A stretch of DNA of 56,603 bases from Bacteroidota bacterium (GTDB lineage Bacteria > Bacteroidota > Bacteroidia > JABDFU01), in NCBI GenBank assembly GCA_013286805.1, contig JABDEY010000005.1, positions 1 to 56,603 on the forward strand, in the 5' to 3' direction. The notes under the pieces were generated by a model. That model ran no database searches. It had not been told where the DNA came from and saw nothing but the letters and a program-made list of their open reading frames with translations. The position numbers and the translations under genes are program-made. This document shows, one piece after another, positions 1 through 56,603 of the stretch. Within the stretch, counting starts at the first letter, position 1; each line of letters opens with the position of its first letter.

Positions 1-756
1 AAACTGGCTGACCTGGGAGGTTTTATAGGAAAATTCGGGTACAAAATAAATTTATCAGGAGATAAGGCTACAGTGGACTCCCTGAATAAATTATTAAAGG
101 ATGTGGAAGGTAAAAGCGAAGCCAATGTTATTTCCCTTTTGACCATTCGCACTATGGCCAAGGCTGTGTACTCCACAAAAAATATAGGACATTACGGTCT
201 CGGTTTTCAATTCTATACGCATTTCACTTCTCCTATCAGACGTTACCCCGATGGGGGCAAGCCTGTAGATGCAGACGAATTGGAACTGGCCTGCAAGCAT
301 TCTTCCGATATGGAAAAACTCGCTGCCGATGCAGAGCGTTCTTCTATTAAATACAAACAAGTGCAGTTCATGCAGGATAAAGTAGGTCAGCAGTTTGAAG
401 GGATGATATCCGGGGTTACGGAATGGGGTATTTTTGTTGAACTGAATGAAAATCATTGCGAAGGGATGATCCGTATTCGTGATCTGAAAGACGATTCGTA
501 TTATTTTGATGAAGATAATTATTGCCTGGTAGGTAGACGAACCAAACGCGCCCTGCGGCTGGGGGATCCCCTGCAGATTGAGATTCGTGGTGCTAATCTG
601 GTAAAAAAACAACTCGACTTTGTGCTGGTTGAAACGCTGCAAAAAAAAACGGTTGGCCAAAAACAGCCGGATGATGCTGGAAACAAGTCCACGATAAAAA
701 ATGCCAGGAAAAACAAGAATTCACATCTGAATGATGAATGGGGATTTGAGATTTAA
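1..756 (+). CDS. rnr: Ribonuclease R, 3' part (5'-truncated by the window; RNB C-terminus + S1 domain)
   Basis: Frame 1 is open from base 1 (KLADLGGFIGKFGYKI...). It contains HYGLGFQFYTHFTSPIRRYPD and an S1 domain (FEGMISGVTEWGIFVEL...CEGMIRI). The usual xxxHRLL segment after RYPD is missing. Confidence 0.92.
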   Translation, partial: KLADLGGFIGKFGYKINLSGDKATVDSLNKLLKDVEGKSEANVISLLTIRTMAKAVYSTKNIGHYGLGFQFYTHFTSPIRRYPDGGKPVDADELELACKHSSDMEKLAADAERSSIKYKQVQFMQDKVGQQFEGMISGVTEWGIFVELNENHCEGMIRIRDLKDDSYYFDEDNYCLVGRRTKRALRLGDPLQIEIRGANLVKKQLDFVLVETLQKKTVGQKQPDDAGNKSTIKNARKNKNSHLNDEWGFEI

Positions 757-775
757 TTTATACTGCATCTGTTCA

Positions 776-1858
776 ATGAACCAGCTCTCTGGTCGGCATA
801 TCATTATTTTATTTCTTCTCCTGAATTTAACCACTGCAGCAACTTCCCAAACCCTCTGGACACATCAGGAGAGTGCTCCGGCTTATAAAGGAAAACAAGA
901 CGATATTTATTTTATCAACCCTGATATGGGCTGGTATGTGAATGGCTCTGGTAAAATCTACAGAACAAGAGACGGCGGAACAAACTGGGCACTTGAATTT
1001 GAAAAGCCCGGTACCTATTTTCGCTGTGTAGGATTCATTGATTCATTAAACGGCTTTGCCGGAAATATAGGAACAGATTATTTTCCAGGCGTAAGTGATA
1101 CTGTCCCGATATACAAAACAACAGACGGAGGAAAAACATGGAGCAGCATTGTTTATAAGGGCCCGGTTATTAAAGGTGTATGCGCCATCGACATTTTAAA
1201 AGAGCCATTTATCAATGCCGGAGTGTTGGATTACAAGTTCCATATTATTGCAGGAGGGCGTGTGGGTTCTCCCGCTTTCATTCTACGCTCAGATGATGCA
1301 GGTAAAACCTGGTCCTCCTCAGACCTGAATAAATACTGCGCATTTATTCTTGACATTAAATTCTTTACGCCAAATGAGGGGCTTGTTTTTGCCGGATGCG
1401 GAAAGGACCTGGAGAAAACACATGCATGTATTTTATATACGGATAACGGAGGAAAAACATGGCAAAAAAAATACGAATCAAAACGCCCTTATGAAATAAC
1501 CTGGAAGGCCTCCTTTCCAACCCGCAAAACAGGCTATGTGACCATTCAGTCCTATGATCCGGACTCAACTGTAGCACAACGCTATGTAGCTAAAACAACC
1601 AATGGAGGGAAAAAATGGAAAGAAATTAAACTGGATGCAGATTATTCCTGTCAGGAATTCGGCATTGGCTTCACAGATGAAAACACTGGTTGGGTAGGAA
1701 CCATGAAAACCGGATATGAAACTCATGATGGTGGTGCCACCTGGAAAAAAGTAGCCATGGGAAAAGCGGTCAATAAAATCCGGCTTTTGAAGACCCCATC
1801 CGGCTTTGTTGGGTATGCGATTGGAAAGGATATTTATAAAATGGAAATAAAAAGATAA
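776..1858 (+). CDS. Secreted BNR/Asp-box repeat beta-propeller protein (YCF48-like)
   Basis: Repeated TxDGGxTW motifs (TRDGGTNW, TTDGGKTW, SDDAGKTW, TDNGGKTW, THDGGATW). A hydrophobic signal peptide follows ATG 776, which is preferred over 731 because 731 overlaps rnr. Confidence 0.8.
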   Translation: MNQLSGRHIIILFLLLNLTTAATSQTLWTHQESAPAYKGKQDDIYFINPDMGWYVNGSGKIYRTRDGGTNWALEFEKPGTYFRCVGFIDSLNGFAGNIGTDYFPGVSDTVPIYKTTDGGKTWSSIVYKGPVIKGVCAIDILKEPFINAGVLDYKFHIIAGGRVGSPAFILRSDDAGKTWSSSDLNKYCAFILDIKFFTPNEGLVFAGCGKDLEKTHACILYTDNGGKTWQKKYESKRPYEITWKASFPTRKTGYVTIQSYDPDSTVAQRYVAKTTNGGKKWKEIKLDADYSCQEFGIGFTDENTGWVGTMKTGYETHDGGATWKKVAMGKAVNKIRLLKTPSGFVGYAIGKDIYKMEIKR

Positions 1859-1866
1859 GCTCCCTT

Positions 1867-3348
1867 CTACTGTATCACAATTTTTTTTTCGTAGCGTTTA
1901 TTATCTGAAACAGCTTCCACAAAGTAGACTCCGGCCGCTAATTTATTCAGTGGGTCAATTTCGATTACTTCCCTGTCTTCCATTACTGTAACTATTCTGG
2001 CATAATATTCTTGTCCATTGCCATTCCTGACCAGAATAGAAATTTTCTGACCGCTCATCCCAAATATGCACACGTAAAATGTGCCACTTGCGGGGTTGGG
2101 GTAAACAGAAATCGTCTTTTCATTTTGAAAATTTACTGAGACCGGATTGCTGTATTTAAATTTACCATCATTATCTACCTGTTTCAGCCGGTAATAGGAA
2201 ATTTCTTTGTACGGGTTGTAATCCACTGCAGTATATTTTATTATTATTGAACTGTTTCCGGCAGCGTTTTGTTGATCGAGATCTGTAAAATCAGTTCCAT
2301 CCGGCGAACGCTGAACCCTAAAATAATCACTATTTGATTCGGATGCAGTTGTCCAAAATAGGTCTACATTATTTCCATCGGGCTTTGCATCAAAATCAAT
2401 AAGTTCTATGGGAAGCTCTCCAACTCCATTGGCAAAACCTATTGTGTGTTGAGAAAAGGAAGTATAACCAGTTCTTTGTGCGTACCCTGTTCCTGCACTA
2501 AAGGTCCTGCCCGCAGAACCCGCTGGAGAAATAGCAGTTACCGCATCATAGGTTAAAAAGCCGGCATACGACGTTGAAGGAAGTGTTCTTTTAAGAGGAC
2601 AAAACATATTATCATTAGCAGCCGACAAGGTAGTATTCTCTACGAATAACTGAACTCCGTAATTTCCGCCCACGTAGGTGTATGCATCGGGGGTAAGGGT
2701 CCAGATGGTCGAATGTCCTACTTGTTCCCCCGCGGTATGAACGATCGGACTTAATTGCTGGGTTGTACTCAGGTTAACATCCGTATTGTTTACAGACTGA
2801 ACAAAGTCCAAAACCGTAGCATCCAAATAGGAAATGCCGGCATTAAGTGCATTATTAACAAACGTAATCTGATGGCGGTTGGTAGAAGCGGTCCCGTCTC
2901 CCAAAGGATACAGATAAGTGCTGGTGTTTGAAGCAATATACCTTCTGAATGTTCCATAAATGAATCCACTTGTGTAAACCAGGCTGGAGGCTACGCTGGA
3001 AGACAATACGACGATATTCGTACTTGTTATTATGATTCCACTTGTCAGCGTAAGCGTATTCGCAACAGTTAAATTTGTGAAACCGCTAAGCGTAATACCA
3101 GATCCGGTATTCGCAATCGTGAGATTATTAAATGTTGTAGCAGCGTTCCCAGCAATATTTTGTGGGCCTGTTCCGGCAAAGGAGACCATTTGTCCCAAAT
3201 CTGTGATGGACCCGTTATTGATAAAGTCCCCGAAAAAGGTTATACGCGTTCCGGAATTTAAATTTACAGCCCCATTGTTTGTGAATTGCTGCTGGGCACA
3301 TAAAGAAAAAGAAAAAAGAAAAGACACACTGTATAGTATAGTATTCAT
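1867..3348 (-). CDS. T9SS type A sorting domain protein (putative adhesin)
   Basis: Signal peptide and Thr/Asn/Gly-rich beta-repeat N-terminus. LPIELIDFDAK...W.TASE.NSDYF...YYRLKQVDNDG Ig-like module. C-terminal VYPNPA...GVYFV...KKIVIQ T9SS CTD. Confidence 0.85.
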   Translation of the reverse strand: MNTILYSVSFLFSFSLCAQQQFTNNGAVNLNSGTRITFFGDFINNGSITDLGQMVSFAGTGPQNIAGNAATTFNNLTIANTGSGITLSGFTNLTVANTLTLTSGIIITSTNIVVLSSSVASSLVYTSGFIYGTFRRYIASNTSTYLYPLGDGTASTNRHQITFVNNALNAGISYLDATVLDFVQSVNNTDVNLSTTQQLSPIVHTAGEQVGHSTIWTLTPDAYTYVGGNYGVQLFVENTTLSAANDNMFCPLKRTLPSTSYAGFLTYDAVTAISPAGSAGRTFSAGTGYAQRTGYTSFSQHTIGFANGVGELPIELIDFDAKPDGNNVDLFWTTASESNSDYFRVQRSPDGTDFTDLDQQNAAGNSSIIIKYTAVDYNPYKEISYYRLKQVDNDGKFKYSNPVSVNFQNEKTISVYPNPASGTFYVCIFGMSGQKISILVRNGNGQEYYARIVTVMEDREVIEIDPLNKLAAGVYFVEAVSDNKRYEKKIVIQ

Positions 3349-3373
3349 GATCCGCTCTTTTAGAAATAAGACG

Positions 3374-4801
3374 TTATTTAAGGGCCAAATTGAGATTTTG
3401 TATAATCATATCCGTGCCATCTGTATTGTTTTCCACCCAGGCTTCTATGTAATCATTTGGTGCTAAGAATACCATACACGAAACGGTAATTGGTCCCTGA
3501 TCAGTATTGTTTTTCAGTATGACCTGCTGTTTTGATCCGGGAAGAATAACTCCGTTTTGAGCTATGTAAAAACTGAAATATTTATTACTACCTGCTCCTG
3601 TGAATGTTGAAGTTAAACTGCAAACAACGATGCACCTCCTTGTTTTTGCTCCAGTGTATGTGAGCCTGTTGCTAACAGGCGAAGTAACCCTGAATAAATT
3701 TACCGCTGTAGTAGTGCCAAGCATTTTAACGGGCATATTGGCCGATGCAATTACAGTGGTAGCAGTGGCTGTTAAATAAAAACTTCCGCTTGCCACATCG
3801 TCTTTTACCGTACTTAACCCAAACGATTCCACTTCCCATAAATCAGAGAAAGTGCCATTTACGTATGTTCCGGTTCCAATAAACATGACTTCTTTGATAG
3901 TGCCTTCTAGAACCGTAGTAATGCCTGTTATATCTAATGCTGTGGCTGCATTTGCAGATAAAGTCACCCTGTCACCACCAAATATCTGGATAATATTGAA
4001 CGTACCAACTAATTTTTCATAGGTGTTTTGATTAGTGAATCCCCAAAGCCCGTTAAATTCTACCAGATTATTATCATTCTGAAACGTTATTCCGTTGGTA
4101 TTGTTTTCAAACACAACCATTCCTAAATAAACAGATCCTCCAAAATTACTTATCAGACCAATGCTGGCCGAATTGGCAACTATGCATTCCTCAATAATCA
4201 AATTCAGAAGCGCACCAGCGGCATTTAAATTAAATACCTGCCCGCCACCACTTGGTGCCGCCAATGTTACATTTTTAATAAAGCCGCCGTGTGCCCCTGT
4301 AAGCAATGCTCCGCCGGCGGGTGTATACAGTAAAATATCATCCACTGCACCCACTCCTCTGATGATTGAATTGTTCAAATCAATCATATTAGTAAGTACA
4401 ACCGTTCCGTTAATCTCATAAATGGTATTTGATAAAAGTATAATCACTCCACTTACAGCCGCCGGAAAATCAGCGGCAGATTTAACCAGAACATAATTAC
4501 TTCTTGCTATGGCGGTACTGATTGCCAGCCATTTCGTGCCATTCCAGAAATAATAGCCATCCGTTACTGTACCTCCGCTGCTGTATATAAGCATTCCTGG
4601 CGGAGTTGTTGCCGTTAAGGGAGCTACTGAGTTAATGCTGTTCAATATAACCCGTGGAGGCAAAAACCCCATGTTAGTGCTTTCCAGCTCAAGCAGGGAA
4701 TTCGCATTAATAGTATTCGGGTTGTTTCCTATTTTAACCTGCGCCGAGGTGGGGAGAATGCTTGCTGTTAGTAAGCATAGGGTGATAATGATGTTTTTCA
4801 T
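3374..4801 (-). CDS. Secreted fibre-like protein with C1q/BclA-CTD-like C-terminus
   Basis: Signal peptide, then the Bacteroidota QVKIG...NSLLELESTNMGFLPPRV motif, a beta-rich middle region and a C-terminal jelly-roll-like segment (LAPNDYIEAWVENNT). The fold call is by resemblance only. Confidence 0.6.
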   Translation of the reverse strand: MKNIIITLCLLTASILPTSAQVKIGNNPNTINANSLLELESTNMGFLPPRVILNSINSVAPLTATTPPGMLIYSSGGTVTDGYYFWNGTKWLAISTAIARSNYVLVKSAADFPAAVSGVIILLSNTIYEINGTVVLTNMIDLNNSIIRGVGAVDDILLYTPAGGALLTGAHGGFIKNVTLAAPSGGGQVFNLNAAGALLNLIIEECIVANSASIGLISNFGGSVYLGMVVFENNTNGITFQNDNNLVEFNGLWGFTNQNTYEKLVGTFNIIQIFGGDRVTLSANAATALDITGITTVLEGTIKEVMFIGTGTYVNGTFSDLWEVESFGLSTVKDDVASGSFYLTATATTVIASANMPVKMLGTTTAVNLFRVTSPVSNRLTYTGAKTRRCIVVCSLTSTFTGAGSNKYFSFYIAQNGVILPGSKQQVILKNNTDQGPITVSCMVFLAPNDYIEAWVENNTDGTDMIIQNLNLALK

Positions 4802-5357
4802 GCGACAAATGTGAGCATGTTCAGTATCGAAAATATTACACGTGTGTTGAAAAAATTTATATCAATCACAGGTTTGTGGTTTTCGCGGGAGCTTGTGAAC
4901 GGGCCTGAATACTGTTATTTCGAGGGGATATGTTTTTATTAATTGCCGAAAATTTGCTTGATAAGCATAAATTTTACAATTTTTTGCGGTGAATTAAGCT
5001 GAATATGGGGGGGGTGAGGGATACGCAGGTTGCCTTAAAAATGGTGGAAGCCCTCTGGTTAGTGGGTCGTGGTGTGTTTCTCTGAATTACTTTTGGATGT
5101 ATTTTACTGGAATCTTACAGGTGTAAGAAATTTGAAAAAGTCTGATATTGATTGCAATTTATTGAGAAGGTTAGATACGCTTAAAAAGTCAGTCATTAAA
5201 CGGGCTCCTACCGTAAACGTCTGGTATATTTTAATACATCGCCTGATGCCTTTGATCGACAATTTTGATAATGAACAGTGAATACTTTGCGAATTATATA
5301 GCCAGGATATAAGTCGCAGAACCGCCAATGAAAATTGGATTTTTCAATTTAGTCAAT

Positions 5358-5744
5358 TTAAGCAGCCTTAATTTCGTCACAATATCGGTAAGATTGAGGT
5401 GGAACGAAATCTTGTATTACTGACTTAGGGTCAAGTGATTTTCGGAATTTATTTACCTTTTTTATTTTAATAGAAAACCCAATACTTTTATTAGAAAAAT
5501 ATTCAAAAAAGGAGAATTTGTCAATCGAACCCACATCATTGAATTCCTCCCAAAGGTTTTTGGGGGTATCAGAAATAATTTCATCAATAGTGAAATATCC
5601 AATAATTCTTTGTTCAGGTGCGCTAGAATAAATAAAAACCTTTTCAATTTCCTGCTTGAAAGATGCTTTTCTAAATTCAACTTTTTTTTCTCCACTTAAT
5701 ATGGCATTTGCATATTTGGGCTTAATTGATAGAATTACGTTCAT
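5358..5744 (-). CDS. Standalone ASCH (PUA-like) domain protein
   Basis: ASCH signature LSIKPKYANAILSGEKKVEFRK (GxKxxExR), followed by IYSSAPEQRIIGYF and a C-terminal PPQSYRY. Confidence 0.88.
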   Translation of the reverse strand: MNVILSIKPKYANAILSGEKKVEFRKASFKQEIEKVFIYSSAPEQRIIGYFTIDEIISDTPKNLWEEFNDVGSIDKFSFFEYFSNKSIGFSIKIKKVNKFRKSLDPKSVIQDFVPPQSYRYCDEIKAA

Positions 5745-5901
5745 AAATGAGTTTTTAGTTTATTGTTTCGTTAAAGTAATCATCATACGAGTATACCATC
5801 CAGAACGAAAGTAGCAAGTACATATTGGCTGCTGACACCACACATTTTTTTTTATTAGTCCGAATCTGTTAATATCTATTAAATTAATTATTGTTAATCA
5901 T

Positions 5902-6942
5902 TCAACCGCTCAAATGAAACAATTTCAAAAAATCTTCCTGCTCCAGATTAAAAAAATCAGCAACTTCCTTAACACTAAATCTATGTTTGCTTTTAAACTC
6001 GGCAATTAAATTTTTTAAAAGTTTTGGTGTTTCTTTTGGAATATCAAGTTCGATTGGCTCTCTTCTCCGAATGTTCAGGGTGTTAAACTGTTCCAGTAAA
6101 TATCTCTTTTGATTATTAGTGATAATATTTAAGTCATTTGCTCGGTAGAGAATTGCTTGCATTGAAACCTTCCATTTACACTTTAGCTCTGCAAGGTCAG
6201 TAATTTTTAGATTTTCATTTAGTTGGGATTTAATGTCCTTTTTTGGCATTAACAATTCTGCCGCAAACAAATTGGCTTCGTGGCCAATATTCCGGTCTGC
6301 CGAAAGATTCGCAAAAGTGTGCATAATGAGGTGACCTAACTCATAAGCTAAACTGAATCTCAAACGATCTCCAAGCATACTTTTATTCAAAACAATAATC
6401 GGCTGTCTTTCATTAGTAAGAATGGTTCGGCTGTCAACTCTTTCAGTACCAAAATCAAAACTTAATACTATAATTCCCTTACTTTCAATTATTTCAATCA
6501 AATCAGCTAATGGTCCCCTCTCAATTCTCCACATTTGTCTTAATTCTTCAGCCACTTTTGCTGGAGAAATCGTTTTTCCCAGATCAAATAAAGGAATTTT
6601 ACTGGTTGGTCTTTTAAGTGCCTGAAATAGTCTTCCAATAATAAGGCGGTAAATATTTATTTGAGCTTCAATTGGAACAATGAGCTTTTGAGGTACATTT
6701 TGCTTTTTTCTGAAATTCAAATTCATTGGAATGGCTTCACCATTTTGATAAAAAAAACTCTTTGGGTAATTCAGTGATTTGCTAAATGCTTCTAATAGAT
6801 TTTCACTAATCGAAGGATTATCCTTTTCGACACGGCTCATTTTAGCAGTAGTAATACTCAATTGTTCAGCCAGAGCTCTTTGAGTAAGAAATCTTGACTC
6901 ACGTCCGAGAGTTATCATTTTTGCGTTCAATTTACCTAGCAT
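5902..6942 (-). CDS. XRE-family HTH fused to an ImmA/IrrE (peptidase M78) domain
   Basis: N-terminal HTH (RESRFLTQRALAEQLSITTAKMSRVE). RLRFSLAYELGHLIMH and EANLFAAELLMP motifs, plus WKVSMQAILYRA. The first His of HExxH is replaced by Tyr. Confidence 0.88.
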   Translation of the reverse strand: MLGKLNAKMITLGRESRFLTQRALAEQLSITTAKMSRVEKDNPSISENLLEAFSKSLNYPKSFFYQNGEAIPMNLNFRKKQNVPQKLIVPIEAQINIYRLIIGRLFQALKRPTSKIPLFDLGKTISPAKVAEELRQMWRIERGPLADLIEIIESKGIIVLSFDFGTERVDSRTILTNERQPIIVLNKSMLGDRLRFSLAYELGHLIMHTFANLSADRNIGHEANLFAAELLMPKKDIKSQLNENLKITDLAELKCKWKVSMQAILYRANDLNIITNNQKRYLLEQFNTLNIRRREPIELDIPKETPKLLKNLIAEFKSKHRFSVKEVADFFNLEQEDFLKLFHLSG

Positions 6943-7158
6943 GATAATAATATCTGCAATTCACATAACGAATATAATAAATTTTTTGTAAAATATCATT
7001 TTTTATTGCAATTTTTATTTAATTTTTAATTACACTAATGTTCATAGATTGAGTAATGCATTGAATAAATTAGTAAATTACCTATTCAAACAATGGTTAT
7101 TCGTTGATTTATGAGAACTAATTAGAAAAATCAGTAATGAAATAGATTTTGTGAGGGC

Positions 7159-8661
7159 ATGAAAGCACTATTAGATACAAATATTATTATCCATCGTGAA
7201 GCTGGAAAAATTGTAAATCAGGATGTTGGAATACTTTTCCGGTGGCTTGATCGTGCGAAGTATGCAAAATGTATCCACCCTATTTCAATTGAAGAAATTA
7301 AAAGGAATCCAAATGTTGCTACTGTTCAGACTTTCATGGCTAAACTTGGTAGTTATGAGCAGTTAGAAATCACTACTCCATTACAAGATCCTGTTAAACA
7401 AGTTTCTATTGAAATGGATGTAAATAGGAATGATTTAAACGATACTATTCTCGTGAATGAAGTCTTTGCTGGTAGAGTTGATATATTAATAACAGAGGAC
7501 AAAAAGATACATACAAAAGCCAAAAAGCTTGGTATACATGATAAAGTCTTTACTATTGATGGTTTTTTAGAAAAAATATTTTCGGAACATCCTGATCTTG
7601 TCAATTACAAAGTTCTTAATGTCCAAAAGAAAAAATTTGGTAACATAAGTTTAAGCGATGAATTTTTCAACAGTCTAAAAGAAGATTATCCTGGATTTGA
7701 TCGCTGGTTTTTAAGAAAAACAGATGATTTAGCCTACGTAACAAGTAATAAGGGAAATGGACTTATATTGTCCTTCCTTTATTTGAAGGTCGAAGGCAAT
7801 GATGAAAATTATCATAATATATCTCCGATATTTCAGCCTAAAAAACGTTTAAAAGTTGGAACTTTTAAAGTAATAAATAATGGCTTTCGGCTCGGCGAAC
7901 GGTTTATAAAGATTATTTTCGATAATGCCTTAGTAAACAAAGTAGATGAAATTTATGTAACAATATTTGATCACAGGGATGAACAGAAACGGTTGATCGA
8001 GTTGATGGAGCAATGGGGTTTCCATTTTTGGGGTATGAAGGGGACTGAAAGGGTATATGTAAGAAATTTTGCCCATACGTTTGATATTAATAACTTACGA
8101 CAACATTATCCATTTGTAAGTAAACGAAGAGGTGTATTTATTGTTCCCATTTATCCGGATTATCATACAGAATTACTTCCAGATTCCATTTTAAATACGG
8201 AATCGCCGCAGGATTTTATTGAAGATTTTCCGCACAGAAATGCAATAAATAAAGTTTATGTATCATGGGCATTAGAACCACATCCAAAAACAGGGGATCT
8301 TATTATATTTTATCGTACTGGTGGTATTTATAAAAGTGTGGTAACAACTATAGGGATCACCCTTGATGTGGTGGAAAATTTCACTGATGTGGATGACTTT
8401 GTTCGTCAATGTAGAAGAGGTAGTGTATTTCCCGAGCCTGAACTAATTAAAATGTGGCAATATAAATCTATTCAGCCATTTATTTTGCGCTTTTTATATG
8501 TATACTCCTTTCCGCACAGAATTAATATGAAAAGCCTAATTGATCTTGGAGTGCTTAAAAGTGTTGAAGATGCTCCGCGAGGATTCAAACCAATAAGTGT
8601 TGCTCATTTTGACGCAATTTTAAACAACACTCAAAGTGATAATAGTTTTATTGTCGACTAA
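7159..8661 (+). CDS. PIN nuclease - GNAT acetyltransferase - EVE/ASCH(PUA)-like fusion protein
   Basis: PIN acidic tetrad D6 (LLDTN), E46, D95 and D114 (LITED). GNAT segment LKVGTFKV..NGFRLGERFIKIIFDNA...EIYVTIF...LMEQWGF. PUA-like C-terminus IVPIYPDYHTELLP...NAINKVYVS...GDLIIFYRT...VVTTIG. Confidence 0.8.
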   Translation: MKALLDTNIIIHREAGKIVNQDVGILFRWLDRAKYAKCIHPISIEEIKRNPNVATVQTFMAKLGSYEQLEITTPLQDPVKQVSIEMDVNRNDLNDTILVNEVFAGRVDILITEDKKIHTKAKKLGIHDKVFTIDGFLEKIFSEHPDLVNYKVLNVQKKKFGNISLSDEFFNSLKEDYPGFDRWFLRKTDDLAYVTSNKGNGLILSFLYLKVEGNDENYHNISPIFQPKKRLKVGTFKVINNGFRLGERFIKIIFDNALVNKVDEIYVTIFDHRDEQKRLIELMEQWGFHFWGMKGTERVYVRNFAHTFDINNLRQHYPFVSKRRGVFIVPIYPDYHTELLPDSILNTESPQDFIEDFPHRNAINKVYVSWALEPHPKTGDLIIFYRTGGIYKSVVTTIGITLDVVENFTDVDDFVRQCRRGSVFPEPELIKMWQYKSIQPFILRFLYVYSFPHRINMKSLIDLGVLKSVEDAPRGFKPISVAHFDAILNNTQSDNSFIVD

Positions 8662-8673
8662 TCGAAAATAGGT

Positions 8674-9738
8674 ATGAATTCAATTGCCATATGGTATGAA
8701 CAAAACGGTAATGCCCCCGGAAATAGACCAGAGTTAGACCTTCATATAAATCATTGGAAACTTAAATTTAATAGAAGTTTTTGGGTTAGAAAATTACGTT
8801 CCCTTTCCACTAAAACAATTGGTCGGAAATGGGAGAGGTTTGTTTTCCAAAATAGCGATTATTTTATGGACTTGGGTCTTAAAATAAAAAATGGCGAAAA
8901 TGTTGAATCTGTTTGTATTTACGTTCCAAATAAATTTACAGACAAAAAAAAACTTGTTGCAGATTTAGGGACAAGACTCTCGGATAAAAGGTTAATTACT
9001 GCCGTTTTTAATGAGCCTTATAACACAACTACGGTAACAGATGGTAAATACTTTTCTGTTATTGAAAACTCTATACCCCTTTTCAATATATATATGCTTG
9101 ATATTGATTGTGACATCAATATTGAAAACAAATATCATGGAACAATTATAAAATTTCCTTTCAAGATTTTCAATAATTTGCCAACCTATTATAGATTTCG
9201 TCTTAAAGCGCCCTTTGTAAATAATTTAAGTTACTTTTTTAAACCCTCAAATTCGTTTTTAGAGAGCGTATATTCGAGTATAGAAATAATTGATTTCAGA
9301 ATTAATGACACCAGAAATCTCGATGTTTCATTAATTGAACATATAAATGAACAGCAAAAGTTTAATCTTGCTCTTGTTCATTATTTTGTAATGAGAAATG
9401 TTAAAGATGAATATGTGGTTTCAAATCAAAATATGAATGGAGTCCGGCAACTAGAAGATAAGACATGGACTTCTTATATAGATGATTCAGAGTATCTGTA
9501 TGAAAAATCGTTTGCGTATCATTTAAAGAGAAAAGCTTCTGAAATAGAAAGATCTGACAAACGTTTTATTGATGAGTTTAGTGCTGTCCTAAAGTTCAGG
9601 TTTGAAGATGGTAAACTCGTACGGTATATTGTTTTTGCAATTATATTAGCAATGCTGACAGAAGTATTTGGGAATGGGCTGTATGACCTTTGCAAGCCAT
9701 ATTTATTAAATATTTATCACTTTGTAATTGGCCATTAA
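8674..9738 (+). CDS. Hypothetical protein with a C-terminal transmembrane helix
   Basis: A 354-aa ORF 12 bp downstream of the PIN-GNAT gene, with hydrophobic YIVFAIILAMLTEVFG near the C-terminus. No family recognised. Confidence 0.75.
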   Translation: MNSIAIWYEQNGNAPGNRPELDLHINHWKLKFNRSFWVRKLRSLSTKTIGRKWERFVFQNSDYFMDLGLKIKNGENVESVCIYVPNKFTDKKKLVADLGTRLSDKRLITAVFNEPYNTTTVTDGKYFSVIENSIPLFNIYMLDIDCDINIENKYHGTIIKFPFKIFNNLPTYYRFRLKAPFVNNLSYFFKPSNSFLESVYSSIEIIDFRINDTRNLDVSLIEHINEQQKFNLALVHYFVMRNVKDEYVVSNQNMNGVRQLEDKTWTSYIDDSEYLYEKSFAYHLKRKASEIERSDKRFIDEFSAVLKFRFEDGKLVRYIVFAIILAMLTEVFGNGLYDLCKPYLLNIYHFVIGH

Positions 9739-9890
9739 ATAATAAAGGCTTGAGTTTCGCTCTCCAAAATGAAATGCCTTTATTTATTTGTAAACAACCA
9801 TAAACAGGCTATTTCCCATACTTTTATAGACACCCTTAGGGAAACATTTTCACATTCTACGAAAAACAAAAGCATTCGCGGGCCGACCGT

Positions 9891-10020
9891 CCACGATTGG
9901 TGTGAACCTGAATTTTTGCGGCCATGTGGCGTGAATTTGTGCGACAAGCAAAAGCTTCAGGTTGGCAATCGTGGGGCACTTTTCTTTGTTACTTTCTTTT
10001 GGGCAAACAAAAGAAAGTAA
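9891..10020. repeat. Structured intergenic element (long interrupted hairpin plus a 13-bp perfect hairpin)
   Basis: CCACGATTG (9891-9899) pairs with CAATCGTGG (9966-9974), with nested AACCTGAA/TTCAGGTT and TTTTGC/GCAAAA. TTACTTTCTTTTG (9989-10001) pairs with CAAAAGAAAGTAA (10008-10020). Confidence 0.65.
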
Positions 10021-10022
10021 GG

Positions 10023-10775
10023 CTATAGCATATTCAGCCTGCTCACCAACTCATCCTTATAAGATCCCCCGATCGGAATTTCCTTCTTCTCATCCTCCAG
10101 TATCAGCACATTGTGATCAATAGCCGTAATCTTATCAATCAGCACAATAAATGAACGGTGCACACGTATAAAGTCTTTAGCTGATAATTTCTCTTCAATG
10201 TTTTTCATGGTAGAAAGTACTGTGTACCGTGCATCTTTGGTATTGATAATCACATAATCCTTCAAAGCTTCAATAAAATAAATATCCTTGGTGCGTATTT
10301 TAACCATTTTTGAGTTTGACTTGACAAATACAACTCCCCTGGTTTCTTTGCCTTCTACAAGGGCGTAAAGCAGATCTCTTTCTTTCTTAATTTCCTTGTC
10401 TTTTCCGTGCTTGTACATGGCCAGTTCAATGGCAGTATGAATATCCACTTCCTTGAAGGGTTTAATAATATAGCCGTGGGGTTGAGTTTCCTTTGCTTTG
10501 TTAACCGTCTGTTCATCAGCGTATGCAGTAAGGTAGATAACAGGAATATCAAAAATATTTTTTATTTCGGCGGCGGCTTCTACGCCACTCATGGCACCTT
10601 TTAACATAATATCCATCAGTACCAGGTCGGGCTGGGATTCTGCAATTAACTGAAGCGCCTGTTCTCCGCTGTTGGTCATGCCTGTTACAGAATAACCCAT
10701 TTTTTTCAGGCTGTTTTGTATGTCTTTTGCGACGATGTTCTCATCTTCTACTATTAATATGCTTGGCTTATTCAT
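10023..10775 (-). CDS. REC-LytTR response regulator
   Basis: ILIVEDE, DLVLMDI, YLTAY and IKPF receiver motifs; LytTR segment IEALKDYV...FIRVHRSFIV...IPIGGSYK. Confidence 0.92.
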   Translation of the reverse strand: MNKPSILIVEDENIVAKDIQNSLKKMGYSVTGMTNSGEQALQLIAESQPDLVLMDIMLKGAMSGVEAAAEIKNIFDIPVIYLTAYADEQTVNKAKETQPHGYIIKPFKEVDIHTAIELAMYKHGKDKEIKKERDLLYALVEGKETRGVVFVKSNSKMVKIRTKDIYFIEALKDYVIINTKDARYTVLSTMKNIEEKLSAKDFIRVHRSFIVLIDKITAIDHNVLILEDEKKEIPIGGSYKDELVSRLNML

Positions 10776-10781
10776 TTTTTA

Positions 10782-12230
10782 TCAGTTTAATGATCGTTTA
10801 TTAAATTCAATTGTAAATCTTGCTCCTTTCTTATTTTCCAGTCTAATAGTTCCTTTCAGCTGACTCACAAGCAACATAACTAATTGTAATCCAAGTGTCT
10901 GTGTTGATTTGAAATTCAAGCCACCTTTTAATCCAGAACCATCATCGGCTATAATAAGTTGAACATTTTCATTCTTGTCAACTTTTACGTTAACGGTTAT
11001 AATGCCTTTTGTTTTTTTAGTAAACGCGTATTTCAATGAATTCGACATTAATTCATTGATAATCAACCCACAGGGAATTGCCTGATCTAAGTTAAGAAAA
11101 ATTATGCTTGTTTCCTGTTTTAGGCTGATTTTTTTTCCTTTAGGCTTAAATGAATACAAGAGATTAGTTGAAATATTATGTATGTATTCTGATAAATTTA
11201 CGCTTGTAAAATCCTTGGTTTGATATAAGCTTTCATGAATAAAGGACATCGCTTTGATCCGATTCTGGCTTTCTTTCAAAATATCCAGCGTTTTCTTGTC
11301 TGCCACATAAGATGATTGCAAATTAAGAATGCTGGAGATAACCTGAAGATTATTCTTAACCCGGTGGTGAACTTCTTTCAGAAGTACCTCTTTCTCCTTA
11401 AGCGACTGTTTTAATTTTTCCTCTGCCTTTTTTTGCTCCTGGTTTTCTAAAGACAATTTTTCCACATCCTTTCTCGTCGAAAGATCCCTGAATGTCACAA
11501 CTCTGGCTGTCCTGTTATTGTAAATGATTTCCTTCCCAATATACTCGCAAAAAATTTTTGCACCTGTACGGGGTTTAATAAATATTTCAAATGCACCTTC
11601 TCTTTTTTCCCGAATGTTCTTTTTAACAAATTTCGCAGTTTCTTTGTCCAGCAAATCAAAAATTTCTTTTCCTATAAATTCAGGCTCGTCATATTTAAAT
11701 AGCTTATAAGCAGCGTGGTTAGCTTCAACAATAATCCCATCCTCATGAATGACTATTCCTTCGGAAGTTGCATCCGACAACTTTTTGTATCGTTCACTTA
11801 CTTCTTTTAATTTACGCTCTACGATTCTGCGTCCGGACACATCCCTGAATACAATTACACGGGCCATTTCCCCGTTATAGATAGTCGTTTTTGCAACAAT
11901 TTCGCAGACAACCCTGCTTCCGCTTTTTGTCCGCACATTTAATTCATAATTATTTTCATCTTTCCGGGTAACGGTAGCAGCAATATGCTCCAGCTCCTTA
12001 CGGTCAACAAAATCTGAAATGTTCTTGCCCATAAAATCTGCTTTTTCAAATCCCAAAATGAAACATGCTGCCGGATTAACTTCTTTGATCACCAGGTTTT
12101 GGTGTATGATAATTCCTTCGGAAGATATTTCTGAAAATTTCATATACCATTCCTCCATCTGGTCAATTGTAAATTGGAGTCTTGTTATTTCATCTTCCAG
12201 TTCTGCTCTTGTTTTTTCTTCCGAAAGCAT
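10782..12230 (-). CDS. Cytoplasmic PAS-PAS HisKA_2 sensor histidine kinase
   Basis: Two PAS repeats (SEGIIIH...EVN / SEGIVIH...EAN), H-box EVHHRVKNNLQ, and HATPase motifs NELMSNSLKYAF, DDGSG, TLGLQLV. No transmembrane segment. Confidence 0.92.
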   Translation of the reverse strand: MLSEEKTRAELEDEITRLQFTIDQMEEWYMKFSEISSEGIIIHQNLVIKEVNPAACFILGFEKADFMGKNISDFVDRKELEHIAATVTRKDENNYELNVRTKSGSRVVCEIVAKTTIYNGEMARVIVFRDVSGRRIVERKLKEVSERYKKLSDATSEGIVIHEDGIIVEANHAAYKLFKYDEPEFIGKEIFDLLDKETAKFVKKNIREKREGAFEIFIKPRTGAKIFCEYIGKEIIYNNRTARVVTFRDLSTRKDVEKLSLENQEQKKAEEKLKQSLKEKEVLLKEVHHRVKNNLQVISSILNLQSSYVADKKTLDILKESQNRIKAMSFIHESLYQTKDFTSVNLSEYIHNISTNLLYSFKPKGKKISLKQETSIIFLNLDQAIPCGLIINELMSNSLKYAFTKKTKGIITVNVKVDKNENVQLIIADDGSGLKGGLNFKSTQTLGLQLVMLLVSQLKGTIRLENKKGARFTIEFNKRSLN

Positions 12231-12234
12231 TGTT

Positions 12235-13800
12235 TTACTTTTTATCAGGTTTATCCGTTTCTTCCTGAGTAGGTTTCACTTTCACCCCGTCAAATTTTAA
12301 TTCAACATCATCCTGGTATAAAATGGTCAGCAACTTAACGCCGGCTTCATCGAAATATTCCCAGTTTCCTTCTTTTCTCCCCACTATGTATTTTCCCTGT
12401 TCACTTATTTTCCCGTTCTGGTAATAATAGACATGTTTACCATCCTGATTTCCATCCACAAAATTACCCTCAAAACGAATTTTTCCACTGGGTGTGTAAA
12501 AATGCTTCCAGACACCATCTCTTCTGTCAGCCTTGTATTTTCCGGTTTCTTTATAATCACCAAGTTCATATTCCCATTCGTCTTCTTTCATGCCATCCAC
12601 ATACTGTCCTTTGGTTATTACCTTTCCTTCCTCATCATATTCCGTGGTTGGTCCATCCAATACATCGTTCAGGTAAATTTCCTCTCTTAACAATTTTCCT
12701 GTATCATAATACCATTTCCACTCGTTTTGGGCAAGTCCTTTTTTATCATATTTCCCTTTTTGCTCAAGTTTACCATTGGGATAATAAAACACCCACTCTC
12801 CAATGCGTTTTCCGTCTTTGTATTCTCCCTGTCCTTTTAGCTGCCCGTTTGGATGGTATTCCTTCCAGGGACCCTGTTCTTTGTTATATTCATCATAAAT
12901 ACCCTCTCCGATCAGGAATCCCTCTTTGTAAATTTTAGCAGCGGTTACTTTTCCATCCATTGAAAATTCCCTGTAAGCGCCTTCCGGACTCCCATTTTTG
13001 TAGGTCCCTGAAGATTTTACAATTCCGCCCTCGTAATACTCAATTTTTGTATCCAGCTTAGCCAGTTCGGGAGCATCGGTTATGAGTTTTCCATCCACAT
13101 ACTTAGTTGTATTCTGCAGATTTCCGTTGAGCGAATATTCTTTCAGGTAACCATCCTGCATTCCATTCAGCCAGGTGCATTCATTTTTCAGGTTTCCATT
13201 TGTATAAAATTCCTTCCACACATTTTGTTTCAATCCGTCTTTATCCCTTCTGTTTATTTTTTCCTGTCTTTTAATAAAACCAGCTTTATAATCAATCAGT
13301 GTAATAATTGTACCGATGGTGTCATATTCATATCCCTGGCCTTCTTCCCGGCCATCTTTAAAAGGTATCAACTGCTTTGTTTTCCCGTTTTTATAATACA
13401 AATACGTATTCTGTTGTTTCACATCATTGATATAATTTTCCTCTGACACTAAATATTTTTCCTTTGCATCGTAATTTTTTCTTGCTCCGTTCTTCTTCCC
13501 GTTTTTATAGTAATACTCCAATACCAGCGTACCCTGATCGTTATAAAATTTCCATACACTATCCAGTTGAAAAGCTTTTCTATTGCCTTCTGATTTTATT
13601 TTACCATTATCAAAATAGGTTTTCCAGTAACCATCCGGTTTGCCATCCTTCATGGTACCCTCGCTGGAAATTGTCCCGTTGTCATACAGAAATTTTGTAT
13701 AACCATTTTGTACTGGTTCATCCTGCTGGGAATAAAGGCTTGAAAAAAAGCACAGGCAAAATAGCAGGATTGAAAAACATCTATTTTTAATGAATTTCAT
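12235..13800 (-). CDS. Secreted MORN-variant repeat protein (YwqK-like repeats)
   Basis: Signal peptide followed by many G-x-W-K-x-Y-Y-x-N-G-K-L repeats. Confidence 0.85.
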
Positions 13801-14774
13801 CTACTAAGTTCCAACATTTTTATAATTGGTTTACGGGCCCGGTTCATAAGTTCAACAGGCATGTTTATTTCCGGTTGTTCATATTTCAGACAAACATATA
13901 ATTTTTCAAGTGTATTTAATTTCATGTGCGGGCAATCATTACAGGCACAATTGGTAGCAGGGGCTGCCGGAATAAATGTTTTTTCAGGACTTGCTTTTTG
14001 CATTTGATGCAGAATGCCTGCTTCAGTAACCACAATAAATTCCCGGGCTTTATTTTTAATGGTAAAATTTAATAATGCAGTTGTGCTGCCCGTAAAATCA
14101 GCCTGTTCAAGTATCTCTGTTTCGCATTCCGGATGAGCTATTACCAATGCATTTGGATTTTTTTCCTTTGCCCTGATCAGTTGACCTAAAGAAAATAATT
14201 CGTGTACCATGCAGGCTCCGTTCCATAAAACCATATTTCTGCCGGTTTTTTTAGAAATCCAGGCTCCCAGATTTTTATCTGGTGCAAATATAATCTTCTG
14301 ATTTTTTGCTAAACTATTTACAATTTTTTCCGCATTACTGGATGTAACTACAATATCCGTTAAAGCTTTAACCTCTGCGGAGCAATTTACGTACGAAATA
14401 ACGATGTGTTCCGGATGGCTTTTTATAAAAGTTTCAAACTTCTCTGAGGGGCAGGAATCTGCCAGTGAACATCCTGCACGTAAATCGGGTAATAATACTT
14501 TTTTGGATGGGGAAAGTATTTTTGCTGTTTCAGCCATAAAATGTACTCCCGCAAAAACAATAATAGCTGCATTTGTTTTTGCAGCTTCCTGAGATAATCC
14601 AAGGCTATCTCCGATATAATCGGCGCAATCCTGAATATCTGAGTCCTGATAATAGTGCGCAAGAATGATTGCATTTTTTTCTTTTTTCAGTTTACGAATC
14701 TCTGTAAATAAATCCAGATTTGCATCCACTTCTTTTTCTAACCAACCTTTTTCTTTTAACACAGAATACTGCAT
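13797..14774 (-). CDS. nadA: Quinolinate synthase A
   Basis: ILAHYYQ, GDSLGLS and [12 protein letters not shown] motifs; three Fe-S cysteines (GCSLA, GACMVHE, DCPHMK); AHPEC. Confidence 0.97.
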
Positions 14775-15197
14775 TATATATTTAATTTTTTTAAATTGAT
14801 TATTTATATAGATATAATAGATTTGTTAGTTCTGTTGAAAAAAAGAATCTATCCTAAAAGTTTAGTTCGATAATTGTGTTTGACCCTGAGTTATGAACAC
14901 AGCAATTAATAATAAATAGTTGAGCTGTATATAGTTACGTAGTTATTAGTTTACTGTATAACTCTTAGTGTTAATTACAAGTTATTATTTTTAGTGTTAA
15001 TACTGTTCATTAACTGTTGGGTTTAACATATTAATAATGTAATAATAATTTCTTAATGTGGATTTAATGTATGCTTTAACAATTTAAGTTTATATCCAAG
15101 TAATTTGTTATATTAGTTAATAACAGGTATTTTTTTAATTCACAGTCTAACTGTTGATAAAATTAACAATACTTTTACAGTAATTACCTGATTTGAT
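14775..15197. other. Candidate replication origin oriC
   Basis: 423-bp very AT-rich divergent intergenic region with DnaA-box-like 9-mers: TGTTGAAAA 14833, TTATGAACA 14891, TGTTAATTA 14969, TGTTAATAC 14995, TGTTCATTA 15004, TGTGGATTT 15057, TTAATAACA 15117, TAATTCACA 15136, TGTTGATAA 15152. parS sites occur in the same window. Confidence 0.6.
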
Positions 15198-15644
15198 ATG
15201 AATAAAACAATAAGTATTGCCATTGGATGTGACCACGCAGGTTTTCAGTTAAAAGAGAAATTGAAACAGCATTTATTGGGAAAGGGCTATTCCGTAAAGG
15301 ATTTTGGTGCTTATTCTGAAGAAAGGGTTGATTATCCTGATTTTGCTCATCAGGTTGCCATTGCTGTTGAGAATGAAGAATTTGATTTTGGTCTGTTAAT
15401 GTGCGGCAGTGGTAATGGTATTAACATGACTGCTAACAGACATAAAGGGATACGTTCTGCGCTTTGCTGGAACTCAGAAATAGCTAAATTGGCCCGCCAG
15501 CACAACGACGCAAACATTTTGGCTTTACCCGCTCGTTTTATTGAAGTAAATGAAGCAATCGCCTGTCTGGATATTTTTCTGACAACGAAATTTGAAGGCG
15601 GAAGACATACAGACCGGATAAATAAGATAGACCTGGAATGTTAA
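15198..15644 (+). CDS. rpiB: Ribose-5-phosphate isomerase B
   Basis: IAIGCDHAG, DYPDFA, CGSGNG, ARQHNDAN and FEGGRH motifs. Confidence 0.97.
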   Translation: MNKTISIAIGCDHAGFQLKEKLKQHLLGKGYSVKDFGAYSEERVDYPDFAHQVAIAVENEEFDFGLLMCGSGNGINMTANRHKGIRSALCWNSEIAKLARQHNDANILALPARFIEVNEAIACLDIFLTTKFEGGRHTDRINKIDLEC

Positions 15645-17254
15645 AAATTAAGTTAGTTAATAATGGTTGCTTCCAGAAAATACTTTTATTCCAGGCCATT
15701 ATCTTTTTACTATCAGGAAGCCTGTCACTTCTCTTTTCTCAAAACCAGGAGACCTTCCTGAAAAATAAATATGCTTTAGTCATTTCAGCCGAAAACCTTA
15801 AAAAACACCTTTATATTTTAGCTTCGGATGCTTATGAGGGACGTGAAACAGGTGAAAAAGGCCAGAAAATGGCCGCTGATTACATTTCAGCCCAGTTCAA
15901 AATGACTGGGGTTAGTCCTGGTGCAAGTGATACTGCTTATTTTCAGCGATTTCCAATGGATGTACAATATGATAAGAGTACTTCCATTAGCCTGAATAAT
16001 AAGGAATACAATTTAAATACGGATTACCTCGCTTTCTATGGCTTAACTGCCCAGAAAGTTGAAACAAAAGATGTCGTGTTTGCGGGATATGGAATCGAAG
16101 ACGTAAATTATTCCGATTATAAAAAGGTGAAAGTCAGTAATAAGGTAGTTTTGATTCTGGATGGTGAACCAATGTCAAAAGACTCTTTCTGCTTTGTTTC
16201 AAAATCAAAAAATCATTCAGACTGGTCCTTTAATTACAGGAAAAAAGAAGAATTGGCCAGAAAAAAGAATGCAACCGCCCTGCTAGTAGTTGTGAATAAT
16301 ATTGACTCGGCTTATAAACAGTACAAACACAGGATTATTTCAAAAAGCATAAAAATTAAATCTTCTGCCTCTTCCGGAAAAGAAAAAATCCCAGTGATTT
16401 TTATTTCGAAGCAATTGGCGAATGCAATAATTGCTAAACCCAATTCAGGCATTGATAAATTGGAAAGGGAAATAGCAAAAAAGAAGAATACAATAAGCAC
16501 TGTATTTTCTGCTCACCTCGAAATAACAATCAGCATAAAAGAAAAATCACTGACTTCTGAAAATGTTTTGGGATACATAGAAGGAACGGATCGTAAAGAT
16601 GAATTAGTTGTTATTACGGCTCATTATGATCATTTAGGAATTGAATCAGGCCGTATTTTTAATGGTGCTGACGATGACGGATCGGGCACCGCTGCTGTTA
16701 TAGAACTCGCAGAAGCTTTCGCCAGGGCCAGGAAAGAGGGATATGGCCCGCGCAGAAGCATGTTGTTCATGACGCTGGCTGGTGAAGAAAAGGGTTTATT
16801 GGGATCTGAATACTATACAGACAATCCGGTTTATCCTTTAAAAAATACGGTAGCCGATCTGAATATTGATATGATAGGCCGTATTGATGAAAAACACAAG
16901 GATACGATTAATTACATTTATATTATTGGATCAGATAAACTGAGCGCTGAATTGCACAGGATCAATGAGGAGCAAAACAGGCAATTTAGCCGTTTAAAAT
17001 TAGATTATACCTATAACAGTGATTCTGATCCAAACAGGTATTACTATCGTTCAGATCATTATAATTTTGCCAAACATGCTATCCCTGTTATTTTTTATTT
17101 TAACGGCACCCATGAAGATTATCACAAGGAAACAGATAAAGTGAACAAAATTAATTTTGATCTGTTGGAAAAACGGGCCAGGCTGGTGTTCTATACAGCT
17201 TGGGAGCTGGCCAATAGAAATGATCGCGTTAAATTGGACCTAAAACAACAATAA
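15638..17254 (+). CDS. M28 family aminopeptidase with PA domain
   Basis: AHYDHLG, NGADDDGSG, GEEKGLLGS, NIDMIGR, RSDHYNF and YH motifs; PA insert VVFAGYGI. Confidence 0.92.
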   Translation: MLKIKLVNNGCFQKILLFQAIIFLLSGSLSLLFSQNQETFLKNKYALVISAENLKKHLYILASDAYEGRETGEKGQKMAADYISAQFKMTGVSPGASDTAYFQRFPMDVQYDKSTSISLNNKEYNLNTDYLAFYGLTAQKVETKDVVFAGYGIEDVNYSDYKKVKVSNKVVLILDGEPMSKDSFCFVSKSKNHSDWSFNYRKKEELARKKNATALLVVVNNIDSAYKQYKHRIISKSIKIKSSASSGKEKIPVIFISKQLANAIIAKPNSGIDKLEREIAKKKNTISTVFSAHLEITISIKEKSLTSENVLGYIEGTDRKDELVVITAHYDHLGIESGRIFNGADDDGSGTAAVIELAEAFARARKEGYGPRRSMLFMTLAGEEKGLLGSEYYTDNPVYPLKNTVADLNIDMIGRIDEKHKDTINYIYIIGSDKLSAELHRINEEQNRQFSRLKLDYTYNSDSDPNRYYYRSDHYNFAKHAIPVIFYFNGTHEDYHKETDKVNKINFDLLEKRARLVFYTAWELANRNDRVKLDLKQQ

Positions 17255-17255
17255 A

Positions 17256-18632
17256 ATGGATCAATTGGAAACATTTTTAGCGGATTCAGAAAGTAAAACC
17301 TTTGATGCTGAACATCACCGGAAAATTGCATTTAACATTGCGCAATACGATAAAAAAGTAATAGATGGTAAGAAGCAATACCAGAACCTTGAATTGGCCA
17401 AAACAAGGGCAGCAGCTTTAAAGCATAAAGTGACCGAGAACCTGGAAAATTACCTTACGGATTTTGAAAGCATTTTTAAAAAGCGCGGGGGGCAGGTAAT
17501 ATGGGCTCAGGACGGGGAAGATGCGATGAAGGAAATAAGTAAAATATTAAAAAAAGCCAATACAAAGACGGTTGTCAAGGCCAAGTCGATGACAACTGAA
17601 GAGATTCATTTTAATGAGTCGGTGGAAAAGGAAGGAATACAAAGTATAGAAACTGATTTGGGTGAATACATTGTTCAGCTTCGCGGGGAACCACCTTATC
17701 ACATAGTGACACCGGCCATGCACCTGTCTAAAGAAGATGTGGCAAAAACATTTCATGAAAAACAGAACACGCCCCTGGACTGGACACCACAGAATATTGT
17801 TACACATGTGCGCAAACTGTTACGGGAAAAATACATTCAGGCAGAAGTTGGTGTTACCGGCGGAAATTTTTTGATAGCAGATTGCGGTGCTGTTGCAGTA
17901 ACTGAGAATGAAGGAAATGCACTGAATTCAGTGGCTCACCCCAAAATACACATTGCTGTAGTAGGAATCGAAAAAATAATTCCAACATTAAATGACCTGG
18001 ATCTGTTCTGGTCACTCTTATCAACTCATGGTACAGGCCAGGTACTCACTGTCTATAATACGATCTTATTTGGCCCGCGTCAGGCAGGCGAAACAGATGG
18101 GCCGGAGGAAATGTATGTTGTGTTGCTGGATAATGGACGTACGGAATTATTAGCTCAAAAAGAACAAAGAAGAGCCCTTTCCTGTATTCGCTGCGGTGCC
18201 TGTCTGAACGGGTGCCCCATTTATAAGAACGTTGGTGGACATGCTTATGGTACAACCTATAGCGGCCCGATTGGTTCGGTAATTACTCCTTTCTTAAAAG
18301 GCATCGATAAATTTAAGCATTTGAGCTTCGCCTCGAGTCTTTGTGGGAAATGTACGGAGGTATGCCCGGTGAAAATAGATCTTCATCATTTGTTATTATT
18401 AAACCGTAAGGATTTTGTAGAAGAGGGCCACAAGACTAAATCAGAAGATCTGGTATGGTTTGCCTGGAAATCAGCTATGTTAAAACGCAAAGCTATGGAG
18501 CGTGGGGGTGCAAAAACAAAAAATTTCCTGTTGAAACAATTTTTTAAGAAAACATGGGGAGAACGCAGGGAACTGCCCGTAATCGCTCCTAAATCCTTCA
18601 ATGAGATTTGGAAAGGAAGAATGGGAAAATAG
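17256..18632 (+). CDS. lutB: LutB/LldF-family lactate utilisation Fe-S protein
   Basis: KSMTTEE, ETDLGEYIVQL, PYHIVTPAMH and NEGN motifs; Fe-S motifs CIRCGACLNGCP and SSLCGKCTEVCPVKI. Confidence 0.88.
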   Translation: MDQLETFLADSESKTFDAEHHRKIAFNIAQYDKKVIDGKKQYQNLELAKTRAAALKHKVTENLENYLTDFESIFKKRGGQVIWAQDGEDAMKEISKILKKANTKTVVKAKSMTTEEIHFNESVEKEGIQSIETDLGEYIVQLRGEPPYHIVTPAMHLSKEDVAKTFHEKQNTPLDWTPQNIVTHVRKLLREKYIQAEVGVTGGNFLIADCGAVAVTENEGNALNSVAHPKIHIAVVGIEKIIPTLNDLDLFWSLLSTHGTGQVLTVYNTILFGPRQAGETDGPEEMYVVLLDNGRTELLAQKEQRRALSCIRCGACLNGCPIYKNVGGHAYGTTYSGPIGSVITPFLKGIDKFKHLSFASSLCGKCTEVCPVKIDLHHLLLLNRKDFVEEGHKTKSEDLVWFAWKSAMLKRKAMERGGAKTKNFLLKQFFKKTWGERRELPVIAPKSFNEIWKGRMGK

Positions 18633-18687
18633 GTGTACCGGAATATTTTTTCAGGTCAATAATAGAGCTCATTTTATTTTTTGATAT

Positions 18688-19029
18688 ATGATACCATTTG
18701 AAATTACAGATTGGGATAAAATTCCCGCAATGGAGCACAAAGGTGAACAGGGAATTGCAACCTGGAGAACCCGGCAGTATGAACGTCTTCGGGTTCGTTT
18801 AATAACCTATTCTCCCGGCTATGTTGCAGACCATTGGTGTGAGAAAGGGCATATTGTATTCTGTGTCGATGGTGAGTTTACCTCGCATTTGAAGGATGGA
18901 AGTGTGTATATACTCTCTAAGGGAATGTCCTACCAGACTACAGATGACGGGAAAAACCCGCACCTGTCAACTTCAAAATCAGGTTGTAAGCTGTTTATTG
19001 TGGATGGAGACTTTTTGAAAATAGCCTGA
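18688..19029 (+). CDS. DHCW-motif cupin-fold protein
   Basis: YSPGYVADHWCEKGHI motif. Confidence 0.88.
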   Translation: MIPFEITDWDKIPAMEHKGEQGIATWRTRQYERLRVRLITYSPGYVADHWCEKGHIVFCVDGEFTSHLKDGSVYILSKGMSYQTTDDGKNPHLSTSKSGCKLFIVDGDFLKIA

Positions 19030-19035
19030 ATACAA

Positions 19036-19473
19036 ATGCGGGCTGAAATAAATTTCATTAATGAAAAAGTAAAATTCAGATTGACAGGAAGAAAGCAGCT
19101 AAAACAATGGATACGGGCAACCATTGAAATGGAAAAACAAGCGCTTGGAACTATTTGTTATATATTTTGCAGCGACCAGTACTTATTGGAAATAAATAAA
19201 AATTATCTGAATCATAATTATTACACGGATATTCTGACATTTGATTATTCGGAATCCCTTACAAAGAATAAAGAAAAACGTATTTGCGGTGATATGTATA
19301 TTAGTATTGACAGGATAAAGGAAAATGCCGCAAGCAGAAGTATACCATTTGAAACGGAATTGAAAAGGGTAATGATACATGGAGTTTTGCACCTGATAGG
19401 ATATAAAGACAAAAAGCTTTTGGATAAAAAGGAAATGAGGAGGAAAGAAAACTTATATTTGGAATCCCTATGA
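19036..19473 (+). CDS. ybeY: rRNA maturation endoribonuclease YbeY
   Basis: YLNHNYYTDILTF, GDMYISIDR and RVMIHGVLHLIGY motifs. Confidence 0.95.
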   Translation: MRAEINFINEKVKFRLTGRKQLKQWIRATIEMEKQALGTICYIFCSDQYLLEINKNYLNHNYYTDILTFDYSESLTKNKEKRICGDMYISIDRIKENAASRSIPFETELKRVMIHGVLHLIGYKDKKLLDKKEMRRKENLYLESL

Positions 19474-19889
19474 AAAAAGTAGTTGCAGTATTTGCTGTAG
19501 TATGTTCAGCACTTATGTATGCCCAGTCCGGAGCTAAATCTGCTGCAGCAATACAGCCTCTTTCAGGCAAGGACTCCCTGTTATGCAGAGCCTGGAAACT
19601 TGATTCCATAGAAGTATTTGGTACAATTAACAGGCCAACTGAAAAGCAGGCAGCGGATGGTGTTACCTATATGCTAGACGGAACCGCATTTTTAACCATG
19701 GAAGGAGTCGCCAAAACAGGGAAATGGAGTTTTGATAAAGCTAAAATATATGCAACCATTGAGGTGGACGATACCAAAGAGAAATTCAGATTTAAAGTAA
19801 TCACGCTGACAAAAAGCAAATTGCTTTATGAATACCAGGATGCAGAACTAATCCGTACAAAATACAACTGCAAACCTCTGAAGAAATAA
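19470..19889 (+). CDS. Secreted hypothetical protein (lipocalin-like)
   Basis: Signal peptide; LLCRAWKL, GKWSF and ITLTKSKL pattern typical of lipocalin-like domains. Overlaps the ybeY stop by 4 bp. Confidence 0.6.
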   Translation: MKKVVAVFAVVCSALMYAQSGAKSAAAIQPLSGKDSLLCRAWKLDSIEVFGTINRPTEKQAADGVTYMLDGTAFLTMEGVAKTGKWSFDKAKIYATIEVDDTKEKFRFKVITLTKSKLLYEYQDAELIRTKYNCKPLKK

Positions 19890-19894
19890 GTCAC

Positions 19895-20833
19895 TTATTT
19901 TTCAATCCCTATATGCAATAATGCATCGCCTACATGTACCACAGGCTGGTTGTTTATTCCAATAATAAATCCATTGTCCGGTGCAATGAGGTTAACTTCA
20001 CTTTTGTTGTAAGGATCACTGATGGTACCTAAAACCTGATCCTTTTCGAAATAGGCGCCAAATTTTTTATGGGTACGGAATAGGCCGGCCTCTGAAGCCC
20101 TCACCCATTTGTCTTTTCCGATCAGGATAGTCCTTGACTGAGGTAAATCAACAGGAGCTATCATATTCAGGTTTTTCATCAGCCGCAGACATCCTTGCAA
20201 TCCTTCATTAATGGCAGTATTGTTAAAACGAAGGGATTCACCGGCTTCAAATACCAGAATAATTTTCCCGCGTTTGGATGCCTCCACTCTGAATGACCCG
20301 TCCCGGTAGGGAGAATTAATAATGAATGGAGGCGCAAACAATTTTGCAAGTTCAAGGTGTTTGGGCTCATCAAATACACACCGCAGCTGGGGGTAGTTAT
20401 TAATTTTAGCACCTCCTGTATGAAAGTCAACTCCGAAATCAATCACCGGCAAAATGTTGTGCATAATATCGTGGGCCATCCTGCTCCCGAGAGATCCGTT
20501 TCTGGTTCCCGGAAAACAGCGGTTCAGGTCACGCCCTCCGGGAAGTTCACGCTGGTTGAAAATAAATGAAACAACATTGATGATAGGTATAATGATAACC
20601 GTCCCGCAAAGCAGGTTCTGTAAACTTTCATGTTTAAGTACTTCACGCAGCGTTTCAATTCCATTGGTCTCTTCCCCGTGCATACCGGCACTCAATAACA
20701 GACAGGGGCCGGCATTTACAGAACGAAAGACGTAAGCAGGTGTTTCAATCACACTTTGACTGGGCAGTTCGTACTGGCTGAAAACAACCTGTTTGTTTTC
20801 TCCGGGGGCAATTGTCGTTCCGTTGATTACCAT
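19895..20833 (-). CDS. Succinylglutamate desuccinylase/aspartoacylase (M14-like) family protein
   Basis: AGMHGEE, RDLNRCFPG and DFHTG motifs; C-terminal biotinyl-like domain. Confidence 0.92.
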   Translation of the reverse strand: MVINGTTIAPGENKQVVFSQYELPSQSVIETPAYVFRSVNAGPCLLLSAGMHGEETNGIETLREVLKHESLQNLLCGTVIIIPIINVVSFIFNQRELPGGRDLNRCFPGTRNGSLGSRMAHDIMHNILPVIDFGVDFHTGGAKINNYPQLRCVFDEPKHLELAKLFAPPFIINSPYRDGSFRVEASKRGKIILVFEAGESLRFNNTAINEGLQGCLRLMKNLNMIAPVDLPQSRTILIGKDKWVRASEAGLFRTHKKFGAYFEKDQVLGTISDPYNKSEVNLIAPDNGFIIGINNQPVVHVGDALLHIGIEK

Positions 20834-20848
20834 AGCTCCTTTAAGACT

Positions 20849-21727
20849 TTACTGAAATTCGTTTCGTTCGACGTATTCAATCATTTTTCCTGCTATGTCC
20901 ACACCAGTAGCACCTTCAATGCCCTCCAGCCCTGGTGAGGAGTTAACCTCCATGATCAGTGGTCCCCGTTTGGATTGAAGCATATCTACCCCGGCAATAC
21001 CAAGGCCAAGTTTTTTGGCTGCTTTAATAGCAGTTGCTTTTTCTTCTTCTGATAATTTAATCAGCGATGCCTTTCCTCCACGGTGAAGGTTGGATCGGAA
21101 TTCACCTTCTGCACCCTGTCGCTTCATCGCGCCAACTACTTGTCCGTCAACAATAAAGGCCCGGATATCTGCACCTTCCGATTCTTTAATAAACTCCTGA
21201 ACAAGTATGTTGGCATCGAGGCTTAGAAAACCTTCAATGACAGATTTGGCAACCTTATGCGTTTCTGCCAGAATAACTCCAATACCTTGCGTACCTTCCA
21301 AAAGCTTTATTACTACAGGTGCTCCTCCTACCTGGTTAATAATGTTATCCAGGTCGTTAGAACTGTAAGCAAAAGCTGTTTTTGGCATTCCCAACCCTGC
21401 CCGGGCCAGCAACTGAAGACTGCGGAGTTTATCACGGGATCTCATCAGTGCCTGTGATTCCGTGGCCGAGAATATTTTCATCATTTCAAATTGACGTACA
21501 ACAGCACCACCATAAAATGTAGCTGATGCTCCTATGCGCGGAATAACTGCGCCAACACCAATGACTTCTTTTCCCTGATAAAATATATGCGGACGATTTT
21601 TTTCAATGACAAGTACACATTTCATGTGGTCAAGCACCTGCATTTCATGACCATGCTTTACGCCTGCCTCAATCAAACGCTTTGTAGAATATAGATTGAC
21701 GTTACGCGATAAGAGAACGATTTTCAT
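20849..21727 (-). CDS. rimK: RimK alpha-L-glutamate ligase (ATP-grasp)
   Basis: [33 protein letters not shown] and [12 protein letters not shown] motifs. Confidence 0.96.
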
Positions 21728-21751
21728 CTGTATTTAATTTACTGAATATTT

Positions 21752-22198
21752 TTAAGATTTTTTTTGCCGGGATAACAAATACATTTCATTCACATCCACG
21801 ATAAACCTTCTTTTTAACAGTTTCCGGCCTATTAAAACCGGATAACGCATTTGCCCTCTGTCAGTTAAAGATATTGAAGTTTTTACAATCTTAGGGCCAA
21901 TTCCAAGACGGGTTTTAATAACATAACGTTTTTCCAGATCTCCAAAAGAATTTTTAATCTGCTTTTCAGTAAAATCTTCAAACCGGAACAATTGTTCATT
22001 GTATTCGGGATGAGATGGATCCAACAGCTTGAAATAAAGTATCAATTTGCCGGTTTCCTGCCGGACCTCAATTTCATGACAATGCAGGGCATTTGAATAG
22101 GCACCTGTATCAACTTTTGCGTCAATACCAAGCAGCTGTAAATCCAGAAAGGAAACTTTTTCTCTTCTTCCGATAAGGAGTTTTATTTTTTCTGCCAT
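21752..22198 (-). CDS. RimK-associated retropepsin-like protease (RimB-like)
   Basis: IGRREKV, AKVDTGA and DRGQMRYPVLIGRK motifs; lies directly upstream of rimK. Confidence 0.9.
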   Translation of the reverse strand: MAEKIKLLIGRREKVSFLDLQLLGIDAKVDTGAYSNALHCHEIEVRQETGKLILYFKLLDPSHPEYNEQLFRFEDFTEKQIKNSFGDLEKRYVIKTRLGIGPKIVKTSISLTDRGQMRYPVLIGRKLLKRRFIVDVNEMYLLSRQKKS

Positions 22199-22306
22199 CC
22201 TGACGATTACTGTGAAAGCGAAAGGTAAATAAAATCCATTAAAAATGGATTGATTAGTATATTTACAATAGTTTAAAGATGTATAGAAAGTATAAAATAT
22301 TTATTT

Positions 22307-23620
22307 TTGGATAAAATCAGAAATTTCAGTTTCCATTTATTTATTCTGCTGCTGTATAGTAGTGGTACTAACCTCATTGCTCAGAATAAGCCGGATAGTA
22401 CAAAGTTGCCTTTTGTCCTTTCCAAAGAAAAACGCCTTTCCGAAGAAGACCTTAAAGACAAAAAGGAAGGGTTTTATGTTACTGGTATTCCTGATATCAG
22501 TTCAGATCCTATAAATGGTATCGGTGTGGGGGCGGAGGGCCAGTTTTTTTTAAACGGAAAAAAGAGCGATCCGTTTTTTGAGTATACACCTTTTCGTGCT
22601 GAAATGGATCTTACTGCTTTTTATACTTCACGTAAACAAGGTGAACTGAGTATGGTTCTGGAAATACCCTATGTTTTTAATACAAAATGGAGACTTCATG
22701 GAGAACTGGGTTATGAAGTAGATCCTAACCAGCTTTATTTCGGGGTTACTGAAAAATCACTGCAGCCATTAAGTTCCGGGTCCTATGATGATTACGAAAA
22801 CTCACTTTCAGGAGTAAAAGCCTATTACAATACTTATCAAAGGCAGGAGGCTGTGCTTAATTTTATTTTTGAACGGTCTTTCTTCGAAGGTAAAATGCGT
22901 TTTTTCTTTGGATACGAACTTTCAAAGGCATCCTACACCACCCCCCTAAATGACAGCTCATTGCTGCGTAAGGATGCGTTGGCAGGAAGGATAGTAGGTT
23001 ATGGAACCAGTCTTATACCCGTCTATCAATGCGGCCTGATATATGACACGCGTGATCTGGAAAAAGATCCAACAGAAGGTGTTTTTGCCGAACTGATTGA
23101 GGAGGCTTCTCCTATGGAATTGGGTTCACCGTTCAATTTCAATAAATTATTCTTTCATTATAAATATTTTAAGCGTTTATTCCCGGATAAGTTAAAAAAA
23201 GTTGTATTTGCCGGATGGATGGGTATTAACAATACCCAAGGGAACGCTCCTTTTTTTGAATACCAGGATGCGGAAAGTTCTGAAAAAACAATTTTGGCCC
23301 TCGGAGGACCCCAAACTTTACGTGGATATGTACAGGGTCGTTTTGCCGCAAGTGTGATCGCATTTGCCGATTTGGAATTACGCTGGAGGTTTTGGAAGGG
23401 TGATTTATTTAAACAGCACCTTGCTTTTTCTGGCGTTCCTTTTTTTGATGTTGGAGGAGTCTGGGATAGTTTTAATAGAATGTCGAATCTTGATAATCTG
23501 CGTTACTCGGAAGGTCTTGGCTTAAGGATCGGATGGAATGAAAATACAGTCCTCCGTTTTGATTATGCGGTTTCCAAAGAAGACAGGCAGTTCTTTTTTG
23601 GATTGGAGCAGCCATTTTAA
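22307..23620 (+). CDS. Omp85/BamA-TamA superfamily outer-membrane barrel without POTRA domains
   Basis: YDTRD motif, LGGPQTLRGY (VRGY-like loop-6 motif), FFDVGGVW, and a C-terminal amphipathic strand ending in F. Only a short N-terminal extension. TTG start. Confidence 0.8.
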   Translation: MDKIRNFSFHLFILLLYSSGTNLIAQNKPDSTKLPFVLSKEKRLSEEDLKDKKEGFYVTGIPDISSDPINGIGVGAEGQFFLNGKKSDPFFEYTPFRAEMDLTAFYTSRKQGELSMVLEIPYVFNTKWRLHGELGYEVDPNQLYFGVTEKSLQPLSSGSYDDYENSLSGVKAYYNTYQRQEAVLNFIFERSFFEGKMRFFFGYELSKASYTTPLNDSSLLRKDALAGRIVGYGTSLIPVYQCGLIYDTRDLEKDPTEGVFAELIEEASPMELGSPFNFNKLFFHYKYFKRLFPDKLKKVVFAGWMGINNTQGNAPFFEYQDAESSEKTILALGGPQTLRGYVQGRFAASVIAFADLELRWRFWKGDLFKQHLAFSGVPFFDVGGVWDSFNRMSNLDNLRYSEGLGLRIGWNENTVLRFDYAVSKEDRQFFFGLEQPF

Positions 23621-23622
23621 GC

Positions 23623-24873
23623 TTAACGCGTGATCACCATTTTTTGAGTTTGTATCAGGTGGTCAGACTCCAGGCGGCAGAAATAAACTCCCTGGGGCAA
23701 TTCGCTGCAATCGAAATCAATAATTTGCAATCCCTGATCTGCTGGTCCGTTATATAAAGAACAGACTTTCTTGCCTGTTACATCATAAATACTGAGAGCC
23801 ACCCAACCTGACTGATCCAAAACATATTTAATACGCCCTCTTCCATTCATGGGATTGGGGTATATTTCAAATTTCAGAGGAATAACAGAGTTATTCTTTA
23901 TACCGGCAGGCGCACTTTCCGCCAGCCAGATAGTCGCATTGACAATCGTTATTTCCTCCTCATCTCCAGGATCACCTGAAAAATCTTTATATAGACTTGA
24001 TTTAGGATTTCCGGTTCCGTCATCTGTAGGAGAGCTGTCACCTTCAAAAGCAAATTTGCCTTTACCATAAAATCCATGTCCAAACATCACTCCGGTATTT
24101 CCAACACTGGCACTGAACACATCTCCCGTGACAGTCGGGTTTTTAGACGGATAAAGTGTAATTGTTGTGCCATTGTGCCATTCCATACCTGGCGAAGTTC
24201 CCATAGGGCCATGGATGATCGAATCAGTTGCAGAAGGATTAACAGCTTTGGATACAGGAGAAATATTCAGTGAGTCAAACACAAAACCAAAGGCTGTATC
24301 CTTAACCGGATTTTTCCGGATAAAATCATTCCATACTCTTGGTGAGTCCCATCCATTATTGGTTCTGGAAGAATTGGCATGGTCGGAAATCATAAACAAG
24401 CCGCCTCCGTTTGCCACAAAATTCATGAGAGCGGTTTTAACCCTTGCAGAAAATGGAAATTGAGGTTCGTCCACAATAAAAACCTTGTAGTTGCTCAGAT
24501 CCTGAGGATGGTTTGGATTTCCATAAGTAATGGAATCAAAGGTCGGCAATGATTCGACCTCATAGCCATGTTTCACCATATCAATCGCCCAGGTGGAAGA
24601 CGATCCTGTCCAATAGGTTTCTACAGTAGTACTTGTTACGGTGGATTGCGCAGGTGTTGGAAATTGCTGGGCATTTGATTTACCCCCGCCGGAAGATAGG
24701 ACAGGCAAGCCACCTGTGCCAGTATAGGCTATATTATCAATATCTGCGTCAATCACCCAATCAGAATTACCGGATGATTGGCCTTCAGTGGCATCGAATA
24801 AAATTTTTACCTGGGCGGAAACACCACCAATCAGAAGAATCAGAACAAAGGAGAAAAAAGTTATTTTTTTCAT
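23623..24873 (-). CDS. T9SS cargo with a GATase-like/DUF4350-like 'xDWVID' domain
   Basis: KILFDAT...GNSDWVIDAD, LSNYKVFIVDEPQ, FVANGGGLFMISDH and GDSSPTDDGTG motifs; CTD IYPNP...GVYF...QKMVITR. Confidence 0.75.
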   Translation of the reverse strand: MKKITFFSFVLILLIGGVSAQVKILFDATEGQSSGNSDWVIDADIDNIAYTGTGGLPVLSSGGGKSNAQQFPTPAQSTVTSTTVETYWTGSSSTWAIDMVKHGYEVESLPTFDSITYGNPNHPQDLSNYKVFIVDEPQFPFSARVKTALMNFVANGGGLFMISDHANSSRTNNGWDSPRVWNDFIRKNPVKDTAFGFVFDSLNISPVSKAVNPSATDSIIHGPMGTSPGMEWHNGTTITLYPSKNPTVTGDVFSASVGNTGVMFGHGFYGKGKFAFEGDSSPTDDGTGNPKSSLYKDFSGDPGDEEEITIVNATIWLAESAPAGIKNNSVIPLKFEIYPNPMNGRGRIKYVLDQSGWVALSIYDVTGKKVCSLYNGPADQGLQIIDFDCSELPQGVYFCRLESDHLIQTQKMVITR

Positions 24874-24939
24874 GACCGGGGTAGTGTCATCTCATTTACA
24901 TGGAGAAAATAAATTACTGATGCAGCTCCTTCAAAGGAG

Positions 24940-26349
24940 TTATTTCACAATTTTCTGAAAATAAGTTCCGCTTTCAGATGTGATAGAAACAAAGTAAATA
25001 CCCGCACTTACCTTGTTAAGGTTAAGATTGATTTCATCTGTTCCTGAATAGTCATTTTCGAGAATAATTTTTCCGAGTTCATCTCTGATAATAATGATGC
25101 GCTTTTCGGAAACACCATTTACTTTAATCGTTAAAGCATCTGAAAATGGATTCGGATAGATCAGGTATTTCTGCTCAGCCTGATTGTTATCTTCTATTCC
25201 TAATGGTAAAGCTGTACATGCAGCCCCGCCTAAATCTGTGAAATTATGACAGAAACTCTGGTAATATTCATTGGTTATTGTAGCGTCGTGAATGAGAACA
25301 GAATTCTCATCATTTTTATCAGTACCGGCTCCCGTCCAGTTATAAGATCCGGTCCAGACCTGAGAGTTTGATCCCGGAGACATAGCATCAATCAGCATGG
25401 TCTTATTGTGATAAATATAAGAAGTGCTGGTTCCTGTATACACTTTCCAGTTTGCAGCTGGTAAACCCGCGACAATCGTATTATAGGCCGGATTAGGATA
25501 AGCGGTAGTGCTGACGCTATAGGAATCCATCATACCCCGTACATTAATTCCTGCCTTGTATTGGTTTACAGCCTGGGTTGCAATTGAATTATCCGTAAAT
25601 GTGTAAATACCAAAAAAAAGATCTGATTTTGCTGTATTCATGGCAGCTAACAGGTGAGACACAGGATTATCCATTGGACTGAAATAAACATCTACAGTCG
25701 TACCATTTACATTGTAAGAAGTAACAGCGGAAGCAGTTTTACTTGTACTCCATTTTTCATTTGCTGTGGTAGGGGTTGCTCCGGTACCGCCCCACATCTG
25801 ATTGAATTCAGTCGTGTAATCTTTTGCCATAGGCTGACTTTGAAAAGCTACCATATTATTGTAGCAGGTATTGCTCTGTCCCTGACCCCAGTCGTTGGTA
25901 CCGGTAAGAACCCAGCAATCCGTCGCAGTGGCAGAATTAGCATCAATAATCATGAATTTATTGTGCATAATATAACCAGTCATAACCGGGCTGTTTAAGG
26001 TGCTGATACCGGCTACAAAATTGGCCCATCCGGTATTTGCCTGAGTCCCGTCACCAATCCATCTGACCACAACCCCTCTGGCATGCGCATTGTTACATGC
26101 TGTAGAAATAACGTTCAACTCAGTCCCGGCAGTAAAATCATACTGAGCCACATCCACCGATAACTTGGCTTTGTTAATGAAGGCCGCTATTGTGTCCGGA
26201 AAAGTACTGGGTAAATAGTTAGCCTTAACACCGGTAGAAACACCTGTGTTTACAGCCTGATTAAAATAGGCTCTGATTTTAGGGTTCTGGGCAGTTCCAA
26301 AAAAACAGAATACGATTGACACGGCAAGGAAAAGTAATTTCTTTTTCAT
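24940..26349 (-). CDS. T9SS-secreted phospholipase D/Nuc-family protein (two HKD motifs)
   Basis: MHNKFMIID and YHNKTMLID..TGSYNWT...NDEN motifs. Signal peptide begins at ATG 26349 (MKKKLLFL). CTD IYPNPF...GIYFV...QKIVK. Confidence 0.88.
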   Translation of the reverse strand: MKKKLLFLAVSIVFCFFGTAQNPKIRAYFNQAVNTGVSTGVKANYLPSTFPDTIAAFINKAKLSVDVAQYDFTAGTELNVISTACNNAHARGVVVRWIGDGTQANTGWANFVAGISTLNSPVMTGYIMHNKFMIIDANSATATDCWVLTGTNDWGQGQSNTCYNNMVAFQSQPMAKDYTTEFNQMWGGTGATPTTANEKWSTSKTASAVTSYNVNGTTVDVYFSPMDNPVSHLLAAMNTAKSDLFFGIYTFTDNSIATQAVNQYKAGINVRGMMDSYSVSTTAYPNPAYNTIVAGLPAANWKVYTGTSTSYIYHNKTMLIDAMSPGSNSQVWTGSYNWTGAGTDKNDENSVLIHDATITNEYYQSFCHNFTDLGGAACTALPLGIEDNNQAEQKYLIYPNPFSDALTIKVNGVSEKRIIIIRDELGKIILENDYSGTDEINLNLNKVSAGIYFVSITSESGTYFQKIVK

Positions 26350-26692
26350 CTCTTTCACATTTTTTAAAATTGGGTTAATCTGATCCGGGAGCGGTTTCAA
26401 ACCAAGGGATTGGTTCTCTAAGATGCTCACTCCCAAGTAATGAAGTTAAATATTAATTCCTGTATTTCAAAATAATAGTGGAAGTTTTTGCACGCTCAAA
26501 TCCCGACTCTGATATACTGAAACTTGCCAGGTTTACAAAAGTAAAGCTGGTTAGAATCAGTTAAAACCGCCTTAGGCGGATTCATAAGCACAATAAAACA
26601 GAAACAAGATGCGAATAATGCCTGCGGTTGGCGTTTTCGATTTTCGAAAACCTAACTTGGGTTAGTATAATTTGCTAATTTTAATAACCCTG

Positions 26693-27844
26693 ATGGATAG
26701 TGTAAATTCCTTTTCTGAACGACCTGCTTACGATTTTATAATAATAGGCCAGGGCTTGGCTGGCACAGTCCTTACTCATACACTTCTTGAACGAGGCAAA
26801 AGAGTTCTGGTAATAGACGAGGGAAATGTTTCCTCCTGTTCAAAAGTGGCTGCCGGATTATTCAATCCCATAGTTTTCAAGCGTCTGACCAAGAGCTGGA
26901 TGATAGACGAACTAAGTCCTGTAGCTGAAAATTTTTACGGAGGGCTGGAACAGAAGCTTGGCAGTAGATTATTTTCCCCAAGGGAACTCGTTAAATTATT
27001 CACGGGGGACAACGAAAAACAATTCTGGATCAAAAAAGCCAAAGAAGAAGGGTTAAAAAACTATTTATCCGGAACAATTGAAAAAAACAATTTTCCGGAA
27101 GCAATAAAAAACTCAGCAGGGGCCGGAAAAGTTAAAAATGCCGGACAAGTGGACGTTAAAAAAATGCTTGATCTGTCCCGTGACTTTTTCAAAGAGCAGG
27201 GTATACTTTTGGAAGAAAGATGTTCTTATACAGATATTATAGTGAAATCAGATTCAATTGTTTATAAAAACAATCACGCAAAAAAAATAATTTTCTGTGA
27301 AGGCTACCAGACAACTGAAAACCCTTGGTTCAATTGGCTGCCTTTCAAACTGACAAAAGGAGAAATTATAACCATCAAATTGGAGACAGCCGGATTCAAT
27401 ATCAACTCCCTTTCCGGATCACTTTCTTCCGGTTGGCTAAGTGAAAATTCAGTCCTTATAAAGGGCATTTTCATTGCACCCGTGGGGGACAACACGTATA
27501 AGGTGGGAGCGACTCATAACTGGGAGGAGCTGAACGAAACTCCATCAGAGAAAGGCAGGCAGGAATTAATACGAAATTTAGACCAGGTGCTGAATGTTCC
27601 TTATAAAATAATAGCTCAGGAAGCCGGTATACGGCCTGCTGTTCAGGATCGTCGTCCTTTGATTGGTTTTCACGCGGAGCACCATAACCTGCTTGTATTC
27701 AATGGAATGGGTACAAAGGGCGTAATGCTTGCTCCCTATTTTGCAGCTCATTTTGCAGGAGTTTTACAAGGGAAAGAAATCCTCAGTAAAGAAGTCGATA
27801 TTTTAAGATACTGGCCTAAGAGTGTAGTTGGAACAGGGAATTAA
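26693..27844 (+). CDS. FAD-dependent oxidoreductase (DAO family)
   Basis: IIIGQGLAG Rossmann motif, SKVAAGLFNP, AGIRP and NGMGTKG. The start could instead be TTG 26672. Confidence 0.88.
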   Translation: MDSVNSFSERPAYDFIIIGQGLAGTVLTHTLLERGKRVLVIDEGNVSSCSKVAAGLFNPIVFKRLTKSWMIDELSPVAENFYGGLEQKLGSRLFSPRELVKLFTGDNEKQFWIKKAKEEGLKNYLSGTIEKNNFPEAIKNSAGAGKVKNAGQVDVKKMLDLSRDFFKEQGILLEERCSYTDIIVKSDSIVYKNNHAKKIIFCEGYQTTENPWFNWLPFKLTKGEIITIKLETAGFNINSLSGSLSSGWLSENSVLIKGIFIAPVGDNTYKVGATHNWEELNETPSEKGRQELIRNLDQVLNVPYKIIAQEAGIRPAVQDRRPLIGFHAEHHNLLVFNGMGTKGVMLAPYFAAHFAGVLQGKEILSKEVDILRYWPKSVVGTGN

Positions 27845-27948
27845 TTTTTTTATGGAAATTTGATTCATATTGCATCTTCTATTCGAATTAAGCGGGAAGG
27901 AATACTCCGGCATAGAAAAACCAATTGAAACAATCGAAATATATACGG

Positions 27949-30900
27949 ATGAATCCTAAAAAATATTTTTTTCTTAGCCTCCTCCTTTTGGTAATTACCT
28001 CTGCCTCCATCAGCATGTTCAGCTTCAAAACGAAAGATGAACCGGTAATGCTTAGTTTTCCTAAAGGAAGTACCTACGAAAAGGAATGGAAAAAGACAGA
28101 TTCCCTTGTTAAACTGGGCCTTACGGTATCAGCTCTGGATGTCGTGGATGCTATTTATAAAAAGGGAAAAACAGATGCAAATGCTGCCCAATTGGTTAAG
28201 TCAATTATGTACCGTCTTCGCCTGAAGCAGCAGGTACAGGAAAATGCGAATTTCAATGCCATAGCTGACCTGAACGAGGAAATAAAAAAGTCTTCCTTCC
28301 CTCTTACTCCGATTCTGCATTCTATTCTGGCCGAACTGTATCAGCAGTATTATACTCAAAACCGTTGGAAATTCAGCCAGCGTACACAGGTCGTAAGTGT
28401 TAATCAGGAGGATATCTCCACCTGGGATTTAAAAATGCTCTTCGATCAGATTATCAAACACCACCTGCAGGCTTTAATAAATAGTGACAGCCTTCGACGC
28501 ACTCCTTTGAATATGTATGATGCCATTCTTGAGGGAGCGACAATGGACTCCCGTAAGCTTAGACCTGCATTGTATGATTTTATCGCACACCGTGCCCTTG
28601 ATTTTTTAATGAATGATGAGCCTGACGTGATACGGCCTGCTTATAAATTTGAATTAACCTCAGCAGATTATTTTAAGCCTTCCTCGGAGTTTTCTAAACT
28701 CAGCATCAGCACCCGGGACACATTGAGTACCAAGTATTATGCTACCCGCATTTTGCAGGACCTGCTCGCCTTTCATTCCGGAGATACGGATCCATCGGCT
28801 CTTATTGATGCCGACCTCAAACGCTTGAATTTTGTAAAAAACCATTCCGCTACAGGCATGAACGATAGCCTCTATTTGCAGGCCCTGCTTTTACTTGAAC
28901 AACAATTTATCAACTATCCTTCGTCGGCAGAAGTGAGTTTAACAATTGCGCAGGTATATGCAGAAAAAGCAAAAAAATACGATCCCCGCAGGCAAGAGGA
29001 CACTGAACCTGAGCGTACGGATAAGTGGCTGAATAAAAAAGCGCTTGAAAAATGTGAACTGGCCCTCAGGGGATTTCCGCAATCTTTTGGTGCCAGGCAA
29101 TGTCAGAATCTTGAAGTCACCATAAAAGCTAAAAGCATGTCCTTCACACTCGAAAAGGTAAACCTCGTTCATAAACCTTTCCGCGCATATTTGTCATACA
29201 AAAATATAAAAAAACTCTATGCCAGAGTAGTTTCTGCGGATTTCGAAAAGGTTAATAGTAATCACAATTACTATGGGGGAGCGAATTCCAAAGAGCTGAT
29301 AAAGGAATACTTAAATAATCAGGCGTTAAAAGAGTGGAGTATGGATGTACCTGATGATGGAGATTATCAAACCCATTACCTCGAATTTAAAATACCTGAA
29401 CTCAACCCTGGATATTACATCGTCCTTTTAAGTGCTGACCCCGGATTTGAAATGACAGATAACGGCATTGCATACGATTTTACCTGGGTGTCTGATTTGA
29501 GTTTTATTAACCGCCGTCTGGGCGATGGAGGCTTTGAATTTCATGTCATCAACCGGGAAACAGGTACTCCGGTGAAAGGAGCAACTGCAAACTTGTGGTA
29601 TAACAGGTACAACGCATCTTCCCGTAAATACGAATCTGTAAAATCTGCCACTTATACTACCGATGAACAAGGCTATTTTATGGCATCAGCGGATGCAAAC
29701 TATGCAGATTTTGAAGTGGAACTGATTAAGGATAAGGATCATTGCCGGACAGAGAGTGGTCTGTATATGTATCGTCAAACCTCAGCTGAAGCTGCAATGT
29801 CACCACATACTACCCTATTTACAGACAGGGCTATATACAGGCCCGGGCAAACCATTTACTTCAAAGGCATCCTGATCAATACGAATGGAAAACGAAATGA
29901 AATTTTGGCCGGCCATTCAGTAACAGTGACATTTAAAGATGTCAACGCTCAGAAAATTTCATCACTTGATCTTACCACCAATGAATATGGCTCTTATAGT
30001 GGAACATTTACGGCTCCCAATGGTTCTCTTAATGGGCAGATGATTATTGGAGACACATATGGATCAGTAACGATAGCAGTAGAGGATTATAAACGCCCTG
30101 AATTTGAAGTCAGGTTTTCCCCTCTGAAGGGTAGTTTTCGCCTGAATGATTCTATTCGCATTCAGGGAACAGCCAAAGCTTACTCAGGATCCAATGTGGA
30201 AGGAGCACAGGTAAAATACCGGGTTCTGCGCAAAGCATCTTTCCCGTATTGGTGGTGGTCATGCAGAGGAACTAATCCCAGTTCCCCTCAGATGGAAATT
30301 GCCAATGGGGTAACAATGACCAACGATACAGGGGGATATATAATTAAATTCAAAGCCATTCCGGATAGAAGCATTCAGCAGGCTTCTTCCCCTACATTTA
30401 CATATACCATTTCTGCAGATATAACCGATATAAACGGAGAAACACACAGTTCAGAAACCAATGTTTCCTTGTCTGAGCGATCCCTTAATCTTAGCGTTGC
30501 TATTCCGGCCGAAATAAACAGAGAAAAGGAGAAACAATTTGTAATCACGACTACCAATACGGACAATGTAGTTGAAGCTGCCGCCGGAAGAATTGAAATT
30601 TATAAGCTTATTCAACCGGATAAGGTTTTCAGGAGCAGAGAATGGGAGAAACCCGATCGTTTTATAATGAGAAAAGAGGAATACTATTCTGCGTTTCCTG
30701 CCGATGTCTACGCGGATGAAAATAACATGCTCAAATGGGAAAAGGGAGAAAAGGTGCTGGAGGGTACTTTTGATACGGATAGTAATAAAGCAGAGAAGGA
30801 CGTTTCTAAAAAGGATAATTTTTCGAATAGATTTTCCAACAAATTGGTTATAGATAACCTGAATACCTGGAAACCGGGAACCTATCTGTTGGAAGCACAT

Positions 30901-33900
30901 GCCCTGGATAAATCCGGGCAGGATGTAAAAGACATCCGGTATTTTACTTTATACGCTGAAAAGACAACTGATCTGCCTGTGAATAGCCCGGACTGGTTTA
31001 CAATGATAAAAAGTGAAGCCCAACCCGGAGAAAAAGCTTCCTTTTGTATAGGTTCCGGAGAAAGTGATGTAAAAGTTCTTTATGAATTGGAAGAACAAAA
31101 CAGAATTACAAGGCAGGAATGGATCACGCTCAGCCATGAACAGAAGCGTATAGAAATTCCAATCGAAGAGAAATACAGGGGCAACATTGCGTTGCATTGC
31201 ACCTTTGTAAAAAATAATCGGGAATATACGCACAGTTCAGTGATTACTGTTCCCTGGACCAATAAGGAACTGGCCATCAGCTTCGAAACGTTCCGGGATA
31301 AATTGCAGCCCGGACAAAAGGAAGAATGGAAAATTAAAATCAAAGATAAAAGGGGTGACAAACTCATGGCGGAAATGATGGCCACACTATATGATGCTTC
31401 CCTCGATGCTTTCCGTGCCAATAACTGGTATTTTGATATTTATACAAGCTATTATGCTACACTTCCTTGGGAAAGTTCCCTCGCGTTTGGGATACGCGGT
31501 TCTCAACTTTATTCCGACAACCGGAATACTGCCCGGAAAGGGTCCTCCCCTTCCCGAACATACGACCAGTTAAACTGGTTCGGGTATAATCAGTACAATC
31601 AGTATCATACCAGATATGGAATAACAGCTTCTGTGCCAGCTAAAAAGGCATTTGCCGGAGCTTCCCCGGCAATGGATGAAACCACCGCCACTCTTGAAAC
31701 TGTAAATGGTAATACGTCTACCGCTCTGCCGGCTGCTGCAGGAGTTTATAAACCTGATAACGGAGGGAAGAATAACGATGAGCCAAATGAAAGTAAGGAC
31801 AAGCGATCCGACCCTAACCAAGGTCTAACGGAAATAAAGGCCAGGGCTAACTTCAATGAAACTGCATTCTTCTACCCCCGGCTTCAAACAGATGAACAAG
31901 GCAACATCATTCTGAAATTCACCATCCCGGAAGCTCTTACCCGTTGGAAAATGATGGGACTTGCTTATACCAAAGACCTTAAATATGGGCTAATAACTAA
32001 AGAATTGGTTACTCAGAAGGAATTAATGATTACACCTAACGCTCCCCGTTTTCTCAGGGAAAATGATAGAATTGAATTCACGGCCAAGGTGACGAATCTT
32101 AGTTCAGCCGACCTCTCCGGTACCGCACAACTATTTCTATACGATGCCATTACAATGAAAGAAATGAATCCCGCCTTAGTAAGCTCATTTACTGTAAAAA
32201 AGGGGTTAAGCGCACCTTTGAAATGGGACCTCGAAATCCCCGAAGGAATAGGCGCCATCACCTATAAAGTAGTTGCCAAAGCGGGTAATTATAGTGATGG
32301 GGAGGAAATGATCCTCCCTGTATTATCAAACCGCATGCTTGTTACGGAATCCATACCTCTGTACGTGGGCAGCAAGCAAACCAAAACCTTCCAATTTGAA
32401 AAATTCATCAGCCAGAATGCTGGCTCAGCTACCCTAAGAAATCACAAACTGACGCTTGAATTTTCAGCTAACCCTGCCTGGTATGCAATACAGGCACTCC
32501 CCTACCTGATGGAGTATCCTTATGATTGTGCTGAACAAACATTCTCCCGGTTCTATGCCAACAGCATAGCCTCCTTTATTGCAAACTCTTCTCCTAAGAT
32601 AAAGGCTGTATTCGATTCCTGGCAGTCGCAAAATCCGGAAGCCTTGCTTTCTAATCTTGAAAAAAACCAGGAATTAAAATCTTTGGTTTTAGAAGAAACA
32701 CCCTGGGTGGCGGAAGCAAAAAACGAAACAGAACGTAAAAATCGTGTAGCCCTTTTATTCAATCTCAATCACATGTCAAATGAACTTGAACATGCTCTGG
32801 GGAAGCTGCAAAAGATGCAATTATCAAATGGGGGATGGCCCTGGTTTGAGGGTATGCCCGATGACCGTTACATCACACAACATATCATTACAGGAATGGG
32901 GCACCTGGATCACCTCGGGGTGAAAAAAATGCAGGCTGACCCCAGGACCTGGAATATGGTAAAAAGCGGAATAAATTATTCAGACGAGCGCATCCGGGAA
33001 GATTATGATTGGATAATGCAGCACGAAAAAAATCCGGAAGAAGATCACATGAATTATGAGCAAATCCAATACCTCTATGCACGCAGTTATTTTCCTATTC
33101 CGGTCTCTTCCCGCAACCAAAAAAGCTTTGATTATTTCAAGAGGCAGGCACACAAATACTGGATGAACAAAGGCCGTTATATGCAAGGAATGATCGCCCT
33201 GGCTTTAAATCGATGTGATGATAACACGACCCCGGCTCAAATCCTTAAGTCTTTAAAAGAGAATTCCATTACCAGCGAAGAAATGGGTATGTACTGGAAA
33301 GAGAATTACGATGGATTCTGTTGGTGGGAAGCACCTGTTGAATCACAGGCTCTTATGGTGGAAGTCTTTGATGAGGTCGGGCATGATAAGAAGGCCGTTG
33401 ACGATTTAAAAGTCTGGCTCCTTAAAAGTAAACAAACCCAAAACTGGTCCAATACCAAAGCGACTACGGAGGCTTGCTATGCCTTGCTCTTACGGGGCGC
33501 AGATTTACTTTCCACAGAGTCACAGGTAGAAATAAAAATGGGTAATGTAATCGTGTATACTAAAGGTCCGGAAACGAGCTCAGGGAAAATAACCAGGCCG
33601 GAAGCCGGAACTGGTTACTTCAAAACTTCCTGGACAGGTACCGAAATCAAACCTGAAATGGGAAATATTACTGTAAGTAAAAAAGACCAAGGCATAAGTT
33701 GGGGGGCACTTTACTGGCAATATTTTGAACAATTGGACAAAATAACCCGGTCCAAAACACCTGTTCAGCTGGTAAAAAAACTATTCCTGGAACGGAACAC
33801 GGATGCTGGACCGGTGCTCAGCCTCATTGACACAAAAACAGCTCTCCATCCTGGCGACAAAATTAAAGTAAGGATAGAGCTTAGAGTTGACCGGGACATG

Positions 33901-34182
33901 CAATATGTTCATATGAAAGATATGCGCGCCTCTGGTTTAGAACCTGTAAATGTCCTATCCCGCTACAAATGGCAGGACGGATTGGGTTATTACGAAAGTA
34001 CCCGGGATGCATCAACTAATTTTTTCATTGCCAGGCTCCCCAAAGGAAGTTATATCTTTGAGTATCCTTTGCGTGTCACACACAACGGAGATTTCTCAAA
34101 TGGGATAACCAGCATTGAATGTATGTATGCTCCGGAATTTGCAAGTCACTCTGAAGGAATAAGAATTAAAGTAGGAAATTAA
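27949..34182 (+). CDS. Bacterial alpha-2-macroglobulin
   Basis: FTDRAIYRPGQ (MG2), RANFNETAFFYP, thioester PYDCAEQ (32518-32538), QLSNGGWPWF and MYAPEF. Signal peptide from ATG 27949. Confidence 0.93.
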   Translation: MNPKKYFFLSLLLLVITSASISMFSFKTKDEPVMLSFPKGSTYEKEWKKTDSLVKLGLTVSALDVVDAIYKKGKTDANAAQLVKSIMYRLRLKQQVQENANFNAIADLNEEIKKSSFPLTPILHSILAELYQQYYTQNRWKFSQRTQVVSVNQEDISTWDLKMLFDQIIKHHLQALINSDSLRRTPLNMYDAILEGATMDSRKLRPALYDFIAHRALDFLMNDEPDVIRPAYKFELTSADYFKPSSEFSKLSISTRDTLSTKYYATRILQDLLAFHSGDTDPSALIDADLKRLNFVKNHSATGMNDSLYLQALLLLEQQFINYPSSAEVSLTIAQVYAEKAKKYDPRRQEDTEPERTDKWLNKKALEKCELALRGFPQSFGARQCQNLEVTIKAKSMSFTLEKVNLVHKPFRAYLSYKNIKKLYARVVSADFEKVNSNHNYYGGANSKELIKEYLNNQALKEWSMDVPDDGDYQTHYLEFKIPELNPGYYIVLLSADPGFEMTDNGIAYDFTWVSDLSFINRRLGDGGFEFHVINRETGTPVKGATANLWYNRYNASSRKYESVKSATYTTDEQGYFMASADANYADFEVELIKDKDHCRTESGLYMYRQTSAEAAMSPHTTLFTDRAIYRPGQTIYFKGILINTNGKRNEILAGHSVTVTFKDVNAQKISSLDLTTNEYGSYSGTFTAPNGSLNGQMIIGDTYGSVTIAVEDYKRPEFEVRFSPLKGSFRLNDSIRIQGTAKAYSGSNVEGAQVKYRVLRKASFPYWWWSCRGTNPSSPQMEIANGVTMTNDTGGYIIKFKAIPDRSIQQASSPTFTYTISADITDINGETHSSETNVSLSERSLNLSVAIPAEINREKEKQFVITTTNTDNVVEAAAGRIEIYKLIQPDKVFRSREWEKPDRFIMRKEEYYSAFPADVYADENNMLKWEKGEKVLEGTFDTDSNKAEKDVSKKDNFSNRFSNKLVIDNLNTWKPGTYLLEAHALDKSGQDVKDIRYFTLYAEKTTDLPVNSPDWFTMIKSEAQPGEKASFCIGSGESDVKVLYELEEQNRITRQEWITLSHEQKRIEIPIEEKYRGNIALHCTFVKNNREYTHSSVITVPWTNKELAISFETFRDKLQPGQKEEWKIKIKDKRGDKLMAEMMATLYDASLDAFRANNWYFDIYTSYYATLPWESSLAFGIRGSQLYSDNRNTARKGSSPSRTYDQLNWFGYNQYNQYHTRYGITASVPAKKAFAGASPAMDETTATLETVNGNTSTALPAAAGVYKPDNGGKNNDEPNESKDKRSDPNQGLTEIKARANFNETAFFYPRLQTDEQGNIILKFTIPEALTRWKMMGLAYTKDLKYGLITKELVTQKELMITPNAPRFLRENDRIEFTAKVTNLSSADLSGTAQLFLYDAITMKEMNPALVSSFTVKKGLSAPLKWDLEIPEGIGAITYKVVAKAGNYSDGEEMILPVLSNRMLVTESIPLYVGSKQTKTFQFEKFISQNAGSATLRNHKLTLEFSANPAWYAIQALPYLMEYPYDCAEQTFSRFYANSIASFIANSSPKIKAVFDSWQSQNPEALLSNLEKNQELKSLVLEETPWVAEAKNETERKNRVALLFNLNHMSNELEHALGKLQKMQLSNGGWPWFEGMPDDRYITQHIITGMGHLDHLGVKKMQADPRTWNMVKSGINYSDERIREDYDWIMQHEKNPEEDHMNYEQIQYLYARSYFPIPVSSRNQKSFDYFKRQAHKYWMNKGRYMQGMIALALNRCDDNTTPAQILKSLKENSITSEEMGMYWKENYDGFCWWEAPVESQALMVEVFDEVGHDKKAVDDLKVWLLKSKQTQNWSNTKATTEACYALLLRGADLLSTESQVEIKMGNVIVYTKGPETSSGKITRPEAGTGYFKTSWTGTEIKPEMGNITVSKKDQGISWGALYWQYFEQLDKITRSKTPVQLVKKLFLERNTDAGPVLSLIDTKTALHPGDKIKVRIELRVDRDMQYVHMKDMRASGLEPVNVLSRYKWQDGLGYYESTRDASTNFFIARLPKGSYIFEYPLRVTHNGDFSNGITSIECMYAPEFASHSEGIRIKVGN

Positions 34183-34209
34183 AATACAGTTCCCGGACAA
34201 ATTTTGCCC

Positions 34210-34629
34210 ATGGCAAAAACCACGCTCGACATAAAATATGAATACGACTTTATCCTTATTGGCATTTCCTGCCACGAAAAGGAGTATCGTTTGAGTTGGG
34301 CACTCAATCAAAGCCTTCACTTTGAGCTGGAAAGAAGGAAGGACATGCAGATCGAATTGAAAAAGCAATCAGAACCACTCTCTTATCCTTTTTTTGAATA
34401 CGATGATGTAGAAAACTACCGTAAATATTATTTGATTTCGAACAAGTGTACAGGAGGAATGTTGCTGCCTGAACAAAAGCAGGCAGATTTTTTGTTAATG
34501 ATTAAGGGGACCATCCGCCCCCCGGAAAAAATAAGTATTATTAAGGCAATAAAAGAGATTCAACTTGTGCTCACTGCATTTGAAATAAATCCGGAACAGT
34601 TGAAATCCAGGGAAAATTTGCTATTCTGA
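34210..34629 (+). CDS. IPExxxVDY family protein
   Basis: YDFILIGISCHEKEYRLSWALN, LLPEQKQADFLL and C-terminal LKSRENLLF. Confidence 0.85.
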   Translation: MAKTTLDIKYEYDFILIGISCHEKEYRLSWALNQSLHFELERRKDMQIELKKQSEPLSYPFFEYDDVENYRKYYLISNKCTGGMLLPEQKQADFLLMIKGTIRPPEKISIIKAIKEIQLVLTAFEINPEQLKSRENLLF

Positions 34630-34651
34630 ACCGTACAAATCTTCCATTTAT

Positions 34652-37060
34652 TTAAGCTCCTAAGTTAAAGGTAAGCCGGATAGCAAAAGTGCGGGGTGGC
34701 TCTATCTTCAAGGGGCGCAGGGAATATTCTAAATTGGTCAGATTATTTACCACGAAAGCAGCCTTGCATCTTTTTGTAACATCCATTCCTATTCTTGCAT
34801 CAAATACATTTATACCGGAATTATGAGCTTCCCGGTATTGCTGGATCCCAAAAATATCATTGACGGTGGGAGAATAAAATAAAGCATCGATGTTCTGCAT
34901 ATAACTGTAATAACGCCAGTCCCCTCCGATGAAATATTTTTTATAAGTGAGTTGAAGATCAATTTTTGCGATGTGCTGGAAGCGGTATTTCAGTATGTTA
35001 TTTGCGGTGTTAGTGCTGTTTGATGCATAGGACATCTTATTACCTGCACTGTCTTTGGCATATACATAGTTAGGATTCATGGCCTGTGGAAGGGTATAGG
35101 TATAATCAGCCAATACGTCAATCGTCAGATTTCTGCTTATTTTTCCTTCGCCAGGCAGGGATACCTCTATTCCCCGGACTTCCGTAGCTCCTGTATTGAG
35201 GTATTCGAAACCGTTAACAGGGTTTGGAGGTACCCAGGGAAATGGCTGGTTGTGCCCCCAGCAGCCATACGTTATCTCAATCGTATTCTGATACTCCTGC
35301 CAGAATGCAGCTACATCCAGAAAGCCGGTAAAATTATTTATTTTGAATCCCTGCTTCATTCCAATTTCGGCATTCCAGCTTGATTCGGGGTTTAAATTTG
35401 GGTTTGCAAAAACCGGAAAGCCCCCGATATTGGTTTCTATGTATTTTTCAGTAATACTTGGATAACGGTATCCTTGCCCGAAAGAAGCCCGTAAAAAGCT
35501 GGCCTGAGCCAGCTGATAATTCAGTCCGGTTCGGAAAATAGGCTTGGTTACAATCTTCTGATCATTCATGATGAATGTTTCTTCCCTGAATCCAAGAGAA
35601 GTATTCAGTTTCTTCCACAATTTTTTATCGGCCTGAACATACCCTGCATAATTCTGAAGATGGTTTTTGGGTAAAATACCGCTAACGGGAATTCCAGACC
35701 AGGCATAAGTTTGACTCATGCTAATCCCTCCTGTAAGGTTGATACCATTGTCCAATGTTTTGGTTAACTGGTATTCGCTGTAGATGACATAAGAATGGTT
35801 AAAAGTAGTAGTGTTGCCATTGTAGCCATAATCATTCTGAGAATAAAAATAACGGGTCCGGAAACTCTGATTCCAACCGGTTTTGGAATAGTAATTGACA
35901 AAAGGATCCACATAAAAAATCTGTTGTTTCTGCAGTGTCATGGTATTTGGAAATGACCTGTAAATGTTGGAACCAGAAGAATCCCAGACAAGAGAGACAT
36001 TATTCGAGGTGTACATAAAATTTCCGTTTATCCCATAATTCAGATTGGGATTAGATAAGGGCCGGTAGCGCAGATTCAAATTCACCCTTCCCGTCTGTTC
36101 GCCTACCTGATTATCATTTACAAGTGTATCTGTACGGGTAGTTTTGGGCGGCGGTTGAGGACCGATATAACCATGATCATAAATCCCCATACCTCCAATC
36201 ACCAGATCCAGTTGTCCTATTTTTTCAGAGTGCATAAAACTGGTACTCGAAAAATTAGCTATGCCGGGCCACCATTTTGTGTTCTCTCCGCTGGGAATAT
36301 CATACTCCCCGGTAGAGACGGAAAACTTAGTGATGGCTTCATCCTTGGCATAAGCAGTACGCACATTAATACTTCCGCTTAAAGCAGAGGATCCATAGGT
36401 GACAGAAGAAGCGCCCTTTATTACTTCAACCTGCTCTACATTTTCAAGAGGAATAAAATTCCACTCCAGTCTGCCTCCATCTCCCCCTAACGCAGGTAAT
36501 CCATCAATTAAAATAGCAACCCGGCTCCCAACGCCAAAATTAAAACCGCTTCCCCCGCGAATCTGCGGTTCGCCATCTAAAATATTTAAGCCGGGCACCT
36601 GGTTCAATACACCTTTGATATTGGTAGAATTTTTGTTTTCGATCAGCTTGGGCTTGATAACTTCCATGGAAACGGTAATTTCATCCAGCTTCTGCTCATA
36701 TTTACCGGCAGAAATAACCATAGTCTGCAATTGAGTGGCAGAAGATTGCAGGAGAAAATTATGCACCGACACTTTGGAAGAATCAAAGAAAACAGCAAAG
36801 GTGTCAGCCTGCATACCAATTGAGGTACAAATTATAGTATGCACACCATGACTTAAACGCAATTGGTAATTTCCATCCAAATCAGTAGCTGTGCCATGTG
36901 ATTTATCCTTTAGGTCGAAAACAGTTGCCCCAATCACGGCCTCTTTATTAGAAGCATCTGTTACAGTTCCTTTGAGCGAAGCCAGGCTCTGGGCTTGGTA
37001 GGACACGGAAGAGAAAATAAAAAACAGAAAAGGTAAAAAAAGTATTTTTTTTAACCCCAT
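34652..37060 (-). CDS. TonB-dependent receptor
   Basis: N-terminal carboxypeptidase-regulatory-like domain (GTVTD..EAVIGATV), plug IRGGSG...VEVIKGASSVTYGSSALSG, NPNLNPESSWNAEIG, and C-terminal NNLTN..PRTF. Signal peptide from ATG 37060. Confidence 0.92.
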   Translation of the reverse strand: MGLKKILFLPFLFFIFSSVSYQAQSLASLKGTVTDASNKEAVIGATVFDLKDKSHGTATDLDGNYQLRLSHGVHTIICTSIGMQADTFAVFFDSSKVSVHNFLLQSSATQLQTMVISAGKYEQKLDEITVSMEVIKPKLIENKNSTNIKGVLNQVPGLNILDGEPQIRGGSGFNFGVGSRVAILIDGLPALGGDGGRLEWNFIPLENVEQVEVIKGASSVTYGSSALSGSINVRTAYAKDEAITKFSVSTGEYDIPSGENTKWWPGIANFSSTSFMHSEKIGQLDLVIGGMGIYDHGYIGPQPPPKTTRTDTLVNDNQVGEQTGRVNLNLRYRPLSNPNLNYGINGNFMYTSNNVSLVWDSSGSNIYRSFPNTMTLQKQQIFYVDPFVNYYSKTGWNQSFRTRYFYSQNDYGYNGNTTTFNHSYVIYSEYQLTKTLDNGINLTGGISMSQTYAWSGIPVSGILPKNHLQNYAGYVQADKKLWKKLNTSLGFREETFIMNDQKIVTKPIFRTGLNYQLAQASFLRASFGQGYRYPSITEKYIETNIGGFPVFANPNLNPESSWNAEIGMKQGFKINNFTGFLDVAAFWQEYQNTIEITYGCWGHNQPFPWVPPNPVNGFEYLNTGATEVRGIEVSLPGEGKISRNLTIDVLADYTYTLPQAMNPNYVYAKDSAGNKMSYASNSTNTANNILKYRFQHIAKIDLQLTYKKYFIGGDWRYYSYMQNIDALFYSPTVNDIFGIQQYREAHNSGINVFDARIGMDVTKRCKAAFVVNNLTNLEYSLRPLKIEPPRTFAIRLTFNLGA

Positions 37061-37100
37061 ACTTATTATTAATTTACCAGCATAAGTATAATTTAAGCGA

Positions 37101-38018
37101 TCACTGTTTCTGAATAACAACCTTACCGCTTTGAATAGCTTTGCTCTTTTCATCTGTCAGAGAATACATGTACATTCCATCGGGAAACGAATGTAAATCA
37201 ATAACAGAAGAAGCGTTTTCAATTTTTGACTCCTCTAATTTTCGGCCTGTGATATCATATAAAATAAATACCGCCTCTGAATTCAATACGTTTTGAATTT
37301 CCAGATGATCAACTGCGGGATTAGGGCCCAGTTTAAAATGAGGAACTTCCTGTTCTTTTACTGAATTTGCAGGATTGAAAACCAAACCGAGGTCATCAAC
37401 ATAAATAGTACTCCCGTCCACCGAAGTAGAAGAACCATTGCTTGAACAAACTAACCAGAGGGAAAGTGTCACAGGACTTGAAGACCTGTAAACCAAAGGA
37501 GCAGAAAACCGTTTATACGCGCTAACTGCCGTCGTAGGTGTACTAAAGTTGGCAACAGCGATGGTGTCTGCATTATTCGTTCCTCCAAACAAAACAAAGG
37601 TGGCAAAGCCATTATCTACTTTTTGAGGTGCATACTGGTACCATCCAATCATGCTATCAGGTCTCAGGGTGTAAGGAAGTCCACCTGTAATACTTCCTGT
37701 TGCAGAGGTCGGGATAGTACCGGTGGTGATTATACCGGGAGCCAGATTGCTGGCAATGGTTAAAGTGGTTAATTGGCAGGCAGCTAATCCACTGTGTATA
37801 TGCGCGGCAGCGGTAACTTCTATACAACCGACTGAACCCAGTATCGCACTTTGGTTATTGGCGCAGTTCCAGCCGGTGGGATAATAATAAGTGGTGAGAA
37901 TATCAACACCTGAAGACCAGTTTTCAAAGCCCGCATTAGGTGTTGCCGGATTAGTCTGGGCAAGGAATCCTGCAGCAGAAATTGAAAAAATTGAAATGAG
38001 CGAGTAGATTTTTTTCAT
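37101..38018 (-). CDS. T9SS type A cargo with a jelly-roll/carbohydrate-binding-like domain
   Basis: PNAGFENW...PTGW...RPDSMIGWYQY...IYVDDL pattern; CTD GPNPA...YDITGR...GMYMY...GKVVIQ. Confidence 0.75.
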   Translation of the reverse strand: MKKIYSLISIFSISAAGFLAQTNPATPNAGFENWSSGVDILTTYYYPTGWNCANNQSAILGSVGCIEVTAAAHIHSGLAACQLTTLTIASNLAPGIITTGTIPTSATGSITGGLPYTLRPDSMIGWYQYAPQKVDNGFATFVLFGGTNNADTIAVANFSTPTTAVSAYKRFSAPLVYRSSSPVTLSLWLVCSSNGSSTSVDGSTIYVDDLGLVFNPANSVKEQEVPHFKLGPNPAVDHLEIQNVLNSEAVFILYDITGRKLEESKIENASSVIDLHSFPDGMYMYSLTDEKSKAIQSGKVVIQKQ

Positions 38019-38216
38019 GGGTAGAATTTTTTCATTCGTTAATTCTTTTTCAGTTTAATCCGCCTGATTGCCAAACCAAAATAAAGCGGAACTCAACACA
38101 AGTAATATGTCCAACCAAATATATAACATAAACCTGCAAAAAGCTAATTCCGTGATCCCTGTTTACTGAAACTAACCATGGTTATCGGATTGGCATATTT
38201 TATCTAATTTTACCCC

Positions 38217-39638
38217 ATGAACATAAAAACAAAAATTGTGGCCACCATGGGCCCGGCATCCACCCCACCGGATGTATTGGAAGCAATGATTTTGGCTGGA
38301 GTCAATATCTGCCGGATTAATTTTTCACATGGCTCCTATGAAGATGCGAAAATGACCATCAATACCATTCGTTCATTGAATGAAAAGCTAAAAGCGAATG
38401 TGGCCATACTGGCCGATTTGCAGGGGCCTAAATTACGTATCGGTGAGGTAGAGAATAATGAAGTTGAACTACTCGCCGGCAATGAAATAACCATTACTAC
38501 AACAAAATGTACAGGTAACGCTAAGATTATATATATCACCTATGCCCAGTTCCCAAAAGATGTGGCAGTTGGAGATAGCGTTCTGATTGATGATGGCAAA
38601 ATACTGCTTCGCGTGCTGGCTACCAATCGAAAAGATGAAGTAAAAGCAGAAATAATTTTTGGTGGAATACTTTCTTCCAAAAAAGGGGTAAATCTGCCAA
38701 ATACAAAAATTTCCCTCCCCTGTTTAAGTGAAAAAGATTTGATGGATTTAAATTTTGCGCTTGACAATGAAGTGGAATGGATAGGACTTTCTTTTGTGCG
38801 AAGTGTGACCGACATAGTGGATTTAAAAGAAATTATTAAGGGCAGGAATAAGCGCGCCAGAGTTATTGCAAAAATTGAAAAGCCGGAAGCAATTCTGGAA
38901 ATAGATAATATCATAGATATGACAGATGGAATTATGGTAGCCCGGGGTGATCTGGGTGTTGAACTGCCAATGGAGCAGGTTCCCATGATTCAGAAAATGT
39001 TAGTGAATAAATGCATCAAGGCTTCTAAGCCTGTAATTATTGCTACTCAAATGATGGAGAGCATGATTACCAGTTTCTCCCCTACTCGCGCGGAAGTAAA
39101 TGATGTGGCAAATGCAGTGATGGATGGTGCAGATGCAGTTATGTTAAGTGCAGAGACTTCCGTGGGGAAATACCCTGTAAAGGTGATTGAGAACATGAAA
39201 AAGATTATAGCAGAAGTGGAGAAAATGGGAAACATCTATTACAGGGAGCATCCTCCCGTTTTAAAGACTCAAACATTTGTTTCAGATTCCATTTGTTTTA
39301 ACGCCTGTCTTGTCGCAAAACAAGCAGGTGCAAGTGCTATTGTTTCCATGACCAATTCCGGCTATACTGCATTCAAAATTTCCAGCCACCGTCCTATTGC
39401 AAACATTTATATTTTTACTGACAATCGTTCATTGTTAACTTCTTTAAGTCTTGTCTGGGGCGTAAAGGGGTTTTATTACAACCGATATGAAAGCACTGAT
39501 CAGACTATTTCAGAAATTAATGACTTCCTGAAATATGGCGAGTTTGTTAAAAGCGACGACCTTGTAATTAATATTGCCAGTATTCCCATGCATGAGCGTG
39601 GCAGGACGAATATGCTGAAGCTGAGTTATATTAGTTAA
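38217..39638 (+). CDS. pyk: Pyruvate kinase
   Basis: TKIVATMGP, RINFSHG, DLQGPKLR, IAKIEK, MVARGDLGVE, ATQMMESM and PTRAEV motifs. Confidence 0.98.
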   Translation: MNIKTKIVATMGPASTPPDVLEAMILAGVNICRINFSHGSYEDAKMTINTIRSLNEKLKANVAILADLQGPKLRIGEVENNEVELLAGNEITITTTKCTGNAKIIYITYAQFPKDVAVGDSVLIDDGKILLRVLATNRKDEVKAEIIFGGILSSKKGVNLPNTKISLPCLSEKDLMDLNFALDNEVEWIGLSFVRSVTDIVDLKEIIKGRNKRARVIAKIEKPEAILEIDNIIDMTDGIMVARGDLGVELPMEQVPMIQKMLVNKCIKASKPVIIATQMMESMITSFSPTRAEVNDVANAVMDGADAVMLSAETSVGKYPVKVIENMKKIIAEVEKMGNIYYREHPPVLKTQTFVSDSICFNACLVAKQAGASAIVSMTNSGYTAFKISSHRPIANIYIFTDNRSLLTSLSLVWGVKGFYYNRYESTDQTISEINDFLKYGEFVKSDDLVINIASIPMHERGRTNMLKLSYIS

Positions 39639-39667
39639 TACCTACCAGTCTGAATATCAGTACATTT

Positions 39668-40870
39668 ATGGCTTTCAGAAGCCGAAACTATAGGCTCTAT
39701 TTTGCGGGTCAGTCCATTTCCTTAATAGGAACCTGGATGCAGCGAACAGCTGTATATTGGCTGATCTATATCCAGACCCACTCTACATTTATGCTTGGTG
39801 TAGCTGTGTTTGCAGCACAATTTCCTTCCTTTTTATTTTCTCTTTTAGGTGGAGTAGTTTCTGACAGGTATAATCGTTACAGGGTGTTGATTTTTACCCA
39901 GGTAGCTTCTTTAGTTCAGGCCGCCTTGCTGACCATATTGGTTTTATTTACGCATTATACAGTTTGGGAAATACTTACGCTGAGTGTTCTTTTAGGTCTT
40001 ATCAATGCATTTGATGTTCCTGCCCGTCAGGCTATGGTTTATGATATGGTAGATCAAAAGGAAGACCTGGCAAATGCGATTGCGCTTAATTCTTCCATGG
40101 TAAATCTGGCAAGGCTTATTGGTCCGGCTATATCAGGACTTGTTTTAGAAAAATTTGGAGCCGGTTTTTGTTTTCTGCTAAATACCGGAAGTTTCCTGGC
40201 GGTGATAATATCCTTGCTTTTGATGAGACTCCCTGAGTATATTCCAGCTTTACATGTAAAGAAAGTAATGGGAGAACTTAAAGAAGGATTGGTTTATTTA
40301 AAGCATACACCTTCCATTGCTTTTGTAATTTTATTACTTGCCTGCATGAGCTTATTTGTGTTGCCTTATATTACATTACTTCCGGTTTATGCCAAGGTTA
40401 TATTTTCAGGTAATGCTTCCACATTTGGTTACCTGAATAGCTTTATTGGATTGGGGGCAATTATTGGAACCATTTTTCTTGCTTCAATAAAGCCGGGCGT
40501 AGATTTGAAGAAAGTTTTATTCATCAATACACTTATTTTTGGTTCAGGACTGATTCTGTTTTCTCACATGACTTATTTACCCTTGGCTTTGTTCTTTTCA
40601 GTTTTGACTGGTTATGGAATGATGTCTCAGGTGACCATCAGTAATACAATTATTCAGACTACTGTTTCACAGGAGATGAGAGGAAGGGTTATTAGTTACT
40701 TTGCCATGGCATTTTTCGGGATGCAGCCATTGGGTGGTTTATTGATAGGAGCCGCCTCTCATTACATAGGTACCCCTAATACAATTTTGGCGGAGGGAAT
40801 TATGGCGCTTTTGATTACTCTGTTATTTGTCTATTTCCTGAAACGCAGACAGTTTAGGAAGGTTGATTAG
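39668..40870 (+). CDS. MFS transporter (MFS_3/DHA3-like)
   Basis: About 12 hydrophobic segments; GQSISLIGTWMQ, GGVVSDRYNR, FDVPARQ and EMRGRVIS. An in-frame CTG at 39650 may be the true start. Confidence 0.9.
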   Translation: MAFRSRNYRLYFAGQSISLIGTWMQRTAVYWLIYIQTHSTFMLGVAVFAAQFPSFLFSLLGGVVSDRYNRYRVLIFTQVASLVQAALLTILVLFTHYTVWEILTLSVLLGLINAFDVPARQAMVYDMVDQKEDLANAIALNSSMVNLARLIGPAISGLVLEKFGAGFCFLLNTGSFLAVIISLLLMRLPEYIPALHVKKVMGELKEGLVYLKHTPSIAFVILLLACMSLFVLPYITLLPVYAKVIFSGNASTFGYLNSFIGLGAIIGTIFLASIKPGVDLKKVLFINTLIFGSGLILFSHMTYLPLALFFSVLTGYGMMSQVTISNTIIQTTVSQEMRGRVISYFAMAFFGMQPLGGLLIGAASHYIGTPNTILAEGIMALLITLLFVYFLKRRQFRKVD

Positions 40871-41109
40871 TTTGTAAAGTTTCCTGTTTTTTTAGGCTCT
40901 TGCAGTAATCAATTGAATGCCAATTTACTTAGGTAAGTTTAGTTTACCCAAATACTTCTTAAATGGCTATGCTTACGGAGTAATTAAAAGAATGAATCCG
41001 GAATTGGCATATTTAGCCTTGGTTGTTTCCTTTTTGTCTTTCAATAATTGCGCATCATATTTCCGCTCTTGATCTCATATTAGTTTATTCATCTTCTATA
41101 TTCCCAACA

Positions 41110-41125
41110 TGTTTCACGTGGAACA
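41110..41125. other. parS site (ParB-binding palindrome)
   Basis: TGTTTCACGTGGAACA matches the canonical 16-bp parS TGTTNCACGTGNAACA. Confidence 0.9.
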
Positions 41126-41310
41126 TTAAGTCAATAGGATTCACATTTTTCTAAGATCTGATTACAATTTTTTAGTAATTGTACCTGTTTATTTGATGTA
41201 TAAATAGAAAATAAAACATACTTCAATACAACACTGACGCTTAGTACAGCCTGTTTTAAAAGTGGGTATTTGTCCATTTGCGGAACGGAATTTTTAATGT
41301 TACAACACTG

Positions 41311-41439
41311 GGGAATAAAGCAGAGGAGCATTAAAGGATGGCTTAAGGGCAATTATGCTGCGAAGCAGGGCAATCACTTTGTGGCTGAATATGCCAGTTT
41401 GTGTGAAGGAGTGTAGCGGTGGACTCTGCTTTTTCCTAG
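41311..41439. repeat. Structured non-coding element E1
   Basis: AAAGCAGAG (41317-41325) pairs with CTCTGCTTT (41424-41432). Internal hairpins CTGC-GAA-GCAG, TCAC/GTGA and TGGC/GCCA. The 3' end matches element E2 at 19/22 positions. Confidence 0.5.
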
Positions 41440-41455
41440 CATTAAAAATATAACC

Positions 41456-41471
41456 TGTTCCACGTGAAACC
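41456..41471. other. parS site
   Basis: TGTTCCACGTGAAACC, one terminal mismatch to the consensus. Confidence 0.85.
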
Positions 41472-41509
41472 TTTTGTATTAACAAATCCTAATAGATACC
41501 TTCGCAGCC

Positions 41510-42415
41510 ATGGAAACACTCAGCCATTGTCCAATATGCAACTCTACTGATTTTGATCAATTTTTGACTTGCACAGATTACACTGTAAGCCACAAAGAAT
41601 TCTCCATCGACCAATGCCGATCCTGCGGATTCAGGTTTACAAATCCGAGGCCATCAGCCAATGAATTAGGCAGCTATTATAAAGCAGAAGAGTATATCTC
41701 TCATTCTGACTCTAAAAAGGGCTTAGTAAACCGTTTGTATCATCTTGTAAGGAGATACACACTTATCAAGAAACTGCAGTTAATAGTTCGTTTAGCAGGT
41801 GTAAAATTATCCGCAAGCAAGCAAAAACAGCTATTGGATATTGGCTGTGGAACCGGAGCATTTCTTGATATTTGTAAAAGAGCTGGTTTTACTTGTAAGG
41901 GAATAGAGCCCGATGGTGACGCCAGGGAACACTCTATTAAAACCTATGACCTTGATGTTAAAGACGAACCCGAACTTGACAACCTTCCTAAAGCCTCATT
42001 TGAGATAATTACCTTATGGCATGTACTGGAGCATGTACCACTTTTGAATGATAGAATCCTGCAAATAAAACAGCTTATGAATCAATCAGGACGTGTAATT
42101 GTAGCTGTTCCAAATTGTTCATCATTTGACGCAAAACACTATAATAAATACTGGGCTGCTTATGATCTTCCAAGGCACCTTTATCACTTTACTCCAAAGG
42201 ACATCATTTCTATTTTTGAAAAGAATGAAATGAAAGTTGAACAAATACTTCCCATGCGTTTCGATTCCTTTTACGTTTCCATGTTAAGTGAGAAATACAA
42301 GACCGGAAGAACAAATTATTTAAAGGCATTAATAATTGGGTTAATTTCTAATGTTTCAGCCATTAAAACAGGAAGAGAATTTTCCAGCCAGATCTATGTC
42401 ATAAAAAAGAACTGA
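41510..42415 (+). CDS. Class I SAM-dependent methyltransferase with N-terminal Zn-finger
   Basis: CPIC...CRSC, LLDIGCGTG, ITLWHVLEHV, VAVPN and YDLPRHLYHF motifs. Confidence 0.92.
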   Translation: METLSHCPICNSTDFDQFLTCTDYTVSHKEFSIDQCRSCGFRFTNPRPSANELGSYYKAEEYISHSDSKKGLVNRLYHLVRRYTLIKKLQLIVRLAGVKLSASKQKQLLDIGCGTGAFLDICKRAGFTCKGIEPDGDAREHSIKTYDLDVKDEPELDNLPKASFEIITLWHVLEHVPLLNDRILQIKQLMNQSGRVIVAVPNCSSFDAKHYNKYWAAYDLPRHLYHFTPKDIISIFEKNEMKVEQILPMRFDSFYVSMLSEKYKTGRTNYLKALIIGLISNVSAIKTGREFSSQIYVIKKN

Positions 42416-42423
42416 ATTCAATA

Positions 42424-42439
42424 TGTTTCACGTGGAACA
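42424..42439. other. parS site
   Basis: TGTTTCACGTGGAACA, 8 bp after the methyltransferase stop. Confidence 0.9.
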
Positions 42440-42489
42440 GTCCTAAATATTGATAACATTTTATTTAAATAACTATAAATGAGATTGTT

Positions 42490-42656
42490 ATAAAAAAAGC
42501 AGACGAGAGGGCGAACAACTTGTGGTTGTTTGAGCCAGACTGTGGGCTGCAAATCGGCTGGCTCGTGGGTTAGCGGCTCAGAGTCTGAGCCCCGATTTAT
42601 TAGCAGCGATGAACGATGCTTTTTTTATTGGCAGCGATGAACTCTGCTTTTTTTTA
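42490..42656. repeat. Structured non-coding element E2 with duplicated 3' end
   Basis: ATAAAAAAAGCA (42490-42501) pairs with TGCTTTTTTTAT (42617-42628). Internal stems AACAAC/GTTGTT, GCTGC/GCAGC, AAATCGG/CCGATTT and the palindrome GGCTCAGA-G-TCTGAGCC. Tandem GCAGCGATGAACnnTGCTTTTTTT at 42603 and 42631. Confidence 0.6.
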
Positions 42657-42736
42657 AGTAGAAAAGCCCAATTACCGATGTATTCGGTTAACCACACTAT
42701 GAAGCTCAATATCTAACCCTCGTAAAGTAATTTTTA

Positions 42737-42744
42737 TAAATTTG
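42737..42744 (+). promoter_or_regulatory. Bacteroidota sigma-A -7 promoter element
   Basis: TAAATTTG matches TAnnTTTG and lies about 28 bp upstream of the USP ATG at 42772. Confidence 0.55.
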
Positions 42745-42771
42745 CAACCGGATTGTTTAATCAATCTACTT

Positions 42772-43596
42772 ATGCCAACAAAAGAAAACTGCATTCTTGT
42801 TCCAACCGACTTTCACGAACAATCATTAATTGCATTAAGCCAAAGTTATAATCTTGCCCGCTTTACGCATTCCCAATTGTATTTGATGCATGTATATGAA
42901 AAAGGGGAGGATAAAAAAGAAGCGGAAGAAAAACTAAAAAAACTGGCAGAGGAGACCCAGTTAAAAACAAGCATTGTTGTTAAGACAATTTTAGAAGAGG
43001 GAAATCCTTTTGTAGAGGTAAATAAAACAATAGAGCGGCTGATGCCGATTTTAGTATTTATTGGGGTGAGTTCAAAAATTTCCGCAAAGGAAATTTTGGG
43101 GCAAAACTCATTTCGTATGGTGCGTGAATCCACTGCTCCCGTTATTACCATCCGCGGCAAATTACACAAAGACGGTTGTAAACTTATCTTACTTCCGCTC
43201 GACCTTACCAAGGAAACCAGAGAAAAAGTCGGGAAAGCGATTGAGTTCGCAAAATATTTTGATTCAAAGATTCAGGTATTGTCTGTGCTTGACAAGGGTC
43301 AGGAGGTGTATGAAAATAAATTATTGGCGTATTCCAATCAGGTGAAACGTTTTATTCAGGAAAAAGGAATTGTTTGCGGAAACAAAACAATTCGCGGGAA
43401 AAACATTGCTGAAATGGTGGTCAGTTATGCCAAAGAGGTAGACGCTGATTTGATTATGGTCATGAGCAAGGCAGAAAGGAATCTTAAAGAATTTTTTATG
43501 GGAACTACCGCCCAGCAGATCATTAACCTATCGGAAATTCCGGTCCTCAGTATAAGGCCAATGGTAAGAAAAGACACTACAGCTTTCACCATATAG
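42772..43596 (+). CDS. Universal stress protein (tandem USP domains)
   Basis: ILVPTDF, ILLPLD, ADLIMVM and FMGTTAQQIINLSEIPVLSI motifs. Confidence 0.92.
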   Translation: MPTKENCILVPTDFHEQSLIALSQSYNLARFTHSQLYLMHVYEKGEDKKEAEEKLKKLAEETQLKTSIVVKTILEEGNPFVEVNKTIERLMPILVFIGVSSKISAKEILGQNSFRMVRESTAPVITIRGKLHKDGCKLILLPLDLTKETREKVGKAIEFAKYFDSKIQVLSVLDKGQEVYENKLLAYSNQVKRFIQEKGIVCGNKTIRGKNIAEMVVSYAKEVDADLIMVMSKAERNLKEFFMGTTAQQIINLSEIPVLSIRPMVRKDTTAFTI

Positions 43597-43684
43597 TCGT
43601 TTCAATGTTATTGCAATAAATCGGACGTTTTCCAGTTATTCAATAGCGGAATTTATGTAATTTTCCATATCTATTTTTTGAAGG

Positions 43685-46060
43685 ATGAAGCGTAGGATTT
43701 TAACGTTTTTGATACTTATATTAACTTCATCTTTGGCTTTGTTCTGCCAGACTACATCCATAGGTCAATGGAGGACTCAGTTTTCGTACAGACAAGGCAT
43801 GGCCGTGGCTCAGGGGGATGGAAAAATCTTTTGCGCGACCGCAGGAGGTTTATTTTCCTATAATTCCGACAATTCATTTTCACTGCTCTCGAAGCTGAGC
43901 GGATTATCTGATCTGAATGCAAATGTCATTAATTACGACACACTCAGCCATACATTGATTGTTGCTTATCAGGATGCAAACATTGACATCATTCAAGGTG
44001 GTGTAATCACGAATCTGCCCGATCTATTAATTGCCAATATTACGGGAAGCAAGGCAGTTAATAATATTTTTTTTACTCCGGGAATTGCTTACCTCGCCTG
44101 TGGTTTTGGAATTGTCGTGGTTGATCTTGTATTGCACCAGACTAAGGACACCTATTATATTGGACCCTTGGGTGCAGCCATAAATGTAAGGGATGTAAAT
44201 ACAGATGGTAATTTATTATATGCAGCGACCGATGGTGGGATCTATACCGCTCCTTTAAGCAGCCCTAACCTGAATGATTATAATTCCTGGACTTTGCAAA
44301 CAGCCGGTCTGCCGGCACCACCGCACACAGTCTACAATACCCTTGCCTGTTTTAATGGAATCATGTACGCGAACTTTTCTGAATACCTCACCAGCAATGC
44401 CACCATTACTTTTAAAGACCAGGTTTATCAATTTGACGGGGTAAGCACCTGGAGCCCATTATCCTCACTACACGGAGATGACTTTAAAAAATTAAGGGTG
44501 AATAACAACACGCTTGTTGCGGTGGGCGAATATAATTTATATCTGATTAATGCTGCAGGCGCAATTCTTCCTGCCCAGTTTTATAATAAGTACGGGTTTG
44601 GAACGTCGCTGATGGCAGATGGTTTGGTTGATAAAAACAACATCGGATGGATAGCGGATAAAGTATATGGCTTAGTGAGAATGCCTGCAACCGGCCCCGG
44701 GGAAATTATGGTACCCAATGGCCCAATTACCAACAATGTTTTTAGCATGACGTATAATACTGGAAATATATGGTTAGCGCCAGGAGGAGTATCGTTTGCT
44801 AACGCTCAGTACAGTAGATTAAATGATGGGGAATCTGTTTATTCAAATAACACCTGGACGTCTATTAGCGGGGTTCAGCCGGGAGGAAATATGGATACCA
44901 TTGACGATGTGGTTTGCATTGCTGTTGATCCGGGAAACCCTAAACATGCTTTCGGGAGTTCTCAATGGAGTGGAGTGTTGGAATTTAATAATGGTGCCAT
45001 GGTGAAAGTGTATAACCCTGCTAACAGTTCATTGAAAAATCAGGCTTCCTCACCAAATTATTGGCAAGTATTGGCTGCCGGAATCGCTTATGATACCCTG
45101 GGCAATTTATGGGTAGGAAATGGACTTACAACCAATTTGCTTTCCGTGAAAAAACCGAACGTTAATGGCCCGCAGGCCTGGCAAAGTTTTAATTTTGGGT
45201 TTATGACAGGTCCGGTAATAGCGGGCTTGCTGATGATTACCAGTCTCAATCAAAAATGGCTGGAACTGCCCAGAAATAATGAAATTTTGGTTTTCAATGA
45301 TAATGGAACATTTCCTGTTCCGAATACAACCAATTCAAAAATATTAAAAACAGGTGTTGGATCTGGAAATTTGCCGGGACAAACCGTGTATTGTATGGCA
45401 GAAGATAAAAATGCGGCCGTATGGATAGGTACTGATCAGGGCATCGCAGTCATTTACAACCCAGCTAATATCTTCAACGGAGGCAGTTATGATGCACAGC
45501 CCGTATATGTGCAGCAGAATGGCTATACTCAACTTCTGTTCCAGGCAGAACAGGTGAATGCCATTGCTGTGGACGGAGCCAATCGTAAATGGGTTGGTAC
45601 CCAGCTGGCGGGAGCATTTCTTATGTCTGCTGATGGGACAAAACAGATTTATAATTTCACAACTGCCAACAGCCCACTGATTTCGAATGCAGTTACGTCA
45701 ATTACCATTAACCCATTAACAGGAGAAGTCTTTTTCGGAACACCTAAAGGTGTTGTTTCTTATAGGGGTGATGCAACAGAGGGAGGAAACAGTTTTGGAA
45801 ATGTTTACGTTTTTCCTAATCCGGTGAAGCACGATTACAATGGCCCTATTGCAATTACAAACCTGGTGAATGACGCAGATGTGAAAATTACAGATATAAC
45901 AGGAACACTAATTTTTAAAACTACTGCTTTGGGTGGTCAGGCCATTTGGGATGGAAATAATTTCTCGGGTCAGCGCGCACATACCGGCGTTTACCTTGTA
46001 TTCTGTTCCAGCCCCGATGGAACCCAGACACATGTAACTAAACTGCTGTTTATTAATTAA
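43685..46060 (+). CDS. porZ: PorZ (T9SS surface beta-propeller)
   Basis: IGQWRTQFSY N-terminus, LSKLSGLSD, VWIGTDQG, IAVDGANRKWVGT, NSPLISN, GEVFFGT, VYVFPNPV...GVYLV CTD. Lies upstream of recO. Confidence 0.88.
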   Translation: MKRRILTFLILILTSSLALFCQTTSIGQWRTQFSYRQGMAVAQGDGKIFCATAGGLFSYNSDNSFSLLSKLSGLSDLNANVINYDTLSHTLIVAYQDANIDIIQGGVITNLPDLLIANITGSKAVNNIFFTPGIAYLACGFGIVVVDLVLHQTKDTYYIGPLGAAINVRDVNTDGNLLYAATDGGIYTAPLSSPNLNDYNSWTLQTAGLPAPPHTVYNTLACFNGIMYANFSEYLTSNATITFKDQVYQFDGVSTWSPLSSLHGDDFKKLRVNNNTLVAVGEYNLYLINAAGAILPAQFYNKYGFGTSLMADGLVDKNNIGWIADKVYGLVRMPATGPGEIMVPNGPITNNVFSMTYNTGNIWLAPGGVSFANAQYSRLNDGESVYSNNTWTSISGVQPGGNMDTIDDVVCIAVDPGNPKHAFGSSQWSGVLEFNNGAMVKVYNPANSSLKNQASSPNYWQVLAAGIAYDTLGNLWVGNGLTTNLLSVKKPNVNGPQAWQSFNFGFMTGPVIAGLLMITSLNQKWLELPRNNEILVFNDNGTFPVPNTTNSKILKTGVGSGNLPGQTVYCMAEDKNAAVWIGTDQGIAVIYNPANIFNGGSYDAQPVYVQQNGYTQLLFQAEQVNAIAVDGANRKWVGTQLAGAFLMSADGTKQIYNFTTANSPLISNAVTSITINPLTGEVFFGTPKGVVSYRGDATEGGNSFGNVYVFPNPVKHDYNGPIAITNLVNDADVKITDITGTLIFKTTALGGQAIWDGNNFSGQRAHTGVYLVFCSSPDGTQTHVTKLLFIN

Positions 46061-46069
46061 GTTGCACAA

Positions 46070-48235
46070 ATGAACTCAAAACTATTACCTTTTTTTTTAG
46101 TACTACTAATAGCATCGGTGCCGGCTTTGGCGCAGGATTTCAGGAAAATGAATTTTGCCCTGGCTAAAAAAATTCAAAAAAAGGAAATAAAAAATGACTC
46201 GTTGAATTTATTGATTCAGGGAGATCCTTCTCAGTTAAAAGCCGATATGAACAGCCTGGGAGGATTGTTTAAGTATTCCGCCGGAGACATTTCAGCAGTG
46301 AGAGTCCCCTTAAAACTTCTCGGTTTGTTGGCGGGCAAAAATTATGTGAAACGAATGGAAGCCCGTATTCCCCATATTCAATTGACGAGTGATAGTATGC
46401 GGATCAAGGCAAATGTTAATCCGGTATATCTTGGACAGTTTCCCTTAACACAGGGATACGATGGTAGTGGAGTAGTAGTAGGAATAATTGACACAGGTAT
46501 TGATTACCTAAACCCGGATTTTCAGGATAGTATAACTGGCAGAACACGTTTAAAATATTTATGGGATCAAAACTTCCCCACTGCTGCCAATACACCAGTC
46601 TATGGATATGGTCAGGAATGGGATAGTATTCAAATCAATCTGGGACAAGCTGAAAGTACCAAGCCCGCCCAATTTAACCACGGAACCAATTCAAGTGGAA
46701 TAGCAGCTGGAAATGGGAATCACTCTCCCGGACACAAATACAGGGGAGTAGCCCCTAAAGCAGACATCATTGTAGTTGCATTGAATTTCAACTCAACACT
46801 GTCTACAATTATTACCGATGCTGTAGACTACATTTATTCAAGAGCCCAGACCCTCGGGGAACCCTGTGTGATCAATTTAAGTCTGGGCGATTATTACGGT
46901 TCTCATGATGGCCTTGATTTACAGGCCCAAATGATGAACAATATGCTTACTGCACAGCCGGGAAGAGCTATGGCTGCTTCGGCAGGAAATGAAGGTGGGC
47001 AGTATATTCACCTGGGCTATAATCTATCGCTGACAGACACAAATTTCACCTGGTTTCACCTTGGAACAGACAGCCTGATCGAAATCTGGGCAGACACACT
47101 CGCCTTTATGAATGCAAAAATGAGTTTTGGTGCTGATAAAAATACACCGGCTTATTCGGTCAGAGGTAATACAAAATTTATCAGCGTAAATGATAACAGA
47201 GGAATTATCCGCCTCGATACCCTGTTCAATCCCATAGGTGACAGGCTGGCGATTATTGAATCCAATACAGTTATACAGGGAAATTCTTTTGATATAACGT
47301 TTCATGTTTTGCCCGATTCAAATATTTACGCCTATAACTGGAAGATGATGTTTACAGGGGTTGGAACATTTGACCTCTGGGCAGACAGTTTGGTATATAC
47401 GGCACTGCCTACCCTGCACACATTCCCTCCAATTGCTCACTACAAAATGCCCGACACGCTACAGACTATGTTGACCAGTTTCCAGTGTCTGGACAATGTG
47501 ATTACAGTCGCAAATTATGACAACAAAAAAACATACATAGATGCATTGGGTGTGCGTGTGGAGCCGTTCCCCTTTATGCAGGCAGGAAAAATTGAACGCA
47601 ATTCAAGTATTGGTCCAACACGTGATGGAAGATTAAAGCCGGATATTGCAGCACCCGGTTCACTGACAATGGCTTCTTCCATTTTAACCCTCGTTGCATT
47701 TTATGATACCGTTGTACCAAGTTTTGTGGAATATGATGGATACATGAGGGCGGGTGGGACATCTGCCTCCAGCCCTGTGGTAGCAGGAGTTGCTGCTCTA
47801 TATCTTCAAAAATACCCTACAGCCACCGCTGCTGAAGTTAAAGCTGCGATTGTTGCATGCCCAAAGACAGATGCATTTACGGGAAATGTTCCCAACAATA
47901 CATGGGGTTATGGGAAAGTGGATGCCTTCGCTGCACTCACCTCTTGTCTTTCCGGAATAAACACGGTTAAACCGGATATTGTTCAATTCACTATTTACCC
48001 CAACCCCTTTACGCAAGAAACCAATATTATATATGATTTTTCTGAATCCGGTATTTATACATCGGCCCAGCTGAAAGTTTATGATATTGTTGGAAAGTTA
48101 ATCAGAACAGTTAATTTAACAGATAAAGCCGCACGACTAACCCTGAACAGGGGAGAGATAGACAGTGGCAGTTATTTTTACAAGCTCCTGATCGATGGAA
48201 AAGCAGTTCAATCAGGTAAAATTCTTGTACTGTAA
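46070..48235 (+). CDS. T9SS-secreted S8 (subtilisin-like) serine peptidase
   Basis: Catalytic triad IIDTG, NHGT and GGTSASSP; oxyanion SAGNEG; KPDIAAPG; CTD IYPNPF...GSYFY...GKILVL. Confidence 0.93.
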   Translation: MNSKLLPFFLVLLIASVPALAQDFRKMNFALAKKIQKKEIKNDSLNLLIQGDPSQLKADMNSLGGLFKYSAGDISAVRVPLKLLGLLAGKNYVKRMEARIPHIQLTSDSMRIKANVNPVYLGQFPLTQGYDGSGVVVGIIDTGIDYLNPDFQDSITGRTRLKYLWDQNFPTAANTPVYGYGQEWDSIQINLGQAESTKPAQFNHGTNSSGIAAGNGNHSPGHKYRGVAPKADIIVVALNFNSTLSTIITDAVDYIYSRAQTLGEPCVINLSLGDYYGSHDGLDLQAQMMNNMLTAQPGRAMAASAGNEGGQYIHLGYNLSLTDTNFTWFHLGTDSLIEIWADTLAFMNAKMSFGADKNTPAYSVRGNTKFISVNDNRGIIRLDTLFNPIGDRLAIIESNTVIQGNSFDITFHVLPDSNIYAYNWKMMFTGVGTFDLWADSLVYTALPTLHTFPPIAHYKMPDTLQTMLTSFQCLDNVITVANYDNKKTYIDALGVRVEPFPFMQAGKIERNSSIGPTRDGRLKPDIAAPGSLTMASSILTLVAFYDTVVPSFVEYDGYMRAGGTSASSPVVAGVAALYLQKYPTATAAEVKAAIVACPKTDAFTGNVPNNTWGYGKVDAFAALTSCLSGINTVKPDIVQFTIYPNPFTQETNIIYDFSESGIYTSAQLKVYDIVGKLIRTVNLTDKAARLTLNRGEIDSGSYFYKLLIDGKAVQSGKILVL

Positions 48236-48259
48236 ACAGATCGATAACCCACAGCTGCC

Positions 48260-48982
48260 CTGAATACGGTTCAAAAGACAAGAGGTATAGTTTTGCGCAG
48301 TATTAAATACAGCGATAACAGCCTGATTGTAAATATGTACACCAGAGAATTCGGTTTGCAGTCCTATCTGGTTCGCGGAGTTCACAGTAAAAAGTCGAAA
48401 ATAAAAGCAAATTATTTTCATGGTTTAATGCTGCTGGACATGATTGCGACACACTCTGATACGCAGAGCCTGGGACGAATCAATGAAATCACAGCGGCCA
48501 AAAGTTTTACGCCCGAATTCGATCCAGTAAAAAGCGCCATTGCAATATTTTTGAATGAGCTTATTTATAAAACTATCCAGGAAACAGAAGCCAATCCCGG
48601 ATTATTTGAGTTTTTGATCACAGCTCTTGATTTACTAAGCCTGAAGGAAAATAAAGCAAGCAATTTTCATCTGTCCTTTATGATCAGGTATACACAATAT
48701 CTTGGTTTCTATCCTACTTTCAATTATTCCCCGGAAAATCGTCACTTCGATCTGAAAGAAGCTTGCTTTGTAAGAACAGGGCAGGGACAAACCTATGTGC
48801 TGGAGGAAGAGCTAAGCAGGCATTTTTACGAACTTATGAATAGTAAACTGGAAGTATGTGAACAGGTGCAAGTTACCAATACTCAGCGCAAAGCTTTATT
48901 ATCGGCGTTACTTGATTATTACAAATGGCACAGGGCTTTGACCTCTGATCTCATTTCACATACCATTATGGGGCAATTATAG
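48260..48982 (+). CDS. recO: DNA repair protein RecO (start uncertain: CTG 48260, ACG 48266 or TTG 48293)
   Basis: KTRGIVLRSIKYSDNSLIVNMYTREFGLQSY OB-fold, KSAIAIFLNE, YLGFYP and RKALLSALLDYY. Confidence 0.9.
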   Translation: MNTVQKTRGIVLRSIKYSDNSLIVNMYTREFGLQSYLVRGVHSKKSKIKANYFHGLMLLDMIATHSDTQSLGRINEITAAKSFTPEFDPVKSAIAIFLNELIYKTIQETEANPGLFEFLITALDLLSLKENKASNFHLSFMIRYTQYLGFYPTFNYSPENRHFDLKEACFVRTGQGQTYVLEEELSRHFYELMNSKLEVCEQVQVTNTQRKALLSALLDYYKWHRALTSDLISHTIMGQL

Positions 48983-48985
48983 ATT

Positions 48986-50959
48986 TCATTTATTAGCAAT
49001 AATCTTTTCAAAAAGACCATAAATCAAGGGGTTGCCATCCTTGACCTTAAGACTGAAATCATAGATTTCAAATTTTTTCTTTCCCCTGTTCCAAAAATAA
49101 ACACTCAGTGTAAAATTCCTGAGGTCCTGACCCGGTTTAATGAGATCAATCATCCTGCAGGAAAGAGAGATAGTTTGAAATTCATGATCCCTGATAAAAT
49201 AATTGCCCAGTTCACTCCCTTGCCAGTGAAAGCTTGAATCCCCATTCTTTAGTTCCATTACCAGAGTCCCCTCTTTTATATCCTGAAAAGGTTTTAACTT
49301 AACAGTAGCCAGTATTTCCGAATTACGGTTTTTAATCAGCGTATTTAAGTTCGCCTTAAAACCAGGACCCCATTCCCGGGACGAATCGAGTGCGAGATAC
49401 TTCTGTTTTGTCACCGAATCAGTTCTTACGGCGGCATGTTCAAAATACCATGACTGGTCAGGGGTATCAAAATGAATTTCCGTCTCAAAAGAATAATTTT
49501 CTTTCCATTCATTTTCAGGCATTTCCTTTTTGGCAAAACAATCAATCGAATAGGTATACCCTTCCGAATGATAAATCAATTTTGGAAACTCTTCCCTCAA
49601 AAGAACATTGTATTCATCCGGGAGAAAGCCAGTCACCAGGTAGTCACATTTGTGGCCTTTACTGATTTCGTATAATTTTATTGGGTTATCCTCTTTTGGC
49701 TGAAAAATATGGTAGTCGAAATTCACACCATGCTTTTCTTTGTAATAATCCATAAAGGAAGCTTCTGTTGTATTGAGCAGAGCAAATACTTTCTTTCCCG
49801 GATGAGATTTCTGCAACTCGATAATATAATTTGCATATTCAGAGGAAGGCTGATGTAACATAATTTCATAATGCCTTCGATTATTCACTAAAGAATAAAT
49901 GTTAATACAACTAATCAAAATGATTAAGCCTGCCATTAATCCTTTTTTCTGATTCCGGATAAATGATCCTATTAATAGAATGAAGTAAGGAAATGAAAAA
50001 AGCAATACAGAAAATTGCAAAACAGGATTAACCCTTCTCGAATAAAAAAACCCGATTAGAAAAGGGCTTATGAACCATATAAAACAAATAAGGCGAAATT
50101 TATTTCTTTCATCAGGTGCCCGGAGATAAGTAATAAAATAAAACAAAGCCACAATAGATACAAGCCCACCTGTTACGATCGAATAATGAAAGATATAGGC
50201 AATAAATTTTATCAGGAAGTTATTTTCAGGGGGCGCGAGCCAGCCATTTGCACCTCCGACTCCTCCTTTGCTGAGTTGGAACAAAGTAATGGAAAGATGG
50301 GGTAAAAACAGCAAGATGAGTAATATCCCGGAAGCCATATAATACAACCAGTTTCCCCGACGAAGAAAAAACAATCCGGTAATGCTCACAATTACAGCAA
50401 AAAGGAAACAGAAATAATGCGTATACATACAGGCGGAGGCACATACAACAAATCCAATTAGGTATTTGGGCTGGTATTTATTCGAATGAAAGAAATAGTT
50501 GCTCCAGTAAATAATCATCAGCAATGAAAAAAACAAGCCCGGAATATAGGGCCTTGCAAGTGTACTATAAGTTATGGTGAACTGAAGTGCAGCGATATAC
50601 AAAGCAGAAAATAACCCACAATATTCGTTGAACCATAGTTTTCCTATTTTGTAAGTAAGATAAATGCAGGAAATACCCATTAAAACAAACGGGAGTTTCA
50701 CGACCCATTCCGCATTTCCGAACAATTTTTCCCAGAAATAAACAAATACATAAGTTCCAATCGGGTGAGTATCATTTTCCTTTACTCCCGTATTAATCAG
50801 ATCACTCAGGCTGTTATAATGCCTTCCCGCAGTGCATAGTTCATCAAACATAAATGGGAGGCTGAAAAAATCATGAAAGCGCAGAATCGTACCAGTCAGA
50901 ATTATACAAATCAGAAGGAAAAAGTTCCAATTTGACGTTTTAGTTTCATTTAGTACCAT
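48986..50959 (-). CDS. GT-C (GT39/PMT_2/ArnT-like) glycosyltransferase
   Basis: TM1-LRF...MFDE acidic motif, HP, ARPY and YTHYF; multiple TM helices plus a soluble C-terminal domain. Confidence 0.85.
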   Translation of the reverse strand: MVLNETKTSNWNFFLLICIILTGTILRFHDFFSLPFMFDELCTAGRHYNSLSDLINTGVKENDTHPIGTYVFVYFWEKLFGNAEWVVKLPFVLMGISCIYLTYKIGKLWFNEYCGLFSALYIAALQFTITYSTLARPYIPGLFFSLLMIIYWSNYFFHSNKYQPKYLIGFVVCASACMYTHYFCFLFAVIVSITGLFFLRRGNWLYYMASGILLILLFLPHLSITLFQLSKGGVGGANGWLAPPENNFLIKFIAYIFHYSIVTGGLVSIVALFYFITYLRAPDERNKFRLICFIWFISPFLIGFFYSRRVNPVLQFSVLLFSFPYFILLIGSFIRNQKKGLMAGLIILISCINIYSLVNNRRHYEIMLHQPSSEYANYIIELQKSHPGKKVFALLNTTEASFMDYYKEKHGVNFDYHIFQPKEDNPIKLYEISKGHKCDYLVTGFLPDEYNVLLREEFPKLIYHSEGYTYSIDCFAKKEMPENEWKENYSFETEIHFDTPDQSWYFEHAAVRTDSVTKQKYLALDSSREWGPGFKANLNTLIKNRNSEILATVKLKPFQDIKEGTLVMELKNGDSSFHWQGSELGNYFIRDHEFQTISLSCRMIDLIKPGQDLRNFTLSVYFWNRGKKKFEIYDFSLKVKDGNPLIYGLFEKIIANK

Positions 50960-50995
50960 AAATGGTAAATTAATGAATTATTTTTACATCAGGCA

Positions 50996-52348
50996 ATGAG
51001 CAAAAAATTTCTGGTAAGCTTCCTTCTTGTAAATAGTATAATCTGCTGCTATTATCTGGACACCTGGGAAAACGGGAATACAACATCCAGGATGCTGGCT
51101 GTAATGAATGTGGTCAATTCCGGAACCTTTCAATTCGACAATCAGCAGGCAAGGACATTTGATAAAGCTTGTATCCGTGGTCATTATTACTCAGAGAAGG
51201 CACCGCTTCCTATGCTGATGGTTATCCCTTTTTACAAACTGATTACTTGTTTAGGTTATCAGGAAAATGGAGAGGGGAAAATTATTTACATTCTTGGATC
51301 TGTTCTTTGCGGGGTGATCCCGTTTTTGATAATTTCCCTTTTGTTCCTGAAAGCTGCAGCCAAAGAACCTCATTCATTTTCTCCGGTTTTGTTGTCAATG
51401 CTCCCGCTTTATGCCTCTTTCATTTTCATCTATTCATCTACCTTTTACAATCACTTGTTAGCTGCCCTGTTTTTGCTGTTGTCATACATATATCTGAAGA
51501 AAGGAAGCCTCTTTCTTGCAGGGCTGTTTATTGGCTTAAGTTTCCTGTCCGAATACAGCGTGGCAGTTATTATAGCGGTCTGGGGGCTTCAGCTTTGCTT
51601 AAAAAAGAAAACAGTGAGAGCATTGTTGGAATTTGCAGCCGGAGCCTCTCCTGCCATTCTTTTCATTTTGGTGTACAACTATATTTTCACAGGGTCTCCC
51701 TTCCTGATGCTGTATAAATTTCACACTTCGTTTGTTACGGAAGCCGAAACTCTTTATGGTTTTTCTTACCCGAAACTAAAAGCACTTTGGGGCTTAACGT
51801 TCAGTCTTTACAGAGGGCTGTTTTTCTATGCTCCGTTTCTTTTGTTTTATTTTTTTTATTTGATAAACAAGTGGATAAAGTATTCGCCAAAAATGATTGC
51901 AAAAAAAATTCTGCAGAGTTATTCCGGGCTTGCCACCTTATCGCTTCTGATTGTCCTATCTTCAGAGACAGGCTGGTGGGGAGGCTGGGCTTATGGACCA
52001 AGGTATCTTTTGCTCATAGCGGTTTTGCTTACCTATAAAGGAGTTATTTACCTTTCCTCCATCCAATTTTCAAAAATCGCTTTTCTTGGAGTAACAATCT
52101 TTGGATTGATCTGCGCCTTATCCGCTAAGATTACGGTACTTTATTCCATTCCAACTGATAGAATGAACCCCTTTACTGAAATTATTTGGCCGGCAATTAT
52201 CCATTCTGATTTTAATCCGAATAACTTGCTTACCATGCTTTTGGGAATAGCACCTGTAATTGGCGCTGCTTTATTTGTATTGCTGTTCATTCTGGGGGTC
52301 ATTTTCTTGCAAAGAACTGATGTGAAACAAAAGCAACCAGAACACTGA
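50996..52348 (+). CDS. Polytopic membrane protein, probable GT-C glycosyltransferase
   Basis: NTTSR, DKA..GHYYSEKAP, RGLFFYAP and WWGGWAYGPRYL motifs; about 10 TM segments. Confidence 0.7.
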   Translation: MSKKFLVSFLLVNSIICCYYLDTWENGNTTSRMLAVMNVVNSGTFQFDNQQARTFDKACIRGHYYSEKAPLPMLMVIPFYKLITCLGYQENGEGKIIYILGSVLCGVIPFLIISLLFLKAAAKEPHSFSPVLLSMLPLYASFIFIYSSTFYNHLLAALFLLLSYIYLKKGSLFLAGLFIGLSFLSEYSVAVIIAVWGLQLCLKKKTVRALLEFAAGASPAILFILVYNYIFTGSPFLMLYKFHTSFVTEAETLYGFSYPKLKALWGLTFSLYRGLFFYAPFLLFYFFYLINKWIKYSPKMIAKKILQSYSGLATLSLLIVLSSETGWWGGWAYGPRYLLLIAVLLTYKGVIYLSSIQFSKIAFLGVTIFGLICALSAKITVLYSIPTDRMNPFTEIIWPAIIHSDFNPNNLLTMLLGIAPVIGAALFVLLFILGVIFLQRTDVKQKQPEH

Positions 52349-52378
52349 TGGAAATGTTTTAAAAGGTTTGCCCTATAC

Positions 52379-54562
52379 TTATTTTAATTCCTGTGAAATA
52401 TCAACCTTCCACAATCCCCTGCCATAGGTTGCAGCATATAAGGTTTTCTCGTGATAATTGAGCTTAAGTTCCTGCACCACGACATTGGGAAGACCCATGG
52501 CAAATGTTTTCCATTCCTTCATACCGGCATTTCGGTAATACACACCTGTTTCAGTTCCAACGAAAAGTAAATCATTTGTGCCTTTCACATATACAAAACT
52601 ATAAACAGGTACCTCTGGTAAGCCCTGGGCGAATGGTTTCCAGTTTTGGCCTCCATGGGCGGAGTACATGATTTTGTGGATAACTGAAGTAAGCGTATCA
52701 TCCAACTTTTCATCAAACATAGAACCTCCTGTAAAAGCGGCCCAGACTCGTTCCGGATCTTCCGGTGCAGATACAGATTTTACATAGTTGAAATACGTTA
52801 AATTTTTGAACGGGCTTATTTCTGTCCAGCAGTCTGATTTACATTCGGTTCCTTCTCCCCCCACCGTAGTTTTGAAGAGCCGGCCCGAGACAAATCCTGC
52901 GTATATATAGTTGTTGTAATGTGGGTTGACAGAGATGTCTGTCAGTACGGAATAAAGCCCCATATTGGGGAAATTGGTCAGGCGTTCCCATTTCAGTTCA
53001 TTGCCGGATTTATTTATGAAAGTTGCTTTAAACAATTGTGTAAATCCAAAATAATATACATTGCTGAGAACAGGATCCTCTGTCACCGGGCCATTATTTG
53101 CTGCGTTAATGGTCTTATCGGGAGGCAAGCTGAGCTGGGAGAAAGAATTTCCTCCATCCAGCGAATGCATATTGGGTCCATAGGTAGAAGTAGTGCCGAG
53201 ATTTACTGTGGCGGATAGAATATTCTTTTCATTGCTGTAATCTATAATTCCTTCCCGGCCATCCCCGCCCAGGATATTTTTCCATTGTTTAGCTTCCGGC
53301 AGGGAGGCATCATATAAATTTGCTCCTGCATCCTGGTTACCTGTTATAGCAAAACCATTTTTAGTTTCGGAGGTACCGACGGCATTCATCGTGGCAATAT
53401 TGAGTCCAGTACTTGCATCTTTATTTGTTGCAGCATTCCACAATCCTCCGTCGTGTGCCACGAACACTTCATTCGTAAGTGGTGCAAACCGAATGCAGTG
53501 AATATCTGCATGACTGATTTGCAAGCTTTTCCATTGTTGTATTTGAGGATATTGATTGAAAGCCGAATCGGTAAGATGAATGCTTTTGTAAAATTCCCGG
53601 TTCTTCCCGATATAAATTTCCCCGGGATCTGCAGGAGAAACAGCTATAGAGGTTTTATCCATGTTATCGTTGGGATACGGCATATTCTTTGCTTTCCAGG
53701 TTTTGCCAGCGTCCATGGAAACATATAGTTTATTTGTTCTCAGCTGATCCTTGTTGCAGGTCAAGGCATATAAAATATCAGGATAGCTAGGCGAAACCGC
53801 AATATTAATGCACACATTTTCCTTGCTTTTCAACACTCCCCCGTCCTGTGCAAGGACGCTCCATGTTCTGCCTCCATTAACAGAGCGCATGATTGCAATA
53901 TCTTCCGCAAAAGTACTTCGTGTGCCCGCAGCGTAAATGATCCTTGAATTTCCTGAATTGAGCTCCAGACCGTGGTAATTGCCTTCCAGCAGCAGTTTCC
54001 ATCTTTTGCCGGAATTCGTTGTTTTAAATATACCTTTTGAAGTAGCAGCATAAATTGTCTTGCAATGAGAAGGGTCTATCCGTAAACGCGCAATGCAATT
54101 GGGTACTTTGGGGTCAAGGTTGATTCCAGAAGAAGCATTTAACCAGGTTTTACCGCCATCCGGAGAGCGATAGATCGCCAATGCTTGAACGAACTTACGT
54201 GGATATCCGCTTCCGGTTGCAATAAAAATTTCTCTGGAATCGCTCCAATTAATTGCAATATCACTAACCCCGATAAAAGGCAGATGATCAGTATTGCAAT
54301 CTGCATTGCTCCAGTTCATACCCCCGTCAGTACTTTTCCATAAACCACCGGTAGGGGAGCCCACATACATGATTTTATTTGTCGTACCATCGTAATGAGG
54401 GTCGAAAGCTATGCATTCTAAGCGGCCTATTCCAAGGCCTGGGTCATGAAAAGGTCCAAGGGGCTGCCAGGTTATTTGCGCGGCTGATGAGAGCCCCCAA
54501 ATCAGGATGCTGGAGGTCAGCAGGCAATGGATGTAGTTCTTATATTTCTGTACAAAATTCAA
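52379..54562 (-). CDS. Secreted BNR/Asp-box (VPS10/sortilin-like) beta-propeller protein
   Basis: WQPLGP, GGLWKSTDGGMNW, repeated SxDGGxTW, HADIH, GNQDAG and AATYGRGLW. No T9SS CTD at the end. Confidence 0.85.
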   Translation of the reverse strand: MNFVQKYKNYIHCLLTSSILIWGLSSAAQITWQPLGPFHDPGLGIGRLECIAFDPHYDGTTNKIMYVGSPTGGLWKSTDGGMNWSNADCNTDHLPFIGVSDIAINWSDSREIFIATGSGYPRKFVQALAIYRSPDGGKTWLNASSGINLDPKVPNCIARLRIDPSHCKTIYAATSKGIFKTTNSGKRWKLLLEGNYHGLELNSGNSRIIYAAGTRSTFAEDIAIMRSVNGGRTWSVLAQDGGVLKSKENVCINIAVSPSYPDILYALTCNKDQLRTNKLYVSMDAGKTWKAKNMPYPNDNMDKTSIAVSPADPGEIYIGKNREFYKSIHLTDSAFNQYPQIQQWKSLQISHADIHCIRFAPLTNEVFVAHDGGLWNAATNKDASTGLNIATMNAVGTSETKNGFAITGNQDAGANLYDASLPEAKQWKNILGGDGREGIIDYSNEKNILSATVNLGTTSTYGPNMHSLDGGNSFSQLSLPPDKTINAANNGPVTEDPVLSNVYYFGFTQLFKATFINKSGNELKWERLTNFPNMGLYSVLTDISVNPHYNNYIYAGFVSGRLFKTTVGGEGTECKSDCWTEISPFKNLTYFNYVKSVSAPEDPERVWAAFTGGSMFDEKLDDTLTSVIHKIMYSAHGGQNWKPFAQGLPEVPVYSFVYVKGTNDLLFVGTETGVYYRNAGMKEWKTFAMGLPNVVVQELKLNYHEKTLYAATYGRGLWKVDISQELK

Positions 54563-54568
54563 GAGGAA

Positions 54569-56320
54569 TCAGGGTTTCAATTGGTAAATGCGGATATTGG
54601 AAGTACTGATATCATAAGGAGTCCTGTCCTGATTCCATAAATAACAAACCAGATACTCGGAACCGGCAGGCAGGTTGTGAAAAGTTAATCCATTCAACAG
54701 GTTATTTGGATCCCCCTTCCAGCTTGTTTTTAACCAATCGAGGGGAAGTCTTTCATATAACAGACTTTTACCTTTCAAGTCCTTAACACTCATAACAAGC
54801 CAGGTTCTGAAATGCTTTTGCGTACAACGAAGGCTAAACCCTGCTTCAACATAAAGACTGGCAGTAACAAGCGAGTCAACCCTTCCTTTGAATAAATCAA
54901 AATATTCACCAGCCGTACTTGAGCTGCCTGCCTGTTTTTCAAGCAGCAATTGCTTTTTTAGGAAAGGTTTTCTTTTCATCAGGGACAATCCGGAGGATAC
55001 ATCATAATCCAGTTTCTCATAATACCTGAGACCTTCACCAAGGTCCCCTGCAACTACAACCTGAAAATCTGATTCCGCCTGGGGGTAACTGTTACAGTCC
55101 AGAAGCGACCCAATTCCTCCATGCCTGAAGTTCTGATAGTCCCAGGCCAGTTCACGCATGCGATAACCTCCCACAGTGGCCGGGCATTTTCCTTGTTGGG
55201 CAAAAGCAGAAACCTGTTTGTAAAAACGATGAGGGATATTCTCAGTACTGTAAAAGGAAGCATGCGATAAATTAGCACTGCAGAGGAAATGTACTGGGAA
55301 AGCCAGCAAGGGTAAAGCACTTAATTGAAGATAGGTACCGGTTTCCTTTCCTTTTAGCAGTTCGTCGCTGATAAAACAAAAACTTCCGATAAATAATGGA
55401 AGAAAATATAGCCCGACCCTGTCCTCCGGAAAATTTACCTGAAAAAACTTATTCAATAAAAGACAGGCCGCTGCATTTCCAAACAAAAAAAATGTAATGA
55501 CCAGCCCCGGATTAAATATCAGTCCTTTATAAGTCAGGTAGCCCTTATAAGCAAGGTAAACGCTTCCGCAGATTAAAAAAAGCAAAGAAACGTCAAAAAA
55601 TAATTCCGCAAAACCTCCATTTAATCCCAACAAGGCTTTCAGCAGGGATCGTATAGTTACCCGCCAGAACCCTTCTCCGGAGCCATAGTAGAGCGATCCC
55701 TTTGCCCGCATTTTAAATAATCGCAAGGCGCTTAAAATAATTCCTCCTGAGCAGAGTATAATTGCAAGTACAGCAAGCGCCGCTGATTTATACTGTAGTT
55801 TTGAAAAAAAGTGCAGTATCATCAACAAGGTTATCAAAATAGCAGAATTCAGCAGGGAGAGATTGGCAGATAGAGCCAATAAAATAAACAATACAGCCGG
55901 CAGGAAATATCCTTTTCGGTTTTCCTGAAAAGCCTTAAGCAGGTAATACAGACCGGCTGTAAGTAGTGCTATTGACATGCCATATCCCCGGGATAAGGCA
56001 AAAAATTCGATCAGGTTATGCGCAAATAATCCAGCCAATAAAAAAATCCATCGTATTAACCGGTTCGAAATAAATCCGGATAATTTAAACCAAAAAAAGA
56101 GGTAAACAGGAAAAAACAACAAGTTAGGAAGCCTCAGTGCAAATTCACCGGAACCAAAGAGGTAATAGGAAAAGCTGGTTAACGCCGAATTAAGAAAATG
56201 ATGATTGGCATCAAAGCCTCCGGCTTCAGGCATATATTTACCAGTATGAACATAATAGAAAAAGGTAGCTGCTTCATCGTGGACGAAAGGAACATAGATC
56301 GCTCTAAATACAAGGAAGTT
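54569..56320 (-). CDS. GT-C-like membrane protein, apparently 5'-truncated
   Basis: The frame extends upstream of ATG 56233 as NFLVFRAIYVPFVHDEAATFF (GT-C DE motif), then reaches a stop near 56357 with no start codon or first TM helix. ANHHFLNS, LRLPN and SRGYG motifs are present. Confidence 0.7.
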   Translation of the reverse strand, partial: NFLVFRAIYVPFVHDEAATFFYYVHTGKYMPEAGGFDANHHFLNSALTSFSYYLFGSGEFALRLPNLLFFPVYLFFWFKLSGFISNRLIRWIFLLAGLFAHNLIEFFALSRGYGMSIALLTAGLYYLLKAFQENRKGYFLPAVLFILLALSANLSLLNSAILITLLMILHFFSKLQYKSAALAVLAIILCSGGIILSALRLFKMRAKGSLYYGSGEGFWRVTIRSLLKALLGLNGGFAELFFDVSLLFLICGSVYLAYKGYLTYKGLIFNPGLVITFFLFGNAAACLLLNKFFQVNFPEDRVGLYFLPLFIGSFCFISDELLKGKETGTYLQLSALPLLAFPVHFLCSANLSHASFYSTENIPHRFYKQVSAFAQQGKCPATVGGYRMRELAWDYQNFRHGGIGSLLDCNSYPQAESDFQVVVAGDLGEGLRYYEKLDYDVSSGLSLMKRKPFLKKQLLLEKQAGSSSTAGEYFDLFKGRVDSLVTASLYVEAGFSLRCTQKHFRTWLVMSVKDLKGKSLLYERLPLDWLKTSWKGDPNNLLNGLTFHNLPAGSEYLVCYLWNQDRTPYDISTSNIRIYQLKP

Positions 56321-56603
56321 TTTACCGATACTGCTGCTAAAGAGTTTATCTGGGAACTACGAATTGACACTCTTAGGGCTAAAAATTTCCGCCACCTGCT
56401 GCGCGTATTGAAATTCGACACTGCATTGAAACTTAGCCCGGGGAATCCCTTCGGGCTGAATATCTCATTAGCTATAGCCCCGGGCAGGTTTTATGAATTA
56501 AGTATCCGACGGGAAGGCAATGCATCTGAAGGTGTCCTGGTGGCAAGTGCAAAAAATTCAGCTGTTTTTTATAAATCCAATAGTGTAATTTCAGGAAATG
56601 TCA
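56246..56603 (+). CDS. Partial open frame running off the window end (hypothetical)
   Basis: Stop-free from ATG 56246 to the end (...YKEVFTDTAAKEFIWELRIDTLRAKNF...GRFYELSIRREGNASEGVLVASAKNSAVFY...). It overlaps the minus-strand gene head-to-head. Confidence 0.4.
   Translation, partial: MNIIEKGSCFIVDERNIDRSKYKEVFTDTAAKEFIWELRIDTLRAKNFRHLLRVLKFDTALKLSPGNPFGLNISLAIAPGRFYELSIRREGNASEGVLVASAKNSAVFYKSNSVISGNV

Follow-up and report, generated by a model that had tools for sequence, protein, structure and literature searches.

The 56,603-nucleotide stretch of Bacteroidota DNA analysed here (contig JABDEY010000005.1; hereafter, the window) carries at positions 5358-9738 a block of four open reading frames, arranged two per strand and divergent around a 216-bp spacer (Table 1). 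The gene coordinates, the spacer and the AT-richness described in an earlier note on this DNA were all reproduced, with a G+C content of 0.318 for the block versus 0.395 for the whole window, and values of 0.305-0.342 common to all four genes. In the divergent intergenic region, promoter-like sites were not above the level of shuffled sequences and only weak repeats were present; the 157-bp spacer contained no terminator-like site. According to tblastx synteny with two same-genus genomes (G404:C66 and G401:C9), window positions 1-765, the 3' end of RNase R, are there directly joined to position 10023 onward, a LytTR regulator, so a segment of about 9.3 kb is missing from both. The four-gene block constitutes the AT-rich right half of this segment, and the remainder comprises three genes that resemble surface-protein genes and have an ordinary G+C (0.408). 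The block had been placed between core-type genes: the AT-rich block is confirmed, but not the direct core-gene flanks, as the absent segment is larger and includes the surface-protein-like genes. Neither tRNA genes, Rfam matches nor flanking direct repeats were found at the block ends; its suggested island-like, sporadic nature fits both the low G+C and the missing counterpart in these two relatives.

Table 1. Coordinates of the features at the locus, as positions of the window.
Feature	Position	Strand	Basis or remarks
Segment of ~9.3 kb without counterpart in two same-genus genomes	766..10022	.	tblastx synteny
ASCH protein, 128 aa (PDC-M11B / 'GevA'-like; ZmASCH family)	5358..5744	-	Pfam, PADLOC, PHROGs
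Spacer, HTH-peptidase gene to ASCH gene	5745..5901	.	157 bp, G+C 0.28
XRE-HTH + M78 (ImmA/IrrE) protein, 346 aa, RmrA-like	5902..6942	-	Pfam, PADLOC, NCBIfam, PHROGs
Divergent intergenic region	6943..7158	.	216 bp, G+C 0.213; presumed promoter/operator region
PIN-GNAT-PUA-like protein, 500 aa (PDC-M11A / PIN form of 'GevT')	7159..8661	+	PADLOC, AF2, folds
PIN domain	7159..7572	+	residues 1-138
GNAT-fold domain, non-canonical motif A	7609..8076	+	residues 151-306
PUA-like (EVE/ASCH-type) domain	8119..8643	+	residues 321-495
Predicted tail-anchored membrane protein, 354 aa, unnamed family	8674..9738	+	beta-rich domain 1-311, helix 315-353

The 500-aa protein, the putative effector (hereafter, the effector), matches the PADLOC model PDC-M11A end to end (6.6e-210, residues 1-499), and three folds were recognised in its AF2 model (pLDDT 90.8), namely PIN, GNAT and PUA-like; together with the ASCH and the HTH plus Peptidase_M78 domains detected by profile in the opposite-strand genes, this agrees with the domain architecture previously proposed. 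By structure alignment, the PIN domain resembles VapC2 (3zvk, Z 13.5, residues 1-134) and VapC21 (5sv2, Z 13.3, residues 1-138), with a weak Pfam PIN_3 match (0.0034), and residues D6, E46, D95 and D114 are present in the window copy and kept in 32-36 of 43 PIN-bearing alignment rows. The GNAT fold aligns with Naa60 (5icv, Z 13.9) over residues 151-306, and E212, K232, Y266, T268 and E297 are invariant in all 54 alignment rows; the canonical acetyl-CoA motif A ([RQ]xxGx[GA]) occurs in 0/102 fused family members, and the fused GNAT was described as lacking this motif and probably inactive (Matelska et al., 2017; PMC5499597). For the C-terminal domain, the best fold match is ZmASCH (5y6b, Z 14.8 over 324-492), and its profile link to the family of the ASCH partner is weak (39%, E 3.1e-4). 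The protein gave no Pfam EVE match, and PF01878 was found in 1 of 120 relatives among the matches listed. A word-indexed search retrieved 6634 relatives, and clustering at 50% gave 1807 representatives. Of 400 other genomes from the class, 10 have the family, as do none of 5 from the genus. The TacT/AtaT toxins share the GNAT fold with the effector (TacT 5fvj was among the Foldseek matches, E 4.4e-4); however, the effector has no RHH/DUF1778-type antitoxin and no canonical motif A, carries extra PIN and PUA-like domains, and is not a member of that class.

The 128-aa protein matches Pfam ASCH (1.7e-5), PADLOC PDC-M11B (2.4e-51, over residues 1-124) and phrog_3136 (3e-41). A profile of 54 homologues identified ZmASCH (5gus, E 1.3e-24) as a clear sequence homologue and the nearest studied relative, whereas no match to YqfB appeared up to an E value of 1. 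ZmASCH, from Zymomonas mobilis (PDB 5GUQ/5GUS), binds nucleic acids and in vitro acts as an Mg-dependent ssRNA nuclease; its residues Y47 and S128 are required for RNA binding and cleavage (Kim et al., 2017; PMC5615036). They align with Y39, which is invariant, and the conserved S118 of the window protein, whereas K53 of ZmASCH aligns with Q45, Q being the consensus. All family-invariant residues of the effector, the ASCH protein and the membrane protein are present in the window copies.

The 354-aa protein (AF2 model with pLDDT 93 and pTM 0.88) is predicted to be tail-anchored, since it has a single C-terminal helix (residues 315-353) and no N-terminal signal-like segment. It had no match in Pfam, PADLOC, NCBIfam or PHROGs, its fold matches were middling (ribophorin 6s7o_E, Z 11.2; M1 aminopeptidase N-domains, Z 8-9.5), and the modelled fold points to no function. 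An HMM of the family recovered 88 of 100 cluster members and none beyond the cluster, and a hydrophobic C-terminal segment is present in all 88 full-length members. In 47 of the 80 effector-seeded loci its gene adjoins that of the PIN-GNAT-PUA protein, in line with the membrane coupling proposed in the earlier note. When the membrane protein served as the seed (50 loci), ASCH was present in 42 and a GNAT gene, either fused or stand-alone, in 43; the remaining 7 are contigs of ≤3.1 kb, hence every judgeable locus has a GNAT gene. Stand-alone GNAT genes (Pfam Acetyltransf_10/1) were found in 16 of these loci, and because they are homologous to the effector GNAT domain (hhalign 95.9%, E 6.4e-9), the trio of ASCH, membrane protein and GNAT is kept over two architectures. 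As judged from these gene neighbourhoods, the membrane protein is a true third component of a module subtype.

Base acetylation has been proposed for such genes (Iyer et al., 2013, as cited in Bell et al., 2020, PMC7641849, and Matelska et al., 2017, PMC5499597), and the earlier note had likewise put forward an acetyl writer/eraser logic. Spelled out, the GNAT domain would write a mark of the N4-acetylcytosine type, the PUA-like domain would read it, the ASCH protein would erase it in the manner of YqfB/EOLA1, and the PIN domain would act. The invariant polar residues E212, Y266 and E297 of the GNAT fold, the canonical motif A in 13 of the 16 stand-alone GNATs, and the constant company of a GNAT gene for the ASCH-type protein in these cassettes are consistent with this scheme. 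It is weakened, however, by the motif's absence from all 102 fused members and by the kinship of the ASCH partner to ZmASCH instead of YqfB, the reported ZmASCH activity being ssRNA cleavage (PMC5615036); furthermore, an acetylated substrate is known for no family member. The scheme is not supported, and we consider it unlikely.

On the evidence of sequence comparison, three of the four genes belong to a widespread and already catalogued candidate anti-virus/toxin-antitoxin module, here in an unusual order. ASCH is present in 77 of the 80 effector-seeded loci, directly downstream of and overlapping the effector gene in 73, and in the other 3 the sequence ends ≤330 nt from the effector gene; ASCH is therefore an obligate partner of the effector gene. 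PDC-M11 is one of 145 PADLOC phage-defence candidates and is not validated (Payne et al., 2024, preprint; 10.1101/2024.01.29.577857), in keeping with the statement of the earlier note that no validated system was recognised. Its two genes are matched end to end by the window proteins, but the model comprises two genes only, whereas in the window M11A and M11B are encoded on opposite strands and separated by another gene, and the recurrent membrane protein has no PADLOC model. That PIN-GNAT-EVE/ASCH pairs were known to comparative genomics also holds: operons of (PIN)-GNAT-EVE and ASCH, optionally with AAA_17, were filed under toxin-antitoxin systems by Bell, Wolf and Koonin (2020; PMC7641849), and PIN_15/PIN_17 are the names given to the same architecture by Matelska et al. 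(2017; PMC5499597). The loci examined here share with the Bell operons the three-domain protein and its ASCH partner, the optional AAA_17 gene in related loci, and the occurrence of the PIN form with restriction-modification (R-M) genes and of the PIN-less form with prophage; AAA_17 and HNH, accessory genes in some module loci, are absent from the window. The main text of Bell et al. contains neither 'transmembrane' nor 'IrrE' and mentions 'membrane' five times, each for an unrelated matter; neither the membrane partner nor an M78 regulator is described there.

The lambdoid Escherichia phage PhiR47_2 harbors a PIN-less pair directly after cI, which we take to be the position of rexAB. Its record (PV340567.1) labels the pair as GevT toxin and GevA antitoxin; our literature search returned neither an experiment on any module member nor a paper combining 'GevT' with 'antitoxin', and the names are record annotation. 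GevT is 38% identical to effector residues 154-462 (E 4e-47) and GevA 37% identical to the window ASCH (E 4e-30), and the genes of the phage pair overlap; the PIN domain and the membrane protein are lacking there. These labels, the overlap of effector and ASCH genes in most loci, the classification by Bell et al. (2020; PMC7641849) and the sporadic distribution of the family would also suit simple addiction, in which a toxin-antitoxin module keeps the mobile segment stable but plays no part against phages. Conversely, type I/III R-M genes or other PADLOC candidates lie within 6 kb in 35 of the 80 effector-seeded loci, such embedding in or beside defence candidates being the reason why PADLOC lists PDC-M11; the location after cI also speaks against mere addiction, and a membrane partner with AAA_17 and HNH accessories is unusual for a simple pair. 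We regard pure addiction as very unlikely, while toxin-antitoxin and defence roles are mutually compatible.

The gene that sets this block apart encodes the 346-aa protein, which matches Peptidase_M78 (5.9e-20), HTH_31 (0.00099), the transcriptional regulator family phrog_2439 (1.8e-80), the NCBIfam spr1629-type repressor/antitoxin (5.3e-39, under that model's cut-off) and, over its full length, 14 PADLOC models of RmrA (best 1.4e-60). RmrA is the antitoxin of RosmerTA (Millman et al., 2022, preprint), with which the 346-aa protein shares the HTH plus M78 architecture; however, the partner genes differ, none of the four window genes matches the RmrT models at E up to 0.1, and the HELGH motif of RmrA reads YELGH in the window. 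With this altered HExxH motif, a protease switch by the regulator is doubtful.

Co-occurrence, which the earlier note had proposed to examine, was found for the ASCH, effector and membrane-protein genes but not for the regulator, and a conserved four-gene system is not borne out. Of 130 module loci, just 3 have an RmrA-like gene nearby, and each time its placement differs from that in the window (co-directional, at the head of the entire gene string); no other of the 130 loci has the window gene order. Among 22 loci of regulator homologues, none has ASCH, PIN-GNAT-PUA or membrane-protein genes within 1.5 kb; the regulator's closest homologues are flanked by conserved genes that the window lacks, namely a downstream ORF of 68-96 aa and a divergent upstream gene of ~170 aa. 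The HTH-M78 gene is not normally part of the PDC-M11 module. The block could thus represent two side-by-side units, a three-gene module shuffled by inversion or replacement and an orphan RosmerTA-type gene without a module role, left over from another module or regulating a mobile element; consistently, the best regulator homologue (69% identical) lies on a contig that differs in length from all those carrying the closest effector or membrane-protein relatives. Against this, the regulator gene sits exactly between module genes and has the 216-bp divergent region in common with the effector operon, ASCH follows it with no terminator-like site between, all four genes have the same low G+C, and in three other loci an RmrA-like gene heads the string. 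We consider juxtaposed units possible but rather improbable, and the involvement of the regulator in the module has about even odds.

The AT-rich block, the sporadic family, the R-M and PADLOC neighbours and the phage-borne PIN-less pair provide the context of a conflict system. With somewhat better than an even chance, in our judgement, the block represents, in rearranged form, the membrane-protein subtype of the mobile (PIN)-GNAT-EVE plus ASCH conflict module, with the HTH-M78 gene as a local addition. In the effector, the PUA-like domain would bind a ligand of nucleic-acid nature, perhaps a modified base, the PIN domain would cleave RNA, and the GNAT fold would serve acyl transfer or ligand binding alone. 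The small ASCH protein may restrain the effector in an antitoxin-like fashion or act as its partner, the membrane protein would act together with both, and a phage upsetting this balance would lead to growth arrest or abortive infection. DarTG is a reversible-modification pair, an analogy for a toxin that modifies its target and an antidote that is itself an enzyme; here, we infer the toxin and antidote roles from one database label alone, that of the phage record. The HTH-M78 gene would occupy a site often held by a small XRE regulator, such as the small XRE gene upstream of the module in 5 loci, or by an ASCH-fused HTH, fusions of this kind being described by Bell et al. (2020; PMC7641849) and Matelska et al. 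(2017; PMC5499597). Its product probably represses both divergent operons, in which case ASCH would be expressed with the regulator and not translationally coupled to the effector; ASCH is divergent from the remaining module genes in 4 of the 50 membrane-protein-seeded loci.

Finally, in loci with an effector 60-79% identical to the window's, the ASCH proteins share only 40-45% identity with the window ASCH but 57-59% with one another, and the best match of the window ASCH (55%) adjoins an effector of just 27% identity. Since ASCH and effector identities disagree across loci, the window ASCH may be non-cognate for the 500-aa effector.

The four open reading frames (ORFs) that the earlier note had placed in an AT-rich block were recovered at the same positions by ORF calling (see table), and encode an ASCH protein, a regulator with helix-turn-helix (HTH) and M78 peptidase domains, a predicted PIN-GNAT-PUA effector and a tail-anchored membrane protein. 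The G+C content of the block is 0.318 (0.305-0.342 per gene) vs 0.395 for the window, and falls to 0.213 in the 216-bp spacer between the two divergent operons. The window is a complete contig of an assembly that is 56% complete. In two genomes of the same genus, the end of the RNase R gene directly abuts the LytTR regulator gene, which identifies ~766-10022 as a variable segment of ~9.3 kb, with the four genes as its AT-rich right half. At the block ends there was no tRNA, no Rfam match (E up to 0.1) and no flanking repeats, other than weak ones. Promoter-like sites (22 vs 23.6 in shuffles) and terminator-like sites (2 vs 2.8) were not in excess. The -7 motif of Bacteroidetes promoters is TANNTTTG; it had no exact match in the two intergenic regions, nor was it enriched window-wide (56 vs 70.6 expected).

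Features of the variable segment and its borders (positions in nt of the window; empty cells, not given)
Feature	Position	Strand	Basis or remark
End of RNase R gene (rnr)	1-765		abuts LytTR gene in two same-genus genomes
BNR/Asp-box repeat protein	731-1858		absent at this site in two same-genus genomes
Protein with T9SS C-terminal sorting domain	1867-3348		absent at this site in two same-genus genomes
475-aa protein, no family	3374-4801		absent at this site in two same-genus genomes
ASCH protein, 128 aa	5358-5744	-	ORF call
HTH-M78 regulator, 346 aa	5902-6942	-	ORF call
PIN-GNAT-PUA effector, 500 aa	7159-8661	+	ORF call
Membrane protein, 354 aa	8674-9738	+	ORF call
~117-nt stretch, hairpin at its end	9900-10020		
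LytTR regulator gene	10023 onward		

The variable segment is flanked by rnr on one side and by a LytTR two-component pair on the other, and its 766-5357 part, with three genes, is likewise missing in the two same-genus genomes. Just ahead of the LytTR gene stop there is a ~117-nt stretch which looks like a small dispersed repeat, with at least 6 other copies at 79-84% identity in three relative genomes (G404, G405 and G408) and one copy in the window's own incomplete assembly.

The effector matched the PADLOC candidate model PDC-M11A (PDLC04422) nearly end to end (E 6.6e-210; residues 1-499 on profile positions 1-500 of 501), while Pfam detected PIN_3 alone, below threshold. An AlphaFold2 model built from 54 diverse relatives (pLDDT 90.8) displayed three folds: a PIN fold (residues 1-138) similar to VapC toxins (Z 12.7-13.5; VapC2 3zvk, Z 13.5 over 1-134), a GNAT fold (residues 151-306) similar to Naa60, Naa50 and NatD (Z 13-13.9; best, Naa60 5icv, Z 13.9), and a PUA-like fold (residues 324-492) matching ZmASCH (5y6b, Z 14.8). 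These fold matches bear out the PIN, GNAT and EVE/ASCH-type architecture first proposed for this protein. The Pfam EVE model itself was unmatched by the effector, and PF01878 occurred in 1/120 relatives among those listed. All four acidic PIN residues (D6, E46, D95 and D114) are present in the window, each being kept in 32-36 of 43 PIN-bearing rows, and residues E212, K232, Y266, T268 and E297 of the GNAT domain are invariant (54/54 rows). Motif A (R/Q-x-x-G-x-G/A), which binds the acetyl-CoA pyrophosphate, was found in none of 102 fused family members when searched anywhere in the protein, whereas 13/16 stand-alone GNATs of related cassettes possess it. Cofactor binding by the fused GNAT is nevertheless possible, given that G242, G246 and E247 are nearly invariant despite the missing motif.

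The ASCH protein matched Pfam ASCH (1.7e-5) and the PDC-M11B model (PDLC04424; 2.4e-51, residues 1-124). A profile of the ASCH partners matched ZmASCH (E 1.3e-24 over profile positions 4-126); searched against PDB sequences, it retrieved the ZmASCH family alone, with no YqfB chain at E up to 1. ZmASCH has been reported to bind nucleic acids and to cleave single-stranded RNA in vitro in a Mg-dependent manner (Kim et al., 2017; PMC5615036). Two of its cleft residues, Y47 and S128, align with Y39 and S118, both conserved, and its K53 is not conserved, being aligned with Q45. Taken together with the motif A results, the scheme of an acetyl writer and eraser advanced in the earlier note is a possible one that these tests do not favour; with the canonical cofactor motif missing from the fused GNATs and present in the free ones, the label "acetylation-based" should not be taken for granted.

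The genomic context of the module was studied in 130 loci: 80 around relatives of the effector in species genomes (the best 80 of 433 confirmed) and 50 around relatives of the membrane protein in metagenomes. These loci are the best matches of scans, with relatives that are not independent and ORFs called mechanically. An ASCH gene was present in 77/80 effector loci, directly downstream and overlapping in 73, and the remaining three loci broke off at most 330 nt from that of the effector. The window does carry a separate ASCH gene in the same locus as the effector, but not as the usual adjacent, co-directional and overlapping pair, since it is encoded on the opposite strand at a distance of 1414 bp, the HTH-M78 gene lying in between. 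The prevailing orders among the 80 loci were membrane protein > effector > ASCH (41) and effector > ASCH (31), followed by effector > membrane protein > ASCH (3) and effector > ASCH > membrane protein (1), with 4 loci being cut. Among the 50 membrane-protein loci, ASCH was found in 42 and the effector in 28 (tblastn), and in 16 a stand-alone GNAT of ~165 aa (Pfam Acetyltransf_10/1) followed the membrane protein gene. This protein is homologous to the GNAT domain of the effector (hhalign 95.9%, E 6.4e-9), and a GNAT gene, fused or free, was present in 43/50 loci, the other 7 being contigs of at most 3.1 kb. The presence of either GNAT form with ASCH and the membrane protein defines these three components as the conserved set, occurring in two architectures.

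Accessory genes of the module loci included AAA_17 (11/12 such loci also have the membrane protein), HNH_5 and, upstream in 5 loci, a small XRE gene. Type I/III restriction-modification (R-M) genes or other PADLOC candidates were located within 6 kb in 35/80 effector loci, namely 21/33 of those lacking the membrane protein vs 14/47 of those having it, which points to two subtypes, the first lying within R-M systems and the second self-standing. The four-gene layout did not recur: the order of the window (ASCH <, regulator <, effector >, membrane protein >) had no other case in the 130 loci. An ASCH gene divergent from the remaining genes was found in 4 loci, all of the stand-alone-GNAT type. 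Within the window, searches for remnants of a second ASCH, AAA_17, HNH, a small HTH gene or a stand-alone GNAT (E up to 1) gave chance-level matches only.

The membrane protein had no Pfam or PADLOC match. Its structural model (pLDDT 93) consists of a beta-rich domain followed by a single long C-terminal helix, with best fold matches, middling and non-catalytic, to ribophorin I (Z 11.2) and to M1-aminopeptidase N-terminal domains (Z 8-9.5); the ESM Atlas returned unnamed clusters only. Polar positions that are invariant in this protein comprise H24, N113, R174, D207, N211, R214, R258 and E261. By blastp, the 354-aa protein of the window had relatives in only 6/80 effector loci, and clustering of all ORFs joined these relatives to a family of ~340 aa adjoining the effector in 47/80 loci. 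An HMM (A2) made solely from database homologues recovered 88/100 cluster members and nothing outside the cluster, with matches in 36/80 loci, and a hydrophobic C-terminal segment was present in 88/88 full-length members. As a single-protein query, the window's protein was found in 0/400 genomes. With regard to phages, no PHROGs family corresponded to it, and tblastn with a member from a prophage context gave no match in 50,697 phage records.

The regulator displayed a Peptidase_M78 domain (5.9e-20) and a weak HTH in Pfam, and matched 14 models of RmrA, the antitoxin of RosmerTA (best 1.4e-60 over residues 5-341). The window thus shares with RosmerTA an RmrA-type HTH and zinc-peptidase antitoxin, but lacks the adjacent RmrT, as no RmrT model was matched by any of the four proteins at E up to 0.1. 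Given the diversity of RmrT families, a novel type of toxin could stand beside the RmrA-like gene. Such a gene was found in only three module loci (2/80 and 1/50; L014, L016 and L096), where it heads a co-directional string that continues with a small ORF, HNH, AAA_17, the effector, the membrane protein and ASCH. Conversely, 20 out of 400 other genomes sampled from the phylum contained a regulator homologue (E up to 1e-20), and at none of their 22 loci was a gene for ASCH, the effector or the membrane protein located within 1.5 kb. The regulator family comprised 1476 matches, the best relative being 69% identical, and no homologue was listed on contigs sized 9601, 6249 or 5929 nt, the contig sizes of the closest module relatives, a correspondence that is heuristic only. 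The RmrA match, the missing RmrT and the rarity of the regulator gene near the module together indicate an RmrA-like protein that forms no recognisable RosmerTA pair and is not a regular module member; we regard it as a local addition with an uncertain role.

The HExxH zinc motif of the window regulator reads YELGH (residues 200-204). Among 18 sequences at least 47% identical, window included, the first motif position was occupied by Y (13), H (3) or F (2), and H was found in 8/8 distant homologues. This substitution may mean that the peptidase is altered or has lost its activity. The closest homologues (L133-L135, L153, L154, L014, L016 and L096) have a conserved ORF of 68-96 aa downstream which is missing in the window. 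Several of them also have a divergent ~170-aa gene of no family upstream, and more distant homologues have a conserved gene of ~165-175 aa downstream instead.

The module is widely distributed: a word-indexed search gave >6,600 close relatives of the effector, with 1,807 representatives at 50% clustering. Identity to the closest relatives was 73-77% for the effector and 62-67% for the membrane protein. The ASCH protein is only 40-45% identical to its counterparts in loci where the effector shares 60-79% identity with that of the window, although these counterparts have a median identity of 57-59% to each other, and its best match (55%) adjoins an effector that is only 27% identical. This suggests that the ASCH gene of the window was replaced, or that it diverged fast after uncoupling. 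The effector family was found in 10/400 other genomes of the class and 0/5 of the genus, a patchiness on the strength of which a role in housekeeping RNA modification was rejected.

Relatives were found in 16 phage records. In the lambdoid coliphage PV340567.1 (5404-6832; L170), a PIN-less GNAT-PUA/ASCH pair annotated as "GevT toxin" and "GevA antitoxin" is located directly downstream of cI, which in phage lambda is the position of rexAB; GevA is 37% identical to the ASCH protein of the window. A literature search gave nothing relevant on GevT/GevA and no paper combining "GevT" with "antitoxin". Further, in five loci (L113, L114, L122, L126 and L129), ~360-aa PIN-less forms preceded by the membrane protein gene are flanked by genes for a CI-type repressor and an integrase, a setting that fits carriage by a prophage or integrative element.

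These genes have been noted before. On (PIN)-GNAT-EVE operons, Bell, Wolf and Koonin (2020; PMC7641849) state that "almost all" contain ASCH and often an AAA_17 ATPase, link the PIN form with type I R-M and PIN-less forms with prophages, note that none of the modules has been characterised, and credit Iyer et al. (2013). The same proteins appear as PIN_15/PIN_17 in Matelska et al. (2017; PMC5499597), where the GNAT is considered to lack motif A and to be probably inactive. The PDC names derive from a preprint with 145 untested candidates, selected through "guilt by embedding" within systems of the BREX, DISARM and type I R-M kinds (Payne et al., 2024; 10.1101/2024.01.29.577857). Our literature search found the term "GNAT-EVE" in Bell et al. 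only, and no experiment on the PIN-GNAT-EVE/ASCH module.

In our view the best reading of the module is a conflict system with three components, of the PDC-M11/GevTA kind and carried on mobile DNA; it is probably toxin-antidote-like, with a predicted PIN RNase as effector and a mechanism that we infer. Very widespread, and found both in R-M islands and in prophage immunity regions, it has as frequent third component a membrane protein whose family has no name, kept with ASCH and a fused or free GNAT. Given this frequent partner, two-gene PDC-M11 constructs may miss a part of the system in more than half of Bacteroidota-type loci. We would only tentatively go further, and propose as a possible but rather doubtful reading that the real unit is formed by ASCH, the tail-anchored membrane protein and a GNAT-type protein, that current catalogues list a two-gene pair where the unit would have three components, and that the window holds a version with ASCH uncoupled under an RmrA-type switch. 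A nucleic-acid reader/nuclease module would in this case act at the membrane, where it could, e.g., sense entering phage nucleic acid or release a membrane effector. In the window variant, the ASCH "antidote" would no longer be coupled to the effector but would share an operon with the RmrA-type HTH-peptidase regulator, and the antidote/effector balance would then be set by a transcriptional switch instead of translational coupling. As a natural "uncoupled" variant, the window could help to decide if ASCH functions as an antidote, and the crystal structure and reported RNase activity of a close relative of this partner offer ready point mutants.

Lastly, in three effector loci (L035, L044 and L063) the effector is split or shortened (316 + 156 aa, 251 aa and 85 + 426 aa, respectively) and the ASCH gene is intact; gene decay or errors in assembly may account for these effectors.
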